Position numbers and translations under genes: made by a program. A DNA stretch of 64,000 nt from Eledone cirrhosa (Eukaryota). The notes beneath the pieces are model-generated. The model did not search any database. It saw only the letters and a list, made by a program, of their open reading frames with translations, and was not told the origin of the DNA. Below are positions 1 through 64,000 of this stretch, one piece after another (positions within the stretch are counted from its first letter, which is position 1; every line of letters begins with the position of its first letter). The stretch spans positions 281,976,001 through 282,040,000 of the forward strand of contig OZ024741.1 of assembly GCA_964016885.1 (NCBI GenBank), read 5' to 3'.

Positions 1-370
1 ACCACAAAAATTCTTCTGCTGTGAGCCAGAGACGAGAAGTTTGTGTACCACATGTGACTCGCAGGCTACATGTTTGTGGTCCTTGCTCTACATAATTACC
101 TAGGTCTAAACAACAACTACATAACTACACAATAACCTGTGTAATGATGTTGGATCTCAGTCAGTTCTCATGATGAACGTTCCAACACTGGAACAGCCTG
201 ATAAAAAAATTAAGATACAAGTGGCTGAGCATTCTACAGATACATATATCTGTAACATAGTTTTCAGCAAGATTCAGCGTGACAGTAAGACAAAGCTGGC
301 CCTTTGAATTACAACTACAACTCATTTTTGCCAGATGAGTAATTTATTTAATTATATATATATATATATA

Positions 371-1091
371 TAAATATAAGTATGTATATGTACATACATA
401 TATGTATACAGACGTACAGTAGTATGTATATACATACATACATGCACACACATATATATATGTACGTATGGGTTTACCAAACATTTATTATAATGTTCGG
501 TTTGTTTGTAAACAAACAGTCCGAATTAAGCCATACAGTGTCGGCAACCATCGTTGCCCATTTGTTCAACACTGACTAAAGAACGATGAACTAGTTTCTA
601 GCTTATTAGCTGTCATCAGCATTGTATACCTTCCCGTCAGTCGATTGAACGTTTGAAAGTATATACTTTCCTTATGCATATTAACGGCTGAGCAGCCTAA
701 TTTGCATATCGAGTGAGTTAGTCGGCCGGGCGTACTGAAAACGATAAATGGAAAAAATGAAATTTCATTTCTCACTCTTAGTACAGCTGATACTTAAATA
801 TAAGTATGTATACATACATACATATATGTATACAGACGTACAGTAGTATGTATATACATACATACATGCACACATATATATATGTGCGTATGGGTTTACC
901 GAACATTTATTGTAATGTTCGGTTTGTTTGTAAACAAACAGCCCGAATTAAGCCATACAGTGTTCGGCAACCATCGTTGCCCTTTTGTTTAACACAGTAC
1001 GTCTGTATACATATATGTATGTACGTATACATATTTATATTTAAGTATCAGCCGTACTAAGAGTGAGAAATGAAATTTCATTTTTTCCATT

Positions 1092-1092
<1 letters not shown>
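371..1092 (-). mobile_element. Non-autonomous Penelope-like/retrozyme-like element in (TA)n: ~424-bp unit, partial tandem plus inverted segment
   Basis: Direct repeats 371-572 and 795-995; 997-1092 is an inverted copy of 746-841; hammerhead motif at 586-622; (TA)n on both flanks. Confidence 0.7.
586..622 (-). ncRNA. Minimal type I hammerhead ribozyme motif
   Basis: Minus strand ATG-CTGATGA-c-AGCT-aata-AGCT-a-GAAAC-TA-GTT-CAT: 3-bp helix I, 4-bp helix II, palindromic helix III, GUU triplet. Confidence 0.7.
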
Positions 1093-1116
<24 letters not shown>

Positions 1117-1124
<8 letters not shown>

Positions 1125-2398
1125 TACAATAACAGAGATAGTTTAAAGCTAATCTCTGACTGGTAACCATCTCACTCAACAAACATTAGGTTATATTTTA
1201 ATATAAACCCAATTTAAGTGTTTGGGGTGCTAACAATATGTATTATGTGGAAAAGCCAGTTGTATTATTTTATGAGATATAAATAAAGTTAAAATATATC
1301 TCTCTTTCCAAACAATTGTTTCATTATAAGTTTTCTACAAATTCGGAGAATATTTCCAGTTTATGTAGAAGCCTAATATACATTCATGTAAGAATATATT
1401 TAGGTGGGCGCTTATAAATCATCAGTGGATGCCCATTAAACCTTGATATAAGAAAAACATTTCTTACCACGGTTAAAAATCATGTCCGTTAAGTTGCTCC
1501 TTCCCGCATTGAATGACCGGCAAATTTGAAATTCCAGCAGTTTTTGACTGAGGAAGTGTTATAGCATCACTAAGCAGGAAGGGGAGACAACTACGATCCA
1601 CGAAAGGAGGAAAAAAAATAATATACACGCGGGTTAATCAGTTTATTCAAAAACATTATCAATCCAACGTGTTAAGAACTCAATTGAAAATAAAAAAATA
1701 AATATATGCGTGTATAAATTACACACGCATATAGATATTTTCTTAGGCTAAAATCAGAGGTTGTACCTGAATAAGAAACCGCATCTCGTAACCGTAGTAA
1801 ATACGGAAAGTTATGCTTAGAAGGGCAAATGGGAATGTAAATCTCTGGCCGAATTAAGAGTAAAATATAAAACACACGCGGGTTAATTAGTTATTTCAAA
1901 ACTAATATCAATTCCTCGTGTAAAGAACTTAATTAATTTAAAAAAATAATTGTATGCATGTAATTATATACATAGGCATAAATATATTTTCTTAGGCTAA
2001 AAAACAGAGAAGTTACAACCAATAAAAACCACAATATCGCACAACAGTAATAAATACGGAAAGTCAAATTTATAAGGTACCTGGAAATAAACACCTCTGG
2101 CCAATCAAGAGTAAAATATTAATACAATAACAGAGATAGTTTAAAGCTAATCTCTGACTGGTAACCATCTCACTCAACAAACATTAGGTTATATTTTAAT
2201 ATAAACCCAATTTAAGTGTTTGGGGTGCTAACAATATGTATTATGTGGAAAAGCCAGTTGTATTATTTTATGAGATATAAATAAAGTTAAAATATATCTC
2301 TCTTTCCAAACAATTGTTTCATTATAAGTTTTCTACAAATTCGGAGAATATTTCCAGTTTATGTAGAAGCCTAATATACATTCATGTAAGAATATATT
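1117..2398 (-). mobile_element. Non-autonomous Penelope-like element in (TA)n with ~284-bp direct terminal repeats (pLTR-like), ~998-bp unit
   Basis: 1117-1400 matches 2115-2398 with no mismatch seen; internal ~245-bp tandem pair 1625-2118; hammerhead 1307-1429; no coding ORF. Confidence 0.7.
1307..1429 (-). ncRNA. Type I hammerhead ribozyme motif with large branched insertion in loop II
   Basis: Minus strand TCCA-CTGATGA-t-TTATAAG-[~80 nt, two hairpins]-CTTATAA-t-GAAAC-AATT-GTT-TGGA. Confidence 0.65.
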
Positions 2399-2404
2399 AT
2401 ATAA

Positions 2405-2452
<48 letters not shown>

Positions 2453-2964
2453 GTATGTATATATATATACGGGAGAGATGACCCCTTAGCCTTTGTCAAG
2501 GCAGAATTCTAGGAGAAGGAAAACTCTGATATAACACCTGCAACCCTGATGGTATCCAATGATGTTGACTTGTTCTTCTTTTTGGTAAATATCATCTTGG
2601 TTAAGAGAGTGGGACTGGCTTTGTGCAGTGCCTTTGCTCACTATAAAAGCCTCACAGCACAGGCATTGCTTTATATCTGGAGATCTCTCTGCACTTGTCG
2701 TCACATGGCACCATGGGCCTAGCACTATGTGTCAATAATTGTCACAAGCTGGCTGGACTAAAAAGTCGCTGGCTGGACTAAAAAGTCACACTCGTTCAAC
2801 GCATCAGTAGGGGTTCTCCTACATGGATATAAAGTAGTGGCCATACTCGAAAACGAGTTGGCAGCCACCATATATGTATGTATATGTATATAAAGGAAGG
2901 TAAAAACCTAGCAGTTTCAGCTTGTATTTACCTTTTCAAGGGTGTATATATATACACACACACA

Positions 2965-2999
<35 letters not shown>

Positions 3000-3429
3000 T
3001 GATTAAGTTGGTATGGTCATGTGATGCGCATGAAAGACAACAGCTGTATAAAAAAGTGCAGGGCGATCAAAATTGATGGAAGTTACGGAGTAGGTAGACC
3101 CAGAAAAACCTGGAAGACATGATAAAATCCGACCTTGCACACTTACACCTCTCTAAGACAATGTCACTGGATCGAGATCTTTGGCACCATGCAGTAATAC
3201 AGAAGACCCACCTTCCCTACATGCAAAGTTAACCTACAATCAGTAGGCCCATCCTAACCAAATATACTCCCCAACCTACTACCCCTACTCCATCCTCCCA
3301 CTCCCCCCAACACCACCCTTTCTCTGTAAAGTTATGTTGGTACCACAACATCCAGTCCAAACTAAAGAGGTCATGTAGGTACCACAACAAAAAAACACCC
3401 ATTCCACGCTGTAAAGTGGTCATGTAGGA

Positions 3430-4933
3430 TGTGGGTATGGTGCCATCGAGATACGCACCGACTCGGCTACTGTACTCGGATGATCAGTGCTCACCAGTGA
3501 GAAGAGAGTGCGAACGAGAGGGGCGGCGGAGATGCTGATAAAGCGCCGCCTGGGAACTTTAGGAGAGCTGGCCACCGAGTTCGACCTGAGGCTAAGCGTA
3601 GTTTTCGTGCCCTCAGAGAAAAATAGGGCGGACGTCTTAACCAGGGTAAAGAAGGCCTGGATGGAAGCGCCGGAGGAGGTAGAAGATGAGATAGCTGCCG
3701 TGTGTCGGCTGACCGAGTCGGATCTGAAAGGGTTTCATGACATGCACCACATGGGAGTGGATAGGACCCTGTTCCTAGCCAGGAGAATCGACTCGGACGT
3801 TAACAAGCACAGTGTTCAAAGGGTGGTTAGAGGCTGCGTCCGATGTCAGTCCATTGATCCCGCTCCGGGTGTGCACAAAACGGGAAGCCTCCCGGTGGAT
3901 CGCGACTGGAAGCGATTGGTGGTGGATTTAATGCACTACCGACAGGGAACGTACCTCTTGATGGTCGACTGTGGACCAGGACGGATGGCGCTATGGAGGG
4001 AGATGAAGACTGGAACGGCCGAGGAAATCATGCGGACGTTGAGAGAGGTGTTCTTGGAGCGGGGCCCTGTGGACGAACTGCTGATGGACAACAGCGCAGC
4101 GTTCCGCTCGGAGGCGCTGAGGGTGATGCTCGATGGATGGAAGGTGGACCGTTTCTTCAGAGCAGCGCACAGGCCGAGCGGAAATGGAATTGTGGAGCGA
4201 CACCACCGGACAATCAAGGCAATGGCGGAGCGGGGCCATATCTCACCAATGGAGGCAGTGTTCTGGTACAACATGTCCCCTCGGGTGGGACAGGTCGAGG
4301 AATCGGTGCCACACAGAGCAGTATTCAGATACGAGTGGCGGCACCCGTGCACGCCACCACAACGGCCAGTGGGGAGAGAGAATGCATTCGTGCAGGTGGG
4401 CGAAGAAGTCTGGGTTAAGCCCCCAGATGCACGTTGCACATCTCAATTGTGAAGGGGAACGGCGACGGCCGTAAATTCCCAGAACAATGTGTCCGTGGAC
4501 GGAGTACCACATCATGTCCTGGATGTCTGTAGAATCACTGTGTCAATGGACTCCGAGGAAGAGGAAACTCAAAGTGCCGCCCCAACACTGCGGAGTTCGC
4601 AAAGAAGTCGCAAACCACCAACCTGGACTTTCATATGCAGAAGGACGAGGGCGGAATTGATCCTTGAGATCAGGGGGCGTGTGGGTATGGTGTGGTGTGC
4701 GGTGGCCGGAAGCTGGGGAGTGCTCGACTGGAAGAGTGCTTGGCCGGAAGGGTGCTCGACCGGAAGGGCCAGCAGATTGGTCTCTCTCTAGTGGTGACCA
4801 GGAACGGTGTGGGCACGAGCTTGGCAGCTCCCGGGTGTTAATGAGTTGGACGCACGTGGAAGAGGAGAAACCAGCCTTGGGATTTAGCGGCGCCTATGAA
4901 AAGTGGTAAGTGAGATAGCTTTTTCTAACCACA
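3430..4933 (+). mobile_element. Internally deleted Ty3/Gypsy LTR retrotransposon (3' LTR 4680-4933; 5' LTR reduced to 13 bp)
   Basis: TG...CA ends; 5-bp TSD TAGGA at 3425-3429 and 4934-4938; purine-rich PPT before 4680; TGTGGGTATGGTG at both 3430 and 4680. Confidence 0.9.
3487..4452 (+). pseudogene. Gypsy pol remnant: RNase H C-terminus plus integrase
   Basis: NRADVLTR, HHCC zinc finger (FHDMHHMG..CVRC), DDE core (VVDL, LLMDNS, GNGIVER). Confidence 0.9.
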
Positions 4934-5166
4934 TAGGAAACACGGTAAAAAGGCTCCTAGTCCACACTGTAAATGTGGTTAGTGTTAGGAAGGGCATCCA
5001 GCCGTAGAAAACCTGCCAGATACAGTCCTATACAAGCGAGACATGGTCACCCAATCAATCTTGCCTCAATTAGGACAATTCCCATCTAACCCATGCTAGC
5101 GTGGAAGATAGACGTTAAATGATGATGATATGTTATATATATTATATATTATATATATATCATATG

Positions 5167-5204
<38 letters not shown>

Positions 5205-5330
5205 AGTAGTAACACAACAGTTAGTTCACCATACCGAGAACAATTGTTTTACCTGGTGAACTAATTGTTGTGTTACTACTTCTACCAAACTCATCCCATG
5301 GACTACGGATATTACCTTCCAGTGTTCTAC

Positions 5331-5363
<33 letters not shown>

Positions 5364-5719
5364 CATATTGTATATGTATATATATATATAAAGAGCGAGA
5401 GGGGGTGAGAGTGAGGGAGAAAGAGAAAGGTTGGGTTGACAGATAGAGCGACAAAGTGAATTATATATCAACAATTTTCTTCCGTGATAACATCTTCCAA
5501 ATAGTGACAAGCTAATTTAGCTGGAACTGAGGCAGTATGTAGCTTGCTATTTCTTGATATTCTTCATTTTCTCTGAACTTTTGTTCTGTGTTTTGCATTT
5601 ACCATTGTATTACTGCTGTAGCTGCCACAAAGGTTTGTTTTCATTACTTAAGGCATTAAATCAATAGCTAAATACTAAGGGACCAAGGAGTGTAAAACAG
5701 TTTCACTGGGAGGAAATGT

Positions 5720-5775
5720 TCAACAACAACAACAGCAGCAGCAGTACCACCACCACCACCACCACCACCACCACC

Positions 5776-5821
<46 letters not shown>

Positions 5822-6047
5822 CCGGCGGCGCGGCAGCGGCAGCAACAGCAACAACAACAACAACAGCAGCAGCAGCAACATCAACAACAACAGCAACAGC
5901 AGCAACATCAGCAACAACAACAACTTCAGCAGCAACAACAACACTAATAATGATGATGATGACGGTGGTGATGATGATGAGGAGGAGGAGGATAACAACA
6001 ACAACAACAACAACGATGATAATGGTGATGATGACGACGATGATGAA

Positions 6048-6081
<34 letters not shown>

Positions 6082-6115
6082 GTGAGGAGGAGGAGGAGGA
6101 GGATAACAACAAAAT
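5720..6115. repeat. Compound trinucleotide microsatellite (AAC/ACC/AGC/GAT/AGG)
   Basis: Seen directly. Confidence 0.95.
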
Positions 6116-6714
6116 AGAATCAATAAATTAAAGAAACAAATAAACTAAAATTCTGTTTAGAAACAGTTGACAAAAGGCAATCCTTTTTTTTTAAATGAAG
6201 GAATTCAGAATAAATAATTACAAGGCTTTTAAACTATACACAAATTGATCAGAACAATTAACAATATAGTTTATTTATTCAGTGAAATTGTAAACAACAG
6301 TAAAGTAAACATCCTGTTACACATAAAACTACATTAGCAAGACATTCTTTAAAAGTATGTAACAACACTGTGACTAAATCACATGAAAAATTGAAGATGA
6401 ACCAATTGACAAGATCCCAGACCTCATTCACTTACCAAGTAGGGTGGAACTCATAAAATCAGACCAAGGAAACAGTGTTTTCATTGGTCTTTCCATTGCT
6501 GATACTATCTACTGGTCGAAACTCCTGACAGAAAGAGCAAAGTGAAATAAAGTGTCTCACTCAAGGAACATAATGCATTGCTCGGTTTGGGAATCGTACT
6601 CACAACCACATGATTCCAAATCCCATTCTCTGACTACTAAGCCATGTGCCTTTAGAAGCATTTGACAGATTAGTTAAAAAACAATCAGTAATTTTTTTTT
6701 GTTGTACATTGGTA

Positions 6715-7050
6715 TGTGGGAGTGAGGATACTCACAAGCCCCTGCTGTCAGAATGTGTTAGGGACTGGATCACATTAGGAGGAAGGATATGCTTCTTGAA
6801 GCTTAGGCTGAAAGATAGGTCTCTGTGGGCAGTGCAAGTTTATGCACAAAATAAGGAGTCCGAATACAGATCCTTCCTTGATGAAGTCACTGTAGCACTA
6901 GATGTAGTTAACACTGGTCATATATCCTGATGGGAGGCTTCAATGCACATGTTGGCACTGACCACCTGACATGGAAAGGAGTAATTGGAAGGAATGGCGA
7001 CCCCAATCTAAATACAAATTGAGAAGCCTTACTAAATTTCTATTCTAGCA
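6715..7050 (+). mobile_element. Decayed RTE APE-endonuclease fragment
   Basis: VQVYA..ESEYRSFLDEV and GGFNAHVG; same family as 43530-43700. Confidence 0.75.
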
Positions 7051-8799
7051 ATGATAGTGCCTCTCATTAGAATTATGGTAACTAAAAATGAAGACAAATC
7101 CACCAGAGATGTTAAATTGGTCATCATATTAAAAAGAGGAGAATTTGTCTTTAACAAAACTCAGTAATTTGGAAAAGGTTTAACATTTTCATATTTAGCT
7201 TGGTAAAATATTTTTCAACTTACATTTGTTGTATACATATTGTTTGGAGTAAAAATAAGGTCTAACATTCTTCAGAGAGTGAATTTTAAAACTATGCCAC
7301 CCTAATATCGAATGATATTTAAAAGTTAAATTTGTGATATTTTAACAGTAAAAAATATTATTGAAATTCTGTGTGAGGTCTGCTGGTAATGTTAGTCAAA
7401 TATAAGCTGCTGTCATGATTTTACAGACAAAAAAAGTAATTGTAGGCATGAAAAAAAGAAAAAAAGAATTAAGATTATAAATAGTTTATCTCTTTATCAA
7501 TATCAAAATATCAGGCATCTTTTAGAAGTATGATTAACTAATTCTTTATTTTACAGCAAAGGGCTTTTACTTTCTCAAAATGTTATCACAAATATTTCCT
7601 TTTAATTACTATAACAGAAAAGAAAACATACCAAAATCTATGGCCTTTATTTTTAGGGTTATTCTTTCTGGAAAAAATATATAAAGGCGTCTGCTGATTT
7701 GCATAGTCTAAACAATTTTGATTTTTATGTTAATAGAAATGAAAATAGCTTTAAAAAGTTTCAGCTAACTAAATCCACTTCAAGTTAAAATAAATGGATA
7801 AAGAATTGATCTTTCAATTCTAAGGACTTCAGTCCAGTCTTGAACCTACCATACACTATACATTCCTTTTACCACCACCCCCACCACTGGAGAGGAGATG
7901 GGCTCCGCCAGATTTAAAAAGTGCCTTAGGAATGTTGTATTTCAATATGGCGCCCCTACGACTCCCTCAGGAGTTATGGGTCCATACATATCATCATCAT
8001 CCTCTAACATCCATTTTCCATGCTTGCATGGGTTAGTTAATGTATATCTAGTGTTAATTATTTGTCTATTGCTACCAATGTAGAAATATTATGTCTACCA
8101 ACATGGCTGAAGGAGTGAATTGGTAGAGATATTATGTCTACCAACATGGCTGAAGGTAGTGAATTGGTAGAGAACAAAAAATTTGAGGAATTTAATAAAA
8201 TAACTGACTCTTTTATTAATATTCTTTTACTCAATAAAAATTTCTAAAATAGATTAATGATGGAAGGTTTAAATATCGGTTTCAGGTGGCTTGATATCAA
8301 AAGGGTTAAACAAATAAACACAACTCACATATTCCTACCACACAACACCTGCACCCTTAAACATTCTGGTTTTTCAATGTAGCTAATTAGTTGTAGCTCT
8401 ACTGGTTCTATCACAACTACCCCAGACAGTAAATGTGCTTCATACATGATCCATTTATGTGATGGCCAAAATTCTGCTTCTAGGTATGTCCCTTTACATT
8501 CCTTATTTAACTAAGCCTTCTTTAACCCTTTCTTTTTCATATTTCTAATGAAAGACAGCTTGGTGCCTTGCTGTCAGTGAAATTGAGCAGACAAGGAATG
8601 AAGACCTTGCTGATAAAAGAGTGTGAAGGAAGGAACAACAACAACAGGTGTCATCGTTTATCTGCAGCAAATGCAGTAGAGACTGCCATTCAGATATTGG
8701 ACTGTCCAGTCACTTGCGCAAGTGCAGATGAATACATCTCTGGATGCGACACTATCAAGAAGCAAAAAATGAAAGACACTACCTATGATTTTGAAATTT

Positions 8800-9030
8800 T
8801 CTTCTTTGCCCACTTATTCACGAGAGGGTTGTTGGGCAGAGTCCTCAGACACTTCTTCCTGAGGGTATTTCAAAAGCAACCATCTTCAAATGATCTGGCT
8901 GGTCCACCAATTGAGACCAGCTAAGGTTATAAATGTTATTCAATCATCTTGTTTGTGGTCTGTCTCAGGGTCTGCTGTGAGTTGGCTTTACCTGTGAATC
9001 TTTCCACAGACATCCTAACATTGTTATTAT
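8800..9030 (-). mobile_element. Decayed RTE 3' end
   Basis: RP.TR.L.NI...LSWSQL remnant, similar to 45860-46010 and 46390-46620. Confidence 0.55.
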
Positions 9031-10528
9031 TTAGCTGGTATTTAGAGTACAAGTTGAGAAAAGTTCTTATATGAAATTATAATGAAAGGTTTTTATATAA
9101 ATTGAAACAGTTAAAAATAAATAGCTCTGTATCATAGAATCAGGAAGTTTGGTGTCAAAAGGGTTAAAACCCTCAAGTGGTTCACACGCAGCTGCACTGC
9201 AAAACTTTAGGTGAAAAATGCTACCTGTTAGATCTGGCTGAGTCACACTCGCCATCAAGTAAGTGGTGTTTACTCATGACTATAATGTTGTAAAAAGCAA
9301 CCATCATGGCAGCAAATATGTCTTTGTGTACTGCATACACAACAAACTTTCCCACCACCAAAATTGAAACAGATGATTTAGGTCCTTTGCAAAGAGGGTC
9401 TCCGCCAATTTTGAAGAATCCTCTTATCAGCCACTGTTCAATAAGTATGGCTCTGTAAGAAGCAGTCTTACTGAAAAAAAGCCAACATATTTACTGCTCA
9501 CTGTTCTTCTAACTCATCATTCCACACACATGCATGCACACATACACACACGTGTGAGTACATACATGCACACCACAATTTCTCTGCTCTACCCATCTCA
9601 CCACATCCACCATGACACAAACCCAGTTGAAAAGAGTAGAAATTTGTTTTCATTCCAATCCAACAAGGTAACTGTTCCTGCTGGTATACTTCCCTCCTTG
9701 TACCGAGTCATAGGGGTACCATATTGACACGTGACATGTCTTGGCCATTTAAAAATAACCTGGCAGAGTCCATCCCTATTCAGGTCTGAACACAGCCAAC
9801 TTCTTCCAGAGAAAGAGAATGAGAGAAAGGAAGTGAGAAAGAAATATAGAGGAAGAATCAACCCCAGTGTTGAACTGGTACTTTTTTTATTGGCCTTGAA
9901 AGGATAAAAGGCAAAGTTTTATGTATGTAAAAGAATAAAAGTTTACATACATAGACACATATATATGTATGTATGTATGTACCCATATATATCATCATCA
10001 CCATCACTGTTTACTGTCTATTTTTCATACTTGTATGTTGTCCCATTATGAGGTTAGACTGGTCAGATGACTATGTCTGCTGATATGCTCCATTTTGGGG
10101 TTGGTTTATTTGACCGGATGCACTTTCTAAGCCAACATGTACACCAGTGGTTTCCAACTTTGTGTGCACCATGCCCTATCTCAACATTTCGAAAATTGTT
10201 ATTGGCCCCCTCTTCTCCCCCAAATTTATATGAAAACAGCAATGATCAACTGTAAAGTATAAACAAATTGGTATATAGGTGGTGCCAGATATACACAGTA
10301 ACATGTGTGGAGGAAGAGGTGGGACAGGTGTTTCTGACAGTAATATGTACTATATATGTATTTATATATATATATCTTTTTAAAATTTTGCATTAGGCTG
10401 ATTTGACAGAGATAGAATAAGATAAGTTGAAAAATTGTCAATTTCCTTCTTTCGATGTTTATTTATAAAAGACATTTTTTCCAATTCCAGCCCACACGTC
10501 CCCTCAATCTATCTTATTTCTGATTCTT

Positions 10529-10564
10529 TCTTCTGATGAAGGACTAGCGTCCGAAATGTTAAGA
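10529..10564 (+). ncRNA. Minimal type I hammerhead motif (Penelope-type) upstream of a (TA)n tract
   Basis: TCTT-CTGATGA-a-GGAC-tagc-GTCC-GAAAT-GTT-AAGA; helix III probably CpG-decayed from GAAACGTT (inference). Confidence 0.6.
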
Positions 10565-10758
10565 CCCTCTTCCTGCTATATCAAGTGTTAACCTAATATA
10601 TCCCTTCCATATACTGTACTGATTGTGTTGTTATTTCTGTTTCCCTTTTACATATATATATATAGAGATAGTAATAATAATAATAAAATTGAAGACTAAA
10701 ATCCAAAGAGGGCTCGATAAGGAAAATATATATCGAATATATAAGAACCGCAGAGCAA

Positions 10759-10982
10759 ATATTTATTAAAATAACAGATTAAAGTTTAAGCAAAGAATCG
10801 CTGCTTTCACCCTTAACGGGATCTTCTGAAAGTATCGTCTTCCTGTCTTCCTCCGGTTGCAACGTTTTTTGAAATATCCAGTTCTGCGTTTACAGATTGA
10901 CTTTGTTAGTTTCAGAAGATCCCGTTAAGGGTGAAAGCAGCGATTCTTTGCTTAAACTTTAATCTGTTATTTTAATAAATAT
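10759..10982. repeat. 73-bp inverted repeat in (TA)n with degenerate hammerhead-like core
   Basis: 10759-10831 is the reverse complement of 10910-10982; CAGAAGA-t-CCC-gttaa-GGG-t-GAAAGC at 10913-10938. Confidence 0.7.
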
Positions 10983-11339
10983 ATATATATATATAGATAT
11001 ATGTACTAATGTCTGTTTGTATTTATACAGCTGTTAATATATATATGTGTGTCGTGTACATGCATATATTCGTAATGGAAAATTGATCATATAGAATAGC
11101 TGTGTTTAAAATAACAGAGGCTAGGAAATTGCCATTTTCATCCCACCCATATTATCACCCTATATTTATCACCTTCCGGTATGCATGCCTGGTGCTGTAC
11201 GCTAAACACTTGTGCACATAGCACGTTAAATCAAGTTCCGCTCAGTGCAGACAAGGGGCAGACGGAGGCTCCGTAAGCGGTAGCGTAGGCAACTCGGCTA
11301 GGAGAGCTACCACTCCGAATAAATTGGTGCGGGTTAGAG

Positions 11340-11710
11340 AAGTCCCCTAAGTCCAGTAAGACAACTTCCCTAGTGCTGGTGGCACAAATAAAAGCACTGT
11401 CCATTCTGTAAAATGGAGGGGAGGATAGGGCCCCTGAGTCCAGTAAGACGACCTCTCTAGTGCTGGTGGCACGAATAAAAGCACCCAGTCCATGCTGTAA
11501 AATGGAGGGATAGTTAGGGCCCCTGAGTCCAGTAAGACAACCTCTCTAGTGCTGGTGGCACGAATAAAAGCACGTAGTCCATGCTGTAAAATGGAGGAGT
11601 AGAGAGGGATCCTGAGTTCAGTAAGACAACCTCTCTAGTGCTGGTGGCACAAATAAAAGCACCCAGTCCATGCTGTAAAGTGGTGCTGGTATTAGGAAGG
11701 GCATCAACCA
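11340..11710 (+). repeat. ~90-bp tandem repeat x4 made of the RTE/SINE-associated motif
   Basis: Repeating ccctgagtccagtaagacaacctctctagtgctggtggcac. Confidence 0.85.
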
Positions 11711-11945
11711 GTATATATACTACTGCCAAAAACTAAGAGCACAACAAACGAGAATTGCAACATCTGCGTAAACAGCAACAACACTAACCATGTTAGGCCT
11801 GCGCACGGTAGTGGGGTGGCTGGTGCGGCCATGTGCAAGAACCCCCTGACCGTCATCAAGCAATCGCACAACAACAACAACTGTGTAAACAGCAATAAAG
11901 AAGAGAAAGACTGCTTTTTACGAGCAACTTTTACAAACAGCCACA

Positions 11946-14165
11946 ATGACAGATGACGGAGACATTGTTATGCTAGGGGACTTCAATGGTCATGTTGGAC
12001 AGTTCCAGGATGGATACACTGGGGTACATTGTGGGCACGGTTATGAAGGAGTGAGACTTCTTGAATTTTGTGATGCAAGTGCACTAACTATTTGCAACAC
12101 TAACTTCAAGAAACCTACCAACCACCTAAAAATCAGGCGAGCACATAAGCCAGATTGACTTCTTGCTAGTTAGAGAGTCATATGACATAGACGATAACTG
12201 GAATTTCTTACGTGACAACTTACTGCAGGCTACTGAAGAAACTTGTGGCTGGAGCAGAGTTCCAACTAGACAGAGAGTGACCTGGTGGTGGAACAGCACG
12301 GTAGATAGGGACATTAGAGACAAAAGACTTGCATGGAATGCTTGGAAAAATGGTGGGAGTAGAGAAGGATACACAGCTGCTAAGAGAGAAGCTAGACATC
12401 AGGTGTACTTAGCATGCAGGGAGGCTGAGAGTAGGAGGTTTGTAAATGTTCTGCGATGGGAAGATCAGAGACATGAGGTGTTCCGCATTGCAAGGCAGTG
12501 TGTCAGTGCAAATCAGGATGTTGTTGGAGATAAATGTCTCTGAAATGATGCCGGTGTACTTAGTGTCAAAAATGATCAGAAAAAGGAGGCCTGGAAATGT
12601 CATTATGCGAGACTGATGAATGTGGAGAACAAATGGGAGAGAAAGAAATTACCCCTAGTAGACCTGACAGAGGGACCAGCTATTGAGATTGACGAATACA
12701 GGGTCCAAGAGGCAATTAAGGAAATGAAAAATGGTAAGGCCGCTGGACCGTCGGGGATAGTTGCTGAGATGCTGAAGGCATCAGGAAAAGTAGGAACTAA
12801 ACTGGTTGCACGCATCATCAATCAAGCTATATATGGTGGTGTCATACCCAAAGACTGGTGAAGCAGTATTCTCATAAATTGCTACAAAGGTAAAGGGGAT
12901 GCTCTGGAGAGGAGCAATTATAGGGGCATAAAGCTGATGGATCAGGATATGAAAGTGGCAGAAAGAATATTAGCACAACTAATTAGAGAAAAGGTCAAAT
13001 TAGATGAGATGCAGTTTGGTTTTGTGCCTGGGAAAAGTACAACAGATGCCCTCTTCTTAGTGAGACAACTACAAGAGAGGTTCTTAGAGAAGAATAAGCC
13101 ACTATACTTAGCTTTTGTTGACCTAGAGAAGGTCTTTGATAGGGTACCCCAATCTGTCATCTGGTGGTCCCTAAGGAAGCTAGGTGTAGAGGAATGGCTT
13201 GTGAGGACAGTGCAAGCTCTATACAGAGGTGCTGTCAGTAAAGTGAGAGTAGGAATGGAGTTTAGTGAGGAATTCCAGATACAAGTAGGAGTACATCAGA
13301 ATTCGGTCCTCAGCCTGCTCTTGTTCATTATAGTTCTCCAAACCATAACAGAGGATTTTAAGACTGGCTGCCCATGGGAACTTCCCTATGCTGATGATCT
13401 GGTTCTTATAGCAGAATCAGTAGAGGAGCTAGAGAAGAAATTCTGGCTATGGAAACAGCAGTTGGAATCAAGAGATCTGAGAGTGATAATAGCTAAGACA
13501 AAAGTGTTGATAAGTAGAAGAGAGGACAAAACTCTGATTCCATCAGGGAAATGGCCATGTTCGATATGTAGAAAAGGAACTGGCATAAATTTTATAAAAT
13601 GTACACAATGCAGATCTTGGGTGCACAAGAGATGTAGTGGGATAGCAGGCAAACTAACAGGTAGGGAAAACTACGTATGCAGTAGATGTACAGGGAAAGT
13701 TGACAGTAGTAATTGCAGTGATAGACACATCTTTCAAATGCAGGTGGTTTCTATAGAAGTGGTTGATAGCTTCCGGTACCTAGGTGATCAGATTAGCATG
13801 GGAGTGGGGTGTTCCGAGGTCATAGTATCTAGAATAAGGATGGGTTGGAAGAAGTTTAGGGAGCTGCTTCCTCTGCTGACGAAGAAGGGTTTCTCCCTGC
13901 TTATGAAAGGCTGGTTATATGATGCCTGTGTGAGATGCGCAATGCTGCATGGTAGTGAGACATGGGCAGCAACTGCAGAGGATATGCAACGGCTGGAGAG
14001 AAATGAAGCAAGCATGCTCCGTTGGATGTGCAGTGTAAATGTGAGTGAATGACCAAGCATAGATGAGTTGAGAGAGTGGAGAGACGCTGTGCAGAATAGG
14101 ACCCATCCCACCCTTACAAGCAGGGAAAAGCAGACGTAAAATGATGATGATGATGATTATCATCA
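11946..14165 (+). mobile_element. Degenerate RTE-clade LINE ORF (APE + RT + PHD-like finger)
   Basis: GDFNGHVG, KAAGPSGI, QFGFVPGKSTTDA, FVDLEKVFDRV, YADD, MLHGSETW; in-frame stops and deletions; (GAT)n tail. Confidence 0.92.
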
Positions 14166-14500
14166 TCAACGTTTAACGTCCGTGTTCCACGCTTGCATGG
14201 GTTTGGACGGGGGTTTTCCCACTTGAGGCAAGAGTGATTGTCTTGCTCGCATAGAACTATCTGGTGGGTTTTCTACAGCTGGATGCCCTTCCTAACACCA
14301 ACCACATTTACAGTGTGGGGCTGGGAGGTTTTTACCGTGTTACCTACACGGCCACATTACAGCATGGACTGTGTGTTTTTTGTCGTGACATCTACACGAT
14401 CTCATTTGTTTCGGCCTGGATGTTGTGGCACCAACATAACTTTACATTGAATGTGGCGGTGTGGATGGGGTGGGGGAGGTGGGACGGAGTCTATTTTGTT
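14165..14500 (-). mobile_element. RTE 3' UTR/SINE tail, tail-to-tail with the previous element
   Basis: Reverse complement of the 44520-44850 tail. Confidence 0.8.
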
Positions 14501-15735
14501 AGATGATATATATATATATATATATATTATTAGAATCAGTGGTGGATGATGATGATGGTGGTAGTAATGATGGTGATGATGATAATAGTAACGATGGTGA
14601 TTATCATGATGATAGTGGTGGTGATGGTGATGATGATGTAGATGATGTCAAGGAGGAGGAGGAGTATCTATATCCATTTTAGATCCAACTTGATTGATGA
14701 AGCAGGGACTTTTTTAGATGAGAATCCGTAGAAAAAGCATGTGTGTTGCAGGGTGTTTCAGTGGGTTCCTGATAAAGTATTTAAAGGGACCAACTCTGAG
14801 AGTTAATCTACAGTAAGGATAACAAGAGATGGGGTAAAATTGGTGGATACCTGAGTATTGGTTGTTTGCCAAGCAGGAGTATTAGATGGCATTGCCACCC
14901 CTCCTCACTCCCAGGCCTTTCTCTAGTGGAGGTACAAGAAGGCCTTGCCACCCCCACCCTTTTCAGGCCCTTGCATGGAATTGCCTTACCCTCTTCCCCT
15001 ACTTTTCAATGGTGCACCATGAGAAAAGAATGGCTTGAAATATATTCCTTGAGAAAGAGTGCCCACCTAGAATGTTCTGAATCCCCACCCCCACCATGAG
15101 TGGAGGGAGTATAATCAAAGGAGCAGATATTAGTAATGATGGATGAGAGTTGTGGGAGACAGCATATCTGTGAGCTAAGGGTTGAAGTGTGCTGATGAAT
15201 GAGTTTTTGCCAATAAGGTCTACAGTGTTCTTAGTCTTATGTGTGCAACAGCACACTGTTTTATGAATAAGGGCAGTAACCCAAAGTAGGTCTTACTTGA
15301 GCTTTGTAGGAGATCAACAACTAATTGTGGCTGAAATATTTCCTGATTCTGAAGAGGAATCCTAGTCATTGTAATGTAGCTTTCGTAATTTTATACATAT
15401 GGGATCACTAGGGTATTTGTAGTAATTTTTATGGCTTTAGTCGTGCATTATTTATAACTAGGGAGGGTGAAATATGAGAGTTTCTTTAATATGTGTAGTG
15501 ATTGAATGTTTCTTAACCATTTTTTTTTTTATCAAACTGCCCCTTGTAGTGATAGAGTGTTTGTCTGTTGACTCTTTTGATAGCAAATTACCTCTGGTTA
15601 TATAATAAAAAGCTATTTTTTTTTAGGTGTTTATATTTACCTAAGAACGTCTGGTAAGTTATGCTCCAAACAGCAGCTGAAAGTGTGGATGTGTGAGCGT
15701 TTGAATATTCTGTTGTTAACTTAAAGAATGCCACA

Positions 15736-16262
15736 ATGCTGAAATATGCAGATGATATCAAGCTGTACCTTGAGATAAAAAGGACTGAAACCATACACTA
15801 TATATCTTTTCTGCAATCAGACCTGGACACAATGCAACAATGGATTATGAACTGGCAACTCAAGTTGACTGTGGACAAGTGTACCACCATGCATTTTGGG
15901 AGGAAAAACCCAGCTTTTACATACTTCCACCACAACACCAATCTCAAGAAGTCTTCTTGTGAATGTGACCTGGGCATTATTCTCAACAAAGCACATCTCT
16001 AAAATTGTCAAGAAGGCTGAGGCTGTCTTAGCATCACTCAATAAGATCATTGTCAGCTGCTCTCCAGCTATCTATTTAAAGCTGTATATAGCTATGGTGT
16101 GTCTGCATCCACACTTAGAATTTGCATCACCAGTCTGGAACCCTTATCTTGCTCAGAATATTGATCTCCTGGAAACTGTTCAGAGACGTGCAACCAAGTG
16201 AATACCCTCCATCAGGCAACTACTATACTCTGAACGCCATGCTCCACTGGGCATGGATTTGA
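15736..16262 (+). mobile_element. CR1-clade LINE RT C-terminal fragment
   Basis: YADDIKLY, KC..MHFG..N, DLGI, PHLEFASPVWNPY, ETVQRRATK. Confidence 0.88.
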
Positions 16263-17614
16263 AGCATGGAACAAACTACCTGCATCAGTTATTAGGTGTC
16301 GGGAAACTGCATCCTTCAAAACCGCCAACACTACATCTGATATCCCCCTCCATGCACACGCACACATGTATATCATGACTCATACACTGTTCACTTTCCT
16401 GACTTTTGTACATTATTCTATGTACTATACATGCATCTTTGAGTTGTAGTGTACCTGAGCACTGTACACAATTTTCACTAATTGGTAGTATCGGTAGAGC
16501 GTCGGACATGCCTCGCGGCATAGAGTTATGGCCCTTTGAGTTCAGAGTTAGAATCCCGCAGAAGTTTGCTTTATCTTTCATCGATAAAATAAAGTACCAG
16601 TAACGCACTGCGATCGATTTAATCGCCTTTTCCCTCCCCTTCTGTCTAAAGTAGAAACAATTATTTATTGTATATCAAAATCTATATAAGAGAAGTAACT
16701 CTTTCAAGGGACACAACTCTCGCAAGAAGTTACAAAATTTGATAAAATTAGTATTAGTTTACATACCGAGGTCGATGTAAAAAATCAACTACAACTCTAT
16801 AATTGAAACCAGTCATCTTATCTAAGTTTAAAAAAAGACCATTGTATAATATACTCCAAGATAGACTAAGGCTAGCAAAAAAGGCAAATTGATTGAATGC
16901 CTTTATTAATCTCCTGGAATATTGCTATAGCCATAGAGATTTAAGAAAACATAAGAATCTTAGGAGATAATTCTCTTCAAATAGTTGGGTTATCCAATAA
17001 TAACAAGGCGGTGGGTTGGTAGTAATCAGTAGAGCGTCGGATAACACACTTTGCAGTGTTTAGTTATGACTTCATATCCCGCCCAGGTTAGTTTTGCCTT
17101 TCAAACTTACGGGGTGGGGTGGTAAAACAAAGTATCAGTAACACACTGGGGTTGATTTAATCGGCTTCCTCCTTCCCTTCAAATTGCAGGGCTTGTGCCA
17201 AATGTAGAAACAATTATCTGATAATATTAATGATTTCTTATATTGACACAAAGATTGAAATTTGTAAGGGATGGAATATAGTTGATTGAATATACCTTAT
17301 CAATTCCTGCAGTACTGATAGGGTGTATTAAAACTATTGCACCCCTAAACTTATGTATGGAGGTCTTTGGCTAAACAATGACACCAGAATGTCTTCCAGA
17401 AACTGTAAACATATCATCAAAATTTAACACCCGTTTTCCTTACTAGCAAGGGTTGGATGGGTCTGTACTTAGTTGGAGCTGCTCACCTCTCAGATGGGCT
17501 GGGGGGGGGGGGGGGGGTCACGTATAAATATAGTGGGTGCATTTTATTGTGGCACTAGCACTAAGGAGTGAAAACAGGAAATAGTTATATTTCATACTTT
17601 ACTGTAACAAATGT

Positions 17615-17795
17615 CTCAACCCTTTAGCATTTAACTCGGATATATCCGTCCAGAATTCTCTCACTTCTTTCTGTTCAAATCAGCTGTAACTGACCACTTA
17701 TAGTTAAGGTATTGTTCTCAAAATAGATAATATCAAAGCCTTTACCACGAAAATACAATAGTATATATAGAGTAATGTAAATGCTAAAGGGTTAA
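17615..17795. mobile_element. piggyBac-type MITE (related copies near 37612 and 52399-52550)
   Basis: TIR aaccctttagcattta / taaatgctaaagggttaa with TTAA-like flanks. Confidence 0.6.
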
Positions 17796-19399
17796 TTCTT
17801 TATTCATTTGACTGCGACCATGTTGGGGCACAGCTTTAAAAAGATTCAATTGATATTGGCTCCAATACTTACTTTGTCAATTCTGATCATAAGTAAGCGA
17901 GATACAGACCACCTCAGCCAGTCTGGGAGGTCAGTAGCCCTGCTTCAGTACTGACTTGGTCTATATACACCTATCAAACCCTTTCTAGCAGGGAAAGTAG
18001 ACATTAAATGATGATGATGATGATAGATCTTTTTCGTTGAACTGCGAAGTTATGAGACATAAAGACATGCATAAACACAGACACAAATGAACACACACAC
18101 ACACACATGCAATGGGCTTCTGTAGTTTCTCTCTATGAAATGTCACTGACAAGTCATTGGTTAACCCGAGGCTATAGTAGTGGGAGGGAACCCCAAAACC
18201 TTGTGGTTGTGAAGTAAACTCTATATGGCCATACCTGTAAAATATTTAGGCTGTCATTCAATAATTTTTGCTACTTGAACATCAGAAAAAGAGTATTAAT
18301 ACATTATCACAGAAATAAACATGTTTTGGTGGTGGAGGCTAAAATTCAGTGATGCACATCTGTTTTCAGAAGGGCATTCAGCCTAATGTTGATGAATTAC
18401 GTGATAAACAGACCTAGTATACTCTGTAAAGTGGTGGAGATAGAAAGGACATTGAGCTGTTGAAATTTGCCAAACAAAGGGTTGGAAGGTCTCTTCAGTT
18501 GTGCTGATGATCTACATGATAAACATACCCAATACAATCTGTAAAGTGGTTGGTGATATGAAGGGCATCCAGCTGTAGAAAACCTGCTAAACAAAGAGTT
18601 GGGAGGACTCTTCAACTCTGTCAGTGACATGACAAGCTCCCAAGTGCTGGTGTGGGAATGATTGTAAGCAATATGCAGGCCCCTGACCCATCTGAGAGGT
18701 CAGTAGATTAGCTTGAATACTGACACAGTCCAACCATTGCTAGCAGGGAAGACAGACATTAAATGATGATGATGGTCTGGTCCACAAAATTCATGAAGAA
18801 GAAAATTGGGTGGATTGGAGCAATATAACTTACAGCCCTGTGGTCATGTGTTAAACATTCTAACCACTAAGCCACACACGTTCACTGAGAGAAGAAGCAG
18901 GGAGTTCAAATCACTTACAAGATTGAAACTCAGAACAGTGAAACAGCAGTTTTGTCTCTAATACACCAAATCTGCTGCCACAGCATTTATAATCATTAGG
19001 CATCCAGATTTCTAATATTCCAGCCACTTCAGTACCACACTTGCCAGTAATAATGGTTTCTGATTTAGGCACAAGGCCAACAATTTTAGGGGAGGGGAAA
19101 GTCAATTAAATCGATCCCAGAGCAAGACTGGAACTTTATTTTATCAACCCCGTAAGGATGAAAGGCAAAGTTAACCTCAGTGGGATTTGAAATCAGAACA
19201 TAAAGGGCTGTAACTCTATGCTATGAAGCAGGGTGTCTGACACTACCAATACTGCCAATCTACAACACTAATAATAATAATCATTATCATCATCACCATT
19301 TAACATCGATTTTCTACGCTAGCATGGGTTATCCTATTCAAGGCAAGTTGAGGTTAGATGATCATGTCTTGCTCATACAGAACTGATTTTGGCTTGGTT

Positions 19400-20880
19400 T
19401 CTACAGCTGGACACCATTTAGTATTACTTGGTTTACAATACGAGTGGGTAAAGTGTGACCCACCAACTCAGATGCTTTCAGCATCTTGGCACTTATACCT
19501 GATGGACTGGCCTCTTTCCCAGTCTTCATATACTTAATTGCCTTTCTTACTACACTACTGCTGACTTGTATGGCTCGCCCTCTGTTGAGTCTACTTGAGG
19601 TAGGCTCTCTTTCTCCCATGCATTCTCCTCATCAGTAATCTTTCATAATGGCTCTTCCATGCTACTTTCTTTGTGTCTGTGAGGGCAAGTGCACCTTAAT
19701 CATCATGGACACACTTCTCACCAATGACATCACAATTTCCCCTAACACACTGTCTAGCGATCCTGAACACTTCCTGTTTCTGGTCTTCAAACTGCAAAAC
19801 GTGCTTGAATTTTTCATCTTCCGCTTCCCTTCTTGCGAAGTAAACTTGTTGCATAGCTTCTCTCCTGGTTTCTAATTAGTGTATGCTGCTTCCCCCATTA
19901 TTCCATGCCTGTCTCTTGGCTTTAATTGTCTCATCTACCTTACTGTTCCACCACAAAGTTACTTTCCTTCTCTCTGTAGTCCTGCTCCACCCACAGATCT
20001 TGTCTGTCGCCTTCAGCAGATTATCTTTCAGTAACTCCCAATGCTCTTCTATATTGAATGTCTTCATTCGTTCTTTACTCTTATAGGTGTCAAGCAAAAT
20101 ATCTCTAATTTTATTATCGACTGAGGGGTTTTTCAACTTCCATATCTTTCTTCTCCAGGCTGCCCTCTGCCTCCAAGTTCGCCTTGCTCTGACAATGAAG
20201 TTGTTAACTACTAGGTTATGTTGGGAGATGCATTCCTTACCAGGGAAAGCTTTCACTCTATCTCGTCCTTTGGTAAGGATAAAATCTATCTGATTAGTAT
20301 GCTCACCAGATCTATAGGTGATCGGGTGGTTGTTGAGTTTTTTGAAGTTTGTGTTACATATCAATAGGTCATTGGTGTTGCAGAGTTCTAGGAGCCTGAA
20401 ACCTGCTTCATTTCTTGTGCCAAACTTGTAGCCTCCATGGGCTCTATAGAAGCCATCACGGTGTTTCCCAACATGTCCGTTAAAGTCTCCTGCAATGATT
20501 AGGAAGTCATTGTCATTTGTTAGGGTAGTAGTGTGCATTAGGGACTCATAAAATCTATCCTTGACTTTGTCTGACAACCCAGATTGGAGTGCATATGCAG
20601 ATATAATTGAAGCCATTTTTTTTATTTAGGATTAATCTAAGTTTAATGATTCTCATGTTCACTCTATTCACAGAGATTACATTATCTACCCATTTAAAAA
20701 GCTAATAAAATACCTATTCTATCTAGCCTGTTTCCTACCCAGAAACATTTGTAGTTTATTTTTTGCCTGTCAGGAGTCTAGCTGATTCTCCTCTCCATCG
20801 AGTCTCTTGCATACAGTATACATCAATTTTCTTCCTTTCATTGTACTCATGTTGGTGGTGCCAATTCAGAATTTTGTGCA
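19400..20880 (-). mobile_element. Decayed RTE LINE (APE endonuclease to start of RT)
   Basis: IISAYA, AGDFNGHVG, QIDFIL, SQHNLVV, GKEASPSGISAKML. Confidence 0.88.
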
Positions 20881-21194
20881 TTTGCCATCAATGGTAGAGG
20901 AGGGTGGGTATTTGCAGGGATGGGTGTATATTTTCTGTATCTGAAATAAAGAATCTTCACATAGTTACCTGGGAACACGTGGATTCATATTAATATTTAG
21001 GGTTGCTCCATCATTTCAGTCCATCCATAATAAATAATAAACAAAAATCTCCAAAAAGAATAGAAAAGATAATAGCAGTAGTAAGAACAGTTATTGGCAT
21101 AGATAGTGAGTAAAGATATATTTGTATTGCTGTAGTTTGGTCTATGAGTCTAAGGTGGTGGGTGGGAGTATGTGGGAGGGAAATGGTGAGATAA

Positions 21195-21545
21195 GTGATT
21201 GAATTAACTGACTAGTGTCTAAGATGAATATACATGAACTTACATGAAATGTTATGGAAGAAAAAAATTTGAAAATCGAAAATTACAAATGGCTTTGAAA
21301 ATGGTTCGGAGAAGATAGTTTTACATATGTCCTTATCCAAATAAGAGAGGAAGTGAGTGGAATCTAGCGATTTACAAGATATGGAGGTAGATAGGGGAAG
21401 AAGGAGATAGAGCAGCATTGTGATTGAATTGACTGACTAGTGTCTTAGATGAATATTCATGGATTTACATGACATGTTGATATGGAAGAAAAGATTTGAA
21501 AATCAAAAATTACGAATGGTTTCAAAATTGGTTCAGAGAAGATAA
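21195..21545. repeat. Imperfect tandem duplication, ~225-bp period
   Basis: gtgattgaatt(a/g)actgactagtgtc...gagaagata at ~21195 and ~21420. Confidence 0.8.
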
Positions 21546-21767
21546 TTGTTTCTACTTTAGGCACAAAGCCAGCAATTTGAAGGAAAGGGGAAAGTTGATT
21601 AAATTGAGGTTAGATTGGTGCTTTATTTTATCAACCTTGGTGGGATTTGAACTCAGAAAGTAAAGACTCAAGAAATACTGGAAAGCATTTTGTTCGATGC
21701 TCTAAGGATTCTGCCAATAATAATAATAATAATATATCTATATCTATATCTATATATATATACATAC

Positions 21768-21927
21768 ATTGTAGGGCCAGCCTAGGCCGCTAAATACCCA
21801 GGTGTAAATTGTAGGGCCAGCCTAGGGCGCTAAATACCCAGGTATATATTGTAGGGCCAGCCTAGGGCGCTAAATACCCAGGTGTACATTGTTGGGCTAT
21901 CTTAGGGTGCTAAATACCCAGGTGTAC
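21768..21927. repeat. 40-bp GC-rich minisatellite x4
   Basis: attgtagggccagcctagggcgctaaatacccaggtgta repeats. Confidence 0.95.
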
Positions 21928-21950
21928 TACTAATAATAATAATAACAGGT

Positions 21951-21990
<40 letters not shown>

Positions 21991-22127
21991 TAATGACAAC
22001 AACAACACAGTGAAAACAATAATAATATCTCTGATTACTTGTTACATAATATAACTAATTAGTTCTCAATAGCACAACATATTATAATTTAACATATGCT
22101 TTGTGTATCATTTGAAACATATATTTA

Positions 22128-22759
22128 CTACACAAGAGTATCATGCTTCAATTCTGTTTGTGATTTTGAAAGTGACAAGGGAAGACAATCGAGAAAAGAG
22201 TTGAATTCGAAAGAGTCATGTGTAGAGTGACTTGGTTTCAATTGGAAATCCATAACATAACGGGACGGACTGATAAATGGACTTTCAGTTCCGTAGTTAC
22301 CAATGCAGGGACAGCTTGAGCAAGATTTTGGATGATATGTAGTCCTCCCTGGGTAATTTACTATATCACGTGCAGCAGAGCAATTCATGTCAATACTTTG
22401 GTAAAAATGTTTGGTAACAATGCAAGGAGAACTAATGAAAGGTGAGATGTAGCTATTGCAATTTGTTTTCACATCTGTACAATTTGATGCCGTACAGCGA
22501 CAAATGCCAGAAATGAGCAAATTGTCAGCAGGATTCAAAGTGAAATGGGAAAGTTGTGTGGTATATGTGGGTGAGTGATTTGCATGTCCGGTAGATGATT
22601 TAAAGAGAGCAGAACAAACAAAATTAGCACAGTGCCAGATTTGCTTCAATAATGATGAAGTGGAGTCTAGAAATGCTTTTCTATTAAATTCTGTAATTTG
22701 ATTAGTAGGTGGTAAAGCTTTTTTCAGCAGTCTATGTTGTACGCTGTGAAATTTCAGTG
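22128..22759 (-). CDS. Catenin-like exon L (LKFHSVQ...AFLDSTSSLLKQIW..., then Ser/Pro/Cys-rich tail to TAG), 632 nt
   Basis: Acceptor attccag, 210-codon open frame; AFLDSTSSL ~ EFIDASRLV. The 3' end is uncertain: TAG stop or an overlapping gtaaat donor. Confidence 0.75.
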
Positions 22760-25700
22760 CTGGAATACAGAAATGATTATAAAATTATTCTAAGCAAATA
22801 AGATAGCAAATATAAAATGTTTCAATAAATTGCAAATTTATGATAAACAGAAATATGATGATGAAAAAGAAAGAAAAGGAATCACTGGCACAGATCAGAC
22901 CAAGGAAATTATGTTAACATTGGTCTTTTCATTGCTGATAGTATTTGCTGTCAATACAATATTGACAGAAATAGAACTGTCACAATTCTGGTAGAAGTGT
23001 CATAGTGTCACAATATTGGTAGAAGTGTCATAATACTGGCAGAAGTGTCACTGTGCTACAATACTGGAAGAAGTGTCACTGTGTCACAATACTGGCAGAA
23101 GTGTCACTGTGTCACAATAATAGCAGATGTGTTACTGTGTCACTGCTATATATTTGTGTTGCTTTGTACCAATGTGAGTGAATCTGTTTCTATTATATAT
23201 ATTTTTTATCTGACTGATTTTGTTATCGATAAAAGAAATCAAACTGGATTTGACTTTGTAATCATTAATATAAAGTTTTGACTTCTTCCGCTTAGTAGTC
23301 TCTTGGAATCCATATCTTGGATACTCAACCCTTTTTTTTACCTAACTGCTTGAAAATGCCCTTGTTCTCTGATACTAATCTGTTTAAACTGTTTATCATC
23401 ATTACTGTTAAACATTTTTTTCCCCATCATTGCATGGGTTAGACAAGTAGTCAAGTTATGAGGTTAGACAGGTCTTCTATGCTGGATGCCCTTCCTAATG
23501 TTCACTGCCTGGACTGGGTGCTTTTTGTTGTCACAAGCACAAATACCTTACATTATGGACTAGGTGCTATTTTGTTGTTGCACCATCCATCAATAATTTT
23601 ATGTAAGAACCTTTGATAAGTTATGTTCCAAACACCAACTTAATAATGAGAAAATTAGTTATATTACAAAAACCCTCCAAATTTTTTAATTATTTTCAAA
23701 AAGATTTGAAACACATAGGCAGTGTCTTTCCTTAGAAATATGGTAATGGACGGGTTAAACAGTTGATTGAGAACACAAACAAACTAGCGGAAACAGAAGT
23801 AGAGAATTAGTGTTAGCAGTACATATAAAATGGATAATGGTAGATAGTTTAAAATACCTGCTGTGACAAAATTACTTACACTGATGAATCTGTTCAGCAA
23901 GGTGGACAATATGTAATGGATTAGGGAAGAGATTTTCGCAAGATTTCAGATTAGTCAAAAACTGAGCAACTCGGGAACATTTTGCTCGGATGGAACGACT
24001 CGTTCTTAGTAAATACTGTAAATCACATTCTTTAGCAGCGTTAACACACACATTCATTTCATCTTCTAGCCGGTTTACTGTAAAAGAAACCAAAAATTCA
24101 AAACAGCTAGGTATGGATACCTTGTCATTAGAAGCTAGATTCTTATAGAATCTTAGAAGCTAGATTCTTATAGAATTCCGGTTATGTTTACGGGCTGTTT
24201 AAACTCATTAACATACAGAGCACTTGCCGGCCCAGAAAAAATTAGAAATTAGTATTGGTGCTCTGAAATAGCGATGTAGCTGCTATTTCTAGCACACCTA
24301 TAGACCACGATGTGGTCCCCCCTATTTATCTGTTATTTCCAGCACACCTATGGACCACCATTAGGTCCCCCAATTTAGCTGCTATTTCTAGCACATCTAT
24401 GGATCACTATAAGGCTCCCCTTATTTAGCTACTATTTCTAGCACCCCATGAACCACTATTTAGCTGATGTAGCTGCTATTTCTAGCAAACCCATGGAACA
24501 ACATGAGGTTTCCTATTTAGCTGCTATTTCTAGCACACCTATGGACCACTATTAGGTTACCATAATTTAGCTGCAATTTCTAGCACACTTGTTGACAACC
24601 ATGAGGTTCCCCGTACTTAGCTGCTATTTCTAGCACACCTACGGACCACTTTGAGTTTCCTCTTGTTTAGCTCATTTAGCTGCTATTTTAATTTACCTTT
24701 TAATTATTATGTATTTTCCACACTTTTCGTAGACTTTATATTCTTCACTCTAGTGGTTCTCTACCCCTCATAATTGAAAACATACCCCTTTTTATGTTTT
24801 CTTCTCTATATACTGTGTTATGAAGAGCCTGATACTTATTCCTTGAGCTCATTAAATTACAGGGGATTAACGCCAGTCTTTAACTCCGTTTTTTATTTGA
24901 TATTTTGGCTCCTCATTTCTTCATTAGTTGAGCTTTTTAAGTTGAATAGTTATAGGCTGCCATTTCTAGCAATTTCTTGATCCATTCAAGCCACTATCTA
25001 CTGACTGGCGTGCATGTTTTTGTTTCTCTCACCATGTGCATTTTTTTAGTTGACTAAAATCTCTTTAGAAGTGTTGACTGTATCTTCTTTACACCTGTTG
25101 ACGAGCCCTGAGAAGGTATGCTACCAACACTCTTTATGGCGAAACATTCTCTTCTTTGAGATTGTCCAGGTGTTTTATGGCTATAAAGGTGGATTTGTAC
25201 ATTTTAATTTACTTTTTAATTATTATGTATTTTCCACACTTTTTGTAGACTTTATATTCTTCACTCTAGTGGTTCTCTATGCCTCGTAATTGAAAACACA
25301 CCCGTTTTATGTTTTCTTCTTTATATACTGTATTATGAAGAGCCCGGTACTTATTCCTTGAGCTCATTAAATTACAGGGGATTAACACAAGTCATTAACT
25401 CCGTTTTTTTATTTGATATATATATATCTTGCCCAATTGCACCTCTCAAAGGCGATGAAACAGGATCGAGACCTCTGGCGTTACACATTAATACAGAAGA
25501 CCTGACTTCCCATGGGTACAAGCTGAAGCTGAAGCATACAGACAGCATGCCCCCACTCCCTCCCATTGTAAAGTGGTCGTGTAGGTGTCATGACAAAAAG
25601 CACCCAGTACTTAATGTAAATGAGGTTGGTGTTAGGAAGGGCATCCAGCTGTAGAAATCAAACCAAAATCAGTTCTGTATGAGCAAGACATGGTCACCTG

Positions 25701-28700
25701 ACCTGGCATTGCCCACAACAGGACAACTCGTCTAACCCATGCTAACGTGGAAGAATGGACGTAAAACGGTGATGATATATATATATATATATATACATAG
25801 AGAGAGTTTTTTTTACTAATTTCATGGATAATCTCAGTTTATCAAAGTTTTTCAACTCACAATGTTACATATGTGGGACATTAGTTAAGAATTATTTACA
25901 CATGTTTACGTTAAAAAAAAAAAAAAAAAAATCAATCAAACTTACAAGACATTGTCACGAAAATATCAGGATCAACCATTGTGTCTAATAAAAATACAAG
26001 ATGAGTCAATTGCCTCCTCCATTCTTTTGTAAGATTTTTCAATCTGGAGATCATAGATTCAGACAAAGCTTGAAATGAGTTAGCTGAAATCTTTTGAATA
26101 TATAGACTGATCAAAGAAGAAATTTCTGGATCAAGACATTCCAAGTTTCTGAGGGTCATTTCAAACTGCTGCACAACTAGAATTAAGAAGATGAAATAAA
26201 TATGGTTTTTTGTATTTGTTTTACAAGATTTTTTTTTTTAATGTGAATTTTTATGTTGAAACATATATTGTATTTTGGCTTCATCATGCTGCCAATCAAA
26301 GCACACACACACAGGTAATTAATATATTAATCAGTTGATTAATCAACTAACGAACACACACGAAGAGCCATGGTTTTATGATACATACCTGCTCATTTTA
26401 AAATCATCATCATCATCATTTCATTTTACGTCCGCTTTTTTTCCTTGCTTGCAAGGGTGGGACGGGAACTGATTCTGGCTTGATTTCTACAGCTGGATGC
26501 CCTTCCTAACACCAACCTCATTTACAGTGAGTGCTGGGTGCTTTTTTGCCATGGCACCTACATGTCCACTTTACAGTGGAATGATATGGACCCCAGTCCC
26601 TATCATCTCATTTCTACAGCTGAGTAAACTGGAGCAATGTGAAATAAAGTGTCTTGCTCAAGGAAATAACACATCGTCCGGTCTGAGAATTGAACTTACA
26701 ACCTTTCGATTGCAAGGCCAATGCTCTAACCACTAAGCCATGTGCCTCCATAGTCATGAAAAATATTCCCATTACACTCTGTACTGTGTCTTTCATTAGA
26801 AATATATGAAAAATATATGTGTCTTTCATTAGAAAAATATTCGTACTTATATCAAATTAAAACTTTCATCGTAATGTTCTTTAAGATATTTTTGTTAAGT
26901 AATGTTTCAAACATCAGTTTACTAATGTAAAGTTTAATTATTTCATTAACTTATGTAAAATTTCAAAATTAATTGATACACACAGGCAATGTATTTCAGT
27001 AGATATACAGTAACAAAGGGGTTAATTAATTGTCATACATTAGAAATACAGTAACAAAAAGGTTTATTAATTGTCAAAATCTTTTGCCAAAATCTGTGAC
27101 CTTATCAATGACTGTTGCCCTCTCTGCTTCCTTTTTGTCCATATTTATTTCATCTTTATCTCTGTTTTCTTTTGTGTTAATTGATAGCATTTTCTCACTA
27201 TATTTATACAAAACATAATGGAACTAGGTCTCTCTCTCCCTCTCACTTGTTATTTTGTAGATTTTGAGATTGTTAGGATTTAGTGAGGAGAAATTGGGAA
27301 CCCAAGCAGGGACAAGCATAATTTGATGCATCTAATGCAATAATGATGATGATAATGACAATGGTTATGGTAGTGGTGTTGATGGTGATGATGTTGATTA
27401 TGGTGACAATGATGATGATGAATGAAGTAAGAAGATATAAAAGATATGCTTTCTCTAAAGTATTTTCTATATTCAAGTATAGCAATCAACAGTCTGAATC
27501 TTATATATTTCAAAACGGTTTAAGGAATCAGTTGACTAAAATTAACTTCATCATGATGCTCATCACAGCTAATATTCACAACTAACTAGTAGTAATGGCG
27601 TCATGATAAAAAACACCCAGTCCACTCAGTAACGTGGTCATGCTGATGTCACAATGACAAACACTCAGTTCACTCTGTAAGGTGTTAGTGCTGGTGAGAC
27701 AATAAAAATCACCCTGTCTACCTTGTAAGATGGTAGTGCTGGCGTCAATAAAAAACACCCAGTCCACTCTGTAAAGTGCTAATGCTGATGTTAATAAAAA
27801 ATCACCCAGTCCACTCTGTAGTAGCACTAGTGTCACAATAAAAACACCCAATCCACTTTGTAAGGTAGTAGTGCTGGTGTTATGATAAAAAAAAACATCC
27901 AGTCTGTAAGATGGTAGTGCTGGTGCCACTATAAAATGAACCAAGACCATTCTGTAAGGTGGTAGTGCTGATGCCACAGTAAAATGCTCTCAGTATATGC
28001 TGTAAGGTGGTAGTGCTGGTAACACAGTAAAATGCTCTCAGTATATGCTGTAAGGTGGTAGTGCTGGTGACACAGTAAAATGCTTTCAGTACATGATGTA
28101 AAGTGGTAGTGCTGGTGACACAGTAAAATGCTCTCAGTCATACTTAAAGTGGTTAGTGTTTTATAGAGTTTTGGAAGAATATTCAGTAACTTACATTTAG
28201 ATCTTCTGGAGCTAGCAATGATAAAATGTGCTACTTCATACATATAGTCTAAATGACTGTAAAAGTAATCTTGTAAGGATTTCAGCTTCTCTTTATAACC
28301 ATTAATCTGTTAGATAATAACAAAAAGCACTAGTTATTTAACAACAACATCAATAACATGATAAATTCAGATTCTTTTATTATTCTACTGGTTGGTTTTA
28401 CCCATAAAATCTGTCCAGCGATTCTTTTCTGAGACAATCTAACCACATGCCAGTAGTATCAAAGCTGTAATCTCTCAATTCAGAGAAGTAGTGGCTGGAG
28501 TGACTCTCTGATCTCTGAGTTATACACTCTATCAAGTAACATTACTCCAAAGACCCTTCAGAGGAACCTCATTTCAGCTGCTTGTATTCATGATCATATT
28601 CTTTCGGTCATTACCCAAGATTCATGACTATAGGTAAAGGTTGGCATGATGTAAAAGCCAAATTTGCTATCTTCGTTTGAAGATAGCAAATTTGGCTTTT

Positions 28701-31239
28701 ACATCTACATTCTTCTGAATACTGAAGCTGGCACACTATTGCACTAGCTCCTGAAATTCTTGGTTTACCACATCTGGAAATAAAATTGGTTCAACTAGTT
28801 GTAGAAAATAAAAATCATAGGCTTACTATATCTGGAAATAAAATTGGTTCCACTAATCGCTCTAATGGTTCTGAAGTCTCAGCGAAGACATTGACCATAA
28901 GGTGAAGAATTTCTTGGTTTACTTTATCCTCCAGTTGATAGAGCAAATCAATTGCTTTGTCACAGTCTTCATCATAATTATTACACAGCCTATTATAGTT
29001 GTCTCTAGAAAAAAAAGGAATATATATTTGAAAATGTAGTCTGAAAATATAGTTGTCCTAATGCAGATAACTATAATAATAGCTTATCTCTATAAATAAC
29101 AGTTGAAAAAAACTTATATGAGAGCTGTATGGTTGAATTACCCACTGCAAGCATCTCTGTCCACCTTTTTCTGTCCCCAGGAGTACTTTACTAGATCTTT
29201 TCAACTATTATTTATAGTCATCAAGCTCTATTATACCTCCTTGCATTGGGAGACCTAAATTTTCAAAATTTCCAACAAGATGAATATATATACCGCAATC
29301 TAATGTTCATTTTTCCACACTAGCATGGGCTAGATGAGTTGTCCCGTTATGAGAAAAGTCAAATCAGATGACTGAGTCTTGTTCATACAAAACTATTTCT
29401 GGCTTGGTTTTTATGGCTGGATGCCTTTCCTAATGCCAACCACATTTACAGTGTGGATTAGGTGCTTTTTGTCATGTCACCAATACAGGTTTACAGTGAT
29501 GTACTGGGCGCTTTTTGTTGTGGCACCAACACAATCAATCTACAGTGTGGACTGGGCACATTTTGTCGTGGTACCAAGACGACCACTTTACAGTGTGGGC
29601 TGGGTGCTTTTTGTCATGTCATCATCACGGACAGTTTACAGGGTGAACTGGCCGATTATTATTGTGTCTCCAACATGACCACTTTACAGGGCGTATTGTG
29701 TCGCTAACATGACCACTCTACAGGGTGGACCAGGCGCTTTTGTCATGTCCCCAATGTGATCACCTTACAGGGCTGACCGGGTGTTTTTTATCGTATCACC
29801 AAGCCAACCATTCCACAGGGTGGACTGGATATCTTCTGTCATGCCACCAAATGACCACTTTACAGGGTGGACTGGGTGCATCCTGTTGTGTCACCAACAT
29901 GACCCCCTTACAGGGTGGACTGGGTACTTATGTCATGTCACCAACACAACCCTGCTGCAGAGTGGCCTAGGTGCTTGTTTGTTATGTTACCTTACAGGGG
30001 TGGAGGACTAGGTGCTCTTTTCTCATGGCATAAACACGAGCACCTTACATGATGGAATAGGGGTTTGTGTTATGTTACCAGCATGACTACCCTACAGAAT
30101 GGACTGAGGGCTTTTAGCTATTTCACCAACATTGTGGGAGTGTGTGTTCAGCTTTCCATGCTTGTATACATGGGTTGGTCAAGCGGAGTGAACCAGATGT
30201 GGAAAGTTGAGGTGGGGTGGAGGGGGTGTGTGCATGTAGGGTGGAGACTGGAGAGGTAAGTCTAGGGTGGGGTACTTAGCTGGTTTCACCAGTATTAAAC
30301 CATGTATATATATACATTTTATATACGTATATTTATACTTTTATTCTTTTACTGGCTTCAATCATTAAACTTCAACCATGTAGGAGCACCCCCTTTAAAT
30401 GAATGTATATATATGTGTGTGTGTGTGTGTGAAATATGGTAGATAGTGTTCCAGTATGATTTAATGAATTAAAGAATATGTGTGTTTATGTATATGAGAG
30501 GGTCTCAAAGAACTTTAAGCAAAACTCTTCTTTTCCCCTCTTCAAACTAAATAATGGTTTCTAATTTAGGCACAGAGCCAACACATTTGGTGGGAGAAGT
30601 AAGTTGATTAAATTGACTTGTACTTTATTTTATTGACCTCAGAAGGATGAAAGGCAAAGTTGACCTTAATTATGTACAAAAACAGGCATTTTAAGGCCAT
30701 CTCTGTTAAAGCAGGAGTTAACCTTGTGGGCTCCATGATAAATTTCTCCAGATCATTTGGATCCCCTCTCCATCATCTCCAGTCATGTTTTTCTTGGCTG
30801 TCCTCTTCCTTTTCTTCTTTCCATGTTCGTTCCCCTTACCTCATCTAGTCACTTTAAATCTTCCTCAACACATGACCCAACCATCTCATTCCATTTCTCT
30901 TTACAACATTCATTACTGGTTCTATTCCCCTCACCCAGTCACTTTAAACCTTCCTCAACACATGACCTAACCATCTCATTTCATTTCTCCTCACAACATT
31001 CATCACTGGCTCTATAACCATAATACTCTGTAATTCATTATTTGTCTTCCTCTTTCTCATTCCTTTCTGACTTATTTACTAGACCATTCTCATTTCTATT
31101 CTTTTCGGCTTTCTCTGATGTACCTCATTCCTCACCCATACCTCACACCCATAAGTCATGGAGGTAAATACGTGCATTTGTTTATGTAGATAAGTGTATG
31201 CCTTTATATGTAGAATGTGTGTGTGTGTGTGTGTGTAAT

Positions 31240-31273
<34 letters not shown>

Positions 31274-34200
31274 ACGTAGGGAAATGTATCAGAAAATAGA
31301 AATGCTATATGCTTACTTGCAATATATATCTTTAGTGCCTGGAGCAGATGAATTATGAAATTCGTACACAGTGTTTTTAACTTCCAGAAGCTATAGAAAG
31401 GAAAAGACAAAGTTATTGAAAAGTATAAATAAAATAAAATCTTATTGTGCTGTTATATCTAGAAGTATCAACGATAAAGAGGGAAAATGGCAGGCAGGTT
31501 TAATGCCACCACTCGCTACTTGGGTGTCTTTAGCAATGTCCCCTTTGTTGGAAGTATACTGACCAGCCTCATAGTTCCCTCTCCATCATCATCACCACTT
31601 AATGTCTGTGTTCCTTGCTAGCAAGAGTGAGATGGGTCTTCACCAACCAAGTCAGTACTCAAGCAGAGCTACAGACCTCACAGATGGGGCAGGGTCCTAC
31701 ATTTCACATACATTCCAGCACTCTACTAAGTTTAGTTTATCATATTACCACCACTAGGGTATGGGGGAGTTGTTATGGTATTTACATGGCTTAAGAGCCT
31801 TCCCAACTCTTTATTTAGATGGTTTACTATCACCAACCACTTATTCTCTGCAGATGTTCAAGCTGAGTATCAACTGTATTAATCTCACCAGTCTAGAAAA
31901 GGCCTGCAAAGATCATGGGCATTGCCCATCTTCTTCCATTGACTAAATTATAAAAAAGAAAAATACATGATGGAATCAAGCCTGGTATATATATTAACGA
32001 TCCTCAAAGGGGATGAAGGGCAAAGTCAACCTCAGACAAAACTAATTCTTTTAAATGCATTTCATGCAAGGATCTACTATCTATAACAGTCATGGGCAAA
32101 CTGCAGCCCATGAGCCACATACAGCTGGTTTAGCTTTTTGAATGGCAGGCATAATTTTAGTAGCCTTGAATTTTAGTAGTGCAGCCTTATGGTGAGTCAC
32201 ATCCCATGTGGCCCACTGCTCAAAAAAGGTTGCTCATGCTTGATCTATAACAAGAATAATAACAAGTGTTTAAAGCCATTTTCTCCACTAAAGCAAGGTA
32301 TAGCTTTATGGGTTTCATTATATACTTTAAAAGAGCGATGGATTGGCAGTATCGGTAGTGGGTCGGACGCCATGCTTTGACGTATAGAGTTACGGCCCTT
32401 GCCATTCTGAGTTCAAATCCTGCCGAGGTTAACTTTGCCTTTCATCCTTACGGGGTCGATAAAATAAAGTAATTGCTGGCCTTGTGCCAAAAGTAGAAAC
32501 AATTATATACTTTATATAATTGTTAACCTTGTACCTGAATCAGAAACCATTATATACTTTATATTATTCATCTGGTTAGTTTTGAGGCAATATTTTACAC
32601 CCAAATTTCCTTTTCTAACACTGACACTTTTAGTCACCTCTTAAAGCAGGCACAGTGGACCACATAGGATATGCATCATCCTAAGGCAGGCTGCACTCCT
32701 AAAAAAATTCAAGGACATTTTGAAATTAGGCATGCCATTCAGAAAGCCAAATGGGCTGCAGTTTGCTCATGACTGTCTTCTAGCACCTATTCTAAACAAC
32801 AGTTTATTACCTACTGTTTATAATGAAAACAGAAGAGACAGAACATAGATGATTGCCATTTTTTTTTGTTTCATGTTGGTGTTTATAATAAGAAGATGTG
32901 TGGTTGAGTGGTTAGGGTGCTGATCATAAGATGATACGATTGTAGGTTTTATTACAGGATTGAGTGGTGCGTTGTGTGCATGAGCAAAATACTCTATTTC
33001 ATGTTGTTCCTTCTGCCAGTTGTGACTGGCAGGTAGAATCAGCAATGGAGGGACAGGAGATGTTGACACTAACTGGACTAGAATAGTTCTGATTTTGACA
33101 TCAAATCAACAACAACAAAAATAGTCGCAACTAATAACAAAATATTTATTACCTTAAGACAAATATTAATCAGTGGAATTCTACGTTCTTCAGCAATGAG
33201 ATGAGTCACAAACATTACATGTTTGATTAACAAGTATATCCAGGTTTCAAAGTGCTGATCTATGGAACCCCAATTTTCTTCAGATAAAGCTGTTTTAGCC
33301 TAAAAGAAGACATTATATATATATTAATTATGTAATAAACAATACAATATAATTATTCCGTTACCCAAGGTTTCACCAAGTTAGACGATTATCATCATCC
33401 TTATCATCATCTTTGTTTAACGTCCATCTTCCACGCGAGCATGGGTTAGACGGGAGTTGTCCCACTTGAGGCAAGGTTGGTTGGGTGACTGTGTCTTGCT
33501 CATATAGGACTATCTGGCAGGTTTTCTACGGCTGGATGCCCTTCCTAACACCAACCACATTTACCGTGTGGAACTGGGAACTTTTTACCATGTTACCTAC
33601 ACGGCCACATTACAGTGTGGACTGTGTGTTTTTTTTTGTCATGACAACTACAATATCTCGATCTCATTTATTTGGACTGGATGTTGTGATACCAACTTTA
33701 CAGAGAGATGGTGGTGTTAGTAGGAGTGGGAGGATAGAGTAGGGGTAGTGAATTGAGGTGTATATTTGGTTAAGAGGTGCCTACTGACTGTAGGTTTCAC
33801 TTTGTACATAGGCAAGACGGGTCTTCTGTATTACTGCGTAGCGCCAAAGATCTCGGTCCAGAAACATTGTCTTGGAGAGGTGTAAGTGTGTAAGGTCGGA
33901 ATTTATCAAATCGTCCCAGGTTTTTCTGGGTCTACCTACTCCGTAACTACCATCAATTTTGATCGCCTGAACTTTTTTATACAGCTGTCGTCTTTCATGC
34001 GCATCACGTGACCATACCAACGTAGTCTTCTCTCGAGTAAACCTCATCTGATCCCTCTTATTCCTAATTTCCCACTTAGTTCATTTATGCTTTGCCGTTC
34101 ACGTATATTACTATTACACATCCAACGGAACATGCATGCTTCGTTCCTTTCCAGTCTGCCATGTAGCATTGCTGTTCGTATACAGGCATCATACAACCTG

Positions 34201-34927
34201 CCTTTCATTTTTAGAGAGAAACCTTTTGTGGCCAACAGCGGTATAAGCTCTCTGATATAAGGTTTAGAATCCATTTAAATAATATTTGTGCTCTCTCTCT
34301 ATATATATATATAGCAAATACGTTATTCGCTCACTGTCCACCTTACTACCCTTCTGAGACCACTGTATCATGTGTTTATCTCTCTCCTCGCCTCTCGAGA
34401 AATTCTCACTTGCTACGAAAGAAACAATCCTTTATTTTTACCACTGTATCACGCGTTAATCTCTCCCTCCGCCTCTGAGACTTTCTCACTTGCTATAAAC
34501 GCGTCAAGAAACAGTCCTTTTTTCTGAGGGGTCTCTTGATAAGCCGTATCAACCTCACAGTGATGATGCACTTTTAAACTGCAGTCGGGACTTTGAAGAA
34601 AAAATAGGTATATTTTTGTCTATTATTTCCTCATATTTTGTAATTTTATATATATATACATATATAGTTAAAAGAATAGAGGTGTAACACACAAGTTATT
34701 ATATATTGGTAAATGGAATAGAAAATGCTGACAAACTGTTCACAGTTGAAAAATGGTTTAATTAGGAATAAAAGAGTATTAGTGATTGTATGGGTTAGTA
34801 TTCAGTTGTGGTTTTAAGTTTTTAAAACCACAACTGAATACTAACCCATACAATCACTAATACTCTTTTATTCCTAATTAAACCATTTTTCAACTGTGAA
34901 CAATTTGTCAGCATTTTCTATTCCGTT

Positions 34928-34985
<58 letters not shown>

Positions 34986-35979
34986 ACAAATATTATTTAA
35001 ATGGATTCTAAACCTTTGACGGTGTTTGACATGCAAATCTCCTATCAAAACGGGCCACTTATGGGTTTCACCTCTGTAGTTTCCTATGAAATTGCACTAT
35101 TACGATATATGCTGTCACTGCTCTCGCTGTCCTATAGTCTATCAATCTGGTATTCTGTCCTCCCTTTCCCCTAACATGTCTCACCTACATGCAGCAATTG
35201 GCACCTCACACCAAGCCTCCACTTATCAATTATAATTACAATTTTACTTTAGTTTTATGTAAAAAAATTAAAGGAAAATCCCTTAGACACTTTTTTTATA
35301 TGCAAAGATCTAATTCAAACAAATATTCATTTAAAAGCTTTCTCTCTTTAATTAAAAAGGTAAACACAACAACAAGAGTTTTAAGGCCATTTTCTGCCAG
35401 GAGTTATGACCAACAGAGAGTATCAGCAATGGAAACACCATTTCCTTGATCAGAAGACCAGCTACTTTCTTCTGCTAGTTGTGACAAGCAGATAGTATCA
35501 ACAATGGAAAGATCACGGAAACATTATTTCCTTGGCTCTATCTGATGATCAGTTACTTTCTTTTGCCAGGAGTTGTGACCAGCAGATAGTATCAGCAAAA
35601 GAAAGATCAAAGGAAACATTGGTTTCTTTGCCTGATGTGATGATCAGCTCCTTTCCTTTCTTTAAGGGTATTTTCTTTACTAAATCAGGGGTTAGCTTTG
35701 TGAGGCACCCTGACAAATTCCATACCCATTTCATGGCAAGCTTTATGGCCAGATGCCTTTCTGATGGCAACCTTTTTTCAAAGGGGAAATAATTATATAA
35801 TAACATTAGTTACCTTTCTTAAAAGACTGAGAAATTGTCCAGATTCATTGCTCTCTGTTAAGTCCATTGGCAGCTTGTTCAAGACAGTATTGCTAATTAA
35901 AGTAATGGCATTAAGGATTTGATAGATCAAGAAATCTCGGTTAGCCTATATTTATAAAATAAGAATAAAATTATTTGGT

Positions 35980-36040
<61 letters not shown>

Positions 36041-36355
36041 GTTTGTTATGAAACAGTGAGGAAGTTTGAAATTAGAAATAGCAGCTTTCACCGTATTTTT
36101 GACTAAAGAAATTTTATCCTGATGGTGGGTTTAGAACCCTCAGAGAAATGGAAAAAGATGAGTATTGATGTACATGGGAGTCGAACCCACATCTGTGGTT
36201 ATCCAGATCACTATGCTACCATTACACCAACACATCATCCATATGGGGGATGTACGTCAATACTCATCTTTTTCCATTTCTTAGAGGGTTTTAACCCCAC
36301 CATTAGGCTAAAATTTCATTCATCAAAAATACAGTGAAAGCTTCTATTTCTAATT

Positions 36356-36416
<61 letters not shown>

Positions 36417-36555
36417 AATGATTCGTTTGCAATTTCGAAAAACTCAGATTACATTTATTGTATTCAGCCATGTAGAGCGAAATTTTCTTTCTTTTTTATT
36501 TTATTTTATTTTTTTATATATATATATACATACCCGCACACACATATATATATAT

Positions 36556-36588
<33 letters not shown>

Positions 36589-36639
36589 CAGACATATATA
36601 TATATATATACATACACATAAATATATACATACACATAC

Positions 36640-36672
<33 letters not shown>

Positions 36673-37182
36673 CATACATAGATACATATATACATGATGG
36701 CTGCTCCCTCGTTATCGAGTATGGCCATTGCATGATATAACATGTGGATTGGTAGTATCGGTAGAGGATCGGACGCCATGCTTTGACGCATAGAGTTACG
36801 GCCCTTGCCATTCTGAGTTCAAATCCCGCTGAGGTTAACTTTGCCTTTCATCCTTACGGGGTCGATAAAATAAAGTACCAGTAATGTACTGGGTAATTGC
36901 TGGCCTTGTGCCAAAAGTAGAAACAATTATTAATAATTATCAATTAATGCTATCATGTAATGCCTGTGCATGAAGATTTTTTTAAAGTGAGGAAAGACTG
37001 TGCACTGAGCCAATTCCACTCTCTGAGCGACAGTAGCTATAACCAGAAAAGAAGAAAAGATCAACATCATCGGTAACTCCTGAGTCGCAGGTTTTATGTC
37101 GGAGTTGCCTTCTCTTAGAAGAATGCCTTGACAAAGGCTAGGAGTCCTTCACTCCCAGTGGTTTAACTGTATGTATGTATGT

Positions 37183-37237
<55 letters not shown>

Positions 37238-40200
37238 CACACATACACATTAATGTAAAATTATGTTGGAAAATTTAAATTTAAATTGGAAACCTTTAAA
37301 ATAGGTGGTTTTATTTCATAGAGCCAGAGCCGGCTTTGGCCAGGCTGGTAACAAAAGGGTTAACTTGCCAGTCCTCTTTTGTGTAATTGGAAGCAAAGCC
37401 ATCAGGCATGTGGCAGGTGTAAGTTTGAGCCCCACAGGCAGCAATATACTACTGCTCCATTTAGAACAAATGTTGCAAAATTGACAAACAATCTCAAAGA
37501 TAAATTTGAGAAATCACTTAGACAACAGAAGAATTATAAAATTAAGTTAACCCACTTGATATCAAACTGCTTGAAATCACCCCTTGGTTTTATGATTCAA
37601 AGCTGTTAGTTTTAACCCTTTAGCATTTAAACTGGCCATATCCAGCTAGAATTTTCTCACCTCTTTCTGTTCAAACCAGCCATAACCGGCTGCTCATACT
37701 TATTTTAAGGTATTGTTCTCAAAATAAATAATATCAAATCTCATAGATTCGATATTATGTGAGATAAAGTGTTTACAGTGAAAATACAATAGTAAATATA
37801 GAAGTATTTACATTTATATGTAAGAACTTTTGTTAAGTTCTGCCCCAAATACCAGCAAAATAACAAGAACGTTAGTTATATTACTAAATACCTCCCAATT
37901 CTTGATTATTTTAAAATTATCTTAAAATCATAGGTAGTCTTTTTCATTAGAAACATTGTAAATAAAATGATTAAGTTTGTTATATGTAAGTATATATAAA
38001 TATTCAGGCTTGCTTGATTCTCAGCCGTATCCAAAATATCGAGAACTCAGGCTGAGCAATTACAGTATAGCATTTCTATCTTGATTAGTTTCATTAGCTA
38101 CAGCGCAGCTAAAGTCATGTGCTCTCTCGTAGACACAACCTAATATTTTGGTATTTTGGTTAGAACATATTCTAATTGTAAACAGAGAAAAAGTCTCTGA
38201 TTTTAATGATTTTTAATTTAGGCAGAAGGCCAGCAATTTTGTGGAGAGGGGAAGTCGTTTATATTTAGTACTTGACTGGTATTATTTTATCAACCCAGAA
38301 GGATGAAAGGCAACATTGACCTCAACTGGATTTGAACTCAGAATGTAAAGAGCCAAAACAAATACCACAAAGCATTTTGTCCAACATTCAAACTGCCTGA
38401 AATGAACCCCAGTTCTACAGGGTGCGGACGATATTTGTTCGCAATTTTCAACTGCTAATTTTATACAAATTTTTTTTACTTCCGTAGTCACTCTTGTCTT
38501 CATAAAAACAGTGACTATATTCCAATTATTTATTTTCAGAATAATTGATTATGAATAATTTTGAACCTCCAAATTTGTGGAAGAGACATGGAGTTCTTCT
38601 TGGAATCCGCGCCGGGAGGACAAATAAGACCAGAAGATCAACTCCCAGAACAACAGGTGGCTCGCTGTCTCATCCAAAGACATGCCCAGAGTCATGCAGA
38701 CAAAGTTTCCAGTGACAACATTGGTCTTAGGTGTCGTCAGCAGTCAAGGTGACGTCATGCCACCTCACCTCTTCCTTGAGGGCCTCACGCTGAACACCGA
38801 TGGCTACATCCACGTTCTGAGCGAGGTAGTAAAGCCCTGGATCGACCAGGTAGCTGCAGGTAGGCCATACGTGTGGCAGCAAGACTCAGCACCCTGCCAC
38901 ACCAGCCGAAAGACCCAAGCCTGGCTGTCAGAGAACTTCGTCGACCACACATCACCTGACATCTGGCTTCCCACCTCGCCTGACTGCAACCCCCCCCCCC
39001 CCCTCCCCCCGACTTCTTTGTGTGGGGCGCAGTGGAACGAGACACCAACAGATCTAGCTGCAATATGAAAGATGATCTGAAGGCCAGGATCACAAGTGCC
39101 TTTAGGGGCCTAAGTCGGGGGATAGTGACGAAGGCCTGTAGCCGGTTCCGAGGCCGCCTTGAGGCCGTCATCAAAGCCAATGGCGGGTTTATCAAGTGAG
39201 ATTAAAAGAACAAGTCATGAAGACAAACTGATCCAAGTTTGATAAATAAATCTTTAAAAATAAAACTACTGTGTTATTTTTTCCTAGACAGTAATCTTGC
39301 GAACAGATGTCGTCCGCACCCTGTATTTCTATAAGTATTTATCTTTGTCTTTCATCCTTTCGAGGTCGATAAAAAAGTACCAGTCTAATATTAGGGTCAA
39401 TTCGTCTTCTATATCTCTTTTTCATTTCCTATCTCTCACTTTCTATCCTTCACTGGAAGAAATCTGCTGTGTTCAGACCTGGAGAGGGATGGGGTTCCAC
39501 CAAACTTAAAAAGCCCAAGAAACCCTGTATGCTACTATAGGGGCTCTAAGACTCCATCAGGAGTTACAGGACTATAACACATTATATTTACCTAAAAACC
39601 TTCCATTGTAATTTTATGTAATCACCATCATCATCATTTTAACATCTGCTTTCCCTGCTAGCAAGGGTTGGGTGGGACTACATAGCCCAAGTCAGTACTG
39701 AAGCGGCGCCACTAATCTCACAGGCAGGCCAGTGATCTGTGTCTCGCTTTATGTATGGTCAATGCTCCACCAAGTGCACGAGAGGTTGCCATGTCTTTGA
39801 CACAACTGAGGATCCTCCCGACCCTTTTGTTTGGCAAGATTTCTACGGCAGCATGCTCTTCATATCATTAAGCCCGTTACAGCGAGTAATGGGTTCAAAT
39901 ATTTGTTATATTCAAAATAATAGCTTAACTCTTAACATCCTGTAATGATTTACAAGAAAATATCTAAAAACAGTGTTTGTTAATTCAAATGTTTATACTA
40001 TGTTTACTAGTGGACAGATTGTCATTGATAATTGGCATTAAACTAAATAAAGACATTAATTTTTGATGTGATGCAATCATAGTGTTGTTTTGTACTTTTC
40101 AAGCACATTTTGTTAATAATGCAGTTTCATGCAGTACAGGGTGTTAAGAGTTAATAAAGAAGAAAGTTAATTATTTTACTAAACCCTTCCAAATTCTTGA

Positions 40201-43200
40201 TTATCAAAAAAAATATTTGAAACATAAGTAATGTTCAAAAATCCAAGTTGATAATGAGAAAGTTTGTCATATTATTAAATCTCTCTTTACGTCGTGAGTT
40301 CAAATTCCACCGATGTTAGCTTTGCCTTTCATCCTTACGGGGTCGATAAAATAATGTACCAGTAATGCACTGGGGTCAATTTAATCAACTTTCCTCTCCC
40401 CGAAAATTGTTGGCCTTGTGTCTAAATCAGAAACCATTATTAAATATCTCCAAATTCTTTATTTTCAAAATGCCTTGAAAATCCTCAGTAGTGTCTAACA
40501 TGAGAAATATGGTAATAAAAAGTTTAATAATAATAATAATTGTTTCTACTTTAGGCACAAGGCCAGCAATTACCCAGAGCATTACTGGTACTTTATTTTA
40601 TTGACCCCGTAAGGATGAAAGGCAAAGTCAACCTCGGCGGGATTTGAACTCAGATCGTAAAGGGACGTAACTATGCTGGAAAGCATGGCGTCCGACCCTC
40701 TACCGATACTGCCAATCCACCGCCCTATAATAATAATAAGAGAAAAACATGAAAGAAAACAAAATGAAGGTGGAAACTACCTTGGCTGGCTTGCTATTTG
40801 GTTCATCAATACAAACAGTTAAGGCTTCTTGTAAAGTAGGAATAGTCATTCTAATTGTATGTAAGCAGTTAGCAATGAAATTCTGAAGCTGCTTTTTACC
40901 TACAAGACTATCGTGGTGTCTCATGCATACTTTGTTTAGTAACAGCAGCTCGTCAGACAATTCCTAGAGTATAAAGATAATAAAGATCCCAAATAGAAAC
41001 AAGTCAAATATAGAACTATCAAATAAAAACAGTAAAAAGATAATAAAAAACCTAAACAGAAACATGTCAGACAAAACTATCATTACAGGTCACCATTTAA
41101 CATCAATTTTCCATGCTAGCATGAGTTAGATGAGTTATCCTGTTGTGAGACAAGTCAGATCAGGGGACCAATCCTTGCCCATATATATATCTGTTTCTAG
41201 CTTGGTTTCTATGGCTGGATGGCTTTCCTAATGCAAACCTTGTCGACAGATCTATTCAAAATTGAATATTTAAATCTATCTTAGTAAACCTTATAACAAG
41301 GAAAAAACCGCCAGAATTGTTACAAATGGATAGAAAAGTGATACAAACTTGAACTATGCTCAAACATGGTCATTTTCATTTCTCTCATTGTCACATAACC
41401 ATTGTTCACACACACACACACACACACACACTATATATATATATATATTTATATAGCAAATTAAGATGATAGAATAGATTTCTCAAATCCTTTAATAGCC
41501 TTACAAATTGGCAATATTGATTCTTTTTGGTTAACACACACACACACTCTCTCTTTGTTGCTACACACACACATATACATACAGGGTGTAGATTTTAAAT
41601 TGGCACATCTTTTTAAACATAAATAAAATACTATTTTGAAAGTTATGATGTAAACTAATATTGCTTTCCTTTCATATTGTACCTGGCTTTAAACAAATGG
41701 TGAACACTGACACATTAAGAGAGTACAAGTGGTGTGAGGAGTGGAAAAGTAAGGTGAAGAAAGAGTTATAAGAGTAATTTTGACGATGACAATGTGGCAG
41801 CTAGGAAAACTAATAATTGCAGTAAACAAAGGGTGAAAGATGCTAATTTCATCCTGAAAGTTGAGCAGTTCATTAAGGTAGAACCCCTCCATTGGGATAT
41901 ATGAGATTGCTGGGCAACTGATCTGTGATGTGAAGACTGTTAGGAGTTGTGTGAATGAAGACCTTTGTTAAAAGTATTATATGATGCAGACAAGGCAGCT
42001 GCTGACTCAGAAACTCAAGGAGAACCACATGTGAAGAGGCGCAAGAAGCTATTGAACAAGTTGAAGCATCCCCTGGAATCAAACATGCGATATTTCTCAG
42101 ACGAAAAAAACTTTTCCTTGAACAAGGTATACAACAAGCAGAATAACAGGTGGCTAGCAGTTAGCCCACATGATGTTCCTAAGTTTCCTGTCAGCAGATT
42201 GGCAGAATTGTTAGATTAACATTTAGTTAGAGTTCAAATACCACTGCAATCAACTTTACCTTTCATCTCCACAGTCAAGAAAATAAAGTACCAGTAAAGT
42301 ACTGTGGTTGATATAATTGACTCCTCCTCCACCACACACACACAAAAACTGCTGGTCTTGTGCCTAAATTTCATCTTGACTAACCCTGCCCCACCTCTCC
42401 TAACGCTGCTGAAAGAGGAAATCAATGTTTTCTAAAGCTAATAGATCTAATCTATTCACAGATATCTGTAATTAGAAAATGCCCTGCATATCACTTGAGT
42501 ACATTATTGGTTCATAATCAATTGCTGCTGAATGTGGTGGAGGTATAACCTTTCTCTACTTCTACCTAGTATTGTCATTGTTGTTGTTACTGCTGCAATT
42601 GTTAGTCGTAATGTTGCTGTAATATTGGTTTAACTAATGACAAGGTGAAAATAAAATATACAACAGTTTATTGTTCTTATGATGATGATGATGATGATCT
42701 TGGTGGTGTTGATGATGATGATGATGATGATGTGTATGAAATAAAGTATTAAATGGGAGAGCTTACATATTTCAACAGAAGATGTGATGCTTTCTATCAA
42801 TAACATTTTCTAATATTAGGGGTAGGGGGAAGTCAGTTAAATCAATTCCCAGTACATGACTGGTACTTTATTTTATTGACTTCGGAAAGAGAGAATGGGT
42901 CAAAGGTGGCAGATAGTGATACAGCTACCAGATATGATGGTTAAGCAACCTCGGACCAACAGTGATAAAATACTAGGGGAGATGGAGCAATGGGTGACAC
43001 TTGTAGCTCCCAAGAAAACTCTCACAACCCAGTGATGTTGCTATGACAAAGCAAGTAAAGGTCACCTCTTTGTGGGTTTCAGAAAGTACCAGATTGGTGA
43101 CTGGCATGAATAAGGCCACCAAAACTGCAATATGGTGAGAGGGACGAAAAAGAACCATACTGCATCATCCTTCATGCAGGTTAACAAGGGACACGTTCAA

Positions 43201-46200
43201 GCTTTAGGTAGAGTGGCCTGTTGGAAAAATATATTTCAGTCTCCATTTTATGCTGCAAAAACTGGTGATAGGCCTGCAATCTGTCCTCAGAGGCGTGGGA
43301 TGGATGCACAAAGTTTGCATATCCCAAGACGCCAAAGAGGGTTTGGAAGGGAGTAAACTTTGACAATTAGAACCTGGAACATCACAACACTTACAGGTAA
43401 GGAGAAGGAACTAGAGGAAGATGCTACTGGCTAAATATAGTCAGGGTTTCCTTAACAAAGTTCCATGGCTCTGAAGGAGGATGGAAACTTCATTATTCAG
43501 GTGTGGCACCAGAAATGACTGCACAGGTGGGAGTGGGGATACTCAGAGAACGTGTTATGGACTGGATCCCATTAGTAGGGAAGATTTGCTCTTGAAGCAT
43601 AAGCTGAAAGATAGGTCTCTGTGGGTGGTGCAAGTTTATGCACCAGACAAGGAGTCAGAATACAGATCCTTTCTTGATGAAGTCACTGTAGCATTAGATG
43701 GGGAATCAGGGCAGAGATCAACAATTGATTTTGATCTCTGATCTCTTTGATTCTGTGCTGGATGTTCATGTTAATTGAGGGGCTGATCTGTCAACTGATT
43801 ACCATCTAGTTATCTGGTGCAATAAGTAGCAGCAAGTGCCCACAGAATACTAGCTCATTCCATTGCACAGATGGTTCTATAGAAATAGTGGACACCTTCC
43901 GTTACCTGGGTGACAAAATCAGCAGTGGGGGAGGGTGCTCTGAAAGTACAGTAGCTAGAGTCAGAACTGGATGGAAAAAGTTCAGAGAGCTTATACCACT
44001 ATTGACCGCTAAAGGGTTCTCTCTAAAAATGAAAGGCAGGCTGTATGATGCCTGCATACGAACAGCAATGTTACATGGCAGTGAGACCTGGGCATTGTGT
44101 GCAGAGGATATACGCAGACTAGAGAGGAACGAAGCTTGCATGCTCCGCTGGATGTGTAATAGTAATATACGTGAACGGCAAAGCATAAACGAACTAAGGG
44201 AAAAATTAGAAATAAGAGGGATCAGATGTTGTTTACTCGAGAGAAGACTACGTTGGTACGGTCACGTGATGCGCATGAAAGACAGCTGTATAAAAAAGTG
44301 CAGGGCAATAAAAATAGACGGTAGCCACGGAGTAGGCAGACCCAGAAAAACCTGGGACGACTTGATAAATTCTGACCTCACACACTTACACCTCTCCAAG
44401 ACAATGTCACTGGACCGAGATCTTTGGCGGTACTCAGTAATAGAGAAGACCCGCCTTACCTAAATACAAAGTAAAACCTACTACAGTCAGTAGGCACCTC
44501 TAACAAAAATACACCCCCATCCCACTACCCCACCCCATCCACACCACCCCTTTCAATGTAAAGTTATGTTGGTACCACAATATCCAGTCCGAAACAAATG
44601 AGGTTGTGTAGGTGTCACGACAAAAAACACACAGTCCACGCTGTAATGTGGCCGTGTAGGTAACACGGTAAAAACATCCCAGTCCACACTGTAAATGTGG
44701 TTGGTATTAGGAAGGGCATCCAGCTGTAGAAACCCGCCAGACAGTCCTATGCGAGCAAGACAACCACTCTTGCTTCAAGTGGGAAAACTCCCGTCCAAAC
44801 CCATGCAAGCGTGGAAGATGGATGTTAAACGATGATGATGATGATGATGATTATCTGCAATTTGAGACTACTTAAAGCCAAAGAAGCCCCAAAAAACTGG
44901 CAGGTCCAGGGCAACCTACAGGATAATGTGGGGAGCATTGCTGGATAAAGAAGTTATAACCAGGTATGTACTATTAGATCCAAATTCAGAGAACTCTCAG
45001 AGCAAATGAGAACATTGAGACAGAGAGCAGATTGTTCCGCTCAGCTGTTAAATGCTGCAGGCAAAAGAGGCTTGATGTGGCACTGGATGGCAGGAGGACC
45101 CCTTGGTTCAATCAAGAGGTCATAGATGCCATCAGAGCAAAGAAGGATGCCTACAAAGCCTGGCTTCAAAATAAGTTCTCCTCATTGCACTTGCAGTACA
45201 AGAAGGCATGAAGAATCGCACAGAGACAGTAAAGGCATCCAAAGTTAAGACATGAGAGGGCTTTGGAGTTAAGCTGGAATCCGACTTCAGATCAGCAACT
45301 AAAGTGTTCCAGCATACCGTCTGCCGATTTTGCAATAAGAAGTCCACTTCCCCACCTGCTATCAGAAACATATCTGGGGTTTTCCTATCCTCAGAGGTGC
45401 ATCCTTGTGAGGTGGAAAGAATACTTTGCTGATCTCCTAAACCTGATCACAACAGCATCTTCTGATGTACACAAGGTGCATTTGGGAGTAGTGACTAATC
45501 TCTCAGGAGCTGAGATCATAAGAGCAGTTAAAGAGCTCAAATGTGGAAAGAAGCTTTAAATAGAAAAGGTATTCTCTGGCTGGCTCATGTGTGCCAGGTG
45601 GCCTGGATCTCTGGAAAGGCACCTAAGCAATGGCAATCAGGAATGATAATCCCAATTTTCCAAAAGGGAGACAAGAGAGATTGTTCCAATTACAGAGGGA
45701 TCTCCTTGTTAAGTCTCTCTGGTAAAGTCTATGCTAATTGTCTGGCAAAGAAATGCAGTAAGATTGTCAAATCACTCCAGGTAGAGCCGCTACTTCTCCG
45801 AATTGAGAGATCACAGCTCTGATACTATGGGCATGTGGTAAGAATGTCTCAGGAGACCATGGGGTAGACCCTAAGTGAGATGGTTTGATAACAACCATGG
45901 GCTTGGCTGGTGTCACTTGGGGATCCAGCCGGATCAGTTAGAGATGTTTGCTTCTGACATGACCCGCTGGAAGGAGTGTTTGAGACTCTTCCCCACAACT
46001 GTTGCAAGAAGAAAAAGAAGAAAAAGTAAAGAAGAAGAAGTAAAGAAGAAGAAGTAAAGAAGAAGAGAAGAAGAAGAAATAAAGAAGAAGAGAAGAAGAA
46101 GAAGTAAAGAAGAAGAGAAGAAGAAGTAAAGAAGAAGGGGTTAAGAGCTCATGGAGCCATGGACATGGCCTTTATATGTCAGAAATAAGTAAAGAATGGC

Positions 46201-49200
46201 TGTATTTTTTAATGAAAGAATGTTACTTACCTTGAAATATTTGCTTACCAACTCTGGATTTGTACTGTTCATGTTCAGGTAAGCTACTCTGTTTTTAATC
46301 CGACTTACAATCCTCGGTAATTCTTTGAGTTCTGACTTACTGGCTATAATTAACACCTGAAGAAAAAAAAATGAAAAATATATCTTCTTCTTCCACTTAT
46401 CCGTGGGAGGGCCGCATAGACAGAGTCCTGACACACCTTCCAAGGGGTCCTATCAGAAGCAACTGACTCTGAATGGTCTGGTTGAATTCCCATGCAAGAT
46501 CAACCTAATTATCTTAGGAATGTTATCTAACCATCTTGCTTGTGGTATACCAATGGGTCTCCTGCCAGTTGGCTTTACCCATAAAAATCTGTCCTGCGAT
46601 CCTTTCCTTAGACCTTCTAACCACATATATATTATTATCAAGAATGGTACAGACGCAAAACTCAATTTACATTGAGTTCAAATCCTAAGACTTACATTGT
46701 TTTCAAACTTCCCATGATTGATAAAACAAATACCAGTTATTGTTGTATTTGTTTAGCCTCCATATTAGTCCTGACCAAGCAGATCTAGAAGTAAAAGCTT
46801 TCCAGTCAGTACTGTCTTGTCTCTTTTGCAGACATAGTGTATTAAGGACCACACTATCTAATGTGTCTTTTTTTTTAAGATCGCAAAGTGTGATTTGAGG
46901 AAAATTTGATTATTATTTCTAACAACTAGGTGACTACAATAAAATACTACACTACCCCAGAACAATACTACAATACATTTCTAAGAACACTGTTTCTCCC
47001 CCAAAATATGTTACTTTGTTTCTGTATGTCAAATTTCCATCACTTGACCAACATTCTACTGATGACCATCTGTTAGATCCAAGACTAGATTATTCCATTC
47101 ATTCATCCATTTAAGGACGGTATATGAAATTTGAAGGAGATTTATCTGCTATTTCAGGCAAGTCAAGCAGTCACGTAGAGGCTTCGCCATTGGCTTATAG
47201 CTCATTGGTTCAAGATAACCTCAGTATTCTACCTGGTCACATATCCAAACTACAATGCCGTAGCACATTCCCAACCACTACCATTCAGGAGGATTCAATG
47301 CACAAAACATATCCTGATATCCTGGTATAAAAGAAAAAATATATACTTAACAGTAGAGGTAACAAAAGTAAACTCTTATTAGATCATTTATAATCAACAC
47401 CAACACCCTTGGGTACCCCAATGTAGTGGTATAAACTGCTAGAATAAGCAATCAAATATACATCATTACAATTATCATCTTAAAAAAAAAAGAAGATATA
47501 TGATCATAATCATCGTCCACTTCCCATACTGCCATGGGTTGGACAGAATATTTTGACACAATGCTTTACAGCTTCCTGATAGTTGCCTCCCACAATGTGC
47601 AAGAATACAGTGTACCTATTCTAAAAAAGGACAAACACATGAGAGAATTTAATCTGAAACAAATATATAAATATATAAGAAAGTAAGTTTTTTATATCTC
47701 ACACCGGGTAGAGATATGGGAAAAAGAGGTTGAAAATGCAACTGGAGTCTTTAAGAAGATTTATTTGTAGTATTTTATGATTTTCAAAAGTTAAGTGAGA
47801 TGGAGAGATGTGGGGTTAACCAGTGATAATGGAAAAAAAATTTGCCAACCTGTCAGATGCGAGACACATTATGGCATAGCCACACGTCTCCATCTCACTT
47901 AACGTTTGGCAGTCATAAAACTGTGAAACTGGTAAAAGGTTTTTGTAAATAAATCTTCTGAAAAATTCCAATTTCTTTTTTTTCATATATACCCATATGC
48001 CAAACTACTCCACCACTGGATGGATGTGCATGGCCACCAGTTTATGACAATGATTGCATAACTGCACTAATGATTGCAAAGTCACATGAATAACCATGTA
48101 ACAGAAATATATATAATGCAATAAACAATTATGGTGATTTGACCCTGTCTTAACTACAATTATTTGATATAGATATATGAGGGTTGGCTGAAAAGTTCAT
48201 AGGCTGATCAAGATACTCTCATGGAATATGATCGAATGAGGTTCATTTTTCAACACACTTCTTCCATTGGTGAAGAAGCTTTCATCCTGCTGGTCAAAAA
48301 AGTCATCAACAGCAGATATGACATCATCATCATTGCAAAACTGGTTTCCAGTCAATTGTTTTTCATGTTGGGGAACAGATAATAGTCAGATGGGGGTCAA
48401 ATCAAGAGAATAGGGAGGGTGATCAACAAGTTCAAAGCCACAGTCATAGATAGCAGCCATTGAAACCAAGGACTTGCGTGCTGGAGCATTGCCCTGATGA
48501 AACAAGACCCCTTTCGTCAGTTTTCCTGAGTATTTGGTCTTGATAGTCTTTTGTAATGACCTCAGCAAGTTGGCACAGTACTCTCCATTAATAGTATGAT
48601 ACTTTTGAAGATAGTTAGTAAACACAATGTCTTTTGCATCCTAAAATACTGAGGCCATTACCTTCCCTGCAGATGTAACGACATTGGCCTTCTTTGGAGC
48701 AGATGGAGAGGGGGTGTTTCCACTGCGGATTGTCTCTTTGTTTCTGACTTAAAGTGACGAGCGCAACAGTCATCCTGGGTTAGGAAATATTCAAGGAAAC
48801 CAGCTGGATCCTGCTCAATTTTCACGTGATGTAATCAGCCTGGTGCACTTTTAATCAGGTGTCAGAAGACATGGCACCTCCAGAGCAGAAACCTTCGACA
48901 TGCCAAGTTCATTGTGCAGAATATTCTCAACTCTCTCACAGGATATGCTAATAGCATTGGTATTTGATTTATAGTCAATTGCCCATCATCCATCACCATG
49001 TGATGAACATGATCAATGTTTTTCTTAGTGGTGGCAGTTGCAGGATGTCCAAACTTTAGATCATCTTCAAGACTATTTTCCCCTCCTAATTTCAGCTGCC
49101 TACTTTTGCACTGTTGATAAAACTGGAGTGTCATCCCCTAATGTAGCAGCCATGTCAGCATGAATGTCTTTGGGGTATAAACCCTTTTTCTGCAGGTACT

Positions 49201-52200
49201 TGATAACACCACGATGCCGAATTTCATCCATTTTCAAGAGAAGTCGCTACTAGTTACTTTTGAAGTCTTCTTTCAACAGTCAGAAAAAATGCAGTTATTG
49301 AGTTGAATTAATGCATGCAAGATTTCACAGTCCTAGCATCAGTCCTTTATAGTCAGCCTAGGAACTTTTCATCCCACCCTCATATATATATATATATATA
49401 TATGGATGCATACCTGGAATGTCTGCTCCAGCACTTGTTTGGCAGCATTAATCAACTGTCTGCACATGTTAGTACTTGCATCATGCTCCAGTTGATTCAT
49501 GGTTCTATAAATTTCCTTACTGGCATCTTGAAGTTGTTGACAGGCTTGGAACATCTGAGTTTTCAAATACTGTTAAGAAAAAAAACCAAATATGACATTC
49601 TCCAGTAATAATAATAATATTAATTAAACCTACTGAATTTTTAAAAATCATACTTTAAACAACCAAATTAAACTTTTTAACAATGTTTTCTGCCAGGAGT
49701 TGCAACTGGTAGATAGTACCAGCAATGAAAAAAACCAATGGAAACATTGTTTCCTTGGTCCAATTTGACATGTTCCATTGTACTCAGTAAGCAAATGAGG
49801 CCTGAGATCTTATCGATTGATTCCTAATTACAATGTTTTACACTCGTCCTTACATTCTGGTTTAACTGGGATAGTATTTTTGCAAACTTTGTATAATTGT
49901 CTATTGTTAGTGCAGTTGTAGGTGTGCCATTGTGATAGATGATGTGTCTTGAACATTTAAAACTTTGTGGAGCCCATCCTTTTCCAGGTTTGAACACAGC
50001 AGATTACTTCTGAAGAAGGCAGAGAGAAAGTGAGAAAGGAAGCGAGAAAGAACCAGCCCCGGTACTTGACTGGTACTATCAACTTTGAAAGGATGAAGGA
50101 TAAAGTTAACTTCAGATGGATTTGAATTCCAGCTCTATATGTTCTGAGTTCAAATTCTACCGAGGTCAACTTTCATCCTTTTGAGATCAATAAATAAAGT
50201 ACCAGTCAAATACTGTATCAATTCTTCAAGTATATTTCTTTTTCAGCTCTTCTCTCTCACTATATAGCTCTCTATTGCCAGGAGAGATAGTTAGTGATGG
50301 TGAAGCCTAATTTCTAATATTGGACATGTTGTCCAATATTAGAAAGAGTGGTGTGTATGAGATGGATATTTGATATATGTAATAATGGTGGTTTTTCTGT
50401 TGTTAAATGAGACATAACTGATATACTACATTTAGATAATGTGTTCAAGGTCTCTTTTCATGTAGTCAGAACTGATTTGACATGTGTCTAGGCTGAATGT
50501 GGTTTATGGGGTAATGCTACATGTGTATTATGGTGTTAAATTACATGTAGGTTACATGTTTAGGGAAGAGTGAAATGTGATAGTATTTTCTACATGATAG
50601 TAGATGTCATTAGAGGAGGAAGAATATAGGAGACTTAACCAAACCTTAGGGTTCATCAGAGTTGAGAGGGCGTAAGTCAAAAACAGTTTGATCGGTGTAT
50701 GCTGCATTTGTGACAAGAAGTTTCCAGTGTAAATGTTGAAAGACTAGTGGAATCCATACACAAGTAACTGAGCCAGAAGATCGTTAGGATAGATATTGTC
50801 AAATGCTTTGCTGTAGTCATACTAATGAAGAACCACAGATGGCCTGAGTTGATAGGATATTAGACTACTACTGAAGTGTCAGTGATTTATTCATATATTA
50901 TCACTGATACAAGATTCTATTGTGAAGACACTTTATTGTAACAAAATAGGAATAAGAAGATAAGAACAACTGGCTTCTGTAAGATATAAAAGTGTTTCAT
51001 TATATTATAGTAGTGGCTTACCCGAGAAACACCACATGAATCTGATTTTCTAACTTTAACACCCAATGATTTCAAGGACTCTCATAACACTTATGCTCTT
51101 GAGTGAAACAAAAAAGTCAAGCAACTGACTAACTCAGATTTAAGAATGAATATAAAGCTATTTTTCTTACAAGGGTTCAATGTTTTATACTTATAGAAGG
51201 AAAATGAAAATGTGTAGCATCTACACTTTACTGAAAAGATATAAGGAACAGATGTAGAGTAAAATAGTGTTAAATGGAAATCAAACTAGATCACAGACAC
51301 AACTCACTTCTGTTCTGAGGCATTCACCATGATATGAATAAATTATCAAATGGCTAATTAACATATCTAACTTTTCTGTTACCATATTTCTAATGAAAGA
51401 CATTGCTTATGTGTTTCAAATAATGTTGAAAGTAATAAGAAATCTGAAGATACTTAGTAATATAACCAACTTTTGTTATCAAATTGGTGTTTAGAACATA
51501 AAGGTTCTTATATTAAATTATGATGGAAGTTTTTTTTTTTATTATTTAAATAAATATAACACTTTAAAATAGACAGTTTGAAGGCTGGTTTCAGGCAGTT
51601 TAGTAACAAACTGTATTGATAACTGGAAAAACTGATAGAGCCATCATGAATATGTAAATTTTAATTCAACAATGATGATACTCAAAGAGGAATTTGACAA
51701 TGCTGACAATGACGATGACTTTCAATAATCCTATATCTAGTGGAAATACAGCTTTATAAATTTAATCTTATGGCATCAGAAAATATAGCTGTATTCTGTT
51801 TTTCAATTTTCCTTCAGGATATAAAAAAATGAAAGACATGTCTTTAAAGGTGGGGACAGCTCTTAAATAGCACAAAATTGTGTCTATTTCAAGAGAAAGG
51901 TGACTTGAAATTCTCTTTTAGTTGTGATACACCATGGATTCTAATAGTAAAATCACCTCCTGAGGGCAAGTTAGAGATTCAAAATCTCAGATATCAAGAT
52001 TCTACAACTGGCTTTCAAAATTATAATCCAAAATATTTGGACTGGCTGAATCATAAAAGGCTTTGTGGCATTTGTTCCAGCTCTTTACATTCTGAGTTCA
52101 AATCCTTTCATCCTTCTGTGGTAAAAAAAAATAAAGTAAAAGTACTGGGATTGTTATGACTGACTATCCTTTCCCAAAATTACAGGTTTTGTACCAATGT

Positions 52201-53822
52201 TAGAAAGATTTATCAATTTCATTCATTAACCCTTTTGATATCAACCCACCTAAAATTGACTCTGGTATATATAATTTCTAGTGAAACAACTATACAACTG
52301 CTTGCTGGATGATTGCTTTTCTTGATTTTTGGTTGTTTGTCTTTTTGTTTGTTTTTGCTAACTAATTGATAGTGTTTAGTGGAATGAAAGAATATTACTT
52401 AACCCTTTAACATTTACACTACTCTATATATACTATTATATTTTCACAGTAAAAGCTTTATCTCACATAATACCGGTTACAGCTAGTTTGAACCAAAAAA
52501 AAGTGAGAGAATTCTGGCCAGATACAGATAGTTTAATTGCTAAAGGGTTAAAGTTAGTCAATTCTTAATATCCTGTACCATATGAAACCAATTAGCAAGA
52601 CATGCTTGGAAAGTATAAAACAGTAAGGAATAGATTATTGTAGATTTCAGCCCAAGATGCAATAAGATTGAGTAACCAAATCCTGTTACCATTTAGTTTG
52701 TATAAATGGCATATTGATTTAATGATGGAAAGTCCAATTTCAATGATTTTCCATTCTTCTAGAATGGGTTGGATAAGGTTGCAAAATCCTTCTCTCTTGT
52801 CTCAACATTCATAATAGTGATTTTTTATTTAGCCACAAGGCCAGAAAACTTTTGTGAAGTGCAAAGTTGGTGATATCGACCCCAGTACATGACTAAAGGA
52901 TAAAAGGCAGAGTTGACCTCGACAGGGTTTTAACTCAGAATGTAAAGAGGCAGAACAAATACCACAGTGGTATTTTGTCTGATACTCTACCTATTCTGCG
53001 AATCAACCACTCTTTTATATTCATAATATTCCAAGAGAGAAAGAAGAGATAATCTGCATGCAAACAATCACAGAACTACCCAACAGTGAATACCAATATG
53101 GAAAAATATAAAAATAAGGACTTGTGAGAATTTTATACTCTCTCTCTCTATCTCTTTGGTTGACCACATCCTCCATATATTTTGTCACTTTATAAATTCA
53201 TGGTTGACCACATCTTCCATACCCCCTCTCTCACTAAATTTATACTTGACCAAACTGCATATCTCCCCACCTCTTTCTAAGTTTATGTTTGACCTCATCA
53301 TATATATATGTGTGTGTGTGTATAAAGTTCCTGCACCTGGTGCAGCCAGTCATATGAGCACCACTCTCAATCAGGGATTCCCAAACTTTTTCAGATGCAG
53401 AACCCTTTTTTGTTCAAAAACTTTGGGGGGAACCCCAAGTCTAATACTGTTATATGGTCGTAATATAAATATACCCCTCTACTTTTTTTTATGGAACCCC
53501 AGGCACTCCTTTGCGGAACCCACTTTTGGAACCACTGTTCTAGATGTTTGACTGTGTCCATCATGGCATTTCAATGAGCCTTAGAAATGCTTGGTGTTAC
53601 CCATCTTCTCTCCAAGTGTCCAGTCCCTCACTAAGATTAGCCTACTAACAGAAACAGTTACCAGGGTGTGATTGAACAATGTCCTGGAGCCAGAAGTAAA
53701 AGTCAGGTGAGAACCAGTGTACATGTCCATCCCTAAAGATGCTGCTACCAGACTGTACACACCAGTTTTGAGATAATGTTTCTTAAAATCCCGAATAACA
53801 TTGAATATTGTTTTATAAATAA

Positions 53823-53853
<31 letters not shown>

Positions 53854-54853
53854 TAAAATCATTATATATCCATTCTTTTTCATTGTCATAAAGTTTTGAA
53901 CTCTTTCATTGTCAAATTTTTAATAAAACATACTGTAATTAGATTAATTAATTAAGAATTTACTAAAATTGTTATTTCATTATTCAGATGGTATTTGATA
54001 AATGGCACATATATAAAAATATCTCTTTCTTACTTCCATTCTCTCTCTATTCTTCTCTGGAAGAAATTTGCTGTTTTCAGACCTGGAGATGAGATGGGCT
54101 CTGCCAGGTTTAAAAACTGCTTTAGAAACACCATATATCAGTATGGTGCCCCTATGACTCCATCAAGAGTTACATAACTAGACAGAATATAAAAATATCT
54201 TGTAAAATTTTAATTAAAATAGGTGCTTTATTTCTATAGAACCATAGGCAAGTTTGGGTTGGTTTGTATCCAAAAGGTTAAGAGTAGCTGTTTCTTCTTT
54301 TTTTTGTGGATAAATGTACTTATGTTTTTTTTTTTCTTTTGTTCTTTTCTGAGCTGTGGGTCATATAGCATGTCTTGGGCAAAGCCCATCTCTAGGTCTG
54401 AATATGGTTGATTTCTATCAGAGATGGAGAGAGAAAGAGAGTGTGATAGACAGGAAGTAAGAGAGAGATATAGAAAAAGAATGGACCCCAGTACTGGACT
54501 GGTACTTTTTTTTATCAACCTCAAAAAGATGAAAGGCAAAGTTGACCTCGGCAGGATTTGAACTCAGACTGCAAAGAGCCAGAACAAATACCATAAAGCA
54601 TTCTATCCAACATTCTAACAACTCTCCCAGTTTACTGTCTCATTGTTTACAGCAGTTAAAAAGAAACGATAAAAATCCTGTTTGTACTTACATCATTTTC
54701 ACAAGCCGCAATCCAATGTTGAGCCACAGACTCCAAAGTTTGAATAGCATCATGTACGTCTTTGACAAAGGTAACTATGTTTTGGTTCTCCCCTGGCGGT
54801 AACTGGATTTCTCTCTCCTTTAGACTGTCACTCAATTCTATTAGCTGGGACAA
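22128..54853 (-). CDS. Multi-exon divergent alpha-catenin/vinculin-family gene (12 exons in window, 2331 nt including stop, ~776 aa; 5' exon(s) not found in window)
   Basis: Exons assembled by hand with GT-AG boundaries and compatible phases (0,0,0,0,0,0,2,0,1,1,1). The translation follows alpha-catenin domain order from memory: PAK/ANRDFLIYQIL ~ YKANRDLIYKQL; VFAETSEPLERLVE ~ SFLETNVPLLVLIE; EWRRQLTHLVFLLDTMVDPDIFVTMS ~ QWEKQVRVLTDAVDDITSIDDFLAVS; EDEMNVCV..RTSRSIRAKCSRV ~ EDVNKCV..RTAGAIRGRAARV. Confidence 0.85.
22975..23145. repeat. ~28-bp minisatellite
   Basis: agaagtgtcactgtgtcacaatactggc repeats. Confidence 0.9.
23880..24077 (-). CDS. Catenin-like exon K (NRLEDEMNVCV...AEQIHQ), 198 nt
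   Basis: Acceptor ttttacag, donor gtaagt; M3-domain similarity. Confidence 0.85.
24275..24688. repeat. ~50-bp minisatellite
   Basis: tttagctgctatttctagcacacctatggaccac repeats. Confidence 0.9.
24685..25425 (+). mobile_element. Retrozyme-like/non-autonomous Penelope-like element, ~516-bp unit, ending in (TA)n
   Basis: Direct repeats 24685-24903 and 25201-25419 flank a hammerhead at 25091-25173. Confidence 0.7.
25091..25173 (+). ncRNA. Type I hammerhead ribozyme (C3U core variant, GUC triplet)
   Basis: ACACCTG-TTGACGA-GCC-[30 nt]-GGC-GAA-ACATTCTC-ttcttt-GAGATTGT-C-CAGGTGT: 7-bp helix I, G-C-closed helix II, 8-bp helix III with one mismatch. Confidence 0.78.
25946..26176 (-). CDS. Catenin-like exon J (VQQFEMTLRNLECLDPEI...DIFVTMS), 231 nt
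   Basis: Acceptor attctag, donor gtaagt; LE.L.P.I and W..Q patterns. Confidence 0.85.
27590..28150 (+). repeat. ~45-50-bp minisatellite derived from the RTE/SINE tail motif
   Basis: aaaacacccagtccactctgtaaggtggtagtgctggtg repeats. Confidence 0.85.
28195..28306 (-). CDS. Catenin-like exon I (INGYKEKL...EVAHFIIASSRRSK), 112 nt
   Basis: Acceptor ctaacag, donor gtaagt; F..H.....EVA pattern of the catenin M domain. Confidence 0.85.
28390..28650 (-). mobile_element. Decayed RTE RT C-terminal fragment
   Basis: PTFTYSHESWVMTER..IQAAEMRFL remnant. Confidence 0.65.
28827..29004 (-). CDS. Catenin-like exon H (DNYNRLC...VFAETSEPLERLVEPILFPDI), 178 nt
   Basis: Acceptor tttctag, donor gtaagc; F.ET..PL..L.E motif. 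Confidence 0.85.
29290..30135 (-). repeat. RTE/SINE tail plus ~45-bp minisatellite, opposite orientation to 27590-28150
   Basis: ttacagggtggactgggtgcttttt repeats. Confidence 0.85.
31317..31390 (-). CDS. Catenin-like exon G (LLEVKNTVYEF...DIYC), 74 nt
   Basis: Acceptor ttctatag, donor gtaagc; phase 0/2 fits both neighbours. Confidence 0.75.
32088..32233. mobile_element. Degenerate hAT (Charlie-like) MITE
   Basis: cagtcatgggcaaact...aggttgctcatgcttg termini. Confidence 0.5.
33153..33299 (-). CDS. Catenin-like exon F (AKTALSEENW...RRIPLINICLK), 147 nt; not in ORF track
   Basis: Acceptor cttttag, donor gtaata; ERRIPLINIC ~ catenin DRRERIVAEC. Confidence 0.8.
33400..34255 (-). mobile_element. 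5'-truncated RTE LINE
   Basis: RELIPLLATKGFSLKMKGRLYDAC, GRPRKTW; 3' UTR and (GAT)n tail. Confidence 0.9.
34711..34928. repeat. Near-perfect foldback, ~107-bp arms, 4-nt loop
   Basis: 34711-34817 is the reverse complement of 34822-34928, 2 mismatches seen. Confidence 0.92.
35814..35945 (-). CDS. Catenin-like exon E (ANRDFLIYQIL...QFLSLLRK), 132 nt; not in ORF track
   Basis: Acceptor aatatag, donor gtaact; ANRD motif of alpha-catenins. Confidence 0.85.
36069..36356. mobile_element. Foldback element in (TA)n with tRNA-like core
   Basis: Arms 36069-36175 and 36250-36356; spacer on the minus strand has A box TGGTGTAATGG and B box GGTTCGACTCC. Confidence 0.7.
36745..36935 (+). mobile_element. 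tRNA-derived SINE with Nin-domain core and (ATT)n tail (representative; further copies near 16480, 17010, 19050, 21545, 32335, 38205, 40290, 40535, 52820, 54490, 54895, 61085, 61310)
   Basis: B-box-like gagttcaaatccc; core gcctttcatccttacggggtcgataaaataaagtaccag; tail ggccttgtgccaaaagtagaaacaattatt. Confidence 0.8.
38418..39323 (+). mobile_element. Tc1/mariner DD37D (maT) element, internally deleted and frameshifted
   Basis: TIRs cagggtgcggacgatatttgttcgcaa / ttgcgaacagatgtcgtccgcaccctg; TA TSD; WQQDSAPCH...SPDCNP spacing fits DD37D; poly-C frameshift. Confidence 0.9.
40781..40963 (-). CDS. Catenin-like exon D (ELSDELLLL...EPNSKPAK), 183 nt
   Basis: Acceptor actctag, donor gtagtt, phase 0/0. 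Confidence 0.85.
41582..42190 (+). mobile_element. Decayed DD37D mariner 5' half
   Basis: tacagggtg start; YFSDEKNF...NKQNNRWLA. Confidence 0.7.
43100..46140 (+). mobile_element. Old RTE LINE (second family) with (GAA)n tail, interrupted by a younger RTE
   Basis: TWNITTLTGK, STDYHLVICNL (split by the insertion), IIPIFQKGDKRDCSNYRGISLLS. Confidence 0.8.
43817..44850 (+). mobile_element. 5'-truncated RTE LINE nested in the older RTE, 7-bp TSD TTATCTG
   Basis: ORF 43888-44463 (FRYLGD, MLHGSETW, LRWYGHV); TSD at 43810-43816 and 44851-44857. Confidence 0.92.
46231..46356 (-). CDS. Catenin-like exon C (VLIIASKSEL...LVSKYFK), 126 nt
   Basis: Acceptor ttcttcag, donor gtaagt, phase 0/0. Confidence 0.85.
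48178..49382 (-). mobile_element. Decayed full-length mariner (DD34D type)
   Basis: TIRs tgagggttggctgaaaagttc / gaacttttcatcccaccctca with TA flanks; FHQGNAPA..HPPYSLDL remnant. Confidence 0.85.
49414..49569 (-). CDS. Catenin-like exon B (YLKTQMFQAC...AKQVLEQTFQ), 156 nt
   Basis: Acceptor ttaacag, donor gtatgc; RQLINAAKQVL resembles the vinculin/catenin LI.AA..LL helix. Confidence 0.85.
50300..50950 (-). mobile_element. Heavily decayed LINE RT fragment (CR1/L2-like)
   Basis: DYSKAFDNI and P.G..SPIFFLL remnants. Confidence 0.55.
53372..53537. mobile_element. hAT (Charlie-like) MITE
   Basis: TIR cagggattcccaaact / ttttggaaccactg; right flank ttctagat fits the NTCTAGAN target. Confidence 0.6.
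54692..54853 (-). CDS. Catenin-like exon A (LSQLIELSD...IAACEND), 162 nt
   Basis: Acceptor tattcag, donor gtaagt, open frame; resembles the first helices of the vinculin/catenin head. Confidence 0.8.
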
Positions 54854-55247
54854 CTGAATAATAATAATAATAATAAAAATAATGATGATGATTTCTAGTA
54901 TAGGCACAAAGCCAGTAATTTGCGGGGAGGGGAAGTCGATTAAATCAACCTCAGTACATTACCGGTACTTTATTTTATCGACCCCGTAAGGATGAAAGGC
55001 AAAGTTAACCTCAGCGGGATTTGAACTCAGACAGTAAAGGCCGTAACTCTATGCTGCAAAGTATGGCGTCTGACCCTCTACCATTACTGCCAATCCACCG
55101 CCCTTATAATAATAATTGTTTCTACTTTTGGCACAAGGCCAGCAATTAAACAGTACATTACTGGGTAATTGCTGGCCTTGTGCCAAAAGTAGAAACAATT
55201 ATTATTCTGAGGGCGGTGGATTGGCAGTATCAGCAGATAATAATAAT

Positions 55248-58200
55248 GATTTCATTTATTAGACACAAGGGCTGACATGTAGGGGACAATACAAAGGCAG
55301 GGACAGTGGAGGTTTACAATAAGGTAGAGTAAAAGTGCACAATGGCAAGACTAATTTAACAATGAAGATATAAAAAATATAAAATAAACTATGCATAAAT
55401 ATAACAAAATAAATTCCCCTATGGGGGGGGGGGGGGCCAGGGGTGACTCAGGTACCCCACTAATCCTGAACCACCCTGCGCTTCTAGGGCACCCAGGGAG
55501 AGCACGCCTCTCCTCAAGTTAGCTAGCCTATAGGCGCATGGTCAGAGTAGCCCCATTCACACGGGCCATTCTCGCCATATTCACCCACCTTTTAGCAAAT
55601 GTAGTGGGGGGGGGGGGCAGCACTTCTCTCTCCACCTTCACCTTCCTTTCCAGGTGAAACCTGAAGAAGTTGATGAGGGATTGGCCAAAGAGAAAAGTGT
55701 CTGTCTTCAGTCCTTTCAATCTAGTCCACCATATAAACTCTTTTGCACCTGCCACCAGACAGAGGAAAATTACCTGCTCTTCCTGACCAAAGGAAGGTGG
55801 TGGGTCGATCTTCACTATGGACTCGGCTGATAGCCGGATCCGTTCCACACGTGACAGTAGCTGTTCAACATAAATCCACAAGTCAGTAATGCACAGAGAT
55901 TGGACAAGTGCGTGCAGAACAGTTTCGTCACTCTGTGCGCATCTTGGGCAGGTCCGTCTGACAGCACTTCCGTGCCTGTAGAGTTTATCCCAAACCGGCA
56001 GTGCCCCCTGGTAGTACTGCCAAGCGAGGGATTTCTGCAAATTGTCCATCGTCCCCGGCTCAAAAGTCCTCCGGTACAGACTGGTCAGTTCGACTTCGTC
56101 GAGGCCCAAAGCTTCTCCGAGTGTGTCATCGCACTTGCCCACCACTAATCCTCTATAGAACTCGAGAGTCGAAGTTCCACTGATCGTATTGCCCGCTTGG
56201 TAGAGGGCAGTGAGTGCCTGGCAACATTCCAGGTGCCAGTCACCCAGTCTCGGTCTCTTCTTGACCCAGGACTGCAGCTCAGACAAAGAAACGAGCTGCG
56301 GAAAGGCCCGTCTGATAAACGGCAACCACACCTGTTCACCATTGAGGCAGAATATCTGGAGATGTCGCAGCCTCAACGCATGTCTGTGCATCATTAGCCA
56401 CAACATGCCCAGCCCTCCGTGTAGAGGGTGCTGGCAGCAGATGGATCGCCTCACTAACGGAACTTGTCCTTTCTACAAGAATTTGAAGAGAAGCCGTACC
56501 AACTTGATTAGGCGCAGACGGGGGCAAGGCACGACGGTCAGGCGGTAGTAGATGACGGACACGATGTACGCATTCGCCACCTCTGCGCAACCTTTCAGTG
56601 ATAGCTTCCTCCCAGCCCATTTTTGGGTGAGACTGGCTACTCTGCTCGTTACCTCGTTCCAATTCTTTTCCACCTGGAGGTCTGGTCCGAACCAAACCCC
56701 GAGCAACTTTACCGGTCCGTCCGTCCAGCACCCCACGACGCTGTTGGACGGCATAGGCTTGCCTCTCCAGGTTCCGAGCTGCAAGGTCACCGACTTTTCC
56801 AGGTTAAGTTTGGCTCCTGTCAACCTTTCATATTCCTTCAATAAGGTGCCAACCACCTCAATTTCTGAGGTGTTCGACACCATCACGGTGATGTCGTCCG
56901 CATAAGCTGACACCGCCTTTCCACATCCCGGTTTGAGCGGGATGCCCTGCAACAGCTCCAGCTTCCGCAGTAAAGGCTCGAGAGACAATACATACAGAAG
57001 GGAAGAGAGAGGGAACCCTTGACGGATCGATTGTGGGAGCTGAAATGGTTCCGAGAGGTGGCCATTAACCTTGACCACCGAGTGTGTGCCGCTGTGCATT
57101 GCAACGATCCAGCTTCTGAAGATAGGGCCAAAGCCAGCTGCTTTGAGGACAGCATCCAGATACCGATGGCCGACCCTATCGAATGCTTTCGATTGATCTA
57201 AATTGATCAGTGCCCCACTGAAGCCAGGTTTACACCCTACCCTCTCTATGATGTATCGCATGAGGTGGAGATTGTCGTGTATGGACCTGGCTGGGATTGC
57301 ACAAGTTTGTGCCTCCCCAACAAAATCCTCGACGACAAGCGCCAATCTCTTTGCTAACACCTTGGCCAAAATCTTAAACTCTGTGTTGAGCAGAGTTATG
57401 GGTCTGAAGTTGTCTAATGTATCTGTCTTGTTCTCGTCTTTCCTTATCAACGTCACCACTCCCCTTCTCACAGAACTGGGAATACTCCCATTTTGCTGCC
57501 TGTTGCAGTAGAGTGCTTCAAGGAAATCGGAGAACAAGTCTGGCATATTTACGTAAAGCTCGTAGAGCAGGCCATCCAAACCGGGTGACTTGCGCTGACA
57601 AGGGCGTCCTGAATTTCGGCTGAAGTAATCGGCCTTTCACAGCGCTCAGTGTCGACCGTCGAGATGCGCGGCAAGCCGTCAAGGTAGGGACTGAAATCCG
57701 CTACTCTCCCGAACAACTGAGTAAAGTGCTGGCGAAAGGCCTCACACATCCGCTTGGAATCGCTTATCTCGTGTCCGTCTCGGTCCGCCAAAGACCGAAT
57801 TGTGGTTATATTACCATGCTGCGCCTCCGCCACGTGGGCCCATCGAACAGCTTTGGTTTCCAGCGCACCTGCCTTAGCTCTAACAATGCAACCTTTGTGT
57901 TTCGCATTGAAGAAATGGTCTAATGCCATTCTCGCCGCTAGCACGTCAGCTGCAATACCGCTACAAATAGCCTCATCTAACTTATCTACCAGCACCCTCT
58001 CCTTTCTATTTTTCTCTAACGCTAGTTCTTTGCTGAACTCTATCAAAGTTACTCTAATCTCTCTTTTGAGAGTCCATCTGTTGTTGATGATCCCCCTGTC
58101 AACTTTTGCTTAACTAAATTGTTGACTCAGTCCCTGTAAGCTTTATGTGCCGGAAATGACATGTTCAGCTTCCAGTAACCCGGTCCCAACCTATCTAGGT

Positions 58201-61073
58201 CGACTAAACAGATCACAAATTTGTGATCTGAATAGGCGACCGTTTTAAAAATTGGGCAGCCTACACTATTTCTATCTATTTTCCTAATGAAGATCCTGTC
58301 TATATACGATTTAGATGACCCTATGTGGTTGGTCCACGTCCACACTGGCGTATTGGGGAAATCTAGTCGATACCTGTCAGACAGTTGGAACTGGCTGATT
58401 AGGTGTTTGAGGCTTTTGCACCCCTGGCTCCTATCAGCTACTCCCACACAATCCCAGCGTGCGTCTAAGATGCCATTCCAGTCCTCCGCTAACAGTAGAG
58501 GGCGAGACGTACCCAGAAAGGTTTCCAGGTGCCTAAAGAAGTCCGGTCCATTAGACGGCCAACAGTCTAAAGGCACCACCTTCGCTACTGCTCACATCCA
58601 GGACCACCAACTTACCGTCCGGGTCCTGGAAGATCGACCTTACCTCGAGATCGAGACCTTTCCTAAACAGCACTGCCACGCCGGCCTGCTAACAGATGCG
58701 AAGATCTGAGCGCGAGTCGGAAATCCTGATCTCGCTGACGGCAATCACATCCATTTCCAGAGACCTGAGGTCGTTGAGCAGGTGACCCTGCTTCCAGGGT
58801 GACGCCAGGCCACGAACATTTAAACTTCCTACTCTTAATATGGTTATGTTGGCAAGCTAAAAGAGAGAGGGAAGGTTTACTTACCTCCCGGGGTCTTGTG
58901 AAGGTCGGGTGGTTCGACCTCCATGGTTGGTGGGGTTTCTTTTGGGAACCCCTTTAAAAGTCTTGATGTGGGTTTCACGTTCGGGGTTCCCATGTCTTGA
59001 GGAAAGCTCTCTCGAATTTCTTTGTAGGAATCGAACGACATTCGCACCAGAAGCAAATCTTCTGGCACGCAAAATGTGTTCAATTCAAAGATCTCCCCCT
59101 CTGTTTGGATGTCCTCGCTTCGTGCTAAGAGGGCTATCAATTTATCGTTGGCCCTTCTGATAAGCACAAAGTTTTTAATGTTTTGTTGGTGTGGTTTTAT
59201 TTGTTTTTGTTTTGGTGACTGCGGTGGTGATGGTTTTGGTGGTGTTGTTTCGGGTATGTCTGTGTTTGTTGTAAGTGTGGTGTCTGCAATTTCAGGTGTC
59301 TGTGTGTTTATTTGTTCTTGTGTTTGTTTAGGTTGTTTGCATTTCGGGGATTGTGGGGGTGGTGTTCATGTTGATATTGGTGTTGATGTTATTGGGGAAG
59401 TGTTTGCGTTAGTGGTGTCTGTATTTTTTGTTGTGTATATTTTTGTGTTTTGTTGGGGCTTTTTTTTGGTGAGTTTTCTCTTTTGTTTTTTGGCACTTTT
59501 GGGTTTTCCTTCATCTTCACTGCTGGAAGACAAAGGGTCTGTGGCTGTGAGTGTATCTGTGTCTGTGTGCATTTATTGTTTTGTCTATGTGTATAATTGG
59601 AGGGGTATGGGTAGTGGAGGGGTCTTTCCTCGTTTTCCCCTTGGATTGGTTTTGGTGCTGGTGGTGGTCCGACTGTTTTTGATGTTGGTGGGGTTACCCG
59701 TGTCATTGCTGGTGTTGTTTTTGGTGGTGGTGGTGCAGCTTTCCGTGCTGACACTGGTGTTGGCAACAAAGGAGTTTGCGACCCCCTGCATTTTTGAGCT
59801 GAGGGCAAAAGGCTTGCAGAAGCGTTGCTTCCCCGCAGACGAAGCAGTGTGGCCTTCTTCCCTCAGTGATTAATTGGATTGTTGTCCCGTCCTGCAGGCG
59901 GGCAAACTCCGGTATGTTGTTGATGTCCTCTGGTTTCATTTTGAGAAAAATCTCCAAATCCATTCCAGACCAGTCTTCTCTCTCTGTCCTTTTGATATCC
60001 AGGAGGGTAGTGTCTGTCCCCTCCTCGATTACGCATCCCAGGAGCCACCATATGTTCATTCCTGGTGGGATCCTGGGAATGCGGACCTTTACTGTCCTTT
60101 TGGACAGGTGCATGATAAAACATTCCATTCTGCAGGGGGTCACCGAGTGCTTAATAGCAAGGGCCTCGGTTTTGAACAGTACTGAGATGGTACTGAACTG
60201 CTTGGCCCTTGCTTTATACTCGATGTCACTTCCGATGCACTTCAAAGCAGCCTCGACCTCTGCTTGGCTGGCAAGTTCCACTTTGTGTGTCTGCACTGAA
60301 ATGTATCGAAAGTACACCGTCCTCCTTTGCATGGCCGCTATTTCCCCGTCCGGGATGGTCAGGTTTGCCCAGGACTTTTCCCGTTTAATTAACCTCCACG
60401 CCTGGGCCAACTGTTGTTCCTTATCGTTAATATCAACATTCAATAAGCGCTTTGTTTTCGCTGCTGCCGCTGCAAAGGTGGTGCCTCTGTTGCTCTTGTT
60501 GTTGGTGTTGTCGCTCTTGCTGTTGTTGTTGGTATTGTTGTTGTTTTGTTTGTTGTTGCTGTTGCCACCGCCATCAATGTTTACATTGAGGCTGTTAGTG
60601 TTATTGTCGTTGTTGTTCTGAGTTGTGGTGGTGGTGGTGATGTCGTTTTGAGATGGTACTGCTACTATCACAGAAGGGAGCGGTTGTGATGGTAATTTTT
60701 GTGTTTTGCCTTCACATTCAGTGGAATAGTCGACAGGCATGTCCGTAGTAGTTGTAGTAGTAGTAGTTGTGGTGAGATCCATAGTAGCTGTTTTTGAACT
60801 TTTGACCTGTACGTTGTTTACCGTTTCAAGGTTGAAAATTTCCATATTTTTTTTTGGTGGGGAAGCGATTTTTTTCGAAGTTATTAAAAATAGATCTGAA
60901 TATTCAGGCTTAAAGCCCAAATATTGAGAGCTCTCTCTTCCTTGGAACCAAGGTGGGTACCTTATGCTTCATTAACGACAAGAAAATACAAAAAAATGAT
61001 ACTGTAAAACAGCCTAAAGTTACGAACCTTTTCCCCCGCAGACTTGTACGTGTTCATACATGTGCGTCCAGAC
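55248..61073 (-). mobile_element. Near full-length Tx1-clade (L1-like) non-LTR retrotransposon, frameshifted
   Basis: ORF1 from 60920 with degenerate zinc knuckle CFVCGEATLLQAFC; ORF2 APE (SLNVRGL, YIDRIF, YSDH), RT (FRPITLLNTEFKI, LDQSKAFDRV, YADD) and C-terminal CPRC..ETVLHAL; (AAT)n at both ends. Confidence 0.92.
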
Positions 61074-61279
61074 TAATAATAATAATAATTGTTTCTTCTT
61101 TTGGCACAAGGCCAGCAATTATCCCAGTGTATTACTGGTACTTTATGTTATCGACCCCATAAGGATGAAAAGCAAAGTTAATCACAGCGGGATTTGAACT
61201 CAGACCATAAAGGGCCGTAACTCTTTGCTGCAAATCATGGCGTCCGACCGTCTACCGATACTGCCAATCCACCACCCAC

Positions 61280-61310
<31 letters not shown>

Positions 61311-61514
61311 TGTTTCTACTTTTGAATTATCCAGTGCATAACTGGTACTTTATTTTATCGACCTCGTAAGGATGAAAGACAAAGTTAACGTCGGCGGGAT
61401 TTGAACTCAGAATGGCAAGGGCCGTAACTCTATGCGTCAAAGCATGGCATCAGAGCCTCTACCAATACTGCCAATCCACCACCCTAATAATAATAATAAT
61501 AATGATAATAATAA

Positions 61515-64000
61515 TGCTTTCTTTATTAACCACAAGGGTTGATACAAAGTATAACATTTAGGACAACACAGGACAATACAAATGGACATTTCTGCGCGTA
61601 AAAAACCCCAAAAAAACAGAGTGTGACAAAAGGAAACAATGAAAAATTCTCAATAGGGGGGAGACCTCCGAGGGTTGCTCGTGGAGAAAGCCTACAAGAA
61701 AAGCCACGGATACCCTGACCGCTAGAGCAAATTCCCTCTTCCAGTTTTCCGGAGCAATCTTCACGATGGACTCAGCTGATAGCCGGATCCATTCTACACG
61801 TGACAGCAGGTGTTCGGCATAAACCCACAAATCAGCAATGCTTGGACACTGGACGAGTGCATGCAGGATGGTTTCACCGCCCTGCATGCATCTCGGACAG
61901 GCTTGGATGACGGCACTTCCATGCCTGTAGAGTTTATCCCCAACTGGCAAGGCTCCCTGATAGCACTGCCAGGCCAGGGATTTCTGGAAGTTGACCATGG
62001 ACCCGGCCCGAAAGTTCTCCCGAAGAGATTGGCTAGTTGGTTTTCGTCAATGCCTAGAGTCTCCCCAAGGACGTCATTGCTCTTTCCTTCCACTAATCCG
62101 CTATAGAAAACCAAGGTGGAGTTTCCAGCGATTGTACTGCTCGACTGGTCAAGGGCTGCAAGCGCCTGAAGACATTCTAGTCTCCAAGCCCTTTCTCTCG
62201 GTCTTCACTTGACCCAGGACTGCAGCTCCATCAAGGAGACAAGCTGGGAAAACATGTGTCTAGCAAAGGGCGACCACTCCTGATCACCATCGAGGAAGAG
62301 GTGGAGATGCCGTAGCCTGAACGCATGTCTGCGCATCACCAGCCACGACATGCCTTGTCCTCCAAGTAGCGGGTGTTGACAGCAGAGGACCGCCTGACCA
62401 TCGGAGCACATCCCTTCCACAAAAAGAAAAAGAGCAAACGCTCCAGTGCGGTTAGGCGAGGCTTAGGACAAGGCACGACGGTCAGGCAGTAGTAGATGAC
62501 AGATGCGATGTACGCATTCGGCACCTCCGCTCGACCTTTCAGGGATAGCTTCCTCTCGGCCTATTTCTGAGTGAGAGAAAACACCTTGGTCGTGACCTCC
62601 TTCCAATTTTTGTCCGTCTGGAGGTCCGGACCGAACCAGACCCCTAGCAATTTAACCGGTCCGTTCGTCCAGCGCCTGATGACGCTGTTAGAAGGCATGG
62701 ACCTGCCTCTTCAGGTGCCGAGTTGCAGGCCTACTGATTTTTCCTGGTTGATCATTGCTCCTGTCACTACTTTGTATTCTCTTAGTGTGGGGCTGATCGC
62801 CTCAATGTGTTTAGTGTTCGAGACCACTACGGTGATGTCATCTGCATAAGCTGACACTGTTCTTCCGCATCCTAGTTCACGTGGGATCCCCCTCAACATC
62901 TCCAGTTTGTGCAGTAATGGCTCGAGAGTCAATACATACAACAAGGATGACAGAGGACATTCTTGGCAGATTGAGCGCATGATGTTGAACGGTTCCGAAA
63001 GGTGACCGTTCACTCTCACCACAGAGCAGATGTCGCTGTGCATGGCAGCAATCTAGCCTCTGAAGACAGAGCCGTGGCAGTCCGTCGAGGTAGGCACTGA
63101 AGTCCATTCCGCCATTGCCCCAGAATAGCTGAGCAAAGTGCTGCTGAAAAGTCGCACACATCTGCCCGGGATCATTCTGCTGCCAGTTGCAGTAGACGTC
63201 TGCCAAGAGGTCTTCGAACAAGTCTGGCATATGTATGTAAAATTCGTAGGGCAGACCATCCAACCAGGCGATTTATCCATTGTGCAGCTAGTCATTGCCT
63301 CCTGTACTTCAGCAGCTGTTATCGGCCTTTCACAACACTCCACCTCAGTGGCCGAGAGCCGCGGAAGTCCGTCGAGGTAGGCACTGAAGTCCATTCTGCG
63401 ATGCGGCCCGCCACTGCCCCCAAATAGCTGAACAAAGTGCTGCTGAAAAGCCACACACATCTGCCCGAGATTGAGTATCATGTGCCCGTCGTGGTTCACC
63501 AAAGACCGGATCGTGGCTTTGTTGCCATGACGCGCCTCCGCCACCCGGGCCCATTGAATTGCTTTTGTCCCCTCGTGTTTGAGTGCATGCACCCTAGCTC
63601 TGACAATGCAGCCTTCGTGCTTAGCGTTGAAAAATTGGTCAAGAGCCAATTTTGCCGCAAGCACGTCTGTCGTGATGCCTTTACTAAGAGCTTCGTCTAA
63701 TTTGTTAACTAGATTTCCTTCTGCTCTACTTTTTTTAGTTACTAGCGCTTTACTAAGCCTAATGGACTCTATTCTAATTGCTCTTTTCAGGGCAAACTAC
63801 TATTTGTTGTTGACGATGAACCCTGTCAACGCCCACTTAACTAATTTGCTAATCCGGTCTCTGTAAGCTTTGCGCGCTGTTAACGACGCATTTATTTTCC
63901 AGTAGCCAGGTCCCTGTCTATGAAGCCTATCTAAGTCAACCACCCAGATCACAAATTTCTGGTCCATGTAGCTGACTATCTTGAATTGTGGACAGCCTAT
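61515..64000 (-). mobile_element. Second Tx1-clade element (sister subfamily), internally deleted and rearranged, runs off the window
   Basis: GPGYWK, PG.DGLPYEFY, YADD, CPRC..ETILHALVQC; 3' end in (AAT)n. Confidence 0.9.

Follow-up and report, generated by a model that had tools for sequence, protein, structure and literature searches.

A type I hammerhead motif with a branched, two-hairpin helix II arm in a non-coding tandem repeat of Eledone cirrhosa

The minus strand of positions 1307-1429 in a 64-kb window of the Eledone cirrhosa genome (the whole stretch of DNA that was analysed) holds a type I hammerhead core whose helix II is extended into a 96-nt branched arm. The ribozyme is of a known type and lies in a known kind of host, and the branched two-hairpin arm is a new variation. 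The host repeat is most likely a retrozyme-like, non-autonomous derivative of a Penelope-like element (PLE), in which the hammerhead and its conserved two-hairpin domain probably serve to cut multimers into units of ~1 kb for a Penelope-like enzyme, itself probably of the Hydra clade, that inserts at (TA)n. The role of hammerheads in PLEs is an open question in the literature (PMC8557442, PMC7761336), and hammerhead censuses use descriptors or models with a short loop 2, so that the long-arm class is invisible to them.

Every element named in the first-pass annotation of this DNA (helix I, CUGAUGA, helix II, two hairpins, GAAA, and a palindromic helix III) can be read from the letters at the place given there; the arm is also recovered by folding, and the motif by a descriptor. 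Helix I pairs UCCA (1429-1426) with UGGA (1310-1307). The core box CUGAUGA (C3-A9, 1419-1425), in which N7 is the only position that varies between subfamilies, is separated from the GAAA box (1322-1319) by exactly 96 nt, in agreement with the earlier estimate of about 96 nt bridged by a 7-bp helix. This helix II, formed by UUAUAAG (1417-1411) and CUUAUAA (1330-1324), encloses the branched domain (1324-1417 overall), and its 82-nt loop 2 contains hairpin 1 (1372-1404) and hairpin 2 (1333-1370, with a 7-bp base). The spacer alone folds as the 7-bp helix II and two hairpins at -23.4 kcal/mol, an energy that none of 200 mononucleotide shuffles matched. The segment 1311-1322 comprises the GAAA box, helix III, which is the palindrome ACAAUUGU (1319-1312, self-duplex -6.4 kcal/mol), and U17 (1311) of a GUU triplet, from which site-specific self-cleavage is predicted at 1311/1310. 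The motif has the CUGANGA and GAAA boxes with N7 alone free, the A15.1-U16.1 pair, and an NUH triplet that is GUU here and GUC in a sister family. Two quirks went beyond what had been annotated, namely the GUU triplet itself and a U.U mismatch at 10.1/11.1 (1418/1323), at the base of helix II. The G10.1-C11.1 pair of hammerheads is highly conserved, though not absolutely; it is absent from both families, which have U.U (the window motif) and A-U (the sister family) in its place. Natural hammerheads are reported to tolerate U10.1.U11.1 (PMC3088659).

Folding of the whole motif gave a mixed answer to the structure first proposed, which stood for the arm and did not emerge for the rest: in an unconstrained nested fold helices I and II do not form, and the hammerhead fold costs 5.8 kcal/mol. 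By a program that is unable to score pseudoknots, the hammerhead fold lies 5.4-6.5 kcal/mol above the minimum in all three sequences folded, and in the fold of the family alignment the 5′ core box is paired with helix III instead. The z-score for the fold of the whole region (just -1.77) and the 99-100% identity of the 40 copies scored, the best of 2,384 candidates, are what would be expected if short motifs had come together by chance in AT-rich DNA and been amplified with a young repeat. That explanation is extremely improbable: the abundance of the pattern speaks against it, and it is already refuted by the lack of descriptor matches in controls, by compensatory changes relative to the sister family, and by constraint in 84 genomic copies.

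The pattern CTGATGA-N70-130-GAAACAATTGT has 4,016 matches in the genome and 2 in the control, and comparable disparities were found for a shorter-arm pattern (1,017 vs 1), for the pattern with other letters at N7 (3,543 vs 13), and for the pattern of a group with 46-56-nt arms and a different helix III (4,223 vs 0). A strict descriptor applied to 190 loci (618,174 bases), which had been fetched for such motifs, gave 200 matches, 163 of them with arms of at least 40 nt, and it gave none in four controls, consisting of the reversed sequences and three block shuffles. Within the 64-kb window, 1307-1429 is the sole match to this descriptor. The suggestion that a branched variant would escape standard descriptors was borne out by an Rfam search, in which no hammerhead family appeared among 26 matches at E<=10. 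When the 7-nt core box was left free, the 100 matches listed comprised, by eye, 68 with CUGAUGA, 26 with CUGACGA (17 of these in one array), and 6 with single other changes. The variation between U and C at N7 may in part reflect CpG decay, and an A7 subfamily exists as well. The array in question is satellite-like, spanning 24 kb (G000:C2:312291421-312315358) in 747-nt units of the window's family, and all 17 units listed have C at N7.

Covariation among genomic copies, proposed earlier as a check, is found between the window's family and the sister family, which was found at locus L121, has 1,706 candidates in ~707-nt units, and is 72% identical to the window family over motif and tail. Comparison of the window with one sister copy (L176) over the 22 pairs of helix I, helix II and the hairpin bases revealed 5 pairs changed on both sides, none changed on one side, and none broken. 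These paired changes occur in helices I and II and in both hairpins, including 2 of the 4 basal pairs of hairpin 1 and one compensatory change in hairpin 2, and under random placement of 10 changes they have a probability of about 1e-5 in what is a single comparison between two clades. All 10 core positions are unchanged between the two, as are 48 of 69 positions elsewhere. In an alignment of both families (9 rows, two clades), 98.8% of cells are paired, a value that none of 500 shuffles reached and that compares with 33-45% in slid controls. Covariation is present in both helices that surround the core; the helix III pairs are invariant across the two families and hence do not covary. The window family taken alone covaries weakly, with 95% of cells paired, 2 of 41 pairs changing on both sides, and 117 of 500 shuffles scoring as high (25 sequences: the window motif plus 24 rows chosen from 36 distinct ones of the family, with near-identical young copies left out), and it is a single split between the two families that carries the strong signal. 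The sister family differs further in its A-U pair at 10.1/11.1 and in the greater length of its helix III.

Conservation was gauged in 100 copies that had been picked by the 27 nt after the cut alone, of which 84 cover the motif, with substitutions counted against the window. The core without N7 has 8 substitutions in 1084 positions (0.74%), as against 44 of 82 (54%) at N7, and helix II has 17 in 1172 (1.45%). The hairpin bases are similarly constrained, with 7/664 (1.05%) in hairpin 1 and 7/1173 (0.6%) in hairpin 2, and the upstream flank reaches 746/6573 (11.4%). This pattern, in combination with the paired changes, indicates an arm that is selected for pairing at its hairpin and helix bases.

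The constraint is not uniform along the arm, and it is conceivable that the hammerhead cuts and the arm is a tolerated passenger, with any insert that closes helix II being accepted and pairing being kept solely against misfolding. Consistent with this, substitution is about as frequent in the inner pairs as in the unpaired insert (146/2163, or 6.75%, vs 210/2839, or 7.4%), one copy (L112) lacks 18 nt of hairpin 1, and across the families of the genome arm length ranges from 12 to 104 nt, in shapes that are unrelated. The long arm is not unique, as long arms occur in many families, most of them as single rods; among 32 groups, a stable two-hairpin arm is confined to the window's family and its sister. 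A passenger arm is nonetheless distinctly unlikely, since hairpin bases, spacing, and junction have been kept, with paired changes, between families differing by 28%, and since the rod arm of a coding family (family B) covaries strongly along its length (14 of 27 pairs, with none of 500 shuffles reaching its score). For family B the pairs were counted in a hand-named structure, because RNAalifold recovered 6 pairs owing to register shifts. The absence of a shape common to the arms of different families weakens the case for a single conserved protein site. In family B (L060, L040 and L034, among others), the arms are 78-83 nt long, lie behind Hydra-type ORFs, and share a bulged-A motif in which GUAU faces AGAC. 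In some families (L136, L084, L139), two core boxes stand in series before one GAAA box, ~45 or 12 nt apart, so that two alternative helix II lengths are possible. Flanking sequence also yielded, by chance, 19 descriptor matches to other hammerhead-like motifs, whose arms measure 26-104 nt and whose helix III palindromes differ (L063:3582, L138:2251, L184:2879, L166:283, and others).

The element that carries the motif is not an ORF-bearing one bounded by two pLTRs; it proves to consist of 1.29 copies of a tandem unit of 998 nt, which is non-coding, inserted between (TA)n tracts (1114-2398, minus strand). What had been taken for a truncated 5′ pLTR is the 5′-truncated upstream unit of a partial tandem (2112-2398), a 287-nt copy of 1114-1400 at an offset of 998 nt that begins inside hairpin 1 and retains the 3′ part of the arm, the GAAA box, a second predicted cut site (2309/2308), and the tail. 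The locus therefore has one whole and one partial hammerhead motif, and the arrangement is the usual one for PLEs (PMC8557442). An internal duplication of ~250 nt (1613-2122, 76% identical) distinguishes this 998-nt form from older subfamilies with a ~745-nt unit, from which the duplication yielded it. The 3′ tail (1114-1310) would contain the priming site of reverse transcription: in 24 of 24 family copies the 3′ end lies in (TA)n, 191-197 nt past the predicted cut, after 6 of 30 loci had been left out as overlapping or multi-unit. The 5′ ends are scattered, and several copies are longer than one unit. The repeat shows the insertion pattern of PLEs, in which the 3′ end is fixed, 5′ truncation varies, tandems are partial and targets are (TA)n, and it has the non-coding tandem units, each with a type I hammerhead, that mark non-LTR retrozymes. 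The repeat is also covered in four contig sets of unknown kind that are uninformative on ends or strand.

No ORF longer than 72 aa is present on the sense strand of the 998-nt unit, and a tblastn comparison of the unit with four Hydra-type proteins gave no match. The hallmarks of an autonomous Hydra-clade PLE, that is, an ORF with a reverse transcriptase (RT), a C-terminal GIY-YIG and a CxCX5C linker, are thus lacking in the window unit and present in other long-arm families. Of 50 locus strands that bear an ORF, 22 (at 21 places) have a hammerhead with a 72-98-nt arm and the same GAAACAAUUGU 390-982 nt downstream of the ORF, and ORFs ahead of long-arm hammerheads, none of them in the window's family, encode a C-terminal GIY-YIG and the CxCX5C, CxxC and CxH motifs by which the Hydra clade is defined (PMC8557442). 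As Pfam returned no family for four ORF fragments of related loci, assignment to Hydra rests on these motifs and on comparison by eye with Hydra-1_Obim rows. Among the loci examined, no coding element carries the hammerhead of the window family, and what the window family shares with coding Hydra-type elements is the GAAACAAUUGU box, the core traits, and the target. A Naiad origin was weighed on account of the 'half cores' described for Naiad (PMC8557442) and was set aside, the ORFs found next to long-arm hammerheads being of the Hydra type with a C-terminal endonuclease (EN); Naiad partners were outside the search.

The closest known relatives of the motif are the hammerheads of Hydra-clade C-terminal EN+ PLEs (Craig et al. 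2021, PMC8557442), which are likewise of type I with a short helix I and a palindromic helix III, and are located near the 3′ end of elements that target (TA)n. Two features of the window motif recur by eye in the Hydra rows tabulated there: 14 of 26 have the U.U mismatch on which helix II stands, and 10 of 26 have H=U. In contrast, loop 2 has 3-10 nt in all 26 of those rows, as opposed to 82 nt with two hairpins here, and the host unit is non-coding, unlike the Hydra-clade elements of that publication. The longest loops in its table (35 and 29 nt) belong to spike-moss PLE-X elements that are marked as deviating. The minimal PLE hammerheads (Cervera and de la Pena 2014, PMC4209133) are similar in having a helix I of 4-5 bp, a helix II stem of 7-8 bp, a palindromic helix III and a dimer model, and, as described, differ in keeping G10.1-C11.1, in an extra base at 9.1, and in a small loop 2. 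A 2026 survey calls a helix II of 6-8 bp long (PMC13725137). The host is most like the animal non-LTR retrozymes (Cervera and de la Pena 2020, PMC7229834; Li, Clavereau and Pollet, bioRxiv 10.64898/2026.07.22.740005), which are built of tandem units that are non-coding and AT-rich, each bearing a single type I hammerhead, and occur as monomers to long arrays, and one of which, the axolotl HHR_Amex2 hammerhead, has U.U at the base of helix II (PMC7229834). The units here, at ~700-1000 nt, lie at or above the range given for retrozymes (typically ~150-400 nt, 972 at most), and the branched arm sets them apart from retrozymes, which are expressed as linear and circular monomers. The literature search returned no natural hammerhead with a branched loop II of ~80 nt; examples with a long stem may sit in works or supplements beyond it.

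The following sequence of events would account for these features. A multimeric transcript would be cut at GUU 1311/1310, either by a dimer of tandem copies or with protein help, a lone copy being presumably weak because its palindromic helix III would amount to 2-3 bp. The cut units would be ligated to circles, or uncut multimers would act as template. A trans-acting RT/EN would then prime ~190 nt 3′ of the cut, at (TA)n, and run back across the cut, with variable 5′ truncation. The arm would be kept for its shape; as the least certain components of the model, its base may hold helix I through a short pseudoknot, and its hairpins may offer a binding surface for the borrowed protein. The anole Poseidon element provides a precedent, in that its priming was shown to occur internally, past the hammerhead on the 3′ side, and its cleavage to be assisted by protein (PMC11167929). 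Counting against the model, published PLE hammerheads react slowly in vitro (PMC4209133) and need protein (PMC11167929), and of frog dimers 1 of 9 was cleaved (bioRxiv 10.64898/2026.07.22.740005).

Genomic 5′ ends are only suggestive as an indication of cleavage. Four of 100 copies have their 5′ end 0-2 nt from the cut, compared with 19 over the next ~195 nt (Poisson P 2e-4). The (TA)n junctions listed in the interval from -34 to +16 number 26, of which, by eye, 24 lie at -2 to +16 and the other 2 at -3 to -34. Among these 26, 13 lie on an ATATAT stretch that resembles the target, and a similar pile of ends would be expected from stalling at the foot of the fold. A control window at ~+70 to +120 gave 107 reverse-strand matches vs 120 at the cut, with an anchor common to 20 of 26 pattern-picked copies vs 3 of 26 for that of the cut window. 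The cut site is crossed by 96 of 100 copies, which implies that the usual template is religated or uncut. The same count, the suboptimal GUU and U.U, and the disfavouring of the active form in nested folding would also suit a real fold that works uncut, as a structural signal for protein binding or template positioning in a read-through transcript, with tandems arising from multimeric templates that require neither cleavage nor circles. In the anole Poseidon element, moreover, hammerhead mutations had no effect on insertion in vitro, and no reads ended at the cut (PMC11167929). This explanation is credible and yet unlikely: the catalytic positions are all kept as N7 drifts, as would be expected of a catalytic motif; the sister family retains a GUC site and a stronger helix III; and there is an excess of 5′ ends at the cut and immediately beyond it. 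A cleaving hammerhead with a selected arm hence remains the preferred reading, and the sister families, with the same arm and predicted differences in catalytic strength (GUU and palindromic helix III vs GUC and longer helix III), provide, along with short-arm and rod-arm relatives, a series for arm tests that could separate cleavage tuning from enzyme recruitment.

A conserved pairing outside the canonical fold (1406-1434) may link helix I to the arm. GGGC (1434-1431), just 5′ of helix I, is complementary to GCCC (1409-1406), just after helix II, and the two could form a pseudoknot or a competing local pairing. Both strands are kept in both families and never change on both sides, and 11 of 84 copies have a G to A change in the pairing. 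Nested folding of the window family favours GGGC/GCCC over helix II (P 0.98). A helix I-II pseudoknot in the window family is plausible by analogy with other hammerheads, and the pairing could just as well represent an off-state. In one hammerhead set, a pseudoknot between stems I and II is predicted for ~40% (Perreault et al. 2011, PMC3088659), similarly as a base-paired contact between the helix I flank and the distal side of helix II; unlike the cases in that paper, the predicted pairing here would join a multiloop linker after a 7-8-bp helix II to the flank of a 4-bp helix I. In the unrelated 46-56-nt-arm group, pairing occurs at the same two places with letters that differ per subgroup, in a manner consistent with a helix I-II pseudoknot. 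In 19 rows of this group (L206 and L168 having been dropped), the longest helix averages 5.7 bp within a sequence's own strands, as compared with 3.6 bp for strands taken from different subgroups and 3.4 bp when the other loop strand is the partner. Registers were shifted in the alignment of this group (A4), and its column count was omitted. The group (L191-L220, L028, L034, L138) consists of ~483-nt tandem units. A general flank-to-arm pseudoknot across families was unsupported, with duplex p<=0.05 in 8 of 32 groups, at least one of which (L046) is a 5′ inversion.

It is also imaginable, as a rather doubtful elaboration, that the hammerhead is gated, the arm binding a trans-acting Penelope-like protein and the GGGC/GCCC off-state becoming an active pseudoknot upon binding or tandem dimerisation. 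If so, the RNA of a parasite would be cut and circularised only after capture of the enzyme, across thousands of loci, and the gated hammerhead would be a natural counterpart of the loop-II aptazymes that have been engineered.

Several other features of the window were noted. Adjoining the 3′ end of the element is a MITE-like inverted repeat (744-1094) with 101-nt arms that are 96% complementary, and a related partial copy is found upstream of it (366-541). On the plus strand, 3484-4452 is a 322-aa open frame, with a stop after 4452, that resembles a retroelement integrase in HHCC-like and DDE-like motifs recognised by eye. A fold-back insertion between TA/GA repeats (5150-5380) consists of head-to-head 3′ pieces that match the tail of a short-arm (12-nt) hammerhead family at L083-L086. 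Further along, an inverted repeat with 76-nt arms (99%) occupies 10759-10982, and four tandem 89-nt units occupy 11331-11684.

What the first reader, a model, noticed from the sequence alone, without database searches (positions are those of the whole stretch)
25091..25173. Best-formed hammerhead (UUGACGA core, GUC site) inside an intron, antisense to the catenin-like gene
Seen: 7-bp helix I, G-C-closed extended helix II, 8-bp helix III and a canonical GUC triplet. The only core deviation is C3U. It lies between the two ~218-bp direct repeats. Inference: the stable helix III could let it act as a monomer, and the antisense orientation would spare the host pre-mRNA.
Basis: partly seen in the sequence, partly recalled or inferred. 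Interest (0 to 1): 0.7.

Follow-up and report, generated by a model that had tools for sequence, protein, structure and literature searches.

The report
Braced hammerhead in Penelope-type repeat
This is a real hammerhead (self-cutting RNA) motif carried by an old copy of a small jumping repeat that landed backwards in a gene's intron, so it is likely a passenger rather than a gene regulator; its family has an unusual core and an extra long predicted helix, kept by matched base changes, that likely braces or gates the cut, which is untested.

Summary
The motif is real: a type I hammerhead at 25091-25173 (+), in an intron of a vinculin/catenin-family gene on the minus strand. It is not a locus-specific device. 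It is the core of a ~516-bp non-coding repeat: 93 hammerhead-bearing copies recovered, most ending at two sites, often at (TA)n, many with 5' inversions (Penelope-like traits; no fused ORF found). The two 219-bp repeats are this element's overlap. U3 is inherited, not decay: source lineages carry U3-A8, U3.G8 (this copy) or C3-C4 cores; only 4 of 93 copies are canonical. It covaries within the family and is rebuilt from other sequence in distant canonical-core families. P starts where helices I and II must be clamped but looks too long to coexist with helix II in one molecule, so 'stable helix III, hence monomer' is unsafe. Copies are 3.5-8.5% decayed; no RNA data; cleavage untested; U3.G8 is expected to be slow. 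Earlier scan notes report similar braced hammerheads in this and other genomes. New variant of a known kind.

The parts
25091..25173 (+). Type I hammerhead motif: helix I 25091-97/25167-73, core 25098-104 (U3.G8), helix II 25105-07/25138-40, GAAA 25141-44, helix III 25144-51/25158-65
   Evidence: sequence; unique vs shuffles; pair counts
25166..25167 (+). Predicted cleavage site after C17 of GUC (untested)
   Evidence: hammerhead consensus; U16/C17 are the majority in all six groups
25070..25089 (+). Helix P, 5' strand (leader directly before helix I)
   Evidence: covariation; analogous helix in distant families
25110..25131 (+). Helix P, 3' strand (inside loop II); this copy has a private change at 25121 that breaks one pair
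24685..25419 (+). One 5'-truncated insertion (about 1.4 units of a ~516-bp unit) of a non-coding Penelope-like repeat
24685..24903 (+). First direct repeat = start of the more-than-unit-length copy
   Evidence: 92.7% to 25201-25419
25201..25419 (+). Second direct repeat; contains both preferred 3' ends of the family (25327-40 and 25416-27), which define an ~85-nt optional tail
   Evidence: 34 of 93 and 31 of 93 copies end at these sites
25420..25427 (.). Short (TA)n tract at the 3' junction (likely target)
   Evidence: 28 of 31 copies ending here run into a TA/CA tract
24078..25945 (-). Host intron (GT-AG, phase-consistent) of a vinculin/catenin-family gene
   Evidence: splice sites read from sequence, no RNA
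25946..26174 (-). Upstream host exon (approximate 5' edge)
   Evidence: tblastn 77% to P0001
23881..24077 (-). Downstream host exon (approximate 3' edge)
   Evidence: 81% to P0001

Best explanation
The motif is a type I hammerhead inside one old, truncated copy of a ~516-bp non-coding repeat that is likely a non-autonomous Penelope-like element (retrozyme-type), sits antisense in a host intron, and likely does nothing for the host gene. Shown: the repeat family, its Penelope-like insertion pattern, lineage-level core variants, and a covarying leader/loop-II helix P. Inferred: a Penelope RT/endonuclease supplied in trans copied unit-and-a-half RNAs into (TA)n sites, starting at two internal sites 3' of the hammerhead. 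Inferred mechanism: in the source elements the part of P next to helices I and II acts as a pseudoknot brace that props up a 3-bp helix II and a sub-optimal core, while full-length P holds the RNA mostly uncut. Cleavage would then be slow or conditional, which lets cDNA run through the site, as most recovered copies do. This copy has drifted since insertion (5 changes in 141 nt, one breaking P).
For: Family: 40 scored matches at 83-100% from 329 candidates; 93 distinct hammerhead-bearing copies. Two preferred 3' ends (34 and 31 of 93), scattered 5' ends, 36 of 93 with 5' inversions, TA targets: the traits listed for PLEs in PMC8557442 and PMC11167929. Hammerhead-essential positions differ at 1 of 33 sites among six group majorities against 33 of 108 others (p = 0.0008); against only non-P, non-core sites (11 of 62) p = 0.052. 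Helix P: 86.1% of cells paired, 49 two-sided changes against 25.5 in shuffles (0 of 500), far above slid controls; cognate strand pairing ranks 2 of 720 among groups. Distant canonical-core families have P from different sequence in 15 of 20 long-loop loci, starting 1-3 nt into loop II in 8 of 9 representatives. Pseudoknots that clamp stems I and II are common and were proposed to offset core variants (PMC3088659). In a Poseidon PLE, cleavage needs protein and is dispensable for insertion in vitro (PMC11167929).
Against: No autonomous partner found: no PLE protein match overlapped the element or was read as fused to it, so the PLE link rests on architecture. RNAalifold returned no consensus structure on the 65 decayed copies. 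Within the family helices I-III show almost no two-sided changes. Shuffle controls ignore relatedness, and two of five measures for P were not above shuffles (88 and 95 of 500). Deep mutagenesis of a type III hammerhead found low activity for all CUGA-region single and double mutants except the G:C swap (PMC9901934), which argues against much activity for U3.G8, C4 or even U3-A8. One lineage (C2) has an A.C mismatch at the core end of helix I. 5' ends do not pile up at the cut site. Five of 20 long-loop loci lack a clear P.
Confidence: 0.6

Rival explanations
1. P is a dimer gate: full P presents helix I 5' strand, core and GCC in a hairpin loop, and the GGC-GAAA-helix III-GUC half of a second unit docks onto it, so only tandem or paired RNAs are cut (swap at helix II rather than at helix III).
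For: P covers nearly all of loop II, leaving about 0-6 nt to return to helix II in 8 of 9 representatives. By A-form geometry (recalled, about 2.8 A per bp) that is too short for ~20 bp in cis. The distal half of P also covaries (pair 25075-25126: U-A 28, C-G 13, U.G 8, G.U 4). P spares every hammerhead-forming strand. Metazoan PLE hammerheads are thought to act as dimers (PMC4209133).
Against: No direct test. Helix I can form in cis and would compete. Fraying of distal P could allow cis cleavage. Recovered copies are mostly 0.5-1.5 units; I noted only one head-to-tail copy with two hammerheads (L076/L030).
Confidence: 0.2
2. The hammerhead is a catalytically dead relic in this family. Selection kept only a structure (P and helix I) needed for RT binding or RNA stability, and the core has been decaying by lineage.
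For: No group majority has a canonical core; low activity of such mutants; cleavage dispensable for PLE insertion in vitro; no 5'-end pile-up at the site.
Against: G5, A6, A9, G12-A15, U16, C17 and helix II are unchanged across all six groups, and positions 3/8 stay paired. U3-A8 and U4C are natural variants with retained function (PMC3088659; PMC4209133).
Confidence: 0.15
3. This copy is a host-co-opted monomeric ribozyme acting on an antisense transcript, like the conserved intronic hammerheads of amniotes (recalled).
For: Core and helices I-III of this copy equal its lineage majority; intronic location.
Against: It is an ordinary family member with neutral-level drift (5 of 141 sites; the two repeats differ by 7.3%) and a private break in P. 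It is the best-looking copy partly because it was chosen as such.
Confidence: 0.05

Closest known systems
Metazoan non-LTR retrozymes / non-autonomous PLE derivatives with type I hammerheads (PMC7229834, passages; bioRxiv 10.64898/2026.07.22.740005, parts 1-2 of 5)
   Same: Non-coding, AT-rich unit with one type I hammerhead; dispersed copies; unit length within the reported 51-972 bp; many retrozyme copies lie in introns (about 43% in Xenopus).
   Different: Mostly 0.5-1.5-unit insertions rather than tandem arrays; long non-palindromic helix III; 30-nt loop II paired with the leader; non-canonical cores; circular RNA not shown.
Hammerheads in pLTRs of EN+ Penelope-like elements (PMC4209133, parts 1-2 of 4; PMC8557442, passages and supplement parts 1, 2, 24; PMC11167929, parts 1-2 of 4)
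   Same: Sense hammerhead upstream of two preferred 3' ends (tail), partial tandem giving direct repeats, 5' inversions, (TA)n targets; U3-A8 core known from Schistosoma PLEs; large helix III known from fungal and protist PLEs.
   Different: No RT/GIY-YIG ORF; tail ~85 nt rather than 30-40; not minimal; no match by motif search or by eye to the published octopus Naiad consensi or Hydra-1_Obim hammerhead.
Pseudoknot-stabilised hammerheads (Perreault et al. 2011, PMC3088659, sections 6-9)
   Same: Base-paired brace between stem I and stem II regions; short stem II; tolerated core variants.
   Different: Reported braces are 4 or more bp (6 in the tested case); here about 20 bp, covering nearly all of loop II, in an animal retroelement.

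Membership tests
Hammerhead ribozyme, type I | Three helices around the core, helix I open | tested here: met
   compensatory helix I in distant families
Hammerhead ribozyme, type I | Core C3 U4 G5 A6 N7 G8 A9, G12 A13 A14, A15.1-U16.1, H17 | tested here: inconclusive
   all met except U3, giving a U3.G8 wobble; sister lineages U3-A8 and C3-C4-G8
Hammerhead ribozyme, type I | Stem I-stem II tertiary contact | tested here: inconclusive
   covarying helix P at the right place; coexistence with helix II in cis not shown
Hammerhead ribozyme, type I | Match to an Rfam hammerhead model | tested here: not met
   no hit at gathering or E<=10
Hammerhead ribozyme, type I | Site-specific self-cleavage | not testable with these tools
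   no assay; 5' ends of copies show no pile-up at the site
Penelope-like element (non-autonomous) | Partial-tandem pLTR-like repeats, 5' inversions, optional 3' tail, microsatellite target | tested here: met
Penelope-like element (non-autonomous) | Terminal sequence shared with an autonomous RT/GIY-YIG element | tested here: inconclusive
   no link in 30 GIY-YIG loci of 150 scored or in the family loci; sampling is small against 10,597 candidates
Autonomous PLE | RT plus GIY-YIG ORF | tested here: not met
   no such ORF in the unit
Non-LTR retrozyme | Tandem units each with a complete hammerhead | tested here: inconclusive
   this copy has one hammerhead; one two-hammerhead head-to-tail copy noted among 93; arrays not searched for
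Non-LTR retrozyme | Expressed as circular RNA | not testable with these tools
   no RNA holder listed

The most novel reading that the evidence does not exclude
A superfamily of cephalopod Penelope-type repeats uses a ~20-bp leader/loop-II helix to make a hammerhead that cannot close helix II within one unit and is completed only by the 3' half of a second unit: a dimer gate built on helix II exchange instead of the known helix III exchange, strong enough to let U3.G8, U3-A8 and C4 cores all propagate.
Probability: 0.2. Interest if true: 0.7.

Novelty: new variant of a known kind. Interest (0 to 1): 0.42.

Why it matters
The single copy is ordinary. The family is a natural mutagenesis series: the same scaffold propagated with U3-A8, U3.G8 and C3-C4 cores, while relatives keep the canonical core and rebuild helix P from unrelated sequence. 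It offers a direct test of two open points: whether a strong brace rescues core variants, and what hammerheads do for Penelope elements (whether and when they cut). It also shows a class that Rfam misses and that descriptors with a short loop 2 or a canonical core would likely miss.

Tried and rejected
Rfam scans: no hammerhead hit. RNAalifold: empty consensus. Pfam on 18 single-exon frames: nothing; homologue search with one exon found none, a second exon found the vinculin-family protein. Autonomous partner: none by BLAST, covariance model or motif scan in 30 GIY-YIG loci. PLE fragments near copies were read as separate insertions. Five short motifs were absent from the Naiad/Hydra supplement (wrapped FASTA lines can hide matches). 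Idea that copies start at the cut site (lead from e1-9585305): 10 of 137 5' ends fall in the 20-nt bin holding the site, bins range 0-10, none exactly at 25167: not supported. Expression: no RNA holder listed; three runs of unrecorded kind from one sample list no other letter at 25098 and no empty allele, possibly the source sample. 'U3 is private decay' rejected. The 4 canonical copies may be CpG decay of the C3-C4 form (inference). Scrambled-order (SGC-type) hammerhead rejected: strand order here is standard type I. Cross-family alignment A2 was out of register in helix III and was not used for pair counts. Lunse 2017 and Przybilski 2007 could not be read, so a measured rate for U3.G8 is missing. 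Literature searches for a prior description listed none on this family or on a 20-bp leader/loop-II helix; the library is partial and bioRxiv supplements were closed.

Full report
Observation. The sequence at 25091-25173 (+) folds on paper as a type I hammerhead: helix I 25091-97/25167-73 (7 bp), core UUGACGA, helix II GCC/GGC, GAAA, helix III and GUC. It is the only hit of my descriptor in the window, against 0.017-0.033 per window in 60 shuffles (descriptor set post hoc). Helix III has 7 pairs and one U.U, not 8 pairs. Rfam does not detect it.

Host gene. One exon matches an Octopus bimaculoides protein at 81%, which is vinculin family (PF01044, E 4e-38). It maps as 12 minus-strand exons from 54856 to 22131. 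The motif lies in a GT-AG intron at 25945-24078 read from the sequence, antisense to the gene. The organism is therefore likely an octopod (inference).

The motif belongs to a repeat. A 151-nt query gave 40 scored matches at 83-100% from 329 candidates; other parts of the unit gave 1,264 and 1,451 candidates (candidates are not copy numbers). The unit is about 516 bp. Of 93 distinct hammerhead-bearing copies, 34 end at 25327-40, 31 at 25416-27 and 28 elsewhere; 5' ends are scattered; 36 carry an inverted 5' piece; 18 of 34 and 28 of 31 run into TA/CA tracts. Partial tandems, inversions, an optional tail and (TA)n targets are the PLE traits in PMC8557442 (passages); the tail reflects two internal RT start sites in PMC11167929 (parts 1-2). 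The genome holds many GIY-YIG elements (150 scored of 10,597 candidates), but I found no ORF fused to this unit. The PLE link is architectural, as for animal retrozymes (bioRxiv 10.64898/2026.07.22.740005, parts 1-2).

Core variants are lineage states. Among 93 copies, positions 3 and 8 are U-A in 33, C-G in 27, U.G in 22, C.A in 5 and other in 6; only 4 have the canonical CUGANGA. This sample is enriched for U3-A8 because I searched with such a copy. A pattern search restricted to G8 gave 11 UU, 15 CC, 2 CU and 1 UC at positions 3-4, control 2. A tree of the 51 copies that cover 25020-25330 separates a U3-A8 clade (23 rows, 100/100), a mostly U3.G8 clade holding the window copy (10 rows, 94/81, weakly nested among C3-C4 copies) and a further branch that proved to be a second group with a U3.G8 majority (G8 in 4 of 7); the root is unknown. 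End branches have a median of 0.061. In six groups that I defined by hand-picked sites (81 copies), copies differ from the group majority by a median of 6.4-8.5%, minimum 3.5%; the window copy differs at 5 of 141 sites, none in the core or helices I-III. Hammerhead-essential sites differ among group majorities at 1 of 33 against 33 of 108 (p = 0.0008), or 11 of 62 when P and the variable core sites are left out (p = 0.052). U3-A8 and U4C are known natural variants (PMC3088659 passages and section 8; PMC4209133). A U3.G8 core is quoted for a saltern variant that also has an insertion (PMC7151607 passage). Against activity: pairwise mutagenesis of a type III hammerhead found all mutants of this region weak except the G:C swap (PMC9901934 passage).

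Helix P. With flanks, nested folding pairs 25070-89 with 25110-31 and drops the hammerhead fold from P = 0.06 to below 0.001; the program cannot draw both at once. On 65 copies (chosen from 74 with a homologous leader, dropping 9 gapped, truncated or duplicate rows) P has 86.1% paired cells, 49 two-sided changes against 25.5 (0 of 500 shuffles) and score 0.208 against 0.172; the two measures that count pairs or types were not above shuffles (88 and 95 of 500). These shuffles ignore kinship. At group level, cognate strands rank 2 of 720 pairings; this copy's P is -17.9 kcal/mol (3 of 5,000 shuffles) against -23.2 for its group. RNAalifold found no consensus. Helices I-III barely vary in the family, so they give little covariation there.

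Distant families. A canonical-core pattern gave 102 hits, control 0. Of the 30 loci fetched, 20 have a loop II of 27 nt or more; 15 of these pair it with the leader at 7 or fewer of 300 shuffles (one is from this family, three are near-identical copies), 5 do not; of 10 short-loop loci 1 does. Fourteen of the 30, apart from the own-family locus, show 67-84% similarity to parts of our unit. Their helix I sequences differ with compensation, and helix III is long. For 8 representatives chosen because they showed P, cognate pairing ranks 1 of 40,320; control flanks give -1 to -12 against -12 to -25 kcal/mol. P begins 1-3 nt after GCC and ends next to helix I in 8 of 9.

How it likely works. Shown: anatomy, family, covariation. 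Inferred: a PLE protein in trans copies RNA from two sites downstream of the hammerhead into (TA)n. Most recovered copies run through the cut site (partly because they were sought by it), so their template was uncut, religated or circular. The proximal part of P sits where stems I and II are clamped in fast hammerheads, as for the pseudoknots of PMC3088659 (sections 6-7). Full P leaves about 0-6 nt to return to helix II, which A-form geometry (recalled) makes strained or impossible in cis. I therefore favour a two-state RNA, braced and slowly active or locked (0.6 with the passenger reading), over a strict dimer gate (0.2), a dead relic (0.15) or host co-option (0.05). In a Poseidon PLE the hammerhead needs protein and is dispensable for insertion in vitro, which fits slow or conditional cleavage. 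5' ends of 137 alignments show no pile-up at the site. No RNA holder was listed.

Earlier notes. The scan has reported leader/loop-II braces in PLE hammerheads of other genomes and in 500-560-bp repeats of this genome, and scrambled hammerheads in Naiad-type repeats here. I had found P before reading them (note). They led me to check the Naiad supplement (no match) and the cut-site idea (not supported).

Verdict. A real hammerhead motif and an ordinary decayed insertion. The family-level features (non-canonical cores in every lineage, a ~20-bp covarying helix shared with canonical relatives) make it a new variant of a known kind. Interest 0.42.

Noticed in passing
window 5205-5335; L030 2270-2640, L079 1190-1400, L091 1795-2200: Another (TA)n-targeting repeat family. 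In L091 and L079 it carries a minimal hammerhead on the opposite strand, and in L030/L091 what reads as a PLE endonuclease end; the window copy is a short inverted remnant without the core.
   Followed up: partly
window 25189-25248 (+): Possible small intron inside the element just 3' of the hammerhead: a GT donor-like site is the majority in all six groups, followed by a pyrimidine tract and AG. PLEs are known to keep 5' introns. Acceptor conservation not checked.
   Followed up: partly
window 24277-24672: 50-bp minisatellite (8 copies) abuts the element's 5' end; its unit resembles an 18-nt stretch inside the element near 24957-24975.
   Followed up: no
L188, L194-L198, L201, L206 (about 1500): Abundant family of minimal canonical-core hammerheads with an 11-nt loop; at C1:441.86 and 442.05 Mb the core is repeated head-to-tail at 48-nt spacing.
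   Followed up: no
L193, L200, L208 (about 1500): Long-loop canonical-core hammerhead family without a leader/loop-II helix; L200 is a partial tandem.
   Followed up: no
PMC8557442 supplement, File S2: By eye, the 5' flank of the Selaginella PLE-X1_sMoe hammerhead is complementary over about 7 nt to its long loop 2; not computed.
   Followed up: no
window 36166-36236 (-): tRNA-like Rfam hit (46.3 bits) lying between inverted-repeat arms 36069-36175 and 36250-36356.
   Followed up: no
window 3484-4452 (+); 12130-14052 (+); 55528-63796 (-): Integrase-like frame (read by eye) and several broken LINE-type RT frames lie outside or within the host gene.
   Followed up: no
window 28735-28880: The 3' part of the host exon at 28821-29015 appears locally duplicated just downstream (near-identical stretches about 60 nt apart).
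   Followed up: no
L009/L069 and L010/L070 (C9:15.26 and 14.85 Mb): Two copies with an identical 106-nt hammerhead region, likely a segmental duplication.
   Followed up: no
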